From NCBI GenBank assembly GCA_964202905.1, contig CAXNJO010000004.1, positions 224,001-288,000 on the forward strand: 64,000 nucleotides of DNA, read 5' to 3'. Shown piece after piece: positions 1 to 64,000 of the stretch. The position numbers were made by a program, and so were the translations under genes. This stretch comes from Polyangiales bacterium (lineage in GTDB: Bacteria; Myxococcota_A; Polyangia; Polyangiales; JADJQN01). Position 1 is the first letter of the stretch. Every line of letters begins with the position of its first letter. The notes beneath the pieces were generated by a model. The model was not told the DNA's origin, made no database searches, and saw only the letters and a program-made list of their open reading frames with translations.

Positions 1-843
1 GACGGCACCGCGCAGACCGCGGTGTTCGTCGGGCCGGCGAGCCGCGTCGGCGGCGAGGGGGCGCTCTGGCTCGGTCGCTCGGCCACGCGACACGCACCGA
101 CGAATTCTCTCGTCGATCCGGACGGATGCGACGCGCCCACGCGCCTCTCGCTGGCCCGCGCGGCGGGGGACGGATTCGCGGCGCAGGCGACCCCACGCTG
201 TGCGCCTCTCGCGCGGGGCGAGGCGCGCCGCGTGGCGGTCCACGTCGAGGGCGGCGTGTGTGCTCGGTTCGAGGCAGTGGCGTCTCCCGGCATCGCGCGC
301 GCCCACGTCGCGCTGACCCGCGACGGCGCGCCACTCGTCGAGCACACCGGCCGCGGCCTCGCCGACCCCGCGATCGTCCACGTCTGCAGCGCAGCGCCGC
401 TCGACCTCGAGGCGTCCGTCGTCGCGCGGGCCGGAAGCGGCGCGATCGGCTTGCTGGTCGCGACGCGCCGGCGTGCCAGCGAGACCGCGCTCTCGCCCGA
501 CGCGGAGGCCTCGCTGCTGGACGAGCGCGCCCGCGTCGAGGCCGGCGGCGCCACACTGGGCGGGACGCGCGAGGGCCGCTGCGCACCCGCGGCGCCCCTC
601 GCGATCGACATCGCCGCGGGCACTTGCACGCGCGCCGCGTTCGTCGCCGCGGAGGGCGCACCCGTCGAACTCCGCGCGATACGGGGCGGCGACGTCGTCG
701 GCCGCGACGTCGGGCCCGCCCCCCACGTCGGGCATTGCGCCCCGCCGGGCGCGCCGCGGCGCGTCGAGGTGCGTTGCACCCCCGTCGAGGGCAGCGGCGC
801 CCCCGGCCACTGGGCCCTGTCCACGCGAACCCCCGGCCACTGA
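1..843 (+). CDS. Hypothetical protein, 5'-truncated by the window edge (Cys-containing, myxobacterial type)
   Basis: Frame 1 is open from base 1 to TGA at 841-843 with GC3-rich codons; no family recognised. Confidence 0.6.
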   Translation, partial: DGTAQTAVFVGPASRVGGEGALWLGRSATRHAPTNSLVDPDGCDAPTRLSLARAAGDGFAAQATPRCAPLARGEARRVAVHVEGGVCARFEAVASPGIARAHVALTRDGAPLVEHTGRGLADPAIVHVCSAAPLDLEASVVARAGSGAIGLLVATRRRASETALSPDAEASLLDERARVEAGGATLGGTREGRCAPAAPLAIDIAAGTCTRAAFVAAEGAPVELRAIRGGDVVGRDVGPAPHVGHCAPPGAPRRVEVRCTPVEGSGAPGHWALSTRTPGH

Positions 844-891
844 GCGGATCTCGCGGCAGCCGCGGCGACGCCGCGAACGCCGGGCCACCCG

Positions 892-1422
892 CTACGGACC
901 GCCCTGGCCGCGCACGTACGCGACGAAATCCGCGACGTCGCGCCCGAGGCGCCCCTCGGCGTGATGAGCGCTGCGGCGCCCGTCCTGCGCGTCCGCGACG
1001 CCCGGATAGAAGCGATAGGCCCGCTCGTCGAGGAGCAGCACCTGCGCCCGCGTGTCCTCGCCGGCCCCAGGGAGGATCTGCAACTCGAGCGTCGTCGGCG
1101 CGGGGGGGAGCTCGGCGACGTCCTCGCGGTCCTGACGCGTCACGTACTCGACCCCGAACGTGCCGCCGCCGAGGCGGACGTCGACGCGCATCCGCTCGGC
1201 GCCACCGACATCGACCTCCCAGCCCGGGCCCGCCGCGATCCCCTCGTGCTGGAGGGTCTCGGCGATGACCTCGAGCGCGCGCGCCTCGCCGAGGTCGTGC
1301 GGACGCGCGGGCGGCACGTGACCGGGCGGGGCGCCCCCGCAACCCACAGCGACCACCGACAGCAGCAGCAGGAGCCGGCGAGCCAGAAGAGATGCGCGGC
1401 GAAGGCGGGCGAGGTCGGTCAT
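892..1422 (-). CDS. Hypothetical lipoprotein
   Basis: MTDLARLRRASLLARRLLLLLSVVAVGC is a signal peptide with lipobox; the ATG overlaps the stop of the upstream gene (ATGA). Confidence 0.7.
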   Translation of the reverse strand: MTDLARLRRASLLARRLLLLLSVVAVGCGGAPPGHVPPARPHDLGEARALEVIAETLQHEGIAAGPGWEVDVGGAERMRVDVRLGGGTFGVEYVTRQDREDVAELPPAPTTLELQILPGAGEDTRAQVLLLDERAYRFYPGVADAQDGRRSAHHAEGRLGRDVADFVAYVRGQGGP

Positions 1423-2015
1423 TCGAGGGTGATGGGGTAGCTGGCGGTGAGGGTGGGGCCGTCGAACGAGGGGAACGTGACGCCCCGCGCCGCGGCCCGG
1501 AGGCACTCCCCGGACTCCCCACCGACGACGGCGCGCGGCCCCGAGAGGTTCACCGCAGACACACGACCCGTGCCGGCGATCTGCAGGCCGAGCGAGAGCC
1601 GGCCCGTCACAGGCGAGTCCCCGGCGACGAGGAGCAGGCACCGGCGGATTCGCGGCATCGCCCCCTCGAAGGCGCGCTCGATCTGCGCGCCGGTGAGTTG
1701 CGCCTCGCCCCCGGATGCGCCGACGTCGAGGGTCCGAGTGCCGGGCTCCGCGAGCTCGTCGCCCGTGAGAATCTCCTCGTCACCGCCCGCCGCTGCGGGC
1801 GCCGCGTGTTCGCCCTCCGCGCCGCCGCGCCGCCCGCCCCGGCGACGTCGCGTCCCGCCGGCCGGCAGACCGGCATCCGGGGCGGTGTCAGCGGCGACCA
1901 CCTCCACGGGCACCGGCGGCGCTTCGGCGGGCGCGAAGTCACCGAAGACATAGAGCGCCGCCGCGCCCCCCCAGAGCAGCGAAGCGGTCGCGAAGCCGGC
2001 GAGGAACTTCTCCAC
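1419..2015 (-). CDS. AgmX/PglI C-terminal (TonB-C-like) domain membrane protein
   Basis: N-terminal TM segment, Pro/Arg linker, then QLTGAQIERAF..MPRIRRC..GRLSLGLQIAGTGRVSAV..ECL..FPSFDGP..YPI, typical of the myxobacterial AgmX/PglI C-domain. Confidence 0.7.
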   Translation of the reverse strand: MEKFLAGFATASLLWGGAAALYVFGDFAPAEAPPVPVEVVAADTAPDAGLPAGGTRRRRGGRRGGAEGEHAAPAAAGGDEEILTGDELAEPGTRTLDVGASGGEAQLTGAQIERAFEGAMPRIRRCLLLVAGDSPVTGRLSLGLQIAGTGRVSAVNLSGPRAVVGGESGECLRAAARGVTFPSFDGPTLTASYPITLE

Positions 2016-2105
2016 GGGTGCGCCATATACCACGCCCGCACCGCCCCCCCGGGCCGCGCGGCACGTCTTGACCGCCCCGTGCCACTCCTTTACCGTCCAT
2101 GCCCC

Positions 2106-2786
2106 GTGAGACTTTTCCCTCGCTCCTTCTCGTCGGCGCTCCTGCGGCTCGTGGCGCTGGCGCTCCTCGCGTCGCCTGCTGCCCTCGCTGCGCCCGGCGT
2201 CGCCGCGGCCCAACTCGACGACGAGCGCCCCCCGGGCGTCGGCGAAGGCGAGGACGACGCCCGCGAGGACGAAGGTCCGGCCCCCGTCACCATGCCGCTG
2301 CGCATCCTCGTGAGCGCAGGCGCGGGCTCGACGCTCCGGATCATCAACGACCTGTCGCTCTCTCAGGAGCGACTCGGGCCGTCGTTCCTCGACGTGGCGG
2401 GCTCGGTCGTGTTCCCCGGCGCCGGGCTCCTGCGGCACGGCGTGACGCTGGCCATCTCGACGAACCTCAACGGCGAGGGCCCCCCGCCGCCCGACGACAA
2501 CGGCATCGACCCGATCACGCAGTGGACGCTCACGCCCTCTTACCTCGCGTACCTGCGCTTCGGCGACGACGTCGTCCTCAGCGGTCGCGCGGGCGTCAAC
2601 CTCACGGTCGCCACGTACTTCGTGCCTGGCCTCGAACTCTCGGCGGGCGCCACCTACCTCTTCACCGCGGGGCTGGGTGCCTACGCGGAGCTCTCCGCGA
2701 ACCTCGCCTTCGGTGTCGCGAGCGAGCCGTCCCCGACCGCGAGCGTGGAAGTCGGCCTGATGATCGATTACGAGGTGCTCCCTTGA
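2106..2786 (+). CDS. Putative outer-membrane beta-barrel protein
   Basis: Signal peptide followed by alternating amphipathic beta-strands (GLELSAGATYLFTAGLGAYAELSANLAFG); C-terminus VGLMIDYEVLP. Confidence 0.6.
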   Translation: MRLFPRSFSSALLRLVALALLASPAALAAPGVAAAQLDDERPPGVGEGEDDAREDEGPAPVTMPLRILVSAGAGSTLRIINDLSLSQERLGPSFLDVAGSVVFPGAGLLRHGVTLAISTNLNGEGPPPPDDNGIDPITQWTLTPSYLAYLRFGDDVVLSGRAGVNLTVATYFVPGLELSAGATYLFTAGLGAYAELSANLAFGVASEPSPTASVEVGLMIDYEVLP

Positions 2787-3316
2787 CCCCGACGACCCTC
2801 CGCCGCGCACTCGCGGGTGCGCTCCTCCTCCTCGGCCTCGGCGGTCCGTCGCCGGGCGCGGTCGGCTCCTGCGGCGGCGAACTCAGCACCGTCGACGCGG
2901 TGCAATTCTGCGCGAACCGACGCGTCGCCGAGTGCAACCGCGGCCGCGCCCGCGGCGACGCGCAGGCCGCCCCGCCGACGCCCTGCGCCGATGACCCCGC
3001 GACGCCCGAAAACGAGGCCGACCCCACCATCTGCAACTGGCGCTACTGCCTCGAGCAGGTCCCCAGCCGCTGCAGCATGGCGAGTTGGGCGGGTTGCAAC
3101 CCGCCCCCGAGCCAGGCCGTCGCTGAAGCCTGCCTGCTCGCGCTGACGAGTTTCGACCGTCTCGCGCAGCCCACGGCCGAGCTCGCCGAGTGCAACATCG
3201 AGGTCATCTGTCCGAGCGGTGCCGGCCTCTCGGAGGCGCTCGTCGAGGACGACGCGTCCTCCAACGCCCCCGACGCGGGCGACCTCGAGACGTCCGATTC
3301 CCTCGAGGTGCCCTGA
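2783..3316 (+). CDS. Secreted Cys-rich hypothetical protein
   Basis: TTG start overlaps the previous stop; hydrophobic N-terminus, PGAVGSC, about 11 Cys. Confidence 0.6.
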   Translation: MTPTTLRRALAGALLLLGLGGPSPGAVGSCGGELSTVDAVQFCANRRVAECNRGRARGDAQAAPPTPCADDPATPENEADPTICNWRYCLEQVPSRCSMASWAGCNPPPSQAVAEACLLALTSFDRLAQPTAELAECNIEVICPSGAGLSEALVEDDASSNAPDAGDLETSDSLEVP

Positions 3317-4734
3317 TGTTCCGCAGCTCCTCTTCCGTTCGCCAGCGCGCGCTCTCCCTCGTCCTCGGAGGCTCCCTCCTCGCGGCCAGCGGCTGCGCGG
3401 TACTGGCGGGCAAGTCCGAGTACGCCGCGTACAGGGCCGTACGCACCGCGGGCGACGACCAGTCCCGCCTCCTCGCCGAGCAGGCATACATGGAGGCGAA
3501 CCCCAATGGCCAATGGTCGAAGCAGGTCCAGGCGCACCGCGTCGAGGCCGAACCCGGGGTCTGGGAGGCGGGGAAGGGGACGCGCGACGGCCTCGAGTTC
3601 TACCTCGCGGCCTTCCCGGACGGCCCGCACGTCACGCAGGCGCGCCCACGGCTCGCGGCGCTGATGACCGTCCACGGCCGCCGCGAAGACGAAGACGCAC
3701 GGCGCCGCGCGATCGAGGCCCAGCGACGGGTCCAGCAAGAAGAGCAGCGCCGCACGTGGACCACACGCGCCGTCTCCTATTGGACGCGGACGCTCATCGG
3801 CCTGCAGGGTTGGGGCTCTCCCATCTCGGAGGTCGCGCAGGCCAACCCCTCGTTTTCGCGCGCGTTCGGCGAAAACCCGCCTCCGCGCTGCAACGCCGAC
3901 GAGTGCGTGAAATTCTACCGGAACACGTACGCCATCCCGGTGCCCGGAGCGACGCGCATCGACCGCGCCATCGAGTTCGTCCTTCGCTTGAAGATGCCCG
4001 GCGGCAACGTGGACCGCGTCGAACTTCTCCTGCCGAACAAGGGTTTCTCGCGCTGGTTCGAGATGGAGAACCGCACGATTGTCACCGACGAGGACCCGAC
4101 CCAGCGCCAACAGGCCATCGACTGGGTCCTCGAGCGCCTCGCGCCCGTTCTCGGCGAGGCCGGCGCGGCCCAGCCCACAGAGGGCATCAGCGTCGATACG
4201 CTTGCGCCGCTCGGGTTCTCCTCGACGGGCGAGGCGACTGGCACCGGCACCCCTGGCTCCGGCGGTGCCGACGCGGCTGACGAGCCCGCCGCGACTCCGG
4301 CCGCGACGCAGGAGGCGGCCTCCGCCGCCCCCGCCCCCGCGCCCGCAGCGCCCCAAGAGTCGGCCCCCACGCCCGGCACGGACGCCCCCCCCCTGGCGGG
4401 GGCTTCGGTGGACGATCTTCTCGCGCGTCATGGCGGCACCAACGCTGCGCCTCCCGCAGCCTCGGCGGCGCCCGCCGAACCTGCCGCTCCCGCTGCGGTC
4501 GAAGCGCCCGTCGCCCCGCGTGCGGTGCGCATCTTCACGACGTCGAGTTTGCGCGTCGTGGTGTTCGCGGCCGCCGATGACGACTACGGCACCGCTTGGG
4601 ACGGTGTGTTCATCGAACGCAACCGCCCCGCGCCGCCCCCCGCGGTCGCCCCCACCGCGCCGCGCCGCCCGGGCGCGTCCCCGGGTGTCCGGTCCGGACC
4701 GCGTCCGGCCGGTCGCCCCAACCCGACCCCCTGA
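3316..4734 (+). CDS. Hypothetical lipoprotein with Pro/Ala-rich insert
   Basis: TGATG coupling to the upstream gene; LLAASGC lipobox; YLAAFPDGPHVTQAR helical repeat; strong codon bias. Confidence 0.75.
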   Translation: MFRSSSSVRQRALSLVLGGSLLAASGCAVLAGKSEYAAYRAVRTAGDDQSRLLAEQAYMEANPNGQWSKQVQAHRVEAEPGVWEAGKGTRDGLEFYLAAFPDGPHVTQARPRLAALMTVHGRREDEDARRRAIEAQRRVQQEEQRRTWTTRAVSYWTRTLIGLQGWGSPISEVAQANPSFSRAFGENPPPRCNADECVKFYRNTYAIPVPGATRIDRAIEFVLRLKMPGGNVDRVELLLPNKGFSRWFEMENRTIVTDEDPTQRQQAIDWVLERLAPVLGEAGAAQPTEGISVDTLAPLGFSSTGEATGTGTPGSGGADAADEPAATPAATQEAASAAPAPAPAAPQESAPTPGTDAPPLAGASVDDLLARHGGTNAAPPAASAAPAEPAAPAAVEAPVAPRAVRIFTTSSLRVVVFAAADDDYGTAWDGVFIERNRPAPPPAVAPTAPRRPGASPGVRSGPRPAGRPNPTP

Positions 4735-4859
4735 CGTCGCGCCGAGGCTGTCGGCCCTTCCGCGCACCGGTGCGCGCCCGCGCGCGTCGGCAGCCCGCCG
4801 CGACCGTTGCTCCCTCCCGACCCACCAGCCCCGGCGCCCAGCGCCGGTCCGAGGCTCCA

Positions 4860-6323
4860 TTGCGACCGCCCTCGACCCGCACGCTCGTCCGGATCTCCAT
4901 CGCGGCCGCACTCCAACTGCTCGCGTGCGGTGGCGACGACGACCGGCCGCCCCCCGGCGTGCCCGATCTCGGGCCCCCGCCGCCGCCGGCCGCGTTCGCG
5001 AGCCCGAACGTCGCCTACGAGGGGCAGCAGCGGTTCCTGACGACGATCACCGCCCCGGGGCTCGACCTCACCGACGCCATCGTGAGCGCGGTCGATCCGA
5101 TGGGGCCACTCGAAGTGATCGAGGCCCGCTGCACCGCCGCGCGCTGTGGCGTTCACCTCCGCGTGCGTGACACGCGGAGCAACGCCGAGGTCCCCGACCC
5201 CGTTCCAGCGCCAATCAGCAACCGCAATGAATTCGTTGAGTTGCGCATCGAATCGCAGATCCGACGAGCGGTCGTGACGGTCTGGCCCACGCAGCAATTG
5301 AACGGCGCGGGGATGGCCTCGCTTCGGGACTCGCTTCTCGCGTCGGGCGGTACCGTCGACGCGACCGGGTCGTACGTCGGGGCGCCCATCGGCGGGCCCA
5401 TCCGCTGGTTCTCGATGGGCCCGCTGCGTTTCGCGGGCACGCTCGACGTGTCCGGGCCCGGCGCGCTCGCGCGGGTCGGCGGCGGCGCGGGCGGCGCGCC
5501 CGGATCGGCAGGCGCTGGACCCGGCGGGGGCGCCCCCGGCGTCGGTGGCGCAGGCGGCGGTGGAGGCGGCCATGCCAGCGCGGGCATCGCGGGCACGGGC
5601 GCGGACGGTACCCCGGCGGGTGGCGGCGCAGGCGGGGCCGCCTACGGCGCAGCGAGTGCCGCGTGCCTCGAAGACGTGCGCACGACCGTGTGCGGCGGGT
5701 CCGGCGGAGGGGGCGCGACGGGCGAGGGGGGCGCCGGGGGAGGGAGTTTCCTGATCGTGTCCCTCGAGGCGCTCGACCTCAGCGGCGCGACGCTCCTGTC
5801 GCGGGGCGGCGCCGGCTCGGGCGGCGGCGGCGGCGGAAGCGGCGGCAACCTCCTGGTCGCCGCACCGTCGTGGACGCCTCCCGCGATGCTCGACGCGTCG
5901 GGTGGTTTGGGAGACGGGCCGGGCGGTGCCGGAGCCTCCGGCAACGTCCGCATCGATGTCGGGACAGGCGAAGGCTGGCCCGGTGCGTTCGCCGGTCCGC
6001 GCCTCGACCCGGCGAGCGCACCGCTTTTCGGCGGCGCGACCGTCACGCTCCGTGGCGTGGCGGGCGCCGGCCACACCGTCCACGTTGAGCGACACGACGA
6101 CGGCCGCCGCGTGAGCGCGACCGCTGGGAGCGACGGTGTGTTCTCGCTCGATGTCCCGCTTGCCGAGGGCGGCAATCGCCTGCGTATCATCGAGGACACG
6201 GACGCCGGCCCCGTGCGCGGCTGGATTGGGAACGCCTTCGAATTCGGCACCGGCGCGCGCTGCGTGACCGCATCGGTCTGCGTGCCCATCGGCGCATTCG
6301 TCGACATCCTTCGCGTCGAGTAG
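4860..6323 (+). CDS. Glycine-rich lipoprotein with C-terminal Ig-like domain
   Basis: LQLLAC-GGDDD lipobox; GGGGGH/GGSGGG/GGAGGG repeats; C-terminal GVFSLDVPLAEGGNRLRI; start uncertain. Confidence 0.7.
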   Translation: MRPPSTRTLVRISIAAALQLLACGGDDDRPPPGVPDLGPPPPPAAFASPNVAYEGQQRFLTTITAPGLDLTDAIVSAVDPMGPLEVIEARCTAARCGVHLRVRDTRSNAEVPDPVPAPISNRNEFVELRIESQIRRAVVTVWPTQQLNGAGMASLRDSLLASGGTVDATGSYVGAPIGGPIRWFSMGPLRFAGTLDVSGPGALARVGGGAGGAPGSAGAGPGGGAPGVGGAGGGGGGHASAGIAGTGADGTPAGGGAGGAAYGAASAACLEDVRTTVCGGSGGGGATGEGGAGGGSFLIVSLEALDLSGATLLSRGGAGSGGGGGGSGGNLLVAAPSWTPPAMLDASGGLGDGPGGAGASGNVRIDVGTGEGWPGAFAGPRLDPASAPLFGGATVTLRGVAGAGHTVHVERHDDGRRVSATAGSDGVFSLDVPLAEGGNRLRIIEDTDAGPVRGWIGNAFEFGTGARCVTASVCVPIGAFVDILRVE

Positions 6324-6423
6324 CACTGCCAGATTACGTTGGAGTCTCGTGGCCTTGCGCCGCGAACGGAAGACGCGCTCGCTCCTCGTACGTGGGGCGC
6401 GGGGGGTGGTCCGCACACCGCGC

Positions 6424-6452
6424 TTGACGACCCGGAAGTGCGCCCGCATAAC
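6424..6452 (+). promoter_or_regulatory. Sigma-70-type promoter of the polyprenyl synthase-GbsR operon
   Basis: TTGACG (6424-6429), 17-nt spacer, CATAAC (6447-6452). Confidence 0.55.
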
Positions 6453-6468
6453 TTCAAATAGTTTTGAA
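6453..6468. promoter_or_regulatory. Palindromic operator, probably for the GbsR-family regulator
   Basis: Perfect AT-rich inverted repeat TTCAAA-TAGT-TTTGAA directly after the -10 element in a very GC-rich background. Confidence 0.6.
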
Positions 6469-6506
6469 CGAACGATCGTGGCCAGGCGATCGCGAAAGGC
6501 TCTTTC

Positions 6507-7544
6507 ATGACGCCCGCCGTGCAACTGGAGGCGCTAGAGCGCGCCGCGACCGCCGATCCGAGCACGGGCACCGCGACACGCGCGAACCTCGCTGAGGTGA
6601 GCGCCATTCTCGGCGAGGCGCTCCCGGCGCTCGAGGCCGCGATCGCCCTTGCGACGCGCGGTTCGGCGCCGCTCGATCTCGCCGCGCGCAACCTGGTGAC
6701 AGCGGGCGGCAAACGCGTCCGACCCATGACCACGCTCCTCGCGGCGGCGGCCTGTGGTGGCGACCCGGTCCGCGCGTTGCCATTCGCGACGGCGGCCGAG
6801 TTGGTGCATTCGGCGACGCTGCTCCACGACGACGTCATCGACGAGGGCGAGGAGCGCCGCGGTCGTCCGGCGTCGCGCGTCGTGTTCGGGAATCTCGTCT
6901 CCGTCCTCGCGGGCGACCTGCTGCTGACGCGCGCCATCGAGCTGGTCGACGCGGCGGCCGTCCCGGATGTCATGCGTGACCTGCTCGCGACGCTGCATGC
7001 CCTCATCGCAGGCGAGGTCGCGCAGATGCAGGCCCGGCACCGCGAGGATCTGGGCATCGACGGCTACCTGCAGATCGTCCAAGGCAAGACGGCATCGCTC
7101 TTCGGCTTCGCTTGCCGGGCGGGTGCGCGGTCCGCGGGGATCAGCGGAGATCGCGTCGCGGGACTCGGCCGCTTCGGCGAGAACGTCGGGATCGCGTTTC
7201 AGGTGATCGACGACGTGCTTGACCTCGACGGGGATCCGGAGCGCGTCGGCAAGCGCCTCGGCGCAGACCTCGCGGAGGGCAAGACGACGCTGCCGCTCGC
7301 GTTCGCGCTGATGGAGGATCCCTCACGGCTGCGCGTCTTGTTGCCGGCCGCGCGCGCGGGCGACCGGGACGCGGCGCGCGCGGTGGCGATGCTGCCCGGG
7401 GTCCGCCGGGGCTGCCAGCGGGCGCGCGAGTACGCTGGCGGCCGCACAGCCAGCGCGCTCGCTGAGATTTCCCACCTGCCGCCGACGCGTGCGCGAGGGC
7501 TGCTCGAGGCGCTCGTGCACGAGCTCGTCGGGCGCCGGGCCTGA
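6507..7544 (+). CDS. Polyprenyl (octa/heptaprenyl-type) diphosphate synthase
   Basis: GGKRVRP, ELVHSATLLHDDVIDEGEERRG (FARM), GKTASLF, FQVIDDVLD (SARM), DLAEGKTTLP. Confidence 0.93.
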   Translation: MTPAVQLEALERAATADPSTGTATRANLAEVSAILGEALPALEAAIALATRGSAPLDLAARNLVTAGGKRVRPMTTLLAAAACGGDPVRALPFATAAELVHSATLLHDDVIDEGEERRGRPASRVVFGNLVSVLAGDLLLTRAIELVDAAAVPDVMRDLLATLHALIAGEVAQMQARHREDLGIDGYLQIVQGKTASLFGFACRAGARSAGISGDRVAGLGRFGENVGIAFQVIDDVLDLDGDPERVGKRLGADLAEGKTTLPLAFALMEDPSRLRVLLPAARAGDRDAARAVAMLPGVRRGCQRAREYAGGRTASALAEISHLPPTRARGLLEALVHELVGRRA

Positions 7545-7556
7545 GGAGCGCGGCCC

Positions 7557-8168
7557 GTGACGCCGGAACCGCCCGACCCATCCGAGCACTCGAGAGCGCT
7601 GGCCGCGAACAGCGCGCTCTCCGCGGTGCCCGACGCGCTCCGCGCGAGCGAGGCCGCCGTCAGCGACGCCATCGGGCGACTCATGCAGTTCTGGGGCTTC
7701 AAACGCAACATGGGGCGCGTCTGGGCGGTGCTCTACATGAGCGAGCGGCCGCTCACGGCCCAGGATCTGCGAGAGCGCCTCCAACTCTCGACCGGCGCCG
7801 TGTCCATGACCGTCGCCGAGTTGCTGCGCTGGGGCGTGGTGAAGAAGCTCTGGGTCCAAGGAGAGCGACGCGAGCACTTCGCGGCCGAGGGGAACCTCTG
7901 GAAGATGATCTCCCGGGTTTTGAGGGAGCGAGAGCAGGCGGAGATCCTCGAGACCATCGCCGCCATGGAGGACGCGCTCCGCGCGATCGATGCGCACACG
8001 CGGTCGAGCGATCCCACGGTGCGGGCGCGTGCGCTCGTGCAGCGGGAGCGCATCGGCCAGTTGCTCGACCTCGCACGGCTCGGCCGACAGTTGCTCGACG
8101 CGCTCGTCTCGACGGCACGTCTCGACGCGAGCGCGCTCACGAGGTTTCTGCTCGGCGGCAGCCGCTGA
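7557..8168 (+). CDS. GbsR/MarR-family transcriptional regulator
   Basis: IGRLMQFWGFKRNMGRVWAVLYMSERPLTAQDL..LSTGAVSMTVAELLRWGVV..GERREHFAAE. Confidence 0.88.
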   Translation: MTPEPPDPSEHSRALAANSALSAVPDALRASEAAVSDAIGRLMQFWGFKRNMGRVWAVLYMSERPLTAQDLRERLQLSTGAVSMTVAELLRWGVVKKLWVQGERREHFAAEGNLWKMISRVLREREQAEILETIAAMEDALRAIDAHTRSSDPTVRARALVQRERIGQLLDLARLGRQLLDALVSTARLDASALTRFLLGGSR

Positions 8169-8199
8169 CACACGCCCCGCGCCGTCCGCTCGGTTCGCG

Positions 8200-8227
8200 A
8201 GTTGACATAATCTATCTTATGCGAAGT
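8200..8227 (-). other. dif site (XerC/XerD chromosome dimer resolution site)
   Basis: The minus strand reads ACTTCGCATAA-GATAGA-TTATGTCAACT, matching the 11-6-11 layout of E. coli dif GGTGCGCATAA-TGTATA-TTATGTTAAAT; it lies between convergent genes. Confidence 0.85.
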
Positions 8228-8345
8228 GAACCATCGAGCCGCGGGGGGGGTGGTGAAACCCGCACCGCGGCCTGAGGCTCGCCACAAGATCCGGGAAGAA
8301 TTCGGTTTCCAGTGTGCGCGTGGTTCGCGCGGCGCGGGGACGCCG

Positions 8346-9533
8346 TCAGTCGAGCGCGAACGCGAACAGGCTGCCGCCGTTGCTCACGACGAAGCCGAGA
8401 TTCCCGGAGATCGCGCACTCGGCCGTGAAGCCATGGCCGGACTCGATGCGCGACAGTTCGGCGCCCGTCTCGAGGGACAACGCTAGGAAGCCGCCGAGAT
8501 TCTCGCCGACGAGCACCACGCCACGCTCGACCCGCGCCGTCCCGGGCGCCCCGCGGTGGATCTTGCGGCGCCACCGCGCGTGGCGCTCCCGCATGTCGAA
8601 CCGTACGACGCCGGCGTCGGCCGACGACAAGATCAGCGTGTCGTCTCCCGCCGCCACGATGGACACGACCCCGGTTTGCTCGGCTTCCTTCGCGAGGACG
8701 CTCCCGCTCCCCAATGCGAGTTCGTAGAGCCCCCCCGAGAACGACGCGATCCACAGCCGATCGCCGACGACGACGGGCGTCGTGTCGACGTCCACGAAGC
8801 GTGTCGCGGTCTCCTCCGACTCCTCGAGGTCGAGGGCCGTGTCACGTTCCCAAGTGACCTGGCCACTCGCCGCGTCGAGCGCCACGACGACGCCGTCCGT
8901 GAATCCGGCGAAGATCCGCCCCTCGTGCAGGACGAGCCCAGAGTGTCCCGTCAGCGAGAACCCCGACGGCGCGTCGCGTTGGTAGCGCCAGAGTTCCTCG
9001 CCACGCGCGCGCGACAGCGCAACGATCGCGTCGCTCGCCGTGATCACGAACACCGCGTCGGTCGAGAGCGCCGGCGTCGACCGGACCGGTCCCCCCACCG
9101 AACGCTGCCAACGTTCGGCCCCGTCCGCGCTCTGGAGCGCCGTGAGTACGCCCTCGGCGTTGCCGACGTAGAGTTCGCCGGCGGCGCCATCGATGGCGGG
9201 CTGGCTCTCGATCGCGCCGCCGCACTCGTGGCGCCAGAGCTTGCGGCCCGCGGGCGTGAGCGCCCAGAGGCTGCCGGCCGACGAGCCCACGTAGACGCGT
9301 CCGCGCAGGGGATCCAGCCCTGCGACCGCACGTTCGACGGGCTGGTACGAGCCGCCGAAGTCCGCCGTCAGGCGCTCGGTCCAGCGCACGTGCACCGGGC
9401 CCGGCTGGACGCGCACGCGCGGCGTACCACCGATCCAGTCGGCCTCGCCCACACCGAGACCAGCCCCGCAGCCGCTCGCCACGCCGAGCCCGAGGGCGGC
9501 CGCGAAGGCCGCGGCCGTGCGGGCGCGCTTCAC
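8346..9533 (-). CDS. bamB: BamB-like PQQ-repeat beta-propeller lipoprotein
   Basis: Lipobox VASGC; repeats VYVGSSAGSLWALTPAGRKLW, LYVGNAEGVLTAL..DGAERW, VVALDAASGQVTW; RFVDVDTTPVV; downstream of a yfgM-like gene. Confidence 0.8.
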   Translation of the reverse strand: MKRARTAAAFAAALGLGVASGCGAGLGVGEADWIGGTPRVRVQPGPVHVRWTERLTADFGGSYQPVERAVAGLDPLRGRVYVGSSAGSLWALTPAGRKLWRHECGGAIESQPAIDGAAGELYVGNAEGVLTALQSADGAERWQRSVGGPVRSTPALSTDAVFVITASDAIVALSRARGEELWRYQRDAPSGFSLTGHSGLVLHEGRIFAGFTDGVVVALDAASGQVTWERDTALDLEESEETATRFVDVDTTPVVVGDRLWIASFSGGLYELALGSGSVLAKEAEQTGVVSIVAAGDDTLILSSADAGVVRFDMRERHARWRRKIHRGAPGTARVERGVVLVGENLGGFLALSLETGAELSRIESGHGFTAECAISGNLGFVVSNGGSLFAFALD

Positions 9534-10660
9534 TCCGCCGCGCCCGAAGGCGCCGCGCCGCCCCGGCTTTTCTGCAGGTTCCGCAGGATCTCTTGGATCT
9601 GCTCGGGAGTCACGTTCGAGGGGCCGCCCTCGCCGCCGAGTTGGATCCCGCCGGGACCGAACATCGTGCCGCCGTTGAGCCCCTCGGTGGGACGCTGCAC
9701 GAGCGAAGAATCGAGCTCGGCGAGACGGAGTTCAGCCTGGGTGAGCACGTACGGCGACAGGTCCTCCGGGTCGCCGTCGTCGTTGGCGCGGAGCCGCTGG
9801 ACGAGTTCCTTGAGGAGATCCTTGGCGCGGCTATCGTCACCCGTGCGGAGGTGCATCCGCGCGAGGTGGTAGTCGGCGAGGTCCTTGTGGCCCCCCTCGC
9901 CCGTGCGCGCCAGGGACTGGAACTTCTCGATGGCCTTCCGCGGTTCGTTCTCGGCTTCGAAGCTGAACGCGATGCCCTCGAAGGCCCGGGCGGAGACGGA
10001 CGCGTTGCCGCTCCCCTCGCGGATCGCCTTCTCGTAGGCCGCGCGCGCCTCACCGGGCTTGCCGAGGTCTAGGAGCGCCCTCGCCTCGCCGAGCCGCGCC
10101 CACACCGCGGCGTCGGTACCCGCGTGTGCACTCGTCACCTTGCGGAAGAGGGACAGCGCCTTCTCCGCGCGGGCGGTGGTCGTCGGGAAGGTCTCCCGAT
10201 CGGGCGCGTTCTCCGGGGGCGCCGGCGCGTCGGCGGCACGGATCTCGGCGTTCGCGGCGTCGAGCGCTTCGCCGAGCGCCAGCGACGCCTGCTCGGCCGA
10301 GCGGTGGCCCCACGTGGACCAGCCGATGAATCCGGCGATCACGACGACCACGGCGGCGAGGACGCCGTACGCGATCTTGCGGTTTTCTTCGAACCAAGTC
10401 GCCATGGTCGCGGCGCGGGCCTCGGCCTGCTGTTCGACCTCGTCCGCCTTCGTCTTCCCGCGCTTCGCGGCCTTGGCCGCCGCTTTGGCCGCCCGCTGCG
10501 CGGCGAGGCGGGCGCCGGGACTGGGCACGTTGGCGCCCTTGCCCGCATCCGGCGCGGACTCTTCCGGCGCAGCGTCGCGCACCGTCGGCGCCTCGTCGGC
10601 GTTGGCCGGGCCCGAGGCCTCGTTCGCTGCGTCGTCCCGGTTCTCTTCGTCGTTCGACAA
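9530..10660 (-). CDS. YfgM-like membrane-anchored TPR protein
   Basis: WFEENRK plus a single TM helix, then TPR helices; the yfgM-bamB gene order is conserved; TTG start inferred. Confidence 0.75.
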   Translation of the reverse strand: MSNDEENRDDAANEASGPANADEAPTVRDAAPEESAPDAGKGANVPSPGARLAAQRAAKAAAKAAKRGKTKADEVEQQAEARAATMATWFEENRKIAYGVLAAVVVVIAGFIGWSTWGHRSAEQASLALGEALDAANAEIRAADAPAPPENAPDRETFPTTTARAEKALSLFRKVTSAHAGTDAAVWARLGEARALLDLGKPGEARAAYEKAIREGSGNASVSARAFEGIAFSFEAENEPRKAIEKFQSLARTGEGGHKDLADYHLARMHLRTGDDSRAKDLLKELVQRLRANDDGDPEDLSPYVLTQAELRLAELDSSLVQRPTEGLNGGTMFGPGGIQLGGEGGPSNVTPEQIQEILRNLQKSRGGAAPSGAAE

Positions 10661-10805
10661 GGCGGAATCTCCTGCACTTCTGGACACTTGCCAGCGAAAT
10701 GCGCGACGCCGAGCGCGCAAGGCGCCGCGCGGGGCGACCGACTATACCCGCGCCCCCTCGCGAGTCAACGCATGCGCGGCGCGGGCCGTGGTATGCCCGC
10801 CGACA

Positions 10806-11372
10806 ATGGTCCGTCGCGCCCCCGCGTCCTCACCGAGCCCGTCTCGCCTCGCCGCGCGCTTCGCCGGCGCGGTCGGTGGAGCGTGCGCCCTCGCCGTCGC
10901 CGTCCCCGCCGCTGCCTACGAAGACCAGCTGACGATCGAGGGCGGCGTGGGTTACGCGCACGCCTTCCGCTCCGACGTGCCATCCGGAGCCTCGTTCGGG
11001 CTTGCAGCATCGGTCGGCCTCGATGATGTGTGGACGATCAAGGCGTCCTTTGCGTACGGGGTTCACCCCGCAGGTCCGGCGCAGCACGTATTCGTCGGCG
11101 GAGCAGAGCTGATCTACGTCGTGGACGTGCTCGAGATCGTGCCGTACTTCGGGGCGGGGCTCGACGCGCTCGGCGCGGTGCGCGGCGCCGACCGCAGCCT
11201 CGACCTCGCCGCGCACCTGGTGTTCGGCGCCGACTACTTGTTGTCGCGCAGCGTCTTCGTCGGTGTGGAAGTCCGCCCGCACCTGCTGGTGACACAGCTC
11301 GCCGCAAACGACGAGCGCGCCCCGTTGTACGTCACAGCCCTCGCGCGTGTCGGACTCGTTTTCGACCTCTGA
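10806..11372 (+). CDS. Small outer-membrane beta-barrel protein
   Basis: Signal peptide ending AAA-Y; IVPYFGAGL, FGADYLLSRSVFVGVEVR; C-terminus VGLVFDL. Confidence 0.7.
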   Translation: MVRRAPASSPSPSRLAARFAGAVGGACALAVAVPAAAYEDQLTIEGGVGYAHAFRSDVPSGASFGLAASVGLDDVWTIKASFAYGVHPAGPAQHVFVGGAELIYVVDVLEIVPYFGAGLDALGAVRGADRSLDLAAHLVFGADYLLSRSVFVGVEVRPHLLVTQLAANDERAPLYVTALARVGLVFDL

Positions 11373-11499
11373 CGCGATCGCCGCGACAAGCTCGCTCGCG
11401 CACCCAGCACACGCGCCGCGAGGCTGCAACGCGGAGACGCCGCGCGCAGGGCCGACTCGAGCGCCAGCGCGCGCGGCGTGTCCCGGGTGGGTGACACGT

Positions 11500-12747
11500 T
11501 CAGGGGCAGGTCAGTCCGCCGACGTCCGCCTCGTCGCGCAGGCGCAGCGTCCACCGCCCGAAATTCGGCACCAGCACGCCCGTCAGCGTGGGCACGGTCG
11601 TCGAGCCCATCGCGAGGCTCGTGAAGTGGTCGCGCACGCAGCGCGTCGTGGGGAAGTTCGAGACGAGCACGTCGAGCTCGACGGTCGGCGCGGCCGCGAG
11701 GAAGGCCGAGTAGCGCGAGAACATCCCGTCCGCCGTCGCGCGGATCTGGACGTTCTCGACGGTGAGAAGTGCACCCTCGAGGGCGACCGAACGGGCGCCG
11801 GGGGCGCCACCCGCTGCCGCGACGTCGCCGAGCGCGACGACGGTGCCCGCGGGCGCGGTGCCAGGAGCTCCGCGCACGATCGTCGCGGTGCCGCCGAGGA
11901 AAATGTTGGACTGCTCGAAGTCCGTGCAGGCGCCGGGGGGCGCGCCCGCGGGGCCGGCGCAAAACTCGTTGTACGTCGCGTTGTCGATCGACGTGACGAC
12001 GTCGCCGGGCTCGAACGCGTCACTGATCTTGCCCACGGGCAGGTCGAAGCAGCTCATGCCCGCAGGCAGCGTGATCAGTTCCTGCACCTGGATGGCCGTG
12101 AAGTCGCCGCTCACCGCGGCGCCCACCCAGATCGCGAACCGGCACGACCCCGAGGACGGCATCGCCGAGCCCACGAGCACGCGCGAGGAGAGCGCGACCA
12201 TCCCCGACTGGTCAACGGAGACGCGCGTGCCCGGGGCCGGGTGCATCGCGTCGGCCCGATTCTGCAACTGCGCGATCGTGGACGTCGTGGCGGGCATGAC
12301 GTAGCAGGCCGTGCCCATCGGGCAGTCGGAGCGGAAATCGCAGCAGGCGAAGTCGTTGCAATCGAAGAAGCGATTGCCGTCGTTGTCGCAGCCGTCGCTG
12401 CACTGCGCGAGCGAGGTCTCTGGGCTCATGGTCGCGCACGGCGTGACCGGGCCGGCGTCCGGGCGCGGCGTACCGCAAGCGGTGCCGGCGGGGCAGTCCG
12501 AGCGGACGCTGCAACACGCAAAGTCGTCACAATCGACGAAGGCGTTGCCGTTGTTGTCGCAGCCATCGCTGCAGAGCGCGACGGTGTCCTCCGTCGGCGT
12601 CGTGGTGCACATCGTGCCGAAGTCGACCCGCGCGGCGTCCGTGGGGACGACGCCCGCGTCGGTGAAGCGAGGCTCGTCGCGGACACAGGCACCGAGCGTG
12701 AGCGCCGCGAAGAGCGCGATACGGAAAGACGAAGGAACTGACGACAT
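11500..12747 (-). CDS. Cys-repeat lipoprotein with putative C-terminal OB-fold-like domains
   Basis: LTLGAC lipobox; two CSDGCDNxGNxFxDCxDFACC repeats; TIAQLQ..., ALEGALLTVENV, LRLRDEADV. Confidence 0.7.
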   Translation of the reverse strand: MSSVPSSFRIALFAALTLGACVRDEPRFTDAGVVPTDAARVDFGTMCTTTPTEDTVALCSDGCDNNGNAFVDCDDFACCSVRSDCPAGTACGTPRPDAGPVTPCATMSPETSLAQCSDGCDNDGNRFFDCNDFACCDFRSDCPMGTACYVMPATTSTIAQLQNRADAMHPAPGTRVSVDQSGMVALSSRVLVGSAMPSSGSCRFAIWVGAAVSGDFTAIQVQELITLPAGMSCFDLPVGKISDAFEPGDVVTSIDNATYNEFCAGPAGAPPGACTDFEQSNIFLGGTATIVRGAPGTAPAGTVVALGDVAAAGGAPGARSVALEGALLTVENVQIRATADGMFSRYSAFLAAAPTVELDVLVSNFPTTRCVRDHFTSLAMGSTTVPTLTGVLVPNFGRWTLRLRDEADVGGLTCP

Positions 12748-12852
12748 GGAAGTTCTCCCCGGGCCGCGGGCCCGCCGGCCGGGAATAGCCGTGGCGCGTC
12801 GGGCACGCAAGCAGCGCCGGGGCCACGTTAGCGTGACGGGGGGCCGGGAGGG

Positions 12853-13239
12853 TCAACGCGCGGGGGGCACGACGGCACGGACGTACGGGGCGATCCGCGC
12901 GAGCGTGCGCGGGCCGATTCCCCGGACTCGGGCGAGCTCGGCCACCGAACGGAAAGGACCGCTCACCGCGCGCTCGGCGACGATGCGAGCCGCGAGCGCC
13001 GGACCGATCCACGGCAGCAGTTCCAACTCGGCCGCGGACGCCGCGTTCAACTCGAGGCGCTCCCCGCGCCGCAGCGCTGCGGCCCCTGCACTCTCGTGGA
13101 TGACCTCCACCGGGGCGCGCACCACGTCGGGCGTTGGGCCCACGCGTGTCGCAAGCCCCACGAGCGCGAGCATCGCGCCCATCGCGCCCGCGGCCGCGCG
13201 CGGCGCCGACCTCCGCCCTGCCCTGGCGTCCCGCAGCAC
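12853..13239 (-). CDS. comEA: ComEA-family helix-hairpin-helix DNA-binding protein
   Basis: LELNAASAAELELLPWIGPALAARIVAERAVSGPFRSVAELARVRGIGPRTL; start uncertain. Confidence 0.85.
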   Translation of the reverse strand: MLRDARAGRRSAPRAAAGAMGAMLALVGLATRVGPTPDVVRAPVEVIHESAGAAALRRGERLELNAASAAELELLPWIGPALAARIVAERAVSGPFRSVAELARVRGIGPRTLARIAPYVRAVVPPAR

Positions 13240-13311
13240 GCGCCCGTCATCGCGCGGCAGCCAGCGGGGTTTCCGCCATCCCGCGCGGGCGTCCCCCGAG
13301 GGCGCGCGCGA

Positions 13312-14544
13312 TCAGGGCGTGGAAGGCGCCGCAGCACCGAGGCCGAAGCCGTCGTGCAGCACGCGCACCGCGAGCTCGTGGTACTTCGCGGCGATGAGGC
13401 AGGAGACCTTGATCTCGCTCGTCGAGATCGCCTCGATGTTGATGCCCTCGCTCGCGAGCAGACGGAACATCCGTGACGCCACGCCCGCGTGGCTGCGCAT
13501 GCCGAGCCCGACGATGCTGACCTTCGCGATCTGATCGTCGGAGATCACCTCGCGCGCGCCGATGTCCTGCGCGATGCGCGCGGCGATCTCGCACGCCTTC
13601 AGCGCGTCCGTCTTCGTCACCGTGAAGGTGAGGTCCGTCGTGCGCTCGGCCGAGACGTTCTGGATGATCATGTCGACGCTGATGTTCGCGTCGGCGAGCG
13701 GCTCGAACACGCGCGCGACGACACCGGGGACGTCCGGGACGTGTCGGATCGTGACCTTCGTCTCGTTGCGGTCGCTCGTCACGCCCGCGACGACGACGGC
13801 TTCGAAGGACTTGTCCTCGCCGACGACCCACGTCCCCGGCAGATCGTTGAAACTCGAGCGCACGTGCACCGGGACCCCGTACTTCATCGCGACCTCCACA
13901 CTGCGGATCTGCAAGACCTTGGCGCCGAGCGACGCGAGTTCGAGCATCTCCTCGTAGCTGATGCGGTCGACTTTGCGGGCGCTCGGACAGACGTTCGGGT
14001 CCGCAGTGTAGACCCCATCGACGTCCGTGTAGATCTCGCACGCGTCGGCCTTGATCGCGGCGGCGATCGCGACCGCCGTCGTGTCGGACCCGCCGCGCCC
14101 GAGCGTCGTGATGCTGCCATCGTCGTCGATGCCCTGAAAACCGGCGATCACTGCGACCTGCCCCTGCTCGAGCGTCTTGGTCAGCGTGCTCGCGTCAATG
14201 GCCTTGATGCGTGCCTTCGTGAACGCGCTGTCGGTGAGGATGCGGACCTGATGGCCGAGCAGCGATCGCGCCGGAACACCCAGGTCGGAGAGCGCGATCG
14301 CGAGCAGCGCGCTCGTGACCTGCTCGCCCGTCGCCGCGAGCGCGTCGAGTTCGCGCTCGATCGGACGCGCAGCCATCTCCCGCCCGAGGCCGAGCAGACG
14401 GTTGGTCTCCCCGCTCATCGCGGAGACGACGACGGCGACGGAGTGGCCCGCGGCGCGCGCGGCGGCGACCCGGCGCGCGACGGTGCGGAGTCGTTCGGGG
14501 TTCGCGACGCTCGTGCCGCCGAACTTCTGGACGATGAGGCTCAT
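13312..14544 (-). CDS. lysC: Aspartate kinase
   Basis: [39 protein letters not shown], two ACT domains, ISTSEIKVS. Confidence 0.97.
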
Positions 14545-14594
14545 GGCGTGCGGGGTTTGGGGGACGGGAGGGGCCGAATCAAGAGAGAAGCGCG

Positions 14595-15107
14595 TCAGGG
14601 GCGCTCGGTGCGCTCGCGCGGCGCAGGATCTGCCGGTGCCTCGGCATCCGTGTCCGGCGACGACGGCTCCGGGGCCGCGGGCGAGCGGTTCACGGGGCGT
14701 CGCTCGCTCGGGAGCACCGAGGGCGGGGCCGGCGTCGGTTCGCCGAAGTCGTCGACGAGTTTGCGCGCGAGACGGTCGAGAATCATTCGCTCGACGTAGC
14801 TCGGCATCGCGGGGATCTGGACGACCACTTTGACTCCGTCGCGCCCTTCAACGCGCGTCGGAACGAGCTCGACCGAGCCTGGGTGCCGGCGCGTGCCGTC
14901 GACGTACTCGAACGTGAAGTAACCGACCTCGGCGTCGCGATCACCGAGCGGGCACCCGAGATCGATTCGAACGAGCCGGAGGCTCGTGTTCCAGACCTTG
15001 TCGCGCGGATACGCGTATTCGTTGGTCGTTCGCGCCGCGGCCGTGTCGACCGGGACGAGGAGCGAGAGCGCGACCAGGAGCGTCGCAGAGACCAGACGGA
15101 GCCGCAT
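14595..15107 (-). CDS. Secreted hypothetical protein
   Basis: Signal peptide [17 protein letters not shown]; globular core ([29 protein letters not shown]); Pro-rich tail. Confidence 0.7.
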
Positions 15108-15172
15108 GTTTCCGAAGCTAGTCGAGTGCCCGGCGACGGACCAAGTTCCTGCGCGACGCTCGACACCGCGTC

Positions 15173-16231
15173 TCAGCGCGTCGACATCAGGTCGCCAAAG
15201 CGGATCTTCATCGCGTAGAGCGGAACGATGCCCGCGACGCAGATGAACACGGCCTGGATGCCGTAGAGCAAGAAGATGTAGACAGCCCCGTGCGTCGCGA
15301 CGACGTCCTCCGGGAAGTAGAGTTTGAGGGCCGCGACCACGGCGAGTTGGAAATTGCCGAAGAGTCCGGGGCCCGCCGGGAGGAGGATCCCGATGGCGAG
15401 GATGCCCATGATTGCGACGGCGTGTCCGAAGCCCATCGGCAGTCCGCATCCCCACGCGAGCAGCCACATCCCGAGCGCGTTCAGGGACCAGTAGACGAGC
15501 GTCTCGCCGAGGAACGCAGCGCCGAGGCGCGCGTCGCCGATCGAGCGGATCCCCTCGGCGACACCGTCGAGTTTCGCCGCGAGCACCGACGCGAAGCGCT
15601 TCGAGACGAGGCCGACCGTCCGGGCGACGAGAGCCGTCGCGAGCTTGCGCTGCCAGAGGAAACACGCGAGCCCGACGAGCGCGCCCGTGAAGACCGTGAG
15701 CGCGAGCATCCCGTATGCGGGCACGTGCCGCGCGAGCTCGTCGCGGGTGTCGAGGTGCGGCAGCGCGAACACGGCGTAGGCGACGCACAAGCTGGTCACG
15801 AGCCCGTCGAGCACGCGCTCCACCGCGATCGTGCCGAAGCCGACGCTGATCGGGATTCCCTCGCGCATCTTGCTGAGCGCCGGCCGAGCGAGCTCGCCGA
15901 GCCGTAGCGGCATCACGAAGATCGCGAAGAAACCGATCCAGTTGAGGCCGATCACCTCGCGGAGCGGGACGGGCTTGATCGGGGCGACGAGGAAACGCCA
16001 CCGGCTCGCGCGCACCCACGTGGTCGCGAAGAGCACGACGACGTAGGCGGGGACCGTCCACCAGACCACGCCCGCGAAGGCCGAGGCAGGCGGAACGAGC
16101 GGGACGCCCCCGCGCGCGACGAGCCAAGCGAAGAGTGCGCCGAGCACGAGCGAGACGAGGAGTTTCGGCAGCACACGCCGCGCAAGCGACGGCCCGGGGG
16201 GCGGGCCTTCGGACGTGGTGGCGTCGATCAC
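15173..16231 (-). CDS. Lysylphosphatidylglycerol synthase TM-domain (flippase-like, UPF0104) protein
   Basis: RASRWRFLV, MPLRLGELARP, TIAVERVLDG, LPAGPGLFGNF; multiple TM helices. Confidence 0.85.
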   Translation of the reverse strand: MIDATTSEGPPPGPSLARRVLPKLLVSLVLGALFAWLVARGGVPLVPPASAFAGVVWWTVPAYVVVLFATTWVRASRWRFLVAPIKPVPLREVIGLNWIGFFAIFVMPLRLGELARPALSKMREGIPISVGFGTIAVERVLDGLVTSLCVAYAVFALPHLDTRDELARHVPAYGMLALTVFTGALVGLACFLWQRKLATALVARTVGLVSKRFASVLAAKLDGVAEGIRSIGDARLGAAFLGETLVYWSLNALGMWLLAWGCGLPMGFGHAVAIMGILAIGILLPAGPGLFGNFQLAVVAALKLYFPEDVVATHGAVYIFLLYGIQAVFICVAGIVPLYAMKIRFGDLMSTR

Positions 16232-16959
16232 GCGTCGATGCTCCCGGCGAGGATGCTGGCGGGGCCGTCGACCAGCAGTTCGCGCGCCTCGTCCTCGCCG
16301 ACGATCCGCTCGAGACGCGCGATCGCGTCGGCCACGAGCGCGACGTCCTGCGGCTTGTGCGAGTCGCTGCAGGCCGCGTAGTAGGCGCCCTCGTCGAGCA
16401 TCCGCTCAGCCGCACGCTTGGGGGCGCTCCCGTAGCGGCCGGTCAGCGACATGAGGTCGAGCAGCGCGATCGCGCCCATGTCGAGCAGGCGCTCGATGGG
16501 CTGGGTGCGGGCGAAGAGCGGCGCGTAGCGCTCGGGGTGCGCGATGACCGGCGTGACGCCCTTGCGCTGCATGGCGAAGAAGCGATCCTCGACGCGCGGG
16601 AGATGCTCCGGCGGGAACTCGATGAGCGCCGCGAAACCGCCCGGGTACGGCAGAATCTCACCCGCGACGAAGAGCCCCCAGAACACGTCGTCGCACCAAT
16701 GCTCGGCGGCGAGCCCGGTGCGGGGAAGCGTGCCCGCTGCCGCGCGGAACTCGGGCGACGCGAGCAAGGTGTCGTAGGCGCCTCGGAGCCCCGGCGCGCG
16801 GTTCTCGAACATGGCTGTCCGGATGTGGGGCGTCGCGACGACGTGATCGAAGCCGACGCGGTGCAGCCCGGCGAGCAGCGCGATCCCGTCGGCGACGGTA
16901 CGGACACCGTCGTCGATCGCCGGCAGGTAGTGGCAGTGCAAGTCGATGTAGCCCTTCAC
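16228..16959 (-). CDS. PHP-family tyrosine phosphatase (CpsB/CapC/YwqE type)
   Basis: IDLHCHYLPAIDDG, VVATPH, PVIAHPERY, CSDSH. Confidence 0.9.
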   Translation of the reverse strand: MKGYIDLHCHYLPAIDDGVRTVADGIALLAGLHRVGFDHVVATPHIRTAMFENRAPGLRGAYDTLLASPEFRAAAGTLPRTGLAAEHWCDDVFWGLFVAGEILPYPGGFAALIEFPPEHLPRVEDRFFAMQRKGVTPVIAHPERYAPLFARTQPIERLLDMGAIALLDLMSLTGRYGSAPKRAAERMLDEGAYYAACSDSHKPQDVALVADAIARLERIVGEDEARELLVDGPASILAGSIDA

Positions 16960-18371
16960 GCGCCACCCTTCCCAGCGCCGTCGCGGGCCTTGCCCTGCTC
17001 TCCCGGGCCGATCTCGTCGATCAACGCGAGGAGCGCGTCGTGGTCGTTGAGCGTGGGCTCCTCGAGCACGCGCTCGAGGATCTGCTCGAGCACCTCGCCG
17101 ACGCGCCGGCTCGGGCGGATCGCGAGGCGTGCCATCACGTCCGCGCCGCTGACGGCGAGGTCGCGCGTCGAGAGGGCGCTCCCCGACGCGACGACGGCCT
17201 CGATTCGCCGCTGCAACTCCACCAATCCCTCGAGCTCGGCCTCGACCGACCGGCCCTTGCCGAGGGCATCCGCCCGCGCGAGACGAATCAGGTCCCCGAC
17301 GCGATCCGGGCCGACGCGCTTCAGGAACCGGCGCACGGCGGCGTCGCTCCACGCGTCCGAATAGCAGACGAGATGGTGTCGGATCAGGTGCACGACGCGG
17401 TCGCGCTCGTCGTTGCTGAAGCGGAACGCGCGGAGCCAGGCGTCGGCCATGTCTGCGCCGACGGTCTCGTGGTTGTAGAAGGTGTAGTCCTGCGTCTTCT
17501 CGCCGAGCGCGCGCGTCCGCGGCTTGCCGACGTCGTGCAGCAGGCCGGCGAGGCGGAGCACGGGGTCGCCGTCGAGCGCGTCGAGCGTCTCGAGGGAGTG
17601 GCCCCAGACGTCGAACGCGTGCCACTTGTTCTGCACGCAGCCGATCTGCGCGGCGAGCTCCGGGTACGTGACCCCGAGGATCCCCGTCGACGCCATCACG
17701 CGGAAGGCACGCGAGGGCCGCCGCGCCTTCATCGTCTTCAGCCACTCGTCGCGGACGCGCTCCGGAGAGACCTTACGGAAGGTGTCGAGCGTCGCGGGGA
17801 TCGCCGCCGCCGTCTCCTCGTCGAGTTCGAACTCGAGCGTCGCGACGAAGCGCGCGGCGCGCAGCACGCGGAGTCCGTCCTCCGCGAAACGCTCGCGCGC
17901 GCTGCCCACGGCGCGCAGCACCCGGCGGCCCATGTCCTCGCGCCCGCCGAAGGGATCGACGAGGCGATCGTCGAGCGGATCGTAGGCGATCGCGTTCACG
18001 GTGAAGTCGCGGCGCGCGAGGTCCTGCTCGATGTCGTCGACGAAGTGGACGGAGTCGGGGCGGCGGCCGTCGGTGTACGCCCCCTCCCCGCGCAGCGTCG
18101 TCACCTCGTAGTGCGCGCCGTCGAGCAGCACCGTGACCGTGCCGTGCTCGATGCCGGTGGGGATGACGCGCTTGAACGTGCGCTGCACCTGCTCGGGCAG
18201 GGCCGACGTGCACACGTCCCAATCGCTCACGTTGCGGCCCGCGAGGAGGTCACGCAGGCAACCTCCGACGATCCATGCGCGGTGTCCCGCGTCACGGAGG
18301 CGGCGGCAGAGCGCGATCACGGGCTGCGGGATGCGCCCCGCGGGAATGTCGACGTGCGTCACGGGGATCAC
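16956..18371 (-). CDS. cca: CCA tRNA nucleotidyltransferase with HD domain
   Basis: VGGCLRDLL..DWDV, EVTTLRGEGAYTDGRRP, DLARRDFTVNA, EDGLRVLRAARF, LLHDVGKP. Confidence 0.9.
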   Translation of the reverse strand: MIPVTHVDIPAGRIPQPVIALCRRLRDAGHRAWIVGGCLRDLLAGRNVSDWDVCTSALPEQVQRTFKRVIPTGIEHGTVTVLLDGAHYEVTTLRGEGAYTDGRRPDSVHFVDDIEQDLARRDFTVNAIAYDPLDDRLVDPFGGREDMGRRVLRAVGSARERFAEDGLRVLRAARFVATLEFELDEETAAAIPATLDTFRKVSPERVRDEWLKTMKARRPSRAFRVMASTGILGVTYPELAAQIGCVQNKWHAFDVWGHSLETLDALDGDPVLRLAGLLHDVGKPRTRALGEKTQDYTFYNHETVGADMADAWLRAFRFSNDERDRVVHLIRHHLVCYSDAWSDAAVRRFLKRVGPDRVGDLIRLARADALGKGRSVEAELEGLVELQRRIEAVVASGSALSTRDLAVSGADVMARLAIRPSRRVGEVLEQILERVLEEPTLNDHDALLALIDEIGPGEQGKARDGAGKGGA

Positions 18372-18445
18372 CGTCAGCGGGAGGGAGGGCGCGATGGGGT
18401 ACTACGAGCGCCGCGCGCAGGCCAGCGGGCGCGCCCGCTGCGCGT

Positions 18446-21127
18446 TCACGGCGCCAGGGGCGGCGCGGTGCCCGGGTCGGTCTTCTCGCCCGGCAGCGGC
18501 GTCGCGATGAGCCCATCCGCGCTCTTCAAGCGCTCGTCGATGGCGGCGGCCCGCGCGTCGAGCGCGTCGGCGGCGGCATGCCCCTCTTGTGAATCCCCGC
18601 TCCCCTGCCGCAGCAAAGCCGCGTACGCGCGGCAACCATGCGCGAGCTCGAGGTCGTTGCCGAGCTCCTCGAAGAGCGCGATCGAGCGCTCGAACGCGGC
18701 GCGCGCCTGCTGGTGCTCCTCGCCTCCCCAGCCTGCGGCCGCGCCGATCTCGCCGAGCGTGCGGAGCGCGACGCCGAGGAAGGGCTTGCTGCGCGCCTGC
18801 TCGAAGAGCGCGATGCTGCGCCCGATGTAGTCGCGCGCCGCCGAGAGCTCGTGGGAGAGCATGTGCGCCTTGGCGAGGCCGCGCAGGATCTCGCCCTCGA
18901 GAATCCGGTCCCCGAGCGTCGCGGAGATCTCCTCCGCCTGCTGCAGCCCCCGGATCGCGTCCTCCGGGCGGCCGAGCCTGTAATGTGCCTGCCCGAGGTT
19001 CGTGAGGATCACCGCCTGCCGCATGCGGTCGCCGACCTCGCGCGCGAGCTCGAGCGCCTCCGTCCACAGCGCGAGGGCGAGCTCGTGCTCGCCGTTCTGC
19101 TCGCGGATGTCGCCGAGGTTGTTCAGGGTCTGCGAGATACCTGGGCGATCGCCGATCTCGCGGCGGAGGATGAGCGCCTCGTTGTAGGCCTCGAGGGCCT
19201 CGCTGAAGCGGCCGCTGTCCTGGTAGACGAGGCCGAGGTTGTTGAGCGAGAGCGCGAGCGAGCGCGCGTCACCGAGCTCGCGGCGAAGCTCGAGGCCCTG
19301 TCGCATGAACCGCTCGGCGACCTCGTAGGCGCCGCGCATCCAGTGCACCTTGCCGACGTCGTCGACGGTGGACGCGACGCCGCGCTTGTCGCCCGCCGCG
19401 TCGAAGAGCGCGTGCGCCGTCCCGAGGTGGCGCATCGCCTCTTCGAGCTGACCGATCGCGCGGTAGAGACGGCCGATGCGGTTGTGGGCGGCGCCACCCT
19501 TGCTCTTCAGATCGAGGCGGTACGCGATCACCAGCATCTGACGGAAGCTCGCGAGCGCGTCGTCGTTGCGGCCGGCGAGCTGGAGCACGTCCCCGTGGTG
19601 ATGCAGCGCGTCGAGGCGCTGCGGGACATCCTCCTCACCGATCAGCGCAAGTCCCTTGCCATAATATTCGGCGGCCTTCGCGTTCGCGTAGCGCGACCGC
19701 GCGCGGTCGGCCGCCATGAGGAAGTAGTGACCAGCCTTGCGCCGCGCGCCGCCCGCCTCGAAGTGCCCGGCGAGCACCTCGCACTGCTCCTCCGCGCTCT
19801 CGGCGAGGCGGAACTCGAGCCACTCGGCGACGACCATGTGATAGCGGCGGATCTGCGCTCGGCTCGTGAGGCGATGCAGCGTCTCGCGCTCGAGGTTGTG
19901 CTTGAAGGCGAACTCCGTGTCGCCGGGCACCGACGAGTCGGGGAGTTCGAGCACGTATTCGCGGTCCTCGAGGCCGCTCAGGAGATCGCGGAAGTGGAGC
20001 GCGACGTCCTCCGCGCCGCCCCACAGCGAGGGCGTGGGCCTGTCGATCCGCGCGAGCGCGACGAGCGCGCCGAGCCAGAAGACGCCGCCCATCGTCGCGG
20101 CCATCTCGAGCACCTGGCGCTCCGACGCCTCGAGCGCGGCGATGCGCGCGCTGATGGCGTCCTCGACGGTGAGCGGGAGCTGCGCATCGTCGAGCTTCGA
20201 GAGATCGACCGCCCAGGTGCCATCGCCGCGCGGCACGACGGTGCCGCTCGAGAGGAACGTGCGCACCATCTGCTCGAGTAGGTACGGGCTGCCCCCGGCC
20301 ATCTCCACGCCCGCGTCGATGAGCTCTTGCGGAGGCTCGCCCGTCGGGGCGAGCAGGCGGTGCATGAGCCCCGCGGCGTCGTCGGGGCCGAGCGGACCGA
20401 GGTCGAGCTTCACGTGCGCGGCGCCCCCGGCACCGAGCCACTCGGGCTGCCGCGCGAGGAGCTCGGGCCGCGCGACGTGCACGAGGAGAATCGGGGCGGC
20501 CGTCATGGCGGTCGTCAGGTAGGAGACGAGCTCGAGCGTGTCGTCCGTCGCCCAGTGCAGGTCCTCGAAGGTGAGGATCAGCGGGTGGTTCTCGGCGTCG
20601 ACCTCGAAGAAGCGTCGCAGCACGGCCCGCGAGATCTTGCTGAACTGCTCCGGGTCGTCCTCGACCGCCCGGATGAATGGCGATTCAGGGAACCGCAGGT
20701 CGAGGAACGCGCCGAGGAAATGGAGGAACTCCGTGACGCGGCGATCGCTGAGCGTCTCGCTCACCTTCTGGCGGAATTGCTCGCGCGTGGTCTCTGGATC
20801 GCCGCCCTCGATGACGCCGAAGCGACCTTTCAGGATGCGCTGCACGACGCTGAACGGCGGGCCGTTCTCACGGCACGTCCCACGGAAGGCGCGGACGTGC
20901 CGGTCGCGGTCGCGCACGCGAGCGAGGAACTCGTGCACGAGGCGCGTCTTGCCGATGCCCGCGCTGCCGAGGATCGTGACGACCTGGGGCGTCTTGGTGG
21001 CGAGCGCGCGCGCGAGGGCCTCGTCGAGCTCGCGGAGCTCGAGGCCGCGGCCGACGAGCGGCGCACGCAGCGTGGTGGAGGACGGGGAGGCGGGCGAACG
21101 CAGCAGACCGGATTGCGAGGAGGGCAT
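18446..21127 (-). CDS. STAND-like AAA ATPase with C-terminal TPR array
   Basis: LVGRGLEL, Walker A GSAGIGKTRL, Walker B LTFEDLHWA, AGGSPYLLE, FAFKH, multiple TPRs (SLNNLGLVY, TLNNLGDI). Confidence 0.85.
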   Translation of the reverse strand: MPSSQSGLLRSPASPSSTTLRAPLVGRGLELRELDEALARALATKTPQVVTILGSAGIGKTRLVHEFLARVRDRDRHVRAFRGTCRENGPPFSVVQRILKGRFGVIEGGDPETTREQFRQKVSETLSDRRVTEFLHFLGAFLDLRFPESPFIRAVEDDPEQFSKISRAVLRRFFEVDAENHPLILTFEDLHWATDDTLELVSYLTTAMTAAPILLVHVARPELLARQPEWLGAGGAAHVKLDLGPLGPDDAAGLMHRLLAPTGEPPQELIDAGVEMAGGSPYLLEQMVRTFLSSGTVVPRGDGTWAVDLSKLDDAQLPLTVEDAISARIAALEASERQVLEMAATMGGVFWLGALVALARIDRPTPSLWGGAEDVALHFRDLLSGLEDREYVLELPDSSVPGDTEFAFKHNLERETLHRLTSRAQIRRYHMVVAEWLEFRLAESAEEQCEVLAGHFEAGGARRKAGHYFLMAADRARSRYANAKAAEYYGKGLALIGEEDVPQRLDALHHHGDVLQLAGRNDDALASFRQMLVIAYRLDLKSKGGAAHNRIGRLYRAIGQLEEAMRHLGTAHALFDAAGDKRGVASTVDDVGKVHWMRGAYEVAERFMRQGLELRRELGDARSLALSLNNLGLVYQDSGRFSEALEAYNEALILRREIGDRPGISQTLNNLGDIREQNGEHELALALWTEALELAREVGDRMRQAVILTNLGQAHYRLGRPEDAIRGLQQAEEISATLGDRILEGEILRGLAKAHMLSHELSAARDYIGRSIALFEQARSKPFLGVALRTLGEIGAAAGWGGEEHQQARAAFERSIALFEELGNDLELAHGCRAYAALLRQGSGDSQEGHAAADALDARAAAIDERLKSADGLIATPLPGEKTDPGTAPPLAP

Positions 21128-21254
21128 GCGGGTGCGCCAAGTTATCCGACAGGCGCGCACATCACAACTCCGCGCGCCCGTCGCGCCCGTCTCTCGGCGC
21201 AGGAGGCGGCGCTCCCTTGCGTCGTCAGGCGCTCTCGGGGGAACATGCCGCGCG

Positions 21255-22574
21255 ATGCGCCGCACGCGCCAGCTTGGCCGCTACCACATCACCGAGCGCA
21301 TCGCCTTCGGTGGCATGGCCGAGCTGTTCCGCGGCTTCACGTTCGAGGCCGACGGCTACCGTCGCGACGTCGCGATCAAGAAGGTCCTCCCGCACTTCAC
21401 GGAGGATCGGCAGTTCATCGACATGCTCACCGACGAGTACCGGCTCGTCAGCTACCTCCGGCATCCGAACATCGCCGAGGTCTACGAGCTCGCGAAGGTC
21501 GACGACACGATCCTCATCTCGATGGAGTTCGTGGACGGCAAGGACCTCCGCACCGTCGTCGAGAAGGACAAGGCGCGCGGCGGCGGCGTGCTCGAGGCGG
21601 ACGACTGCGCGTACGTCATCGCGCGCGCGCTCGACGGGCTGCACCACGCGCACGCGGCGGTCGACGTCGAGGGGCACCCGCTGCGTCTCGTCCACCGCGA
21701 CTTCAGTCCGTCGAACATCCTCGTCGCCTACGACGGACACGTGAAGATCTGCGACTTCGGCATCGCCAAGGCCACGCACAACAAGGTCCAGACGAAGACG
21801 GGGATCATCAAGGGCAAGGTCAAGTACATGTCCCCCGAGCAGGCGTTTGGCCGCAAGCTCGACGGACGCAGCGACGTGTTCAGCGCCGGGAGCGTCCTCT
21901 ACGAGCTGCTCTGCGGGCAGGCGCCGTTCACCGCGCCCACCGAAGTCGACCTCATCTTCACCGTGCGCGACGCGGCCCCGCGTCCCCTCCGCGACGTCGA
22001 GCCGCGCATCCCGCAGCGGCTCGCGGCGATCGTCGAGCGCGCGATGGTGCGCTCGCGCAGCGGCCGCTTCCAGACGGCGCTCGAGTTCCGGGACGCGCTC
22101 CTCGATTGGCTGCTCGCGGCGGCGCCGCAGTACCGCCGGACGAAGCTCGCGCGCGTCATGAAGCGCTTGTTCGCCCAGGAGATCGAGGCCGAACTGCGGG
22201 CGATGGAGGACTACGTCCTCGACCTCGACGCGCCGACGGATCTCGGCAGGAACCTCATCGCCGACGTACTCGGTCCGGACGCGCCCTTCTCGCGCTTCAG
22301 CCCGAGTCCGTCGCGGATCGTCGAGCCCGTCGCGCCCCCCCCCGCCGCGGACGACGAGGACGAATCTTCGCTGCCGCCTCCGCCGGACGAGGACCCGCTG
22401 CACCTCGCGCGCACCGAGATCCTCGATGTCTCGTCGCCTGGTGAGCCGCGCCGCAAGCGCGCTGCGCGGGGCCCGCTCGGGTCGGCCAACGGGACGCGCC
22501 CCCTCGCGCGGGCGCCGGACCCGATCCACGACGAGAAGACCAACGTCGGACCGAAACCTCCGCGCCTGCGGTGA
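21255..22574 (+). CDS. Hanks-type Ser/Thr protein kinase
   Basis: IAFGGMAELF, VAIKK, HPNI, VHRDFSPSNIL, DFGIAK, GKVKYMSPEQ, SDVFSAG; no TM segment. Confidence 0.95.
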   Translation: MRRTRQLGRYHITERIAFGGMAELFRGFTFEADGYRRDVAIKKVLPHFTEDRQFIDMLTDEYRLVSYLRHPNIAEVYELAKVDDTILISMEFVDGKDLRTVVEKDKARGGGVLEADDCAYVIARALDGLHHAHAAVDVEGHPLRLVHRDFSPSNILVAYDGHVKICDFGIAKATHNKVQTKTGIIKGKVKYMSPEQAFGRKLDGRSDVFSAGSVLYELLCGQAPFTAPTEVDLIFTVRDAAPRPLRDVEPRIPQRLAAIVERAMVRSRSGRFQTALEFRDALLDWLLAAAPQYRRTKLARVMKRLFAQEIEAELRAMEDYVLDLDAPTDLGRNLIADVLGPDAPFSRFSPSPSRIVEPVAPPPAADDEDESSLPPPPDEDPLHLARTEILDVSSPGEPRRKRAARGPLGSANGTRPLARAPDPIHDEKTNVGPKPPRLR

Positions 22575-22583
22575 GCCCCGCGC

Positions 22584-23165
22584 TCAGTTCTCGCGGACGA
22601 TGCGCCGCGGCTGGTTCGCGGGGGCTGTGCGGCGACTGGTGACGAGGAAGCGGACGCGCGTCGTCACGGCCTCCGTCGCAGGGGAGAGATGCCAGTGCGC
22701 GGCGACTGCGCCGTCGTCGGCTTGATACCACTTCAGGAAGAGGACGAAGTCGGCCGAGAGAAGGCGCGTCTGGTTGCGATCGACGCTGCTGTAGCCGCCG
22801 TCGCTCTCCATGCTGACGAGGTCGATGTCGGTGACGGCGCCGAAGAGGGCCCCGCCCGCCTCGATGTCGAGCCGATACGAGGGCCCGACGTCCGGGATGC
22901 GTGTGGCTTGCGCGGAGTTCACCCGGACCAGGACGATGGCGTCGGCGCTGCCGACCCGTGCCTGGAGCTCATCCGCCCACGTGCGGCGCCATTGACCCGC
23001 GAGGATCTCCGGGTCGTCGACGAAGTCCACGCCATGGTCGAAGACACGGACATCGGCAGCGGTCATGGGCGACGTCACGCGAATGGGCGCTGCGGACGCG
23101 CCGCAAGCCATGAGCGCGAGTCCGAAGAGCGCGAGCAGCAGCGTGAACCGGCGGAAGCGAAGCAT
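22584..23165 (-). CDS. Hypothetical lipoprotein
   Basis: MLRFRRFTLLLALFGLALMAC lipobox; GC3-biased frame. Confidence 0.7.
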   Translation of the reverse strand: MLRFRRFTLLLALFGLALMACGASAAPIRVTSPMTAADVRVFDHGVDFVDDPEILAGQWRRTWADELQARVGSADAIVLVRVNSAQATRIPDVGPSYRLDIEAGGALFGAVTDIDLVSMESDGGYSSVDRNQTRLLSADFVLFLKWYQADDGAVAAHWHLSPATEAVTTRVRFLVTSRRTAPANQPRRIVREN

Positions 23166-23248
23166 CAGCGCGGCAGGATACCCGCTCGCCCCGCGCGGGC
23201 AATGGCCTCGCCAGCCGGTCCCCGCCCGCGAAGGGGAGACGACGGCGC

Positions 23249-24301
23249 TCAGCCCGGCGCGCAAAGACCGCGCCACAACGCCACGAGATCCGGCGCGAGC
23301 GGCGCCTCGAACGCGATCGGGAGACCCGTCCGCGGGTGGTCGAAGCCGAGCCGATGCGCGTGGAGCGCATGGCGTTCGTGCCCGAGGCGCGCGAGCAACT
23401 CCGGGGTCATCCCCGTCTCGATGTGCTCATAGAACACGGCCTCGCGCTCGGGGCCGTACAGTTTGTCCCCCACGATCGGGTGGCCGATGGCGGAGAGGTG
23501 CACGCGAAGCTGGTGCTGGCGCCCCGTGCGGGGGTGCAGCGCCACGAGCGTGTGCGCCGGCCCGCGCGCGACGACCTCGTAGCCCGTCTCGGCCCGCGCG
23601 CCTTCGCTGCCGTCGTCGCGGATCTCCATCAGCAGGTGCAGGCCCTCGCGGACGGGGGAGATCGGCAGCGTGATGTCGCCGCGCTCGGCGGCGAGCGCGC
23701 CGCGGACGATCGCGAGGTAGCTCTTGCGAACCCGACGCCCCTCGAAGGCGTTCTTCAGCACGCGCTCGTCGTCGATCGTCTTCGCGCACGCGAGCACGCC
23801 GCTCGTCTCGCGGTCGAGGCGGTGCGCGATCCGCGGCGTGCGATCGCCATACCGTGCGCGGAGGACGTACGTGAGCGTGTTGCGGTGGTACGTCGCCGTC
23901 GGGTGGACGGGCAGGCCGGCGGGCTTGTCGAGCACGAAGAGGGCGTCGTCCTCGTACAACAAGCCGTATTCCGTTGGGGCGTCCGGCTCCGTGAACCCGG
24001 CACGGACGAGCAGGACGGTCTCGCCTTCGCGCACGATGTCGCTCGGACGCCGCCGCGTCCCATCGGCGCGGCGCCCGGCCTCGCGTACGATCGCCTGCGC
24101 GCGCGTGCGAGAGAGCCGCGGGATGCGCGTCTGGATGAAGCGATCGAGACGGAGGCCCGCGTGCTCCCGCGGGACCGGGAAGCTGAGGAGAATCGCGTCC
24201 GGCGGCGAACCGGGCGGGAGGCGCAGCTGCGGCCCGGTTCGCGCCGAGGTCGGCGGGGCCACCGCGACGGCCGGAGGCAGGGCCGCTGCGGGAGTGGGCA
24301 T
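23249..24301 (-). CDS. RluA/RluD-family RNA pseudouridine synthase
   Basis: S4-like GLRLDRF..SRTRAQ, LDKPAGLPVHP, HRLDRETSG, TGRQHQLRVH, GHPIVGDKLY, ALHAHRL. Confidence 0.93.
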   Translation of the reverse strand: MPTPAAALPPAVAVAPPTSARTGPQLRLPPGSPPDAILLSFPVPREHAGLRLDRFIQTRIPRLSRTRAQAIVREAGRRADGTRRRPSDIVREGETVLLVRAGFTEPDAPTEYGLLYEDDALFVLDKPAGLPVHPTATYHRNTLTYVLRARYGDRTPRIAHRLDRETSGVLACAKTIDDERVLKNAFEGRRVRKSYLAIVRGALAAERGDITLPISPVREGLHLLMEIRDDGSEGARAETGYEVVARGPAHTLVALHPRTGRQHQLRVHLSAIGHPIVGDKLYGPEREAVFYEHIETGMTPELLARLGHERHALHAHRLGFDHPRTGLPIAFEAPLAPDLVALWRGLCAPG

Positions 24302-24497
24302 GCCGGGTGCGACAATATCGGCGGAGACAGTATCGACGGCGATACCCGCGGCGCCGTGCCCGACAGGAAGCTCGACGGAAGCACGACCACCCGCGAAGCG
24401 TGACGCGTCACGCTCGGCGGGTGGGGGGGATGAACTCATCGCGAAGGCGACGAGGCCGTCGGGGGGACGCGGGCGGCACCCCCCTGACGGACCAGGC

Positions 24498-24689
24498 TCA
24501 GGCTGCCTTGACGACGGCGCCGGAGCGGATGCACCGGGTGCACGCGCGGAGCTTCTGCGCCCGACCGTCCTTGAGGACACGCACGGACTGCAGGTTGGGC
24601 TGCTGCCACTTGCGGGTCTTGATGTTGGAGTGGCTGACCTTGTGGGCCTTGAGCCGGATCTTGCTGCAGTAATCGCACGCGAATGCCAT
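24498..24689 (-). CDS. rpmB: 50S ribosomal protein L28 (C+ form)
   Basis: MAFACDYCSK..VSHSNIKTRKWQQPNLQ..ACTRCIRSG. Confidence 0.93.
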   Translation of the reverse strand: MAFACDYCSKIRLKAHKVSHSNIKTRKWQQPNLQSVRVLKDGRAQKLRACTRCIRSGAVVKAA

Positions 24690-24747
24690 GACGTCCCTCG
24701 GGATGAAGGGCGCCGTTTAGCAGAGCCTCTCGGCGGCCGCAAGCGCG

Positions 24748-27700
24748 GTGGCGACGCGGCGGGGCCCTTCGACGCGTCGCGCCGCACGCCGTCGACGCTT
24801 CCGCTGCTACGCTCGGCTGGCGAAACACGGAGACTCTCCCCTGCGCGACACCCACCCGCCCCACCCCGCGCCCCCGCACGCGACGACCGCTGGACGCGTG
24901 GTCGTGGTCGGGCTCGTCGCGATCGTGCTCGGCCTCGGCTTGCTCGCCACGCAGCTCGGTCGGCGCTCGCCCGAGCGTGTCCGCGACGCGACGACGGCGC
25001 GGCACGACGCCGGGTTGGCCGCGCCTTCGCCGGGGGGCGCGCTCACGATCAGGGTGACCGCACGGCCGAGGACGGACGCCACGGACGGCGACGGCGCGGA
25101 CGCCGCCCAGCCCGACGCGGACGGGCGCACAGGCGGCGGTCGCGCGGACGGCGATGCCGCCGGGGCGCCCATCGGGGACGCGGAGGTCCTCGCCCTCGAC
25201 GGCGCGGGCCGCACCGTCGCCGTCGCGCGGACGGATGCGTCCGGGCGCGCCCGCCTCGCGCCGCTCCCGGACGGAACGTTCACGCTCGTCGTCGCACGGG
25301 CGTCCTTCGCCCGCGCCGTGCGCGTCGCGCGGGTCGCGGGCGGCGTCGGCGAGGCGCGGGTGACGCTGGGACCGGGCGCGACGTTGTCGGGGCAGGTCGT
25401 CGACGAGGAGGGCGCGGCCGTGGCGGAGGCGCGCCTCTCGTCGTGGCCCGACGACGCCTCGCTCGACGCGCCGGAGACGCAGGCCCCCGCGACGCGGCCC
25501 TGGACGGTGCGAGCGGACCGGGCAGGCGGTTTCACCTTCGATACGCTCGCGCCGGGCGGTGCGGTGCGCGTGGAGGCCTCCGCGCCCGGCTTCGAGACGG
25601 CGACGCGACGCGCGGTGCTGCTCCGCGCGGGCGCCCCTGCGCTGCGCCTCGTGTTGCGGCGGACCGGGCGCATCGCCGGCCGGGTGCGCGGCCCCGATGG
25701 GGCCAACGTGCAGTCGACCATCGTGCTCGCGGGGAGCGGCGTCTGGCCGCCGCGATCCGTGGAGACGGACGCCTCGGGCGCGTACCAGATCGACGGCGTG
25801 CCGGGCGGCGTCTACGAGGTGCGCGCGCGGCATGGCGGGCTCGTCGCGACGCCGCGGGAGGGGCTCCTGCTCGCGCCGGGCGGTGCGCTCGTCGCCGATC
25901 TCGAGCTGGCCGTCGGCGCGACGCTCCGGGTGGAGGTGCGCGACGCCGATGCCGAGGCGCCCCTCGAGGGGGCCGAGATCGTCGTGACGGAGGACGCGCT
26001 CGCCTTCGCACCGCGGGCGGCGCGGTCCGGGCGCGATGGGACGCTCGCGGTGGAGGGGCTCCGCGCGATCGCGCACCGCTGTGCCGTTCAGGCGGCGGGC
26101 TACGTATCGCTCGTCGCCGAGGCGTGCGCGCCGGGGGATGCGCCGGTCCGCTTCGCGCTGCGGCGCGCGGCCGAGATCCGCGGCGTCGTCGTGGACGCGC
26201 TGGGCGCGCCGATCCGCGGCGCACAGGTCGAGGTCGGCGGCACGACGGACTCGGGCGCGTCCGTCGCCATGTCCTCGAGATCGCTCGCGTTCCGGGCGGC
26301 GCTGTTCGAGGCCCAGCGCGCAGGGCCTCCCCCGCTCCGCCCCGCCGGGGAGCTCGGCGTCACGCTCGGCGGCGTGCCGCCCATCCCGATCGTCGCGACG
26401 GTCCTCGGTACGCACGGGCCGGATGCGCGGACGACGGGGAGCGGCACGTCGGGCGGGGACGGTGGCGTCGAGGCCGCAGACGACGCGGTCACGATGGGCT
26501 TCGGCACCGACGCGGAGGGACGTTTCCGCATCGCGGGCGTGCCCCCGGGGCGCATCACGCTGGTCGCCCGGCACCTCGCGTACGCGCCGGGCTTCACGCC
26601 GCCGCGCGTCGTCGTCGCCGGCGCGCGCATCGAGGACGTCCGCATCGTGCTCCCGGAGGGCGGCACCGTGGACGGGCGCGTGACCGACGCGCGCGGCTTC
26701 CCGATCGAGGCGATCCGCGTCGAGTTGATGGTGCCCGGGGAGCCCGCGCCGCGCGGGTTGCTCGCGGGCGCGGACGGGCGCTTCGAGTTCCGCGGCGTGG
26801 TCGGGGAGGTCGTCCTGACGGCGTTTCCGCCGGGCGCGCCGCCCGTCCGGACGAGCGTGCGCGTGTTCTCCGGGGCGGTCGCGCCCGTCACCCTCGCGCT
26901 CGAGGGCGAGCTTCGCGCGCTGCGCGGGCGGGTCGTCGATGCCCGCGGCTTCCCCATCGCCGGCGCCCGCGTCCGGGTGCGCTCGCTCCGCTCGCGGACG
27001 CCGTTCGCGCAGACGACCGAGAGCGGCGACGACGGCACCTGGTCGATCGAGGGGATGCCGCTGCCGCCCTGGTCGCTCGAGGCGGATCACACGGATTACG
27101 CGCTCACGCGGCTGGCCGAGGTGGACGACGCGGCGCGCGAGCTGCGCGTGATGCTCGCGCCGTGCGCTGCGGTGCGCGGCGTGGTCACGGACTCCCTCTC
27201 CGGTGCGGGGTTGCGCGGCGCACGGGTGCGCCTGCGCGGTGCGGCGGGCTCCTTCGAGGCGGACACGCAGACCGACGGCGCGTGGGATGTCCTGCGCGTC
27301 CCCGCCGGTGCGTACGGCGTGCAGGCCGATCACGCCTCCTACGTGACGGGCACAGCCGAGATCGTCGTCGCGGAGCGCGGCCGCACGCTCGCCGACGTCG
27401 AAGGCGTCGCGCTCGCGCTGGTGCCCGGGGGCGCGCTCCGCGGCGAGGTCGTCGATGCGCTCGGCGCGCCGGTCTCGGGCGCGGAGGTCACCGCGGGACC
27501 GGCGGGCGTGCCGCCCGACTGGACCCGCGCGGCGCGCACGGATCCGCGCGGCGGCTTCGTGCTCCGCGGCGTCCCGGCCGGCGACGCATGGCCGTGCGCG
27601 CGGCACCCCGCAGCCGGCGAAACACTGGCGCGGTACCCCGCGCGCGTGCGGGTCGGCGAGGAGACGCCCGGCCTCGTGCTGCGGCTCCCGGAGCGCTTCG

Positions 27701-27753
27701 ACAAGGCGCGGGGCGACGCCCGCCTCGCCGCGGATCCGGCCGGCACGCGCTGA
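24748..27753 (+). CDS. Membrane-anchored protein with multiple carboxypeptidase-regulatory-like (prealbumin-fold) domains
   Basis: N-terminal TM, then repeated G.V.D..G.PI.GA.V...TD..G.F.I.GVP.G units; true start uncertain. Confidence 0.8.
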   Translation: MATRRGPSTRRAARRRRFRCYARLAKHGDSPLRDTHPPHPAPPHATTAGRVVVVGLVAIVLGLGLLATQLGRRSPERVRDATTARHDAGLAAPSPGGALTIRVTARPRTDATDGDGADAAQPDADGRTGGGRADGDAAGAPIGDAEVLALDGAGRTVAVARTDASGRARLAPLPDGTFTLVVARASFARAVRVARVAGGVGEARVTLGPGATLSGQVVDEEGAAVAEARLSSWPDDASLDAPETQAPATRPWTVRADRAGGFTFDTLAPGGAVRVEASAPGFETATRRAVLLRAGAPALRLVLRRTGRIAGRVRGPDGANVQSTIVLAGSGVWPPRSVETDASGAYQIDGVPGGVYEVRARHGGLVATPREGLLLAPGGALVADLELAVGATLRVEVRDADAEAPLEGAEIVVTEDALAFAPRAARSGRDGTLAVEGLRAIAHRCAVQAAGYVSLVAEACAPGDAPVRFALRRAAEIRGVVVDALGAPIRGAQVEVGGTTDSGASVAMSSRSLAFRAALFEAQRAGPPPLRPAGELGVTLGGVPPIPIVATVLGTHGPDARTTGSGTSGGDGGVEAADDAVTMGFGTDAEGRFRIAGVPPGRITLVARHLAYAPGFTPPRVVVAGARIEDVRIVLPEGGTVDGRVTDARGFPIEAIRVELMVPGEPAPRGLLAGADGRFEFRGVVGEVVLTAFPPGAPPVRTSVRVFSGAVAPVTLALEGELRALRGRVVDARGFPIAGARVRVRSLRSRTPFAQTTESGDDGTWSIEGMPLPPWSLEADHTDYALTRLAEVDDAARELRVMLAPCAAVRGVVTDSLSGAGLRGARVRLRGAAGSFEADTQTDGAWDVLRVPAGAYGVQADHASYVTGTAEIVVAERGRTLADVEGVALALVPGGALRGEVVDALGAPVSGAEVTAGPAGVPPDWTRAARTDPRGGFVLRGVPAGDAWPCARHPAAGETLARYPARVRVGEETPGLVLRLPERFDKARGDARLAADPAGTR

Positions 27754-27780
27754 ACGGCGCGCGGCGCTATCATGCGGCCG

Positions 27781-29394
27781 ATGCGCGGCCCGATGGGGAA
27801 GGTCTACCTGCTCGGCGCCGGTCCCGGGGACCCCGAGCTCATCACGGCGCGCGCGCTGCGACGCCTCGGCGAGTGCGACGTCGTGCTCTACGACGCCCTC
27901 GTGCACCCCGACCTCCTCGCGCACGCGCGTCCGGGCGCCGAGCTCGTCTTCGTCGGCAAGCGCGCGGGCGCGCCGAGCGAGCGGCAGGCGAACATCCACG
28001 CGCGGATGGTACGCGAGGCCCGGGCCGGCCGGATCGTCGGCCGGCTGAAGGGCGGCGACCCGTTCATGTTCGGGCGCGGCTCCGAGGAGGCCGAGCACCT
28101 CGCCGACGCGGGCATCCCCTTCGAGGTCGTGCCGGGCGTGACGTCACCGCTCGCCGTCTGCGCCTACGCGGGTATTTCGCTCACGCACCGCGAGGCCTCG
28201 AGCAGCGTCGCCTTCCTCACGGCGACCGAGCACCCCGACAAGCCCGAGAGCGCCCACGACTGGTCGAAGCTCGCGACCGCCACGCAGACGCTCGTGATCT
28301 TCATGGGCATGCGGCACCTCGAGCGCACGATGGCGCGCCTCGTCGCGCACGGCCGCGACCCGGACGAGCCCGCGGCCGTGTTCGAGTGGGCGTCGCTGCC
28401 GCGCCAACGCAGCCTGGTCGGCACCGTGGGCACGATCGCGCAGATCGCGCGCGAGGCAGGGGCTGGGCTGCCGGCGCTCACCGTCGTCGGCGAGGTCGTG
28501 CGGCTGCGCGAGCGGCTGCGCTGGTACGACGTGCAGCCGCTCTTCGGCAAGCGCGTGCTCGTGACGCGCCCCGCCGGGCAGGAGCGCGGCTTCGCGCAGC
28601 GCCTCCGCGACGCGGGGGCTGAGCCGGTCGCGCTGCCGACGATCCGCATCGAGCCTCCCGAGGACGCGGCCGCGCTCCGGCGCGCGGTGCACGAGGCCGC
28701 GCGCTACGACGCGCTGGTCTTCACGAGCGCGAACGGCGTCACCCGCTTCTTCGAGGCGCTCGCGGCGGAGGGCGGCGACGCCCGGTGGCTGGGGCGCGGT
28801 CTCGTCGCGGCGATCGGCCCCGCGACGGCCGAGGCGCTCGCGGTTTACGGCGTGCGTGCCGACGTCGTGCCTGCCGAATACCGCGGCGAGGCAGCGGCCG
28901 ACAGCCTGATCGCCGCGCTCGGCGAACGTGTGCGGGGCGCACACATCCTCGTGCCGCGCGCAGCCGTCGCGCGCGAAGTGCTCCCCGAGCGTCTCGCCGC
29001 GGCGGGCGCGCAGGTCGACGTCGTCGCGGCCTACCGCACCATCGGCCCCCGCGACGAGGACGCCCATGCGATCCGCGAAGCGCTCGCCGCCGGCACGCTC
29101 GACGTCGTGGCGTTCACGTCGTCCTCGACCGTCGAGCAGCTGCTCGCCGCGCTCGGCCCCGAGGCGCAGGCGCGACTCGCCCATGTGACGCTGGCGTCGA
29201 TCGGGCCAATCACGACCCGCACCGCCGAAGCGCACGGATTGCGTGTCGCGGTGACCGCGAGCGAGTACACCACTGCCGGGCTCGTCGACGCGCTCGAGGC
29301 GCACTTCGCCGCCGCCCGCTCCGACGCCGCCTCACGAGACGCCAACCGCTCCGATGCGCCGTCACACGACGCCTTCCCGCACGACGCCGACTGA
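27781..29394 (+). CDS. cobA: Fused uroporphyrinogen-III C-methyltransferase / uroporphyrinogen-III synthase (CobA-HemD)
   Basis: VYLLGAGPGDPELIT, RLKGGDPFMFGRG, VVPGVTS; then PLFGKRVLVTRP, FTSANGV, AIGPATA, FTSSSTV. Confidence 0.95.
   Translation: MRGPMGKVYLLGAGPGDPELITARALRRLGECDVVLYDALVHPDLLAHARPGAELVFVGKRAGAPSERQANIHARMVREARAGRIVGRLKGGDPFMFGRGSEEAEHLADAGIPFEVVPGVTSPLAVCAYAGISLTHREASSSVAFLTATEHPDKPESAHDWSKLATATQTLVIFMGMRHLERTMARLVAHGRDPDEPAAVFEWASLPRQRSLVGTVGTIAQIAREAGAGLPALTVVGEVVRLRERLRWYDVQPLFGKRVLVTRPAGQERGFAQRLRDAGAEPVALPTIRIEPPEDAAALRRAVHEAARYDALVFTSANGVTRFFEALAAEGGDARWLGRGLVAAIGPATAEALAVYGVRADVVPAEYRGEAAADSLIAALGERVRGAHILVPRAAVAREVLPERLAAAGAQVDVVAAYRTIGPRDEDAHAIREALAAGTLDVVAFTSSSTVEQLLAALGPEAQARLAHVTLASIGPITTRTAEAHGLRVAVTASEYTTAGLVDALEAHFAAARSDAASRDANRSDAPSHDAFPHDAD
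29314..29388 (+). repeat. Five degenerate 15-bp tandem repeats encoding the xxxDA tail of CobA-HemD
   Basis: ARSDA-ASRDA-NRSDA-PSHDA-FPHDA; units end in gacgcc or gatgcg. Confidence 0.6.
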
Positions 29395-29406
29395 CCCGGA
29401 GGACTG

Positions 29407-30801
<1,395 letters not shown>

Positions 30802-30835
30802 GCCGCCCGCGCCGCCGCCCGGGCCGCCCGAGATC

Positions 30836-31291
30836 GTGCTGCGCCTCGACGTCCGCGCCGAGCGCGCCGATGCGTCTCTGCGCCTCGCGGGGGCCGTCGT
30901 CTGCGGGCTCGGCGCGCTCACGATCGCGGCGCTCGAACCGACGCTCGTGGGCTGGGTCGTGGTGCTCGTCGCGAGCCTCGCGTCGGTCGGGTGGGCTGCG
31001 TCGTACGCGGGCGCGCGGCGCCGCACGTCGGTGCCCATCCGGTACACGCTGACGCTCGGCGCAGACGCGCTCGCGCTCTGCGAGGCGGGGCGTGTGGAGA
31101 CGCTGCGATGGGAGGCCGTGCGCGCGGTCGACGTGGACGAGGACCGCCTCGTCGTGCGCGTGCACCGGCGGGAGGGCGGCGCGCCGCTCGTGCTCGAGCC
31201 GCGCTACGAGGGCGTCAGCGTCTACGCGCTCGCCGAGCTCGTCGGCGCCCGTGTTTGCCCCGCGGCTTCCCAAACGGGGCCCGCGCCCTAG
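30836..31291 (+). CDS. Hypothetical membrane protein (two TM segments plus a PH-like soluble part)
   Basis: Two hydrophobic segments, then LTLGADALAL..LRWEAVRAV; start uncertain. Confidence 0.55.
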   Translation: MLRLDVRAERADASLRLAGAVVCGLGALTIAALEPTLVGWVVVLVASLASVGWAASYAGARRRTSVPIRYTLTLGADALALCEAGRVETLRWEAVRAVDVDEDRLVVRVHRREGGAPLVLEPRYEGVSVYALAELVGARVCPAASQTGPAP

Positions 31292-31316
31292 AATGCCCCC
31301 CTTCGCGGAGAACACG

Positions 31317-31637
31317 ATGGCGACTCGCTGGGAGAACGACTCGGGGATCGTCACCGAGAAGAAGACGGGCACCCGGACGCGGCGCCCGCCGCTCTACAAG
31401 GTGCTGATGCACAACGACCACTACACGACGCGCGAGTTCGTGGTCGACGTGCTGCACACCGTCTTCCACAAGTCCGAGGCGGAGGCCGTGCAGGTCATGA
31501 TGCACGTCCACCTGCATGGCGTCGGGCTCGCGGGCATCTACCCGTTCGAGGTCGCGGAGACCAAGATCAAGACCGTCGAGCGCTTGTCGCGGGAATACGA
31601 GTTCCCGCTGCAACTGACGATGGAACCGGAGGACTGA
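31317..31637 (+). CDS. clpS: ATP-dependent Clp protease adaptor ClpS
   Basis: PPLYKVLMHNDHYTTREFVV..MMHVHLHG..YPFEVAETK..FPLQLTME. Confidence 0.96.
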   Translation: MATRWENDSGIVTEKKTGTRTRRPPLYKVLMHNDHYTTREFVVDVLHTVFHKSEAEAVQVMMHVHLHGVGLAGIYPFEVAETKIKTVERLSREYEFPLQLTMEPED

Positions 31638-31640
31638 TCC

Positions 31641-34011
<2,371 letters not shown>

Positions 34012-34041
34012 GCACGGCTGCGACGTCGCGTGGGGCGGCCG

Positions 34042-34062
34042 GCACCAAGCACCAAGCACCAA
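34042..34062. repeat. Heptamer tandem repeat (GCACCAA)x3
   Basis: gcaccaagcaccaagcaccaa in the intergenic region after clpA. Confidence 0.6.
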
Positions 34063-34155
34063 CAACGACGAAGGCCGACGTCGCGTGAGCGAGTCGGCCT
34101 TCTCGTTCGAAGAGGTCAGCGGGCGGCCGTTGCGGCACACCGCGCCATCAGCGTT

Positions 34156-34836
34156 TCACGCTGCGTCGGGAGCCGCGGTCCCCGCGTCGACGGTCGACGT
34201 GCCGGCGTCGGCCGCGGGCGTGCCGGCGTCCATCGCGGGCGCAGTCGGCGCGAAGCAGTCGGCGGGGTAGCCCATCGACGCGTCGAAGCAATCGGCCACG
34301 CCGCCCGCGCAGGTGCGCACGGCCCCGAGCTCGGCCGAACAGGCCGGACAGGAGGTCGGGTTGGTGCAGCCGTTCGCATCGAGACAGCAGAAGAAGGCGT
34401 CGAACTGCGCGTCGCAGCCGCCCTCGTAGAAGCACGCGAGCTGCTGGAGGTTGAAACAACCATCGCAGTCGAGCGGGCCGCCCATGGTCATCAGCGCGGG
34501 CGTGGTGTCCGCGGCGAGCGCGTTCCCGATGCAGGTCGCGGCGGTCATGGACATGGGGAGGCCGCACGCGACGACGGCGGCCTGCGTCTCGGCGGTGCAG
34601 CGCGGGAGCGCCTCGGCCGGGAGCGGCATGACCGGGTCGGGCATGCAAACGGGGCCCATGTCGACGGGCGAGGGCGGGCCCATGTCGACGGGCGCGGCGC
34701 CGAGGTCGGCACCGGCGTCGATCATGATGACCGGACCGACGCCCGTGTCATCGTCGTCGCCGCAGGCGGCGAGGGACGAAGCGACGAGGACGAGCGCGGC
34801 GGTGCGCAGAATGGCGGGGCGGGGGAGGCGGAGCAT
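34156..34836 (-). CDS. Cys-rich lipoprotein with D-x-G linker repeats
   Basis: SLAAC-GDDDD lipobox; DAG/DLG/DMG linker containing a 24-bp-period direct repeat (34652-34694); many Cys. Confidence 0.75.
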   Translation of the reverse strand: MLRLPRPAILRTAALVLVASSLAACGDDDDTGVGPVIMIDAGADLGAAPVDMGPPSPVDMGPVCMPDPVMPLPAEALPRCTAETQAAVVACGLPMSMTAATCIGNALAADTTPALMTMGGPLDCDGCFNLQQLACFYEGGCDAQFDAFFCCLDANGCTNPTSCPACSAELGAVRTCAGGVADCFDASMGYPADCFAPTAPAMDAGTPAADAGTSTVDAGTAAPDAA

Positions 34837-34952
34837 CGTGTAGTCTCTCTTCGTTGGCGCGGCCCGGACCTCGGGCGCAAGGCGCGCAAAGGGAGCACGC
34901 ACACCGCGGGCACGCAACAACCGAGCGATTTTCGAGGACACGGACGCGCCGC

Positions 34953-35693
<741 letters not shown>

Positions 35694-35726
35694 ACCGACG
35701 CGGGCGCAGCCCGGGCGAGCGACGCC

Positions 35727-35759
35727 ATTGCAACGCGGTTGCGACACCGTTGCGACGCC
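35727..35759. promoter_or_regulatory. Three 11-bp-period direct repeats, candidate regulator binding site
   Basis: ATTGCAACGCG-GTTGCGACACC-GTTGCGACGCC, 25 bp upstream of the lipoprotein start. Confidence 0.45.
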
Positions 35760-35784
35760 GGGAGCGTTCCCCTACCCTCACCCG

Positions 35785-37290
35785 ATGCCGCCCAGCGCGC
35801 TCGTCCGTCTCGCACTTCCCTTCACGATCGCCCTCGCGCTCGCCGCGTGCACGCGCGGGCGCGACACCGGCTCGGGCGTGTGTGCGCCCGGGCTCTGCGA
35901 TCCCGACCTCGGCGGGCGCGATCTCGGGTCGGTCGACGCCGGTCCGCCCGGTCTCGACGGCGGGCCGATTCTTGCCCCCGATCTCGGGCCGCCCGACCTC
36001 GGCCGCGACTACCGCGACGCCGCGCCCGTCGTGCCTTGCACCGTCGCGTGCGGCGACACCGAGCTTTGCGGCGACACGGGCGACGGCAACGGCTTCGACG
36101 ACGACTGCGACGGCGCCGTCGACGAGGACTGCACGTGCACGATCGGCACGACGCGCGCGTGCTTCCTCGGGCCGCCCGATCGCCGCGGGATCGGCGTCTG
36201 CGCCGACGGCCTGATGGCGTGCACGGAATTCTTGCAGTGGGGGCCCTGCTCGGGCGGGCAGTTCCCGGGCGACGAGCTCTGCGATGGCGCGGACAACGAC
36301 TGCAACGGCCTCGCGGACGACGGCATCGCCGGCTGCGCGACGGCGCTCTTCTGCCCCGGCTCGGAGGCGGCGATCCCCCTCTCGACGCACGCCCTCCGGG
36401 GAAGCCGCATCTACACGGGGAGCGCGACGTCCTGGCAGTGGACGATCAGCTGCCCGTCGACCGTCGCGACCTGTCCGCTGCCGATGGCGCCGACCTCGGC
36501 CGACACGGACATCTACTTCGCGCAGAGCGGCAGCTACCGCGCGCGCCTCGAGGTGACGACGGAGTCCGGCGAGACGCTGTCGTGCGAGTGGGTGATCTTC
36601 GTGCAGGGCGCGGGGCTCCGCGTCGAGCTCGCGTGGGACACGCAGGGCCCGTACGACACGGGCACGGACGTCGACCTGCACCTGCACCGCCGCACCGTGC
36701 CGGACGGCGCGCTCGTCGCGGACACCGACTTCTTCACCGACGACGACTGCTACTACGCGAACTGCAAGGCCTCGACGTATGGCGGGATCTGGGGCGGCGG
36801 CGGGGTCCGCGACATCTGGGGCCTCCCCGACACGCCCGACGTCACGGCCTGCTCCGGGGCGCCCAACGGCGAGGGCGCCGCGTGGGCCGCGCTCGGCGCC
36901 TGCTACAACCCGCGCCTCGACGTCGACATCATCTCGTGCGACCCGGCGATCACCGACCCGATGGACCCGGGCGGCAACTTCTGCGCGCCCGAGAACATCA
37001 ACGTCGACAACCCGCCGAACGGCTCGACCTACCGCATCATGGTCGACTACTTCTCGTCGCGCGGCCTCCCGGGCGCGACGCACCCGACGGTCAACGTCTA
37101 CTGTGGCGGGGACCTGCGCGGCTCCTTCGGCTCGGATCCGTTCGTCGAGCTGACCGACGACTCCCAGCGCTGGCTCGTCGCCGACGTGAAGTTCTTCACC
37201 GACGCGTGCGGTGCGGTGACGTGCTCCATCGAGCCGCTCGGCTCGCTCATCCGCACGGACCAAGCGTTCGGCCCGCCCTGGAGCTTCTGA
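35785..37290 (+). CDS. Myxobacterial Cys-rich lipoprotein with putative metal-binding (CDGxDNDCNG) repeats and a YfaP-like C-domain
   Basis: ALAAC lipobox; GNGFDDDCDGAVDE, ELCDGADNDCNGLADD; LRVELAWD..DVDLHL..PENINVDNP. Confidence 0.8.
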   Translation: MPPSALVRLALPFTIALALAACTRGRDTGSGVCAPGLCDPDLGGRDLGSVDAGPPGLDGGPILAPDLGPPDLGRDYRDAAPVVPCTVACGDTELCGDTGDGNGFDDDCDGAVDEDCTCTIGTTRACFLGPPDRRGIGVCADGLMACTEFLQWGPCSGGQFPGDELCDGADNDCNGLADDGIAGCATALFCPGSEAAIPLSTHALRGSRIYTGSATSWQWTISCPSTVATCPLPMAPTSADTDIYFAQSGSYRARLEVTTESGETLSCEWVIFVQGAGLRVELAWDTQGPYDTGTDVDLHLHRRTVPDGALVADTDFFTDDDCYYANCKASTYGGIWGGGGVRDIWGLPDTPDVTACSGAPNGEGAAWAALGACYNPRLDVDIISCDPAITDPMDPGGNFCAPENINVDNPPNGSTYRIMVDYFSSRGLPGATHPTVNVYCGGDLRGSFGSDPFVELTDDSQRWLVADVKFFTDACGAVTCSIEPLGSLIRTDQAFGPPWSF

Positions 37291-37354
37291 GCACGGCGCG
37301 CGACGACGCGCCCTGCGCGGGGTGTGCCCCCGCGCGAGGCGCTCGGGCGTGTCT

Positions 37355-38899
37355 TCAGGGCGTGACGGTGACGTCGAGTTGGAAGCGCCCGGGCGCGGCC
37401 GCGAACGAGTCGACGACGATGAAATAGAGCCCCGCCGGCACATCCGTCAGCTCGAGGCGCGCGAGCTCCGGGCGGGGTTCGCCGAAGAGATCGTCCGCGC
37501 ACCACGCGACCACCGGCGTCCCCGAGCAGCCCGTGAACGCGTAGAGCGTCGTGTCGAAATTCGTGTACGCGTTGTAGGTCGAGAACGACACGCGCGACGC
37601 AGGCGCCGCCAGTTCGAACCGGACGAGCGCCTCCGGCCGACCGCGCGGATCGCCGCTCGAACAACCCGTCGGTGCGTCCCACAGCGAGGGCACGCTCACC
37701 TCGCCGCGCACGCTCCCCGTGCCACCGCTGGTCTCGAGCGCGAGCGCCCCCATGCACGCCGCCGCGCGCGCCTCGGACACGCCGACACAGCGGTTCGTCG
37801 CGCCGAGCATGCCGGGCGAGCACACGCCCGCGCCGCAGGAGTCGAAGCCGCGCGGATCGCAGGACTGCCCGACCATGCGGAGCGGCGGCGCGCCGAGGTC
37901 CGCGGTCGCAGGTGCGCTCGGGCGATCGCCGCGATCCCGCGCGACGAGGCTCACGCGCGGCACGTTCTCCGCGAAGAACGTCGAGGCCGAGAAGCGGAAG
38001 AAGAACACGCCCCCCATCGACGCGTCCCGCGCGTCCGCGGCGAAGCTCGTCGACTCGGGCGAGCCGTCGCCGTCGAGGTCGAGCGCGACGGGCATGCCGG
38101 CCGCGTCGAGGAACGCGATGTCGATCTGCGAGACGTCGTCGTCGAGGTCGGTCCCCTCGATGAGGATGTCGGCGCCCCCGAGCACGGTCACGTACGCCGC
38201 GCGCGTGATCGCCGGGGCGACGCCCTCGGTGCAGACGGACGGCGTCCCCATGCGGCAGCCGAGCCCATCGGCGCAGCGATTCGCGCGGAAGCCCGGGTCG
38301 CAGATCGCGTCCAACGCGAGCACGGGCTGCTCGGCGACCGGCGCCTCGACCGGCGCGGAGCGTGTGTCGCGCGCATCGACGAGCACGACCCGCACGCGCG
38401 CGATCTCCGGGTGAAGGCCCCGCAAGCGCGGGAACGTCCCCGACGCCGGGCCCTCGGCGGTGCCGGTGATCGGGGCGTCGAGGGGCACGACGGTGTTGCC
38501 CGAGTCGACCATCCCGTCGGCATCCGAGTCGTAGAGCGGAACCTCAGCCCCCGCCCCGTCGAGGAAGGTCACGTCGAGCGTGCTCGCGTCACCGTCCGCG
38601 TCGCTGCCGACGAGATCGATGCGCAGATCGTCACCGAAACGCCCGACCTGCCGGGCCGTCGCGCTCGCGAGGACGGGCGGCATCGGCGGCGGGCCGTTCA
38701 TGTCGAGTGGTTCAACCATTCCATCCGGCGGGTCCACCATCCCGCCGTCGACCTCCCCTGCGTCGACGTCCCCCGCGTCCGGCGCCGGAGGCGTTCCGCC
38801 GTCGTCGTCTCCACAGGCCGAGAGACCGGCGAGCCCACCGACCAACGCCCCCCACACGAGCCACCGACGCACGCAGTCCACCGACGAGACAGGAGTCAT
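37355..38899 (-). CDS. Lipoprotein with duplicated Ig-like units and a C-terminal PPC-like domain
   Basis: GLSAC-GDDD lipobox; two G.D.D.D...FLD..G units; NFDTTLYAF..CADD..AGLYFIVVDSF. Confidence 0.75.
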   Translation of the reverse strand: MTPVSSVDCVRRWLVWGALVGGLAGLSACGDDDGGTPPAPDAGDVDAGEVDGGMVDPPDGMVEPLDMNGPPPMPPVLASATARQVGRFGDDLRIDLVGSDADGDASTLDVTFLDGAGAEVPLYDSDADGMVDSGNTVVPLDAPITGTAEGPASGTFPRLRGLHPEIARVRVVLVDARDTRSAPVEAPVAEQPVLALDAICDPGFRANRCADGLGCRMGTPSVCTEGVAPAITRAAYVTVLGGADILIEGTDLDDDVSQIDIAFLDAAGMPVALDLDGDGSPESTSFAADARDASMGGVFFFRFSASTFFAENVPRVSLVARDRGDRPSAPATADLGAPPLRMVGQSCDPRGFDSCGAGVCSPGMLGATNRCVGVSEARAAACMGALALETSGGTGSVRGEVSVPSLWDAPTGCSSGDPRGRPEALVRFELAAPASRVSFSTYNAYTNFDTTLYAFTGCSGTPVVAWCADDLFGEPRPELARLELTDVPAGLYFIVVDSFAAAPGRFQLDVTVTP

Positions 38900-38980
38900 G
38901 GCGGCCGATACGGTGCCTGTTGCAAGGAACTTGAGGGCCACGGCATGCCCTGCGCCGACGGGATGCGCAGTCCAACGACG

Positions 38981-39022
38981 GAAAAGAGAAAGGCCGCCGC
39001 GAGCCTGAGCCCGCGACGGCCT
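38981..39022 (-). terminator. Intrinsic terminator downstream of the RTX-repeat gene
   Basis: Minus strand AGGCCGTCGCGGGC-TCAG-GCTCGCGGCGGCCT (14-bp stem, two G-U pairs) followed by TTCTCTTTTC. Confidence 0.75.
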
Positions 39023-39046
39023 CCGTCGTGCGTCAGCGACTCGCGA

Positions 39047-40975
39047 TCAGAGCTCGCAGTCCGCCGCCGCGTTCAACCCCGGGGAGAAGTTGATCGCGAT
39101 GTCGTCGCCCGCGCCGCAGGTCACCGTCGCGCCGCCCGCGCCGCCGTCGATGGTGTCGTCGCCCGCGCCGCTGTCGATGACGTCGAGACCGATGCCGCCC
39201 GAGATCTCGTTCGCGAGCGTGTTGCCCGTGATCGTGTCGACCGCGGTCCCGCCATTGAGGTTCTCGATGTCCGCCTTGACGTTGTCCGCCTCAAGCGCGA
39301 GACCGTCATCGGCCGCGACGCCGTCCATCGTGACGATGAGCGCCGCGACGCGCGCGCCGTAGTCGACGAGATCGATGCCCGCGCCGCCGTTGAAGACGTC
39401 GCCGCCGTTGGTCGCCGCGCCCTCGCTGAACGTGTCGTTTCCGTCGCCGCCGTTGAGCGTGTCGTTGCCGGCGCCGCCCGTGAGCGCGTCGTTGCCAGCC
39501 TCGCCGTTGAGCGTGTCGATGCCGGTCCCGCCCGTGAGCGTGTCGTTGCCGGCGCCGCCGGACACGGTGTTGGTGCCGTTCCCGGCGGTGATCACGTTGT
39601 CGAGCGTGTTGCCCGTGATCGTGTCGTCCACGGTTCCGCCAGAGAGGTTCTCGACGTCGACCTTGATGTTGTCCGCCTCGCCCGTCTCGCCGTCGTTCGC
39701 GGCGACGCCGTCCATCGTCACCGTGAGGTTCGCGGTGCGCGCGCTGTAGTTCACGGTGTCGGTGCCCGTGCCGCCGTTGATGACGTCACCGCCGCTGGTC
39801 GCCGCCTCCTCGTCGAAGGTGTCGTTGCCCGCGTCGCCGTTGAGCGTGTCGTTGCCGAGGCCGCCGATGAGCGTGTCGTCGCCGGCACCGCCGTTGAAGG
39901 TGTTCGCGCCCGCGTCGCCCGTGAGGCTGTCGGCCGCGCTGCCGGCCGTGACGATCTCGACCTCGATGTTGATGTCGTCGGTCTCGGCAGCCTCACCATC
40001 GTTGGCGGCCAGGCCCACGGTGACCGTGAGCGGATTCGTGCGCGCGCCGTAGTTCACGGTGTCGGTGCCCGTGCCGCCGGCGATCGTGTCGTTGCCCGTG
40101 CCCGTGAACGTCATCGCATCGACGCTCGCGCCCTCGTTGAACAAGTCGTTGCCCGCGCCGCCGGCGAGGATGTCGTTCCCCAGGCCGCCGGTGATCGTGT
40201 CGTTGCCGTCGTCACCGTTGGTCGTGTCGACGCCGAGGCCACCGTTGAGGATGTCGTCGCCCAGACCGCCGTTCAGGAGATCGACGCCGTCAGAGCCGGA
40301 GAGGGTGTCGTTGCCGTCACCGCCGAAGACCGTCACACCCGCCGTCACACCCGCCGGAACGGCACCGCCGGTCACGGCGAAGACGTCGTTGCCGCTCGCG
40401 AGGCTGAACTGGAGGGACTCGACGTTCGTGATGTCGATGTCGCGGTTCGCGCCGGCGTCCGTGAACACGCCCGCCGACGTGACCTGCATGTTGTCGATGG
40501 CCGACGAGCCGCGGATGCGGAGCGAGTCGATGCCGCCGAGGCCGTCGAACGTGATGCCGCGCGCCGTCGCCGTGCCGGTGGCGAACACGCCGTTGAGGAA
40601 GTCGAGGATGACCGTCTCGGCGCCGCCCGCGGTGCCCACGACGTCGAGGCGCTTCAGCGTCGTCGACGTGACGAGCGTGCCGCCGCAGAGGCCACCGTTG
40701 ATGAGGATGGCGGAGTCGACGGCGCGCTTGCTGACGATGATCGTCTCCGCGGCGGCCGTCGTCACGGCCATCACGCCCGAGCTCGGCGTGAACGCGCAGA
40801 CCCCCGCGAACGGCGTCAGCGACGCGTACGCGCCCCCCGCCTCCGGGTAGAGGTTGTCGTCGCCCCAGTCCCCGACGACCGAGGCGGCCGGCGCCTCCCC
40901 CATGCAGCCCGCGAGCGTTGCGAGAATGGAGAGGCCCGTAACGAGCCTCCCGCGCTGATTCCGATTGCGATTCAT
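39047..40975 (-). CDS. Calcium-binding RTX/hemolysin-type repeat lipoprotein
   Basis: LAGC lipobox; many GGxGNDxLx nonapeptides; three VNY.AR...L.VT....A.DG...E.D modules; RBS GGAGG. Confidence 0.88.
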   Translation of the reverse strand: MNRNRNQRGRLVTGLSILATLAGCMGEAPAASVVGDWGDDNLYPEAGGAYASLTPFAGVCAFTPSSGVMAVTTAAAETIIVSKRAVDSAILINGGLCGGTLVTSTTLKRLDVVGTAGGAETVILDFLNGVFATGTATARGITFDGLGGIDSLRIRGSSAIDNMQVTSAGVFTDAGANRDIDITNVESLQFSLASGNDVFAVTGGAVPAGVTAGVTVFGGDGNDTLSGSDGVDLLNGGLGDDILNGGLGVDTTNGDDGNDTITGGLGNDILAGGAGNDLFNEGASVDAMTFTGTGNDTIAGGTGTDTVNYGARTNPLTVTVGLAANDGEAAETDDINIEVEIVTAGSAADSLTGDAGANTFNGGAGDDTLIGGLGNDTLNGDAGNDTFDEEAATSGGDVINGGTGTDTVNYSARTANLTVTMDGVAANDGETGEADNIKVDVENLSGGTVDDTITGNTLDNVITAGNGTNTVSGGAGNDTLTGGTGIDTLNGEAGNDALTGGAGNDTLNGGDGNDTFSEGAATNGGDVFNGGAGIDLVDYGARVAALIVTMDGVAADDGLALEADNVKADIENLNGGTAVDTITGNTLANEISGGIGLDVIDSGAGDDTIDGGAGGATVTCGAGDDIAINFSPGLNAAADCEL

Positions 40976-41128
40976 CGATTCGCCTCCCTGCAGATGTTCA
41001 ACCACAACGCGCGCAGCACGTTCGTCAGGGAAGGAACGTCTCACACCGCGCAGGCCTTGAGGCGCAGGGAGCCCTTTTTTCTGGGGCAACACGTCGATTG
41101 GTGTGCGCGGGCACACATCGACGGGCCA

Positions 41129-42019
41129 TCAGATGGGATCCGAGCGCACCAGCACGACCCCGACGTCCTCACCGAGCGATGGGAGCGGCAACACCGCGAA
41201 CGCATACCAGCGGCCGTACTGCTCGCGCTCGAGGGTGAAGCCGCCCGGACTGCGCGCGAGCCCCGCGCGCCGAGACGCACCATCCGGTGCGATGGTGTCG
41301 AGATCGGGGTGCGCGCCGCGCGACGCGATGAGCGCGTCGCCGCGGTAGACGTAGGACCAGAGCACCACGCCCGCCTCGCTCGCGTGGTCGAGCTGCAACT
41401 GGCGGCTGATGCGTTGCTCGAGCCGCCAGAGCGGGATGCCGAGCGCAGCGCCGCCGACGACGCGGCCATCGTCGCGCGCGAGCGACGCGGCCGCGAACAC
41501 GATCGACGGCGACGGGTCGCCCGTGTCGGTGCGCGGGAACTCGCCGAGCGCGAACGCGGGGCGGCGCTCCGTCAGCGCGCGCGTGACGGAGGGGAAGAGC
41601 GGGCCGAGCGCGAGCCCCTTCATCGCGTCCGGGGTCGCGTCGCGCGCGAAGACCCGACCGTCCGGGTGCAACGCCGCGAGGAAGGTCATCGGCGACGCGA
41701 TGAGCTGCGGGACGCCGCGCGGCGGCTCGTGCAACTTGCGGAGGGCGACGCGCATCTGACGCTCGCGCGTGGCCTCGTCGGGGAGTGGGGCCGTGAAGCC
41801 GGGCGCGAGCCGCTCGGCCGCGCGTGCGACGCCGCCGAGATGCCGCGAGAGGTCCTCGCGCAGCATGCGCTTGACCTCCGGGACATGAACCTCGCGGAGT
41901 TTGCGCCGCGCGTTGGCGGCGCCGCTCTCCCCACACGCGAGGAGCGCGAGCGTGCAGAGCGCCGCGGCCAGGGAGGACAACGCAGTTCGGAGGCGCGGCG
42001 CGGTTCGAGGATGGGCCAT
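41129..42019 (-). CDS. Hypothetical lipoprotein (possible Cache-like fold)
   Basis: LLAC lipobox; FLAALHPDGRVFARD..GRVVGGAALG. Confidence 0.65.
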   Translation of the reverse strand: MAHPRTAPRLRTALSSLAAALCTLALLACGESGAANARRKLREVHVPEVKRMLREDLSRHLGGVARAAERLAPGFTAPLPDEATRERQMRVALRKLHEPPRGVPQLIASPMTFLAALHPDGRVFARDATPDAMKGLALGPLFPSVTRALTERRPAFALGEFPRTDTGDPSPSIVFAAASLARDDGRVVGGAALGIPLWRLEQRISRQLQLDHASEAGVVLWSYVYRGDALIASRGAHPDLDTIAPDGASRRAGLARSPGGFTLEREQYGRWYAFAVLPLPSLGEDVGVVLVRSDPI

Positions 42020-42086
42020 GGGTGTCGAAGATAGCCGACACCCGCCCGGCGCGGAGGTTCCCGCGGCCGGGCCGAACGTGTGCGGC

Positions 42087-43259
42087 TCAGCCCCCGCCGA
42101 CGCCGCAGAAGAAGTCGTAGTCGACGTACTCGGTGATGGTCGGGTGATCGCCGCAGACCGGGCAGCGCGGATCGCGGCGCAGCTTGAGCGAGCCGAACTT
42201 CATCTTGAGCGAGTCGTAGGTGAGAAGACGACCGACGAGCGGCTCGCCGATGCCGAGGAGGATCTTCACCGCCTCGGTCGCCTGGATCACGCCGATGATG
42301 CCGGGCAGCACGCCGAGCACGCCCGCTTCGGAGCAGGAAGGGGCGAGCTCTGGCGGCGGCGGCTCCGGGTAGAGGCAGCGGTAGCACGGCCCCTTGCCCG
42401 GCCAGAAGGTCGTGACCTGCCCATCGAAGCGGAAGATCGAGCCGTGAACGACGGGGATCTTCTTCCAGACGCTGGCGTCGTTGACGAGGTAGCGCGTCGA
42501 GAAGTTGTCGAGGCCGTCGACGATCACGTCCCAGCCCTGATCGAAGACGCGGTCCGCGTTGTCGCGGACGAGGCGCTCGTCGAAGGTGACGACGTTCACG
42601 TCCGGGTTCAGGTTGGAGAGCGTCTTCTTCGCGCTCTCGACCTTCGACATGCCGACGCGGTCGGTGCCGTGCAGGATCTGCCGCTGCAGGTTCGAGGCGT
42701 CGACGGTGTCGGCGTCGATGATGCCGAGCGTCCCGACGCCCGCGGCCGCGAGGTAGAGCGCGCTCGGCGAGCCGAGCCCGCCCGCGCCGAGGCAGAGCAC
42801 GCGCGACTTGAGCAACTTCGCCTGCCCCTTCTCGCCGACCTCGGGGAGCATCGTGTGACGCGCGTAGCGGGCGAGCTGCGCGGGCGTCAGCTCGGCCGGC
42901 GTCTCGACGGGGTAGCCGACGTCCTTCCACCGCACGAAACCGGGGTTCGCGCTCTCGACGTCGGTGTAGCCGAGCTCGCCGAGCGCCTTCGCCGCGAACG
43001 CGCTGCGGATGCCGCCCGCGCAATAGACGACGATCTTCGCGGATTTGTCGGGGAGGCGCTGCTCGGCCTGCATCTCGAGGAAGCCGCGCGGGATCGAAAC
43101 GGCGCCGGGGATGAAGCCCGCGCGCACCTCGTCCTTCTCGCGGACATCGACGAGCGTGAAGCGCTCGCGCGCCTCGAGGCGCCGCTTGAGCTCCTCGAGC
43201 GTGAGGGTCCTGATGCTCGACTTCACGTCCTGAAGCAGATCCGAGTAGGTCTTCGCCAT
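42087..43259 (-). CDS. moeB: Rhodanese-MoeB fusion (ThiF/MoeB adenylyltransferase with N-terminal rhodanese)
   Basis: LVDVRE..G.IPGA, YCAGGIRS; RYARH, GAGGLGSP, SNLQRQ, GPCYRCLYP, CSEAGVLG, CPVC. Confidence 0.93.
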   Translation of the reverse strand: MAKTYSDLLQDVKSSIRTLTLEELKRRLEARERFTLVDVREKDEVRAGFIPGAVSIPRGFLEMQAEQRLPDKSAKIVVYCAGGIRSAFAAKALGELGYTDVESANPGFVRWKDVGYPVETPAELTPAQLARYARHTMLPEVGEKGQAKLLKSRVLCLGAGGLGSPSALYLAAAGVGTLGIIDADTVDASNLQRQILHGTDRVGMSKVESAKKTLSNLNPDVNVVTFDERLVRDNADRVFDQGWDVIVDGLDNFSTRYLVNDASVWKKIPVVHGSIFRFDGQVTTFWPGKGPCYRCLYPEPPPPELAPSCSEAGVLGVLPGIIGVIQATEAVKILLGIGEPLVGRLLTYDSLKMKFGSLKLRRDPRCPVCGDHPTITEYVDYDFFCGVGGG

Positions 43260-43293
43260 GGGTCCTCGCGGCCGGGTGTATAGCGTCGCGCGC

Positions 43294-44250
43294 TCAGGCC
43301 GCCAGCCCGTCGCCGTCCACATTCCGCCCCGTCAGGAGCACGACGAGGTCGCCGTCGAAGTGCCGTGCCCGGGCACGGGCGAAGGCCACGCCGACGGCGG
43401 CGCTCCCCTCGATGACGAGGCCGAGCGCATCGCGCGCGAAGCGCATCGCGGCCGCGATCTCCGCCTCGCCGACGGTCACGAGCGTCGCCGCGCGGAGCGC
43501 CGCGACGTGCGCGAAGGTCGTGCGGGCGACGCCGCCCTCGAGCCCCTCGGCGAGCGTCGGCTCCTCGGGCTCGAAGCGCTCGATCGCGGCGCCGCGCGCC
43601 AACGAGAGCAGCATCACCGGGCTGACGTCGCTCTGCACGCCGACGAGCCGCACCGCGCTCCCCCGCGCACGCCGCGCCGCGTCGAGCCCGAGGAGCAGCC
43701 CTCCCCCGCCGACCGGCGTCACGATCGTCGCGCAGTCCGGCAGCGCATCGAGCACCTCGAGTCCGAGCGTGCCGCCGTTGCCGCAAGCCACGTCGGGGTC
43801 GTCGTAGGGCGAGACGAAACGTGCGCCGGTCGCGGCGGCGTCGCGGAGCGCGGCGTCCTCCGCGGCGTCGTAACCGCCGTGCGCGACCTCGCGGACATCG
43901 GCGCCGAGCGCACGGATCCCATCGACCTTCACGCGGGGCGCGCTCGCGGGGACGAAGATCCGCGCGCGCAGGCCGAGCGCCCGCGCGGCCCACGCCATGC
44001 CGAGCCCGTGGTTGCCCGCGGACGCCGCGACCGCGCCGCAGCGCGCGATCTCCGGAGCACGCGCGGAGAGCGCCGCGAGCGCGCCGCGCACCTTGAACGA
44101 GCCTGTGTGCTGCTCGGTTTCGCGCTTGATCCAGACGCGTTCGCCGAGCTGCGGGGCGCGCTCGAGCGGGGTGCGCGGGAGGTGCGCGGCGACGGCCGCG
44201 AGGGCGGCCGGCAGGTGCCGATTCAGGTCGATGGTCCAGGTCGCCGTCAT
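43294..44250 (-). CDS. PLP-dependent serine/threonine dehydratase-family enzyme
   Basis: KRETEQHTGSFKVRGA, ASAGNHG, PVGGGGLL, EGSAAV, TGRN; no ACT domain. Confidence 0.88.
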   Translation of the reverse strand: MTATWTIDLNRHLPAALAAVAAHLPRTPLERAPQLGERVWIKRETEQHTGSFKVRGALAALSARAPEIARCGAVAASAGNHGLGMAWAARALGLRARIFVPASAPRVKVDGIRALGADVREVAHGGYDAAEDAALRDAAATGARFVSPYDDPDVACGNGGTLGLEVLDALPDCATIVTPVGGGGLLLGLDAARRARGSAVRLVGVQSDVSPVMLLSLARGAAIERFEPEEPTLAEGLEGGVARTTFAHVAALRAATLVTVGEAEIAAAMRFARDALGLVIEGSAAVGVAFARARARHFDGDLVVLLTGRNVDGDGLAA

Positions 44251-44278
44251 GCCGGTCGCGAGCGTACACAACCCCGCG

Positions 44279-44926
44279 TCAGGCGGCTGCGCTCGCCGCG
44301 TAGCCAGCCTCGCGTGCGTACGCCGTGAGCGCGTGCTGCAAGGCGCGACGCGCGCGATGCAAGCGCGACATCACCGTCCCGATCGGGCAGCCGAGCGCGT
44401 CGGCGGCCTCGCGGTAGCTCTGGTCGAGCAGGTCGACGCGCACGAGCACCGCGCGAAAATCCGCCGGCAGCGCCGCGAGCGCCGCGCTCACTTCGTCGCC
44501 GAGCGCGGCGCCGTCCGCCGCCTCCACACAGCACGGGCGCGTGGGCTCCGCGCCGACCTGCGCATGCACCTCGCGCTCGCGACGCTGCCGACGCCAGCCG
44601 TGGATGAACGTGTTGACGAGGATTCGGTGCAGCCATGCGCGCGCGCTCGAATCGGGCGCGAATTGCGCGCGGAACCGCCATGCGCGGAGCCCCGTCTCCT
44701 GAAGCAGATCGTCGGCCGACGCAGGGCTTCGCGTGAGGCGCAGCGCCGTCCCGCGGAGCTCTTCGAGCCGCGCGAGCACGGTGCGCGCGAAGTCGGCGTC
44801 CGCCCGCGCTCCCTCGTGCGCGACCGCCGCGCGCATCGGCGCGAGGGCGGGCGCGCAGCGGGGCCGCTTCGTGGTGCCGCGTCGCCTCTCGATGGCCGAT
44901 TTCGTCGTGGTCGCCCGCGTCGTCAT
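44279..44926 (-). CDS. ECF RNA polymerase sigma factor
   Basis: ADDLLQET.LRAWR..AWLHRILVN; SYREAADALGCPIGTVMSRLHRAR. Confidence 0.92.
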   Translation of the reverse strand: MTTRATTTKSAIERRRGTTKRPRCAPALAPMRAAVAHEGARADADFARTVLARLEELRGTALRLTRSPASADDLLQETGLRAWRFRAQFAPDSSARAWLHRILVNTFIHGWRRQRREREVHAQVGAEPTRPCCVEAADGAALGDEVSAALAALPADFRAVLVRVDLLDQSYREAADALGCPIGTVMSRLHRARRALQHALTAYAREAGYAASAAA

Positions 44927-45129
44927 GGTGTGCCTCCGTCGCTCGACGACGCGGCGAATCGCAACGCCCGTGCCAGCGCCGACACGACGCCCGATCGCCG
45001 CAAACGCAAGCGAAACACCCCCTCTTCGCGGGCGCTGCGCGTCCGGCAGCGGTGTCAGGGTGTCCGGGCGACCGGGCCGAGACGCGTCATCTTGTCAGCG
45101 TCCGCGTGTCCACGTCGCCGCGCCGACGC

Positions 45130-46653
45130 TCAGGACGACGCTGCGCGCGCGACGCGGAGGGCGTCCGGCAGCGCGTCGGCGACCTCGTGCGCGAGCAGCC
45201 CGCGATCGGCCCGCGCGGCGAGCGTCCCGGCGAGCGCGTGCAACACGACGGCCGCCGCGACGGCGTCGATGAGCGAGACGTCCGCCCGCGTGGCGAGCTG
45301 CGCCGCGATCACCCCGGCGAGCACGTCGCCCGTCCCACCGACGCCGAGCGCGGGGGTCCCCTCGGCGCACACGCGCAGCGCGCCCCCCGGCGCCGCGACC
45401 ACGGTGCGCGCGCCCTTGAGCACCACGACGTGTCCGCTCTCGGCGACGAGCGCTCCGGCCGCGCCGTAGCGGTCGCCCTGCACCGCCGCCACGCTCGTGC
45501 CGAGCAGCCGCGCGGCCTCGGCGGGGTGCGGCGTGAGCACGCGTGGCGCCGCAACGTCCCTGAGTGCGGAGAGCCTGCCCTCGAGCGCCGTTAACGCGTC
45601 GGCGTCGAGCACGCAGGGCAGCGGAAGCGAAAGCGCGAGCCGACGCGCGAGGCCGTCCCCGGCGCCGAATCCGGGGCCGACGACGGCGGCCCGCTTCCCC
45701 GTGCAAAGGGCGAGCGCGGCCACGAACGCCGCCTCCGCCTCGGCGGGGAGCGCGACGCTCATCAACTCGAGAATCTTCGCGTCGATCGCGGCGCGCGCCT
45801 CCGGCCGGGGCGCGAGGGTCACGAGCCCGGCGCCACCCCGGATCGCCCCGAGCCCGGCGAGCACCGCGGCGCCCGTGTGCCCCGAGGAGCCTGCGAAGAG
45901 CACGACGTGCCCCGCCGTCCCCTTGTGCGCGTCGGCGGCGCGCACGGGCACGAGCGACGCGACGTCGCGACGATCGACGCATTGCGCAGGGACGTCGACG
46001 GGCACCGGCGCGCCGATCGGCGCGACGAACACCTCGCCGGCGCAGTCGACGCCGGGGTGCTGATGCAAGCCCAGCTTGTGCGCCGCAAACGTGACGGTGA
46101 GCGCGGCGCGCACCGCGACACCGAGCACTGCGCCCGAGTCCGCGTCGATGCCCGAGGGCAGATCGAGCGCGACGGTGGGCGCAGCGGCGGCGTTGAGGCG
46201 CGCGACGACCTCGGCGGGCAAGCCAGCGACGGGTCGATCGAGCCCCGTGCCGTAGAGCCCGTCGACGCAGAGCGTCGCGTCCCGCAGGGCCGCGTCGAGG
46301 GCCGGCAGCGCCGCCTCGCTCGCGATGAACGTCACCGGCACGCCGAGCGCGCACAGCGCGTCGAGGTTCGTGCGTGCGTCGCCGCGCACCTTTTCTGCAG
46401 TCGCGATGCAGAAGCAACTCGGATGCAATCCTCGCAGGAACAGGTGTCGCGCGACGACCCACGCGTCGCCGCCGTTCTGCCCCGGCCCACCGACGACGCA
46501 CACGCGTGCGAGGCGCTCCGGGAACCGCGCGACGAGCGCGGCGGTGGCCCCCGCGCCGGCGTTCTCCATGAGCACCGCGCTGCTCAGACCGAGAGACGCG
46601 ATGGCGTGTCGATCGAGGCTGCGGGCGGCCTCGCGCGTGTAGAGCGGCGTCAC
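45130..46653 (-). CDS. nnr: Bifunctional NAD(P)HX epimerase/dehydratase (NnrE-NnrD)
   Basis: LMENAG, GPGQNGGD, DGLYGTG, DLPSG; HKGTAG, VVGPG, LDADAL, LTPHPAE, VLKG, GGTGDVLAG. Confidence 0.93.
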   Translation of the reverse strand: MTPLYTREAARSLDRHAIASLGLSSAVLMENAGAGATAALVARFPERLARVCVVGGPGQNGGDAWVVARHLFLRGLHPSCFCIATAEKVRGDARTNLDALCALGVPVTFIASEAALPALDAALRDATLCVDGLYGTGLDRPVAGLPAEVVARLNAAAAPTVALDLPSGIDADSGAVLGVAVRAALTVTFAAHKLGLHQHPGVDCAGEVFVAPIGAPVPVDVPAQCVDRRDVASLVPVRAADAHKGTAGHVVLFAGSSGHTGAAVLAGLGAIRGGAGLVTLAPRPEARAAIDAKILELMSVALPAEAEAAFVAALALCTGKRAAVVGPGFGAGDGLARRLALSLPLPCVLDADALTALEGRLSALRDVAAPRVLTPHPAEAARLLGTSVAAVQGDRYGAAGALVAESGHVVVLKGARTVVAAPGGALRVCAEGTPALGVGGTGDVLAGVIAAQLATRADVSLIDAVAAAVVLHALAGTLAARADRGLLAHEVADALPDALRVARAASS

Positions 46654-46666
46654 GCGGCGCCCGCGC

Positions 46667-47431
46667 TCAACGACGGACTCCGGCCCGCGCGGCGACGCCC
46701 TCGGCCATCGCGGCGAGGAAGCGCACGACGGCGCGCTCGAGGCCGACGAGCACCGCGTCCGACACGATCGCGTGCCCGACGTTCAGCTCCGCGACGTGCG
46801 GTGCGGCCGCGACGAGCGCCGCGACGTTGCGCAACGACAACCCGTGCCCGGCCGCGACGCGCAGCGCAGGCGCCTCGCGCGCCGCGAGCTCCGAAGCATC
46901 GATGAGGCGGCGCAGCTCGGAGGCCGTCTTGACCTCGCCGCGCGCGTCGGCGTAGTCGCCGGTGTGGAGCTCGATCGCGGACGCGCCGGTGGCGACGCTC
47001 GCGCGGATCTGCTCGGCATCCGGGTCGATGAAGAGGCTCGTCGGGACACCAGCCGCGGCGAGCCGCGCGACGGCATCTCGGATCGCGGCGGCGTTTCCCG
47101 CGACGTCGAGGCCGCCCTCGGTGGTGCGCTCGGCGCGCTTTTCGGGGACGAGCGTCACGAGGTCGGGCCGGAGCCGCTCGGCGAGGGCGAGCATCGCGTC
47201 GGTGGCCGCCATCTCGAGGTTGAGCAGCGTCTTGACGGTGCGACGGAGGACCTCGACGTCGCGGTCCTGAATGTGCCGCCGGTCCTCGCGCAGGTGGACC
47301 GTGATGCCGTGCGCGCCCGCAAGCTCGCAGAGCACGGCGGCGTCGATGGGGTCGGGATACGCCGTACCCCGGGCCTGCCGAAGCGTCGCGACGTGGTCGA
47401 CGTTGACGTGGAGTCGGGGGGCGCTCGCCAT
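46667..47431 (-). CDS. pdxJ: Pyridoxine 5'-phosphate synthase
   Basis: [72 protein letters not shown]. Confidence 0.97.
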
Positions 47432-47506
47432 GGGGCGCCCAACGTACACCCGCCCCGCGCGACGGGCACGTTCGCGCGCGCTGCCGATGGCGCGATCGCC
47501 CTGCGG

Positions 47507-48265
47507 CTAGACCGCGAGCTCGTCGCCGTCTTCCGCGAGGTGCAGCCACCCCCCGTAGCCGGCGGCGCGGACCTCGCGCTCGCGGTCGACCGCGTCGCAC
47601 TGGGGATAGAAATGCGTGAGCGCGAGGCGCGCGACGCCGGCTGCGCACGCGACCTCCGCGGCGGTGCGCGTCGTCAGGTGTCCGGTCGAGGCGCGGGAGG
47701 CGGGGTAGCTGCACTCGAGGAGCGCGAGGTCCGCGCCGCGGCACAAGTCGACGAGCGCCTCGCAGGGGCCGCTGTCGCCGCTGAACGCGAGGGTGCGTCC
47801 GTCGACCTGAACGCGGAAGCCGAGCGCCCCTTCGACGTGGCGCACCGTGCGCGCCTCGACGCGGAAGGGACCGATCTCGAGGGTCGCGCCGTCGGCGAGC
47901 TCGAGGCCGCGCACCGCGCCGTGCCGGTCCATCACGGCCGGTCCGTGGAGCGCGGCGAGCGCCGCGAGGTGGGCGAGGTGCCCCACGGGCCCGCCGAGCA
48001 CGAGCGGGGTGGTCACCGGGGGCTCCGGGACGTTTCGGGCGAACAACACGGCCGCGAGATCGCACACGTGGTCCACGTGGTGGTGCGACACGAGCACGGC
48101 GCGCGCCGTCTCGAGCGTGATCCCGTGCCGTGGCCAGCGGCGCGTCGAGCCCGGCCCGCACTCGAGCAGGAGCGCGGTGCCGTCCGGGGCGAGGCATGCG
48201 TAGCCGCTCGCGCCGCGCGTGAGCGTCGGCAGCGCCGTGCCGGAGCCGAGCACCGCGAGCTTCAC
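47507..48265 (-). CDS. MBL-fold hydrolase, RNase Z/BN-like
   Basis: VLGSG, LLECGPG, SHHHVDH, FSGDS, GHLT, LTHFYP. Confidence 0.85.
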   Translation of the reverse strand: MKLAVLGSGTALPTLTRGASGYACLAPDGTALLLECGPGSTRRWPRHGITLETARAVLVSHHHVDHVCDLAAVLFARNVPEPPVTTPLVLGGPVGHLAHLAALAALHGPAVMDRHGAVRGLELADGATLEIGPFRVEARTVRHVEGALGFRVQVDGRTLAFSGDSGPCEALVDLCRGADLALLECSYPASRASTGHLTTRTAAEVACAAGVARLALTHFYPQCDAVDREREVRAAGYGGWLHLAEDGDELAV

Positions 48266-48277
48266 GCGGCGCGACGC

Positions 48278-48817
48278 TCAGTCGACGGGCAGCGCGAGCG
48301 CGAGCGTGCGCTGGTCGGGCATGCAGTTTTCATCGGTGCACACCGCAAAATCGACCTGAAGCTCGACGTTGCGCTCACCGGCGGCCGCCGGCGTGAAGGG
48401 AACCTCGAAGCGTGCGCGCGTGGCGCCGAACTCGACGGCGTCCGCGCGCTGGAGCAGCGACTTCGGGAGCGTCACGCCCTCGGGGGCCCGGACCGTGACG
48501 CGGATCGGGTATTCCTCGTTCACGTGGTAGCCGCCGGACGGCGTGAGGGCGACGCCGAAGTACCCGACCTGCCCGGCCTTGTAGCGGCCCGACACGGCCG
48601 CCCGGAGTTCGAACCCCGTGTCGGTGACCACGGGCCCGGCGGGCGCGGCGGTACCACCGCCCGTCGGGGGCGGCGTCGGCGGCGTCGGCGTCGCAGCGGG
48701 CGTCGGCGCGGCGGGCGGCGGCGGCGTGGCGGGGGTCTCACCGGAGCTGCAGGCCGCGACGAGCGCCGCGGCGGCGAAGAGCGTGGGGAGGAGCGTGCGC
48801 GACGTCGTCTTCGTCAT
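48278..48817 (-). CDS. Lipoprotein with DsbD N-terminal-like domain
   Basis: LVAAC lipobox, Pro-rich linker, GYHVNEEYP..FAVCTDENCMP. Confidence 0.7.
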   Translation of the reverse strand: MTKTTSRTLLPTLFAAAALVAACSSGETPATPPPPAAPTPAATPTPPTPPPTGGGTAAPAGPVVTDTGFELRAAVSGRYKAGQVGYFGVALTPSGGYHVNEEYPIRVTVRAPEGVTLPKSLLQRADAVEFGATRARFEVPFTPAAAGERNVELQVDFAVCTDENCMPDQRTLALALPVD

Positions 48818-48857
48818 GGTGCGGCTGGTTTTAGCACAAGCTGCTAGCGTCCAAACC

Positions 48858-49505
48858 GTGCGTCGCGCTCGTCGATTCGCCGGCCACGCCCCGGCCGTGC
48901 TCGCCTGGGCGTCCCTGGCGGGCGCGTGCGGCGCCGGCCCTGCGCCTTGCGGAGACGAAGCCGACTGCCCGACCGGCACGGTGTGCCAGCCCTCCGGACG
49001 CTGTGAGCCGCTCGCCCTCGATCCCGTGTTGCGCGCGGCGCGGGCCATGCGCTTGCTGCCGGTCGCGGCACGCGCGGTGCCGTCGCAGGCGGATGCCGGC
49101 GAGGCGTACCGGCTCGGCGGCCCGACCCATGCCGTCGTCCTCCTCTCGTTCACTGCGCTGCCACCCGGCGCGCACGAAGCGACCGCCGAGCTCGTGCTCA
49201 CCCCGGACCCCGCGTCGGCGGCGCCGGGCCAGGACCGGCTGCTCGTCGTCGATCGGGTGCGCCCCCCAGGCCGCACCGGAGACCCCGCTGTCTTCATGGC
49301 CCGCGTCGCCGAGCGCGTCATCGGTCCCGACTCGCGCGGCCGGTATCGCGTGGACATGACGGCCTTGGTCCGCGCGTGCGCCCGAGCTGGCGCGCTCACC
49401 CTCGACGTCGCGCTGCGCGTCGAGGGCGATGGCGCGCTGCGGGTCCTCTCGGCCACAGCACCCGAACATGCGGACCGACCGCGCCTCGAGGTCTACGTCC
49501 CTTGA
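48858..49505 (+). CDS. Hypothetical lipoprotein
   Basis: LAGAC lipobox; C.DEADCPTGTVCQPSGRC module; C-terminus RPRLEVYVP. Confidence 0.6.
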   Translation: MRRARRFAGHAPAVLAWASLAGACGAGPAPCGDEADCPTGTVCQPSGRCEPLALDPVLRAARAMRLLPVAARAVPSQADAGEAYRLGGPTHAVVLLSFTALPPGAHEATAELVLTPDPASAAPGQDRLLVVDRVRPPGRTGDPAVFMARVAERVIGPDSRGRYRVDMTALVRACARAGALTLDVALRVEGDGALRVLSATAPEHADRPRLEVYVP

Positions 49506-49520
49506 GCCGCGCGCGCCGGG

Positions 49521-50345
49521 CTACTCGATCGTGCAGATGGCGCGGGCGCGTTTGATCCGCAGCACGAGGCACTCGTAGACGCGGAAGGGGAAGTCCTGAT
49601 CGCGCTCGCCGAGGTAGGCGACGGTGAGGTCCTCAGTCACGGCGATGTCGAAGTTCTGATCGCCCGTGGAGAGCAGCACCGAGCGGCCCTCGGGGATCGC
49701 GGGTGAGGTGTACACGCCGTCGTCGCAGAGTCGGAGGATCGCGTCGAGTTCCGGCGCGAACTGCCCTTCCCGCTGCTGGACGAGGCGCGCGTAGTCCTTC
49801 GCCGACACGGCGAGCGCGAAGGGCCGGTGGTGGTTGTGCTCGAGCAGGGTCTCGGTCGCTTTCACGACGTCGCGGTAGGCGGTACCGTAGTCGGACCAAT
49901 CCCCACGCTTGACGACGTTGCGGCCGGGCGCGTCGAGCAGGCCGTGGATGCCGAAGCGCGGTTCACCTTGGAAGATCAGCTGATCTTCGCGGTCCGCGAC
50001 GAAGTGCGCGGCGCGCACCGCACGCGAGGCGTCGATCGGCGCGCCGAGCTTTCGCGAGAGCTCGACGTCCCGCCAATGCAGGACGAAATCCTTGTAGAGG
50101 ATGGGGACCCGCACGTACTTCTCGCGCTCGGCCACGATCGGCTCTGGGTCGTGCTTGCCCGTGAGCTCGATCTCCGCCTCGCGATCCGGGCCGTACTCCT
50201 CGAGCGCGATCGACTCGATCCCCGCACCGAGCGGGCCGTAGAGCCCGAGGAAGCGGCGACCGACGAGCGTGCGACGCGCCTCGCGCACGCACTCGTCGAC
50301 GATCAGGGAGAGCTGCGATTCGTTGAGCGGGTTCGCGTTCGTCAT
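49521..50345 (-). CDS. Family 1 encapsulin shell protein (Linocin M18 / EncA-like)
   Basis: NPL..ARRTLVGRRFL..YGPLGAG, VPILYKDFVLHWRD, REDQLIFQG, GDW, STGDQNFDIAV, FRVYECLVLRIK..AICTIE match EncA-type shells; RBS GGAG. Confidence 0.93.
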   Translation of the reverse strand: MTNANPLNESQLSLIVDECVREARRTLVGRRFLGLYGPLGAGIESIALEEYGPDREAEIELTGKHDPEPIVAEREKYVRVPILYKDFVLHWRDVELSRKLGAPIDASRAVRAAHFVADREDQLIFQGEPRFGIHGLLDAPGRNVVKRGDWSDYGTAYRDVVKATETLLEHNHHRPFALAVSAKDYARLVQQREGQFAPELDAILRLCDDGVYTSPAIPEGRSVLLSTGDQNFDIAVTEDLTVAYLGERDQDFPFRVYECLVLRIKRARAICTIE

Positions 50346-50370
50346 CGGTCTCCGGAGCGTGAAAGCGGGA

Positions 50371-50733
50371 CTAGCGGCTGCGCAACGAGCCGACGGTGCG
50401 GCGCGCAGCGGAGGCCTCGGCAGAGGGGGCGGCGATGCCGGGCGCATCGCGCAGCGAGCCCACCGTGAGTCGCGCCGGGTGCGCGCCGCGGCCCGCCGGG
50501 GGAGCGCTCGCGCCCCGAGCCGGACCACGCACCCGGACCCCGGCCTCGGCGGCGATCGCGGCGAGTTTCTCGTCCTCTTCCTCGAGGAGATGGGCGATCA
50601 GGGTCGCGCGCGTCTCGGGCGACATGCCCGGGTCTCGCGCGATCTGCGCGAGGATCGGTGCGTGCTCGGCCTTCAGCGCCTGCATCCCCGAGATGGCGCC
50701 CTCGAGACCGCTCGCACCCGGCTCCGTTCTCAT
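50371..50733 (-). CDS. Putative encapsulin cargo protein with two C-terminal targeting peptides
   Basis: Directly upstream of the shell gene; RLTVGSLR and RRTVGSLR resemble the myxobacterial LTVGSLRR cargo-loading peptide; helical core LIAHLLEEEDEK. Confidence 0.8.
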   Translation of the reverse strand: MRTEPGASGLEGAISGMQALKAEHAPILAQIARDPGMSPETRATLIAHLLEEEDEKLAAIAAEAGVRVRGPARGASAPPAGRGAHPARLTVGSLRDAPGIAAPSAEASAARRTVGSLRSR

Positions 50734-50741
50734 GCGGCGGC

Positions 50742-50818
50742 AGTGTCGTCGGGCCGTCGATCGCCGTCAACTGCACGGCGCTCCACCGCTTGCGGCGCAG
50801 ACACGTGCAGCCCATGTT
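50742..50818. promoter_or_regulatory. Divergent sigma-70-like promoters for the cargo/encapsulin operon and the CDF gene
   Basis: Minus strand TTGACG-N17-GACACT-8nt-ATG (50770 to 50733); plus strand TTGCGG-N17-CATGTT-8nt-GTG (50790 to 50827); inverted repeat CTGCACG (50771-50777) / CGTGCAG (50804-50810). Confidence 0.45.
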
Positions 50819-50826
50819 CGTCGGCG

Positions 50827-51864
50827 GTGAGCGCCCGCGAGACCACGCCCCGAAGCCGGACCGCTGCGAGCCACGACCACGCACTCCACGGCCACGCGGG
50901 TCACGGCCACGCGCATCACGACCACGAGGGCCACGCGCACCACGACCACGCGGGTCACGCGCATGTCGGCCCGGGAACGCCTCGGCGCGCGCTCGCCATC
51001 GCGCTCGGGCTCACGGCCTCGTTCATGGGCGTAGAGGTCGCCGTCGGCGTGTGGTCGGGGAGTCTCTCGCTCCTCGCGGACGCCGGCCACATGCTCAGCG
51101 ACGCGACGGCGCTCGTCGCCTCTCTCGTCGTCGCGCACATCGCCGCGAGACCGCGGTCGCCGCGCAACACCTACGGCTACCGCAGGGCCGAGGTGATCGC
51201 GGCGCTGCTGAACGCGGCCCTGCTCGCCGTCGCGGCAATCGCGATCGTGCGGGAGGCCGCCGAGCGGATCGCGGCCCCGCCGCTCGTGCATGGGCAGGGG
51301 ATGATGGCCACGGCCGCGGGCGGGCTCGTCGTCAATCTCCTCGCGGCCTGGGTGCTCCACCACCAGGGCGGGGGCGGTCTCAACGTGCGGAGCGCGCTCT
51401 TCCACGTGCTCGGCGACGCGCTCGGCTCCGTGGCCGCGATGGCCGCGGGCGCGGTCGTGCTCACGACGGGTTGGCGCCTCGCGGATCCGCTCGCGTCGCT
51501 CGGCATCGCGGTGTTGCTCATCGGGGGCGTGTGGCACCTCGTGCGCGAGGCGACCGGCGTGATCATGGAGGCGGCGCCTCCGCACCTCGACACGCTCGCC
51601 CTCGAGGGCGCGATCCGCGGCACAGCGGGCGTCGAGAGCGTGCACGACCTGCACGTGTGGTCGCTGACGGCGGGCGCGCCGGTGCTCACGGCGCACGTCG
51701 TCCTCACGCACGGCGCGCACGGGACGGACGTGGCGCGCGCGGTCGGCGAGATGCTCCGCGAGCGCTTCGCGATCGCCCACGCCACCATCCAGCCTGAGGC
51801 GCCGGAGGCCGCGCTCGTGTCCCTCCGGCGCAAACCCCCGCGCGAGGGCTCGACGGCCGCGTGA
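50827..51864 (+). CDS. Cation diffusion facilitator (CzcD/ZitB-type Zn/Co/Cd exporter) with His-rich N-terminus
   Basis: HDHALHGHAGHGHAHHDHEGHAHHDHAGHAH; SLSLLADAGHMLSD, TYGYRRAE, NVRSALFHVLGDALGS, VHDLHVW, HATIQPE. Confidence 0.93.
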   Translation: MSARETTPRSRTAASHDHALHGHAGHGHAHHDHEGHAHHDHAGHAHVGPGTPRRALAIALGLTASFMGVEVAVGVWSGSLSLLADAGHMLSDATALVASLVVAHIAARPRSPRNTYGYRRAEVIAALLNAALLAVAAIAIVREAAERIAAPPLVHGQGMMATAAGGLVVNLLAAWVLHHQGGGGLNVRSALFHVLGDALGSVAAMAAGAVVLTTGWRLADPLASLGIAVLLIGGVWHLVREATGVIMEAAPPHLDTLALEGAIRGTAGVESVHDLHVWSLTAGAPVLTAHVVLTHGAHGTDVARAVGEMLRERFAIAHATIQPEAPEAALVSLRRKPPREGSTAA

Positions 51865-51919
51865 ACACGCGGCTTCCGTTCGGGCCACAACACCCCGAAA
51901 ACACAAACGTTCTGCCGCA

Positions 51920-53818
51920 CTAGAGCAGGCCGCCGAGCGGTCCCCAGCTCACGCCCGCGTCGATGCTCTCGAGCGCGCGCAGGTCGCTCCCCTCGCGCGT
52001 GACGAGCACGAATCGGCCGCTGCGGGCCGCCAGCGTGGGCGCGCCGCAAAGCCCCGTGTCGTCGTCCCAGCACGGGGCGGGGACGCTCGGCGCGGACATC
52101 CGTGAACCGTCGCGCTCGACCCGCACGACGCGCACGCGACTCGCCGCGACCGCCCACGCGAGGACCCCTAGCCCCCCGTCTCGCGCGCTCGCGACGCGCG
52201 CGCGCCGTGGCACATCGGGCAGCCACAGCGCGTGGCACGGCCCGTCGGACGAACACGAGACGACGCGCGCTCCCCCGACGCGCAGCGGCAGCACCAGCAG
52301 CGCCCCCTCCGCATCGCACGCGAGGCGCGCCCGCTCGCCATCGATCGCGCCGTCGTCGTCCGGCCCGTCGACGATCGCGGGGTTCGACGGCGCCTCCCCG
52401 CGCGGGGCGCGCGTGAGCCGGACGCGCGTGCCGCCGCCGTACGCGATCCACGCGTCGCCTTCGGCGGCACACGTCTCGAGGAGCCCGTCGCCGTTCGCGG
52501 GCACGACGCCGAGCGCGCGCGCGGGGCCTGCTTCGAGCGCGAACACGCGCGCATCGAAGCCGTCCGCTTCGGCAGTGAGCACCACCGGACGCCCGTCTGG
52601 CAGCAGCTTCGCCGCGCGCACGAGCGGCGCGTCGAGACCGAGCGCGCGCTCCATGATCGGGGCGAGCGCTGGCGCGGGGGCAGGCGCGTCGTCCGCGCGC
52701 GCCGCTGCAGTGGGGGCAGAACTGGATGCGACGGTGGGTGCGGCGCTCGCACCGGCATCGAGCCGAAACACGCGCAGGACAGGCCCCGCATCGGGGCTCC
52801 GCGCGAGCACGACGAGACGCGGCGCGGCGCCGCCCGCGTCGGCCGGGAGCACACGCACGGCCTCCCCCTCGGGGCCGCCCCACGGGTGCGCCCCCACGAC
52901 GAACGGTGGCGGCGCACGCGTCGCCGCGACCCCGATCGGCGAGACCGCCATCGTGCGCCGCGCGCACCGCTGCGGGTCGTCGTCGCAGCGCCGCTCGGAC
53001 GTCGTGGACACCACCCAAGGCACCTGGCCCGCCGCAGCGGCACCTTGCGCCGCACCAAGTACGGCCCCCCAAATCGCGCCCGACGCGCCGCGCGGACGCG
53101 CGATCCGGCGCGCCGCCACGCGCCCGGCCGCGAGGTGCACGCTGCCCAGCCCGCGGGCGTCGAGCGCGAACGCGACGAGGCCATCCGCGCGCGCCTCGAG
53201 GCGCAGCGGCGCATCGCCAGAGGCGTTCAGCGGGAGCCGCGACGCCTCGCGCAGCCCGCCTCCCGACACGAAGCGGACCGCGTCGTCCTCGAGCCCATCG
53301 TAGAACCCCGACGCGACGACCATCGCCGCGAGTTTTCCGCGGAGCACGGCGACAGCACGGAGCGGACGCGTGTTCACCCGGGCGGCGTCCCCGCGCGTCT
53401 CGGCGAACGCGTCCAACTCGCGGCGCACCAGATCGACCGCCCGGCGCACCTCGTCCTCCGCGACGGCCGCGCTCGGCAAGAGAAAGCGCGCGTACGGCGG
53501 CGCGACGTCGAGCAGGTCCTTTCGACATCGCACCGGCCAGTCGGGCGGCCCCGAGAGCGCGCGGGCCGCAAAATGGGCCGTGTCCCCCGAGGGCAATCCG
53601 AGGCCCGGCGCGGCGACAGCCTGCCCGCCGTAGAGACACGCCGCGAAGTCCGCGAAGTGCGCGCGCGCCTCGAGCGCGCGGCCGCGCTCCCGCCACCATG
53701 GAACGCCGAGAAACACGACCGCGAGCGCGACGTTGGCGACGACGGCGACGAGCAACGCGCTCCGCCCGGGTCGGAAGCGCCCCGCCACCTCGACCTCGTC
53801 GCGGCTCGCCTCCGGCAC
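51920..53818 (-). CDS. Membrane-anchored hypothetical protein (possible beta-propeller)
   Basis: Single N-terminal TM; long open frame; C-terminal BNR-like ESIDAGVSW; start inferred from TAGCAT 8 nt upstream of GTG. Confidence 0.6.
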   Translation of the reverse strand: MPEASRDEVEVAGRFRPGRSALLVAVVANVALAVVFLGVPWWRERGRALEARAHFADFAACLYGGQAVAAPGLGLPSGDTAHFAARALSGPPDWPVRCRKDLLDVAPPYARFLLPSAAVAEDEVRRAVDLVRRELDAFAETRGDAARVNTRPLRAVAVLRGKLAAMVVASGFYDGLEDDAVRFVSGGGLREASRLPLNASGDAPLRLEARADGLVAFALDARGLGSVHLAAGRVAARRIARPRGASGAIWGAVLGAAQGAAAAGQVPWVVSTTSERRCDDDPQRCARRTMAVSPIGVAATRAPPPFVVGAHPWGGPEGEAVRVLPADAGGAAPRLVVLARSPDAGPVLRVFRLDAGASAAPTVASSSAPTAAARADDAPAPAPALAPIMERALGLDAPLVRAAKLLPDGRPVVLTAEADGFDARVFALEAGPARALGVVPANGDGLLETCAAEGDAWIAYGGGTRVRLTRAPRGEAPSNPAIVDGPDDDGAIDGERARLACDAEGALLVLPLRVGGARVVSCSSDGPCHALWLPDVPRRARVASARDGGLGVLAWAVAASRVRVVRVERDGSRMSAPSVPAPCWDDDTGLCGAPTLAARSGRFVLVTREGSDLRALESIDAGVSWGPLGGLL

Positions 53819-53952
53819 CGGGCGCGATGCTAGCAGGCGGCGCGTCGCCGGAGCGATCGGCGCATTCCCCGGGGCGCTCTGGCCGCAGCCCCCCCCGGTC
53901 CCTATACTCGCGGCCGTTGCCGCACTCGCTCGGCACGCCTCCACGGAGCCTC

Positions 53953-56900
53953 ATGCGCTACCTCTCGCGGCTATGGATGCCCTTCGCCGCCTTCCTGGCC
54001 GTGGCGATGGCGCTCGGCATCACGTTCGTCTGGCCCCGCCGCAACGGCCTCGACTTCGACATCGACGGCTCCCCGCGGGCCCAGGCGGCGCACGGCGCGC
54101 AGCCTTACGACCTCACCGAGCTTCGCGTGCTCAACGCGGTCCTCATCCACGTGAAGGACCACTACGTCGAGCCCGAGCGCATCAATCCGCGACGGATGCT
54201 GCTCTCGGGTCTGAACGCGATCCAGCGCTCGGTCGGCCCCGTGATGATCGATTACACGGACGGCGCCTCGTCGCTGACGGTGCGTGTGAACAACCAGCGC
54301 CGCGACTTCCGCGTCGACGACGTCCGCGCCCCCTGGGATCTGAGCACGCACTTCCGGCAGATCTTCGCGTTCCTGCAGCAGAATCTCGCGGGCACCGAGG
54401 TCGACCTCCACGACATCGAGTACGCCGCCGTCAACGGCATGCTGCGCACGCTCGATCCGCACTCCGTGCTGCTGACGCCGGAGATCTACGCGGACATGCG
54501 CATGACCACGCGCGGCGAGTTCGGCGGGCTCGGCATCGTCATCAGCGTCCGCGACGGGCAACTCACGATCATCCGGCCGATGCCCGGGACGCCCGCCTCC
54601 GGTGCGGGGCTCGCGCGCGGCGATCGGGTCGTGAAAATCAACGAGGAAGCGACGCTCAACATGCCGCTCAACGAGGCGGTGAGCCGCCTCCGCGGGGCGC
54701 CCGGCTCGCGCGTCGCTGTTTACGTCGTGCGTGAAGGCGCGGGCGGCTGGACCACGCCGCGGCGCTTCGACCTCGTGCGCGCCGTCATCCACATCGAATC
54801 GGTCGAGTCCCGCATGCTCGAGGGCGGCGTCGGCTACCTCAAGATCAAGAGCTTCCAGGGCAACACCTTCGAGGACATGCAGCGCGCGCTCGCGCAGCTC
54901 CACCGGCAGGGCCAGCTCCGCGGCCTCGTCCTCGATCTGCGCGACAACCCGGGCGGCCTGCTCGATCAGGCCGTGCGCATCTCCGACGCGTTCCTCACGC
55001 GCGGCGTCATCGTCACGACCTCGTCGAACGACCGCTCGCAGCGCGAGGTGAAGGAGGCCGAGCCAGCCGGCACGGAGCCCAACTACCCGATGGTCGTCCT
55101 CATCAACGGGGGCTCGGCCTCGGCTTCGGAGGTCGTGGCCGGCGCGCTCAAGGCGCACGACCGCGCGCTCATCGTCGGGCAGCGCAGCTTCGGCAAGGGG
55201 TCCGTGCAGGTCCTCTACGACTACGAGGAAGACGGCGCCGCGCTGAAGCTCACGATCGCGCAGTATCTGACGCCCGGCGACGTCTCGATCCAGGGCGTCG
55301 GCATCACGCCCGACATCGCGATCGACCCGATGACGGTCGACGCGGAGGACATGGACCTCACCGTCGATCAGGGCTACCTGCGCGAGTCCGATCTCCGCTC
55401 GCACCTCACGAATGAGTCCTCGCAGCGCGCGGCGGCGCAGCGAAGCGCGGTCGTGCTCCGCTACTACCTGCCGAAGGAGCAGCGCGAGCAGCTCCGCGAG
55501 GCAGGCCCGGACGACGCCGAGGAGAACCTGCGCGAGGGCGAGTTCCTCACGCGCTTCTCCCGCGATCTGCTCGCGCAGGCGCGTCGGCCGAGCCGCCCGG
55601 AGCTGCTCGCCGACGCGGAGGCGGTGCTCGCCCGCGCGCGGCAGGCCGAGCTCGACAAAGCCATCGCCGAGCTCCAGCGCCTCAGCGTCGACTGGTCCAC
55701 CGGCCCCGACCAGGGCGCGTCCCCCATCGAGGTCGTCGTGTCGACGAGCACCCCGGACAACGTCGGCACCGCCGGCCAGCCCTTCGAGTTGCGCGTCCGC
55801 GTGACCAACCGCGGACAGGCGCCGCTCTATCAGCTCCGCGCGACGACCAAGAGCGACAACCGCCTCTTCGCCGAGCGCGAACTCGTGTTCGGCAAGCTCG
55901 CCCCCGGCCAGTCGCGCGAGTGGTCGACGACGCTCGGCATCTGTGAGACCAAGGACGACCGGCGTCAGTGTCGCCTCCCGTTCGACATCCCGGATCGCGC
56001 CGACGCGATCCGCGTCGAATTCGCAGAGGCCCACGAGCACGCCCCGGTCCCCGCCGAGGTGCGCACGACCGTACGCGCACTCCCGCGGCCGCTCTTCGCC
56101 TACGGTCTCCAGATCGCCGACAACCTGCGCGGAAACGGCGATGGGCGCGTGCAACGCGGCGAGTCCATGACGATGTACTTGCACGTCAAGAACGTCGGTC
56201 AGGGACCGAGCGTCGAAGGACAAGCGAACCTCGGGAACCTGAGCGGCGCGGGGATCCTCCTCCGCGACGGGCGCTTCACCCTCCCCGCGCTCGCGCCCGG
56301 CGCGACGCACGACGTGGCCTTCACCTTCGAGGTCCTGCCAGACTTCGAGGCGGACGAAGCCAAGGTCGAGGTCAGCCTCGCGGACGTCGCGCTCCGCGAG
56401 GGCGTCTCGGAGAAGGTCCTTGTCCCCATCGCGGCGGCGCCCGCGGCGGCGCAAGGCCCCCAGCCACGCCCAGGTCGTGTCCGCGTGCGCGACGGCGCCC
56501 CGCTCCGGGCAACGCCGGCCACCGACGCCTCCCTCCTCGGAGCCGTCCGAGGCGGAGCGCTCGAGCTCGGCGCGCAGGCCGTGCTCGGGGCCTTCACCCG
56601 CGTCGATCTCGGCGGCGGGCGCCCCGCGTGGGTTGCCAGCGCGGACCTCGTCGACGCCGGGAGCGGCGGCCGTTTCATCGAAGACTACGAGCACACGCCC
56701 CCGACGGTGCGCGTCGATCACGGAAGCCAGCTCGTGACCCGCGCGACCGAACTCTCGCTGCGCGGCGGCGCGTCGCACCCCGCGCGCATCCGGGACATGT
56801 ACGTGTTCGTCGGCTCGCGGAAGGTCTTCTTCCTCTCCCATGAAGGCGCGGCGAACCCCCGCGAGATCGCGTTCGACGCGCGCGTCCCGCTCCACGGCGG

Positions 56901-57057
56901 CGCGAACGTCATCACGGTCGTCGTCCGACACGACGACGACGTGATTGGCCGGCGGACCTTCGTCGTACGCCGCGACGGCCCGAACGGCGAGACCCTCGAG
57001 GCCCCGCGCTTCGAGTACGACGAGCTCGGGGACGACGACGGGCTCGAGATGGAGTGA
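53953..57057 (+). CDS. S41 carboxy-terminal processing peptidase, long myxobacterial (MXAN_5808-like) form
   Basis: LDPHS, GEFGGLGI PDZ, LDLRDNPGGLL, SASASEVVAG, FGKGSVQ, GITPDI, followed by Ig/CARDB-like and SH3-like extensions. Confidence 0.92.
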   Translation: MRYLSRLWMPFAAFLAVAMALGITFVWPRRNGLDFDIDGSPRAQAAHGAQPYDLTELRVLNAVLIHVKDHYVEPERINPRRMLLSGLNAIQRSVGPVMIDYTDGASSLTVRVNNQRRDFRVDDVRAPWDLSTHFRQIFAFLQQNLAGTEVDLHDIEYAAVNGMLRTLDPHSVLLTPEIYADMRMTTRGEFGGLGIVISVRDGQLTIIRPMPGTPASGAGLARGDRVVKINEEATLNMPLNEAVSRLRGAPGSRVAVYVVREGAGGWTTPRRFDLVRAVIHIESVESRMLEGGVGYLKIKSFQGNTFEDMQRALAQLHRQGQLRGLVLDLRDNPGGLLDQAVRISDAFLTRGVIVTTSSNDRSQREVKEAEPAGTEPNYPMVVLINGGSASASEVVAGALKAHDRALIVGQRSFGKGSVQVLYDYEEDGAALKLTIAQYLTPGDVSIQGVGITPDIAIDPMTVDAEDMDLTVDQGYLRESDLRSHLTNESSQRAAAQRSAVVLRYYLPKEQREQLREAGPDDAEENLREGEFLTRFSRDLLAQARRPSRPELLADAEAVLARARQAELDKAIAELQRLSVDWSTGPDQGASPIEVVVSTSTPDNVGTAGQPFELRVRVTNRGQAPLYQLRATTKSDNRLFAERELVFGKLAPGQSREWSTTLGICETKDDRRQCRLPFDIPDRADAIRVEFAEAHEHAPVPAEVRTTVRALPRPLFAYGLQIADNLRGNGDGRVQRGESMTMYLHVKNVGQGPSVEGQANLGNLSGAGILLRDGRFTLPALAPGATHDVAFTFEVLPDFEADEAKVEVSLADVALREGVSEKVLVPIAAAPAAAQGPQPRPGRVRVRDGAPLRATPATDASLLGAVRGGALELGAQAVLGAFTRVDLGGGRPAWVASADLVDAGSGGRFIEDYEHTPPTVRVDHGSQLVTRATELSLRGGASHPARIRDMYVFVGSRKVFFLSHEGAANPREIAFDARVPLHGGANVITVVVRHDDDVIGRRTFVVRRDGPNGETLEAPRFEYDELGDDDGLEME

Positions 57058-57087
57058 GCCCTGCTCGGGGTGGATGGCGCGCCACGC

Positions 57088-57116
57088 TTTACACTCCGTG
57101 TCAAGAGTGGTATGCG
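57088..57116 (+). promoter_or_regulatory. Sigma-70-type promoter for the histone-like gene
   Basis: TTTACA-N17-TATGCG with an upstream TG; RBS GGAGG before GTG at 57159. Confidence 0.45.
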
Positions 57117-57158
57117 CTGCCTGCTTCCGGGACGGCCCCGGAATGACGTGGGAGGCAA

Positions 57159-58133
57159 GTGGCCACCAGCAAGCACAAACATCCCGCAAGCCAGGCGGCG
57201 CGGTCGCCCGCGCCGCCGACGTCGGCGACCCAGTCCGCGCCCTCGGCGGCCCAGAAGACGGCCCATAAATTGTCCCCGAAAGCCTCCCCCAAGAACGGTT
57301 CTCCCGCGAAGCCGGCCGCCAAGGCCACCGCGACCCTCGACCTCGGCAAGTCCGCAGGGAAGTCTGCGACCTCCGCGAAGGCGGCGACTGCGACGTCTGT
57401 TGACAAGCCGTCCAAGCCCTTCGGCGCGAAGACCACCGCGGAGAAGCCCGCCGCAACGAAGTCCACGATCGCCAAACCCGCGACGGGGAAGCCAGCCCCG
57501 GACGCGAAGCCGACTCCGGCGGCAGCGCCTGTCGGGAAGCCGGCAACCGCCAAGCCGCAGGGCAAGGCGTCGTCCGCGGCGAAGCCCTCCCCCCCCGCGT
57601 CGTCCAAGCCCGCCGAGAAGTCCGCAACGCCAGCCGCGCCCCGTGCCGCGGAGGCCGCGCCGGGGAAAACCGCACCCGTCCGCGGGACACCGGGGCAGAT
57701 CGTCGCCACGCCGTCGCGCACCCCGGCGCGGAGCCCAGTCGGCGCGGAGGAGCTGAAGCTCAAGTTCGGCGCGCTCTCTTCCGCGACCAGCCAGATCAAG
57801 GGGTTGAAGCGCTCGCTCAACAAGTCCTTCTTCGAGGTCGGTCGGATCCTCGCCGACATCCAAGAGAAGAAGCTCTACGAGGTCAAGGGCTACGGCTCTT
57901 TCGAATCCTTCGTCGAGCGCGAGATCGACCTCGGCAAGACGGTCAGCCTCCGCCTCGTGCGCATCACGCAGACGTTCGTTCGCGAGGCCGCGCTCGCGGC
58001 GGGTCTGGAGCGGACCACCGCGGCCCTCGCGGCCCTCGACGGCGAGAGCGACATGCTCTCCACCTCAACGTCCGTCTCGGCACCGAGCGCGTCGGCAGCC
58101 GCCCGGACGATGCTCCCGCCGCACAAGGTCTGA
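57159..58133 (+). CDS. Lys/Ala/Pro/Ser-rich histone-H1-like protein with C-terminal helical domain
   Basis: About 190 aa of KPAAK/KPAT-type low complexity; C-terminal SFFEVGRILADIQEKKLYEVKGYGSFESFVEREIDLGKTVSLRLVRI. Confidence 0.75.
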   Translation: MATSKHKHPASQAARSPAPPTSATQSAPSAAQKTAHKLSPKASPKNGSPAKPAAKATATLDLGKSAGKSATSAKAATATSVDKPSKPFGAKTTAEKPAATKSTIAKPATGKPAPDAKPTPAAAPVGKPATAKPQGKASSAAKPSPPASSKPAEKSATPAAPRAAEAAPGKTAPVRGTPGQIVATPSRTPARSPVGAEELKLKFGALSSATSQIKGLKRSLNKSFFEVGRILADIQEKKLYEVKGYGSFESFVEREIDLGKTVSLRLVRITQTFVREAALAAGLERTTAALAALDGESDMLSTSTSVSAPSASAAARTMLPPHKV

Positions 58134-58157
58134 GCCGGCGACCTCCGCGCGGCCGCC

Positions 58158-59477
58158 GTGATTCCGCTCCTCCTCGCGCTCCTCTGCGTCGCGGCGAACG
58201 CCTTCTTCGTCGCGGCGGAGTTCGCGCTCGCCAAGGTCCGCCCGACCTCGCTGGACGCCATGGCGCGCGCCGGCGACAAGCGCGCGCGACGCGCCCTCGA
58301 GGTCACGCGGCGCCTCGACGCCTACCTCACCGCGACCCAGATCGGCATCACGCTCGCCTCGCTCGGGCTCGGTTGGCTCGGTGAGCCTGCGCTCGCGCAC
58401 TTCATCGAGCCCGCGTTGCGCGCGCTCGGCGCGACGGAGGCCGTCGTGCACGGCGTGGGCCTGGCGCTCGCGTTCGCGGTGATCACGACGCTGCACATCG
58501 TCGTCGGCGAATTGATCCCGAAATCGTTCGCCATCCAGCAGCCCGAGACCGTCGCGCGCCACACCGCCGCGTGGATGGTCGGCTTTTACTGGCTGATCTT
58601 CCCCGCGCTGATCATCCTCAATTCCATCTCCAACTTCGCGCTGCGCCTCGCGGGCCTCCCACCCACGGAGCACGCCGAGGGCAAACTCTCGCTCGAGGAG
58701 TTGCGCCTCGTGGTGCGCGCATCGCTGGGCGAGGAAGGCGAGAAGAAGCGCGAGCTCCTCGAGCGCGTACTGCGCGGCACCGACCGCCCCCTGCGCGCCG
58801 TGATGGTGCCACGCGTCGACATGGCGACCCTCTCGCTCGACGACGACTTCCAATCGGTCCTCGCACAAGTGCGACGGCACGGCTTCAGCCGCTACCCGAT
58901 CGCCGAACACGGCGACCCGGACAAGGTGCTCGGCTACGTCTACGTGAAGGACGTGCTCATGGCGCGCACCCCGCCACGCGACGGGCTGCGCGGACTCAAG
59001 CGCGACGTGCTCTTCTGCCCGGAATCCCTGACGGTGGGCGAGGTGCTCGGGCAGTTTCAGCGCTCGAAGATCCCCATCGCGATCGTGGTCGACGAATACG
59101 GCGGCACGAGCGGCCTCGTGACGCTCGAGGACGTCGTCGAGGAGATCGTCGGTGAGCTGCAGGACGAGCACGATTTCGAAGCGCCGCGGGTGACGCGCCT
59201 CGCGAACGGCTCGCTCGTGGTCGATGGCTCGCTCCCCGTTGACGAACTCGTGAACGAGGGGTTGGAACTCCCGTCGCGCGACGGCGCCGAGAGCGGCGAG
59301 ACGGTCGGCGGCTACCTCGTCGCGGCGCTCGGGCGCCTCGCGCACCCCGGCGACCGCGTGCACCTCGGTGGTTGGGACGCCGTCGTCGAGGACGTGCGAC
59401 GCCGCCGCGTGAGCCGCGTGTCGTTCATCCCGGCCACACCGACGACGCCGGCGACCGAGACGGACGACGACGGCTGA
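58158..59477 (+). CDS. Hemolysin-family CNNM/CBS/CorC protein
   Basis: NAFFVAAEFAL, QIGITLASLGLGWLGEP, GELIPK, VMVPR, FSRYP, VDEYGGTSGLVTLEDVVEEIVGE. Confidence 0.93.
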   Translation: MIPLLLALLCVAANAFFVAAEFALAKVRPTSLDAMARAGDKRARRALEVTRRLDAYLTATQIGITLASLGLGWLGEPALAHFIEPALRALGATEAVVHGVGLALAFAVITTLHIVVGELIPKSFAIQQPETVARHTAAWMVGFYWLIFPALIILNSISNFALRLAGLPPTEHAEGKLSLEELRLVVRASLGEEGEKKRELLERVLRGTDRPLRAVMVPRVDMATLSLDDDFQSVLAQVRRHGFSRYPIAEHGDPDKVLGYVYVKDVLMARTPPRDGLRGLKRDVLFCPESLTVGEVLGQFQRSKIPIAIVVDEYGGTSGLVTLEDVVEEIVGELQDEHDFEAPRVTRLANGSLVVDGSLPVDELVNEGLELPSRDGAESGETVGGYLVAALGRLAHPGDRVHLGGWDAVVEDVRRRRVSRVSFIPATPTTPATETDDDG

Positions 59478-59519
59478 TCCCCGCTCCCCCCGCGCGGGTC
59501 GCCGCGAACCACGCGGCGC

Positions 59520-60173
59520 TCACTCGAGCGGCGAGGCGATCGCGAAGAGATCGGCGAAGCGCTCCACGCCGGGCGGCAGCGCGCCGTTCCCGCGGCGGTG
59601 CGTCCACAACACGGGGGCGAGCAGGTCGATGGCGTAGCGCATCGGCATCTCTTCGAAGCGCAGGTCGACGGGCAGGCGCGAGAGGTTCGCCGACGCCGCA
59701 GAGTCGTCGACGAGCGGCTCGAACACGGCGTGGGTGAGACCGTCGCCGCGCCGCCACGCGAGACCGAGCACCTCGACGAACGTGCCGTGCAGCGGCCGCA
59801 CGAGGAGCACGCCACCGCGGAGTTCATCGCCGGCGACGAGCGCGCGTGCGCCCACGGTCGACTCGAGCCCGAGCCCCCCCTCGGCGTCGATGGCCGCGGC
59901 GATGGCCCGCGCGTTCTCGGCATCGTCCTCGACGGCGAGGAGCGGCGCGAGCACGACCGACGCCGAGATCCCCTCGGCGCGCGCGTCCGCGACCACGGCC
60001 TCGACGATGCGCCCGCGCCCGACGACGTCGAGCGAACCGTAAGCGAGCGCGAGCCCGCGCGCCGCGGCAGGATCCCGTGCTGCCGCCGCAAGCAGCGCAC
60101 CGAATGGGCCAGACCGCCCGCGCGCGGGCGTCGCGAGCGTCGGACGCGGGCTGCGTGGTCCGGGAGTCGACAC
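59520..60173 (-). CDS. Hypothetical protein
   Basis: GC3-biased frame (LLAVEDDAENA..LPPGVERFADLF), divergent from the sigma factor gene; start inferred. Confidence 0.6.
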   Translation of the reverse strand: MSTPGPRSPRPTLATPARGRSGPFGALLAAAARDPAAARGLALAYGSLDVVGRGRIVEAVVADARAEGISASVVLAPLLAVEDDAENARAIAAAIDAEGGLGLESTVGARALVAGDELRGGVLLVRPLHGTFVEVLGLAWRRGDGLTHAVFEPLVDDSAASANLSRLPVDLRFEEMPMRYAIDLLAPVLWTHRRGNGALPPGVERFADLFAIASPLE

Positions 60174-60252
60174 GACGCCCTTGTACCCGAGCCTCGCGGC
60201 CCGCGAAAGGCTTGACGCCCGCGCCCCGGGCCGTGTAAGCCGCTCGGTCAGG

Positions 60253-60915
60253 ATGGGTGACGCGAACGCAACGCTCGTTGCCGAGTACCAAGGGCTCGTC
60301 CGCACGATCGCCTCGAAGGTGCGAGCGCAACTCGATCTGCGTTGCGAGCTGGAGGACCTCGTCGCCTTCGGCAACCAAGGCCTCATCGAAGCTGTGCAGC
60401 GCTTCGACCCGTCGCGCGGCGTGCAACTCAGCACGTTCGCCTACTACCGCATCCGCGGCGCGGTCGTCGATGGCGTGCGGCGCATGGCCTACATGCCGCC
60501 GCGCATCCACCGCAAGCTCCGCGAGGCGGAGGCGATGGACGCCGTGCTCGAGCCGCTCGGCGAGGCGCGGGCCACCTCCCCCGAGGCCCGCGCCGATCTC
60601 GAGGCCACGGCTCAGGCCCTCGAGAACTCGCTCGCGCGCGTCACGGCGACCTTCCTCATGTCCGCCGTCGGACAAGGCGAGGAGGACCAGCCCGACACCC
60701 CCGAGGACGAGCTCTTCTCCGCGGAAACCCGCGCCCGCGTCGCAGCGGCGATGGCGACGCTGCCCGAACGCGAACGCGCGCTCGTGCAGGGTTTCTACTT
60801 CGAGGGGCGGCAGTTCGACGAGGTCGCCGCGGAGCTGGGCATCTCGAAGAGTTGGGCGAGCCGCCTCCACACGAAGGCGCTCGACCTGATGCGTCGCGCG
60901 CTCGTCGACCCCTGA
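60253..60915 (+). CDS. FliA/WhiG (sigma-28)-like RNA polymerase sigma factor
   Basis: LEDLVAFGNQGLIEAVQRFDPSRGVQLSTFAYYRIRGAVVD; LPERERALV..YFEG..EVAAELGISKSWASRLH. Confidence 0.88.
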   Translation: MGDANATLVAEYQGLVRTIASKVRAQLDLRCELEDLVAFGNQGLIEAVQRFDPSRGVQLSTFAYYRIRGAVVDGVRRMAYMPPRIHRKLREAEAMDAVLEPLGEARATSPEARADLEATAQALENSLARVTATFLMSAVGQGEEDQPDTPEDELFSAETRARVAAAMATLPERERALVQGFYFEGRQFDEVAAELGISKSWASRLHTKALDLMRRALVDP

Positions 60916-61205
60916 CAATCTGCTGCGCCCGCGTCGCGCCCCGGACGCTGCGCCCGTTCACCCGCGCCGACCGGCGACCTCCACGGGCGTCGCGAACGGG
61001 AAACCGCGACACATCGGCACCTGCAGGGCGCCCCCGACATCCCTGACGCGGGAATCAGGGTCACGCCCCTCTGTATGTCGCCCCGATCAGGATTGCGCGG
61101 CGACGCCCGGGCGGTCCTCGCGCGCCCCGTGTGACGCGACGCGCAACCCCTCCGCCTCACGGACGAGCACCGACGCGGCCCCAATCCCCTGCCCTGAGGT
61201 GCTCC

Positions 61206-61598
61206 GTGTCCGACCCGATCTCGCGTCCGCTTGCCGGTTCCAGTCCATCCGCGCCCGCGGCGCTTTCCGCTTCCGGGTCGGCCCGACGGCCCGACCCCTC
61301 ACGCTTCGCGGACGCGCTCCGATCGGTGCGGCAGTCGCACGAGAACGCCCCCCGCGAGTCCGAGGCCCCTGCCATCGGCGAGCTCGCGATCCGGGGCGCG
61401 GTCGCGTCCATCGCGCGGGGCGAGCAACTGGTTCAGGGGGTCGTCCGGGCCGCGCAGCGGGGAGCGACCTTCACGAACGAGCAGCTCATCGCGATCCAGG
61501 CCGGCGTCTACCGTTACACGCAGGAGCTCGAGCTCGCGAGCAAGCTGGTCGACAAGGCGACCGGCGCCGTCCGTCAGACATTGCAAAGCCAGCAATAG
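61206..61598 (+). CDS. Putative type III secretion inner-rod (SctI/YscI/HrpB-like) protein
   Basis: Disordered N-terminus; C-terminal FTNEQLIAIQAGVYRYTQELELASKLVDKATGAVRQTLQSQQ resembles the inner-rod C-terminal helix. Confidence 0.65.
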   Translation: MSDPISRPLAGSSPSAPAALSASGSARRPDPSRFADALRSVRQSHENAPRESEAPAIGELAIRGAVASIARGEQLVQGVVRAAQRGATFTNEQLIAIQAGVYRYTQELELASKLVDKATGAVRQTLQSQQ

Positions 61599-61801
61599 AC
61601 TCCGCTGCCCCCGCGGCGCGCACCGCGGCGGCGTGCACCCCGCCAAGGCCCGCATCGGGGGCTCGGCCTCGACACCCGGCTGACCCCGCCCTCTCGGCCA
61701 CTACGCGCGCAGGCCTGGGGCGTTCGCCCGCTGCTAGGCTCCCACGTCTGCTGAGCGCCTCACGCCACCGCCGCACGCCTCGCACCGCACCGCACCACGC
61801 G

Positions 61802-62620
61802 TTGCGCGTCGCCGTGTACGTCCTCGGCCTCGCCGCTGCGGCCTCCGCGTCGTCCGGTGGCCCGTCGCGACTGAACGACTCGCCACCCCGGAACGCTGCG
61901 GGCGGCGCGCTCGCACATCTCCTCGGCCCCGCCCGTGTCCACGCGCAGGCGGCCGATCCCGCCGGCCGCAGCGACCGCGCGCGACGTCTGCGCCTGCTCG
62001 GGGAGTCCTGGGCGCGCAGCGGCGATCCCGGCAGTGCCATCGGCTATCTGCGTGAGGCCCTCGCCATCGACCCGGGCGACGCGCGTGCGTTCGAGAGCCT
62101 CGCGCGTCTCTACCTCGCACGCGGCGCGCTGCGCGACGCCGCGGACACCGTGCGCGCCGGGCTCGAGCGGCGCCCCGACGACGCTGCGCTCTGGGCAGTG
62201 CAGGCCGAGGTGCTCGACGCGTTCGGGGACGCCGACGGCGTCACGGTCGCGCTGCGGGAGCGCCTCGCGCGCGCCCCCGACGACCCTGACGCCCTCGCCG
62301 CGCACGCCGCGCAGGCCGGCCGACGCGGCGCGTGGGCGGAGGCGCTCGCGAGCCATCGCCGCCTCCTCGATCTCGCCGCGCGGGGCGTCGATGTCGGCAG
62401 CGGACGTGCCGAAGCCTCGCGTGCGCTCGCAGCCGCGCTCGTCGTGCTCGCCGGGGGGACGGATCCCGTGCGCGGAGGTGCCCCGCGCTGCCCCGCCGAC
62501 TCCCCGGTGCGAAGCGCCCTCGCCGAGTGCCCGCCCCCGCCCGAGCGCCCGCCAGCCGCGACCCCGACCGCGCCGCCCACCGCGCCGCCCGCGCCCGTCC
62601 GCTCCCCGCGACGCCGCTGA
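61802..62620 (+). CDS. TPR-repeat protein
   Basis: LGESWARSGDPGSAIGYLREALAIDPGDARAFESLARLY..; start uncertain. Confidence 0.7.
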   Translation: MRVAVYVLGLAAAASASSGGPSRLNDSPPRNAAGGALAHLLGPARVHAQAADPAGRSDRARRLRLLGESWARSGDPGSAIGYLREALAIDPGDARAFESLARLYLARGALRDAADTVRAGLERRPDDAALWAVQAEVLDAFGDADGVTVALRERLARAPDDPDALAAHAAQAGRRGAWAEALASHRRLLDLAARGVDVGSGRAEASRALAAALVVLAGGTDPVRGGAPRCPADSPVRSALAECPPPPERPPAATPTAPPTAPPAPVRSPRRR

Positions 62621-62712
62621 GCGCGTCCCGCCGCACCTGCTGCGTCGCCGTGGATCCCCGCTACACTGCGCGCCGCTACGGCGCCCGCGCGCCCATTTCC
62701 CCGAGGCGCCCC

Positions 62713-64000
62713 GTGCGATTCGCTCCGTTCATCGCCTTCTTCCTGTCCGGCGCGAGCAGCCTGATCTTCCAGTCGATCTGGACCCGCTACCTGCACCACG
62801 TCTTCGGCTCGACCACCATCGCGATGAGCACCGTGCTCAGCGTGTTCATGGCCGGGCTCGGGCTCGGCGCGTGGTTGTTCGGCAAGGTCTCGGCGCGGAT
62901 CAAGCATCCGCTGATGACCTACGCGGCGGCTGAACTTCTCGTCGCCCTCTGCGCTGTCGCGATCCCGTGGCTCGTCGCGCCCGACGGCTGGCTCGGCCAA
63001 TTGAATGGCGCCATGCGCAACGCGTTCGGCGACGGCTCGGCGGCGTTCGCGATCGGGCGCTTCGTGGCCGTCGTCCCGTTGCTGATCGTGCCAACGACCT
63101 TGATGGGCTCGACGCTTCCGCTGCTGTCGCAGCACTTCGTCGAGGCAGAGCAGCGCGCCGGCGCGACCAGCTCGCGGGTCGGCGTGCTCTACGCGGTCAA
63201 CACGTTCGGCGCGGTCGCCGGGACGTTCCTCTCGGGCTTCGTGTTGCTGCCCGGGATCGGGCTCTCCGCGACGAACCTCACCGCCGCGGGCCTCAACTTC
63301 GCCCTCGCCGCGGGGATCTTCGCCCTGCACAAGCCGCTCCTCGGGAGCGCGCTCGCGCCGGGGGAGCACATCAGCATCTTCCCGGGACGCACAGCCGTCG
63401 TGCGCCCTGCGGCCCCCGCCGCGAAGTCCCCCTCTACCGTCGAGGCCGCGCGCATCGACGAGCCCATTTCCCCGATCGCCCGCAAGCTCGCGCTCGTCGC
63501 GTTCGGCGTCTCGGGCGCCGCCGCCCTCTGCTACGAGGTCGTCTGGACACGCGCGCTCGCGCAGACGATCGGCTCCTCGATCTACACGTTCACGATCGTC
63601 CTGATGACGTTCCTCATCGGCATCGCGGGCGGCAGCGCGATGATCTCCGGGCTGCTCGGGACGTCGCGGCGCCCGCTGCTCTCGGTCGGCCTCGTCTCGG
63701 GCGCGCTCTGCCTGCTCGCGAACGCGCCCCTGGGCGTCGGCGCGTCGTTCGACGCGTACGTCGTGGCCGTCGCCGCCACGTGGGCGGTGCTCACCCTCAT
63801 CGCGGCCCTCGCCCGCGCACGCGCCCAAAAGAGCCGCGCTCTCGGCGGCGCCCCGAGCGACGGTGAGACCACCGTGTGGGGTCTCGCGCTCATCGCGGTG
63901 CCGCTGCTGAGCGCGCTCGCGCACCTCCACTACGCGGGGCATCTCTCGGGGATCGTCGCGAGCGTCACCGGCGTCTTCTGCGCCTACCTCGCCGTGTCGC
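62713..64000 (+). CDS. Fused MFS/spermidine synthase-family membrane protein (3'-truncated by the window edge)
   Basis: FFLSGASSLIFQSIWTR..FGSTT..VLSVFMAGLGLGA, LMGSTLPLL, GVLYAVNTFGAVAG, SGAAALCYEVVWTR; absent from the ORF track because there is no stop. Confidence 0.85.
   Translation, partial: MRFAPFIAFFLSGASSLIFQSIWTRYLHHVFGSTTIAMSTVLSVFMAGLGLGAWLFGKVSARIKHPLMTYAAAELLVALCAVAIPWLVAPDGWLGQLNGAMRNAFGDGSAAFAIGRFVAVVPLLIVPTTLMGSTLPLLSQHFVEAEQRAGATSSRVGVLYAVNTFGAVAGTFLSGFVLLPGIGLSATNLTAAGLNFALAAGIFALHKPLLGSALAPGEHISIFPGRTAVVRPAAPAAKSPSTVEAARIDEPISPIARKLALVAFGVSGAAALCYEVVWTRALAQTIGSSIYTFTIVLMTFLIGIAGGSAMISGLLGTSRRPLLSVGLVSGALCLLANAPLGVGASFDAYVVAVAATWAVLTLIAALARARAQKSRALGGAPSDGETTVWGLALIAVPLLSALAHLHYAGHLSGIVASVTGVFCAYLAVS

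Follow-up and report, generated by a model that had tools for sequence, protein, structure and literature searches.

Within the window, the 64,000-nucleotide stretch of DNA analysed here, a small cargo gene lies directly upstream of an encapsulin shell gene and head-to-head with a metal exporter gene. The features are as follows:

49521..50345, minus strand: Family 1 encapsulin shell gene (274 aa; NCBIfam encap_f1, Pfam Linocin_M18)
50371..50733, minus strand: cargo gene (120 aa), predicted helical hairpin and disordered tail with two targeting peptides
50542..50706, minus strand: conserved hairpin domain of the cargo, residues 10-64 (column counts over 104 sequences; AlphaFold2)
50449..50472, minus strand: targeting peptide 1, RLTVGSLR, residues 88-95 (from the sequence)
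50380..50403, minus strand: targeting peptide 2, RRTVGSLR, residues 111-118 (from the sequence)
50742..50770, minus strand: sigma-70-type promoter-like site, TTGACG-N17-GACACT, 8 nt before the cargo ATG (pattern conserved)
50827..51864, plus strand: His-rich CDF (ZitB/CzcD-like) exporter gene, a neighbour outside the conserved system (TIGR01297; adjacent in 1/34 loci)

The shell is a Family 1 encapsulin of the HK97-fold, Linocin_M18/encap_f1 type. Both profiles recognise it (encap_f1, 228.9 bits against a cut-off of 100; Linocin_M18, E 2.7e-52 and 178 bits against a cut-off of 24.3), and the closest PDB sequences are Quasibacillus thermotolerans-type shells and Myxococcus xanthus EncA (E about 1e-66). 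The shell ATG follows the end of the cargo ORF by 25 nt, in agreement with the sequence-only reading, which had placed a 120-aa cargo directly upstream of an EncA-like shell. A scan of the source genome (G000) found this one encapsulin, with no second shell that could be a separate canonical encA. A six-frame scan of the same genome gave 13 matches to a TVGSLR-type peptide within 25 residues of a stop; since the cargo adjoining the only encapsulin is among them, the pairing of peptide and shell is not a matter of chance. The same cargo-shell arrangement is found again in other phyla. From its sequence, the shell likely packages the hairpin cargo via the two TVGSLR peptides.

Both peptides match the published targeting-peptide consensus (PMC11202242), as expected of Family 1 cargos, and peptide 1 contains the LTVGSLR peptide that EncB, EncC and EncD carry (PMC11126975). 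Both TVGSLR copies are present as first read, but RRTVGSLR is followed by Ser-Arg and is thus near-terminal, not terminal. Having two peptides is the most frequent arrangement among the members, though not a constant one: under a loose pattern, 53 of 104 members have two, 36 have one, 10 have three and 5 have none, so that 63 carry two or three.

Distribution of the cargo-shell pair and its neighbours

The hairpin-cargo family was aligned over 104 proteins, leaving out near-duplicate close matches, P0087, a weak tail (P0119-P0128) and, on account of their length, the repeat protein P0052 and P0114. It spans about 100 sequence clusters at 50% identity and bears no Pfam or NCBIfam name. After removal of duplicates (L030, L034, L116), of one locus from an unpublished genome (L144, G638) and of three truncated loci with no upstream DNA (L037, L039, L040), 34 distinct loci with upstream DNA remain; each has a cargo homologue upstream of its shell, immediately before it in 32. 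The coupling holds both ways, with a cargo in every locus found through the shell and a shell in all 20 examined loci found through the cargo, 17 of which duplicated earlier loci. The pair occurs in myxobacteria and planctomycetes, and its carriers include a closed, single-contig genome (G588).

In the shell tree, a quick IQ-TREE run with long-branch warnings, the shells of hairpin cargos form one clade of 31 rows (SH-aLRT 96). Its sister clade (support 90) accompanies a homologous two-hairpin, or tandem, cargo, and the group nearest to both carries EncC-like cargos; IMEF shells are absent from the tree because the plasmid search gave distant shells only. A phage head maturation protease (P0114) contains the hairpin domain too, in its C-terminal part; a search of viral contigs gave no relatives of P0114, and a PHROGs search gave nothing for the cargos.

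Among the 53 of 286 called neighbour genes that were scanned, none is generally conserved across the family, nor is there a conserved metal-specific neighbour. A divergent short-chain dehydrogenase recurs in eight loci (seven titled Planctomycetota, one unclassified) and the remaining neighbours vary. As for other iron proteins, the ferritin model PF00210 is matched in four of six carrier genomes among the relatives and, above cut-off, in four of five other carriers; four of five carriers have a second encapsulin, with a canonical EncFtn cargo in all three of those checked. In the source genome (94.5% complete), the Pfam models for ferritin, rubrerythrin, hemerythrin and EncFtn find nothing. 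A role as ferritin replacement would fit the source genome and G017, but it is not general, PF00210 being present in most of the carriers checked.

The sequence-only reading had proposed that the compartment sequesters Zn, Co, Cd or another non-iron metal, co-regulated with efflux by the divergent exporter. The exporter type was correctly named (TIGR01297, 250.9 bits against a cut-off of 82; the closest equivalog is ZitB, below its own cut-off), its N-terminus is His-rich, and the 93-bp gap to the cargo stands if the CDF starts at GTG 50827, a GTG-Ser-Ala start shared with its same-genus orthologue. The head-to-head arrangement, an imperfect inverted repeat at 50771-50810 (19-2-19, 74%) and the His/Glu ligands of the cargo would all suit such a compartment. 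Synteny, however, largely refutes it: a CDF adjoins only the window's own locus among 34 distinct hairpin-cargo loci and none of 14 tandem-cargo loci, and lack of conservation of this adjacency is what the sequence-only reading had itself named as refuting it. The same-genus CDF in G001, 71% identical, has an unrelated gene upstream. Neither this orthologue nor the one in G002 adjoins an encapsulin, and both keep the window's downstream neighbours. Coupling between CDF and cargo is thereby rejected, and the proposal of non-iron storage tied to efflux loses its support.

The promoter tells the same way. Its pattern precedes 20 of 31 cargo genes, against a mean of 0.16 (maximum 2) in shuffles and of 0.36 (maximum 3) in random windows, although a generic promoter and terminator scan found nothing and scores the cargo site under its threshold; we infer that the cargo transcript is leaderless. 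The spacer is 17 bp, and MerR-type metal promoters have a longer one. No palindrome is common to more than 3 of the 31 upstream regions, and hence there is no shared operator. A non-conserved CDF adjacency, together with a conserved sigma-70-type promoter lacking a shared operator, leaves a Zn/Co/Cd compartment co-regulated with efflux unsupported, and we regard it as highly improbable.

Sequence features of the hairpin and its likeness to known cargos

The AlphaFold2 model of the cargo consists of helices 10-33 and 39-64 (pLDDT 91-98 across residues 11-60), a hairpin of about 55 residues. Five positions are invariant across the 104 aligned cargos (H24, D34, H48, E52 and E53), four of them His or Glu, and E23, G36, M37, R42 and L45 are nearly so; E55 is present in 90 of 104, and position 56, Lys in this cargo, is His in 27. 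A fold search with the hairpin model returned generic hairpins only (best Z 7.1; EncB, 7s5c, ranked 41st with Z 6.0), and an ESM Atlas search gave no usable match.

Helix 2 carries HxxxEExE, a motif known from EncC-like ferritin-like proteins, with H48, E52 and E53 in 104/104. The motif had been missed in the sequence-only reading. The cargo matches EncC (PDB 7s8t) with E 7.8e-4 when the targeting peptide is included in the match; with the peptide removed, hhalign against EncC-like cargos gives 66% (E 5.5e-5; reversed control 0.3%) over 22 columns, a match that covers a single helix and a low-diversity template. The register sets H48/E52/E53/E55/K56 onto H57/E61/E62/E64/H65, the published EncFtn motif (PMC11202242), and a homologous four-member family (hhalign 95%) keeps the complete HxxxEExEH. 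The equivalent of the ferroxidase His65 is mostly lost in the cargo family, being Lys (K56) here, and Tyr is not a common residue at any of columns 29-32 of the 104 cargos, where the Tyr39 equivalent was sought. With both the ExxH His and Tyr39 missing, the canonical ferroxidase centre is not intact. PF22277 (EncFtn/Flp) has no match to the cargo or in the source genome, the EncB profile reaches 13 bits in the peptide region only (cut-off 210), and the cargo core has no profile similarity to classical EncFtn (hhalign 1.0%). As judged from sequence, the helix 2 motif is the only link to known cargos, and the cargo is probably ferritin-derived, from EncC-type ferritin-like proteins.

The system thus shares with M. 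xanthus EncA, EncB and EncC its shell family (EncA, E about 1e-65), the LTVGSLR peptide, and a two-helix cargo with a disordered tail and HxxxEExE in helix 2. It differs from EncFtn/Flp in lacking a PF22277 match, the ExxH His in most members and the conserved Tyr, and in having an invariant helix 1 His and a shorter domain. M. xanthus EncD, described in PMC11126975 as an FMN ferric reductase, is a helical-hairpin cargo of about 100 aa with LTVGSLR and no ExxH centre, and on that description resembles the hairpin cargo in size class, peptide and absence of the centre; EncD, however, forms an antiparallel dimer and the hairpin cargo is predicted to be parallel. Against five EncD-like proteins the cargo core gives 0.5% by hhalign, the EncD profile NF058680 finds five weak whole-protein matches among the 104 (best E 5.5e-5) and none in the source genome, and column counts over the 104 reveal no conserved aromatic residue for a flavin. 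The earlier view that the cargo is no canonical ferritin-like protein is upheld: none of the profiles tested identifies it as a standard EncFtn, EncB-D, IMEF, DyP or hemerythrin cargo, and its family is unnamed.

Predicted dimer, candidate metal site and competing roles

Folded as two copies, the cargo gives a homodimer prediction score of 0.76 (best control 0.01; partner pLDDT at least 80); of proteins with solved structures, 20 of 30 pairs and 1 of 23 single chains attain this mark. The best dimer runs parallel, while three runs share as little as 0% of contacts, with 0.11 for run 1. H24 is absent from the named interface residues; helical-wheel arithmetic on the predicted interface would place H24 and E53 of both chains in the core and turn H48 and E52 away from it. 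The prediction is therefore a homodimer of parallel chains, their loops lying at the same end, and the wheel angles suggest a centre of two His and two Glu in its core. Natural two-hairpin fusions with short linkers model as four-helix bundles, which fits what a parallel dimer requires. In a fold search, the tandem model met generic and designed four-helix bundles at the top (Z up to 10.6), including a designed di-iron protein (Z 10.0); no hemerythrin or ferritin chain is among the 50 matches listed, which excludes neither fold.

The predicted parallel dimer differs from EncFtn, which forms antiparallel dimers within a D5 decamer (PMC11202242). Another comparison is with IMEF of Q. thermotolerans, which has a related shell (6nj8, E 4.9e-65), a TVGSL peptide and a centre that lacks ExxH and, where the two chains of a parallel dimer meet, combines two His with two bridging Glu (PMC11202242), the type of site that the wheel angles suggest for H24/E53. 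The IMEF monomer, however, has 192 aa folded as a four-helix bundle, as against two helices here, and occurs in Firmicutes only, and its profiles (PF24309, TIGR04536) match the 104 cargos only weakly (best E 0.015 in 2/104; E 4e-4 in 1/104).

The invariant H24...H48xxxE52 of the 104 cargos, doubled in the tandem homologues (H14...H38xxxE42...H68...H92xxxE96), also recalls the H...HxxxE pattern of Family 1 hemerythrin cargos. The hairpin might accordingly be half a hemerythrin-like domain, two copies of which would build a di-iron centre from H24, H48 and E52 to bind or detoxify O2, NO or peroxide. Its hhalign E-values to a local PF01814 alignment (0.009, core; 0.007, tandem) are slightly better than those to EncFtn, but the probabilities are 4.6% and 5.7% (reversed controls 1.3% and 0.2%), a non-significant similarity, and PF01814 matches neither the cargo nor the source genome, and is not among the 25 of 34 families listed for the 104 members. 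The hairpin is also half the size, H48 and E52 face away from the core of the predicted dimer, and the known hemerythrin encapsulin cargos number 42 in Actinobacteria and 3 in Proteobacteria (PMC8346489). We consider this reading unlikely.

Here, we propose, with about even confidence, a two-gene encapsulin system in which an EncC-derived hairpin cargo handles iron at a remodelled His/Glu site and the CDF is not a conserved partner. The shell would package the tiny cargo through its two TVGSLR peptides, and two hairpins would pair as a four-helix bundle, whose core would hold a 2-His/2-Glu site, built from H24 and E53 of each chain, like the described IMEF centre. E23, H48, E52 and E55 would line the outer face, where they could draw metal in or serve as a further interface, much as the outer His57/Glu61/Glu64 of EncFtn form metal-entry sites. 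The cargo would bind and likely oxidise iron at this site; that the metal would be iron, and the product stored inside the shell, follows family precedent only. On balance, this reads best as an uncharacterised cargo class that is probably ferritin-derived and iron-handling.

A wider formulation, which we hold only tentatively, is of a minimal cargo class with a new type of metal centre, in single and tandem forms on sister shell clades, doing a job distinct from that of coexisting EncFtn compartments (with a different metal, or a different chemistry on iron) and acquired by a phage head protease. Similarly tentative is a non-catalytic scaffold with no link to the CDF, whose peptides cross-link shell subunits and whose acidic His/Glu surface nucleates mineral or binds a non-iron metal (Zn, Mn or Co). 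Most members lack the ferroxidase His, 63 of 104 have more than one peptide, canonical EncFtn encapsulins coexist with the system, the domain recurs in P0114, and one tetrahedral ion could equally sit in a single 2-His/2-Glu layer. Yet the strict His/Glu invariance on both faces in 104 sequences seems more than a pure scaffold needs, every connection by sequence or tree is to cargos that handle iron, and no metal-specific neighbour is conserved.

What an encapsulin does depends on its cargo, and few cargo classes are listed for Family 1. The hairpin cargo adds to them an unnamed class with its own shell clade, and the suggested tie to heavy-metal efflux should be given up. As the invariant ligand set fits no characterised centre, the family offers a compact test case for the rebuilding of a ferroxidase-like site, in a system of two small genes that is experimentally tractable. 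Why a cell should keep two different Family 1 compartments, this one and that of EncFtn, is a further question that the family poses.

A conserved encapsulin cargo

The 120-residue protein encoded beside the encapsulin shell of the window, here called the hairpin cargo, represents a real, conserved and unnamed class of encapsulin cargo. The layout described by the sequence-only reading, of a shell, a cargo with twin TVGSLR peptides and a divergent CDF metal exporter at 93 bp, is borne out as follows.

Genes of the encapsulin locus (window positions)
49521-50345, minus strand: shell gene, Family 1 encapsulin (NCBIfam encap_f1, 228.9 bits against a cut-off of 100)
50371-50733, minus strand: cargo gene, with two TVGSLR peptides and its stop 25 nt 5' of the shell ATG
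Start 93 bp from the cargo gene, opposite strand to it: CDF gene, His-rich metal exporter

The closest solved relatives of the shell are the Q. thermotolerans-type shells and M. xanthus EncA. The same reading had raised the matter of a separate encapsulin, and none was found beyond the window shell in this genome (94.5% complete).

As a protein query the cargo gave 23 matches, and at E <= 0.001 the profile built from these retrieved 110 representatives of 50% clusters, of which 99 reach 1e-10. Across 104 aligned cargos H24, D34, H48, E52 and E53 (cargo numbering) are invariant; 102 of these cargos have E23 and 90 have E55, and position 56, a Lys in the window, is His in 27; a loose pattern finds two peptides in 53 of these proteins, one in 36, three in 10 and none in 5. 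AlphaFold2 predicts high-confidence helices at residues 10-33 and 39-64 of the window cargo and no structure beyond. No Pfam or NCBIfam model names this protein, the 104 members give only scattered weak matches to such models, and the hairpin cargo falls outside every characterised cargo class, in agreement with the earlier claim that it is not a canonical ferritin-like cargo. The hairpin also occurs in the C-terminal part (E 2.8e-12; H24, H48 and EE intact) of P0114, a 328-residue phage head maturation protease (PHROG 1028, E 1.8e-34); this is a single sequence, and a search of viral contigs found no relatives of it.

Cargo and shell travel together. Among loci fetched by their shell (records titled Myxococcota, Deltaproteobacteria or Planctomycetota), the cargo is directly upstream in all that have upstream DNA. 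Searching the order's genomes with the cargo matched 23 of 401, including the unpublished genome G638, which enters no other result, and all 20 loci examined from this search have a shell on the same strand. The distinct cargo loci number 34, with the two genes adjacent in 32 and one unrelated gene between them in 2. Between cargo and shell, G588 and G633 encode an unrelated protein predicted to be exported (L141:1772-2533, L142:795-1502).

The divergent metal exporter

The head-to-head exporter had suggested a Zn/Co/Cd compartment co-regulated with efflux, a coupling that the wider set of loci contradicts. A CDF is present in 1 of the 31 first loci, namely the window itself, with at least 1 kb of upstream DNA available in 29 of the other 30, and in none of 3 further loci (1/34). 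In the congeneric genome G001 a CDF 71% identical to that of the window has the same downstream neighbour and an unrelated upstream gene, and in genome G002 the CDF precedes the same S41 peptidase that stands downstream in the window. Given this context and the lack of a CDF at the other cargo loci, we regard the CDF as part of a resident gene block and its contact with the cargo as incidental. The sequence TTGAC-N16-18-NANNNT, usually with GA(C/G)ACT, stands 5' of 20 of 31 cargo genes (means of 0.16 in shuffles and 0.36 in random windows) and reads as an ordinary sigma-70-type promoter, from which the window cargo transcript would be leaderless. No palindrome is common to more than 3 of the 31 upstream regions, and nothing in them points to a conserved metal operator. 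We reject the link to heavy-metal efflux, since the CDF is not conserved beside the cargo; a cargo function coupled to it is highly improbable.

Between cargo and CDF lie an imperfect 19-2-19 inverted repeat (74%) and, overlapping it by eye, a TTGCGG-N17-CATGTT site 8 nt 5' of the CDF GTG (50771-50818 for the two together). In genome G036 (L003, L030), whose shell is sister to the window shell in the tree, an orthologue of the S41 peptidase (window 53953-57054) is directly divergent from the cargo, and this position may be an old one for the encapsulin pair. Eight loci, mostly of Planctomycetota (L013, L014, L015, L016, L019, L025, L029, L031; 4/8 scanned with Pfam), have a short-chain dehydrogenase divergent from the cargo, which may reflect lineage synteny alone.

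Relationship to known cargos

EncC is the sole PDB sequence match at E <0.001, covering helix 2 and the peptide. With the peptide removed, the core matched eight EncC-like proteins at 66% in hhalign (E 5.5e-5, 22 columns), 18 classical EncFtn at 1.0%, 29 hemerythrin-domain proteins at 4.6% and five EncD-like proteins at 0.5%, with reversed controls at 0.2-1.3%. That the cargo is a half-hemerythrin seems improbable. Of the EncFtn motif HxxxEE62xEH65, with its ferroxidase centre (E62/H65 and E32) and outer metal sites (H57/E61/E64) (PMC11202242), the hairpin cargo keeps the equivalents of H57, E61, E62 and E64 but has mostly lost H65. These alignments make it probable that the hairpin cargo arose from the EncC type. 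Five genomes of the phylum encode EncD-like proteins (L134-L138) that fall short of the NCBIfam cut-off, and at least two of these proteins end in WTVGPL peptides.

Two related groups turned up in the weak tail of the cargo profile search. One, a tandem form, joins two hairpins and carries a single peptide; both its repeats match the cargo core, peptide removed, by hhalign (94% and 88%), and the fold predicted for it is a four-helix bundle in which the linker is short. Of 14 metagenome loci, 12 have a shell immediately downstream of this tandem cargo, and in the remaining 2 the contig stops just past the cargo; one cluster member is labelled Obscuribacterales. Many tandem cargos (L042-L055; P0121, P0124-P0126, P0128-P0133) have a WTVGP(L/M)W variant peptide and a long His/Gly-rich linker. 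The second group comprises 4 single-hairpin proteins (P0127, P0134-P0136; 93-95 aa; 95% to the cargo core by hhalign), which keep the whole HxxxEExEH motif and the helix-1 His, match IMEF and ferritin weakly, and are possible intermediates between EncFtn and the hairpin cargo. A quick maximum-likelihood tree was built from 66 shells, none of them IMEF (careful search unfinished, long branches flagged); in it the 31 hairpin shells group as one clade and the 12 tandem shells as another (SH-aLRT 96 each), the two clades are sisters (90), and nearest to them stand 11 shells with EncC-like cargos.

Titles and abstract starts in the open literature, with subscription journals mostly uncovered, gave no paper describing the hairpin cargo. 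In a survey from 2021, 90 Family 1 systems stayed unassigned, and in its table a Melainabacteria shell close to a glutaminase is marked 'Minor' and at least four Sandaracinaceae shells are marked 'FLP' (PMC8346489); going by that table, hairpin cargos may have been filed as FLP without comment. A glutaminase also adjoins the tandem loci L044 and L047.

Predicted dimer and a possible iron role

Modelled as two chains of residues 5-68 together with Fe, the cargo gave a dimer score of 0.76 against 0.01 for the best control (partner pLDDT >=80); 20 of 30 solved pairs attain this value, as does 1 of 23 single chains. Of the three runs, one scored 0.11, and contact agreement between runs went down to 0%. 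The predicted contacts (28-46', 21-53', 17-57', 60-60', 32-31') suggest a dimer whose chains run parallel and whose loops both lie at the same end, the geometry needed by short-linker tandem fusions. By wheel angles, H24 and E53 fall on the buried face, with E23, H48, E52 and E55 on the outer one; H24 is not among the named interface residues. Judging by these angles on the predicted interface, the homodimer core would hold 2 His and 2 Glu, as does the IMEF centre (PMC11202242), and the outer face would be an acidic His/Glu surface.

In light of this, what might the cargo bind? The whole genome gave no match to the Pfam Ferritin, Rubrerythrin, Hemerythrin or EncFtn-like models (94.5% complete), unlike its relatives, in which PF00210 occurs in 36 of 41 genomes searched; it has two Fur-family genes. 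Ferritin-family genes are found in 4 of 6 other carriers in one set and 4 of 5 (above cut-off) in another, and a second encapsulin in 4 of 5, with canonical EncFtn inside in 3 of 3 checked, which weakens a simple storage role. That the cargo is instead a scaffold or a binder of another metal is rather unlikely, if well ahead of the hemerythrin reading. Iron is favoured by the probable EncC-type ancestry and by the fact that the genome matched none of the four Pfam models named above, and we give an even chance that the hairpin cargo handles it.
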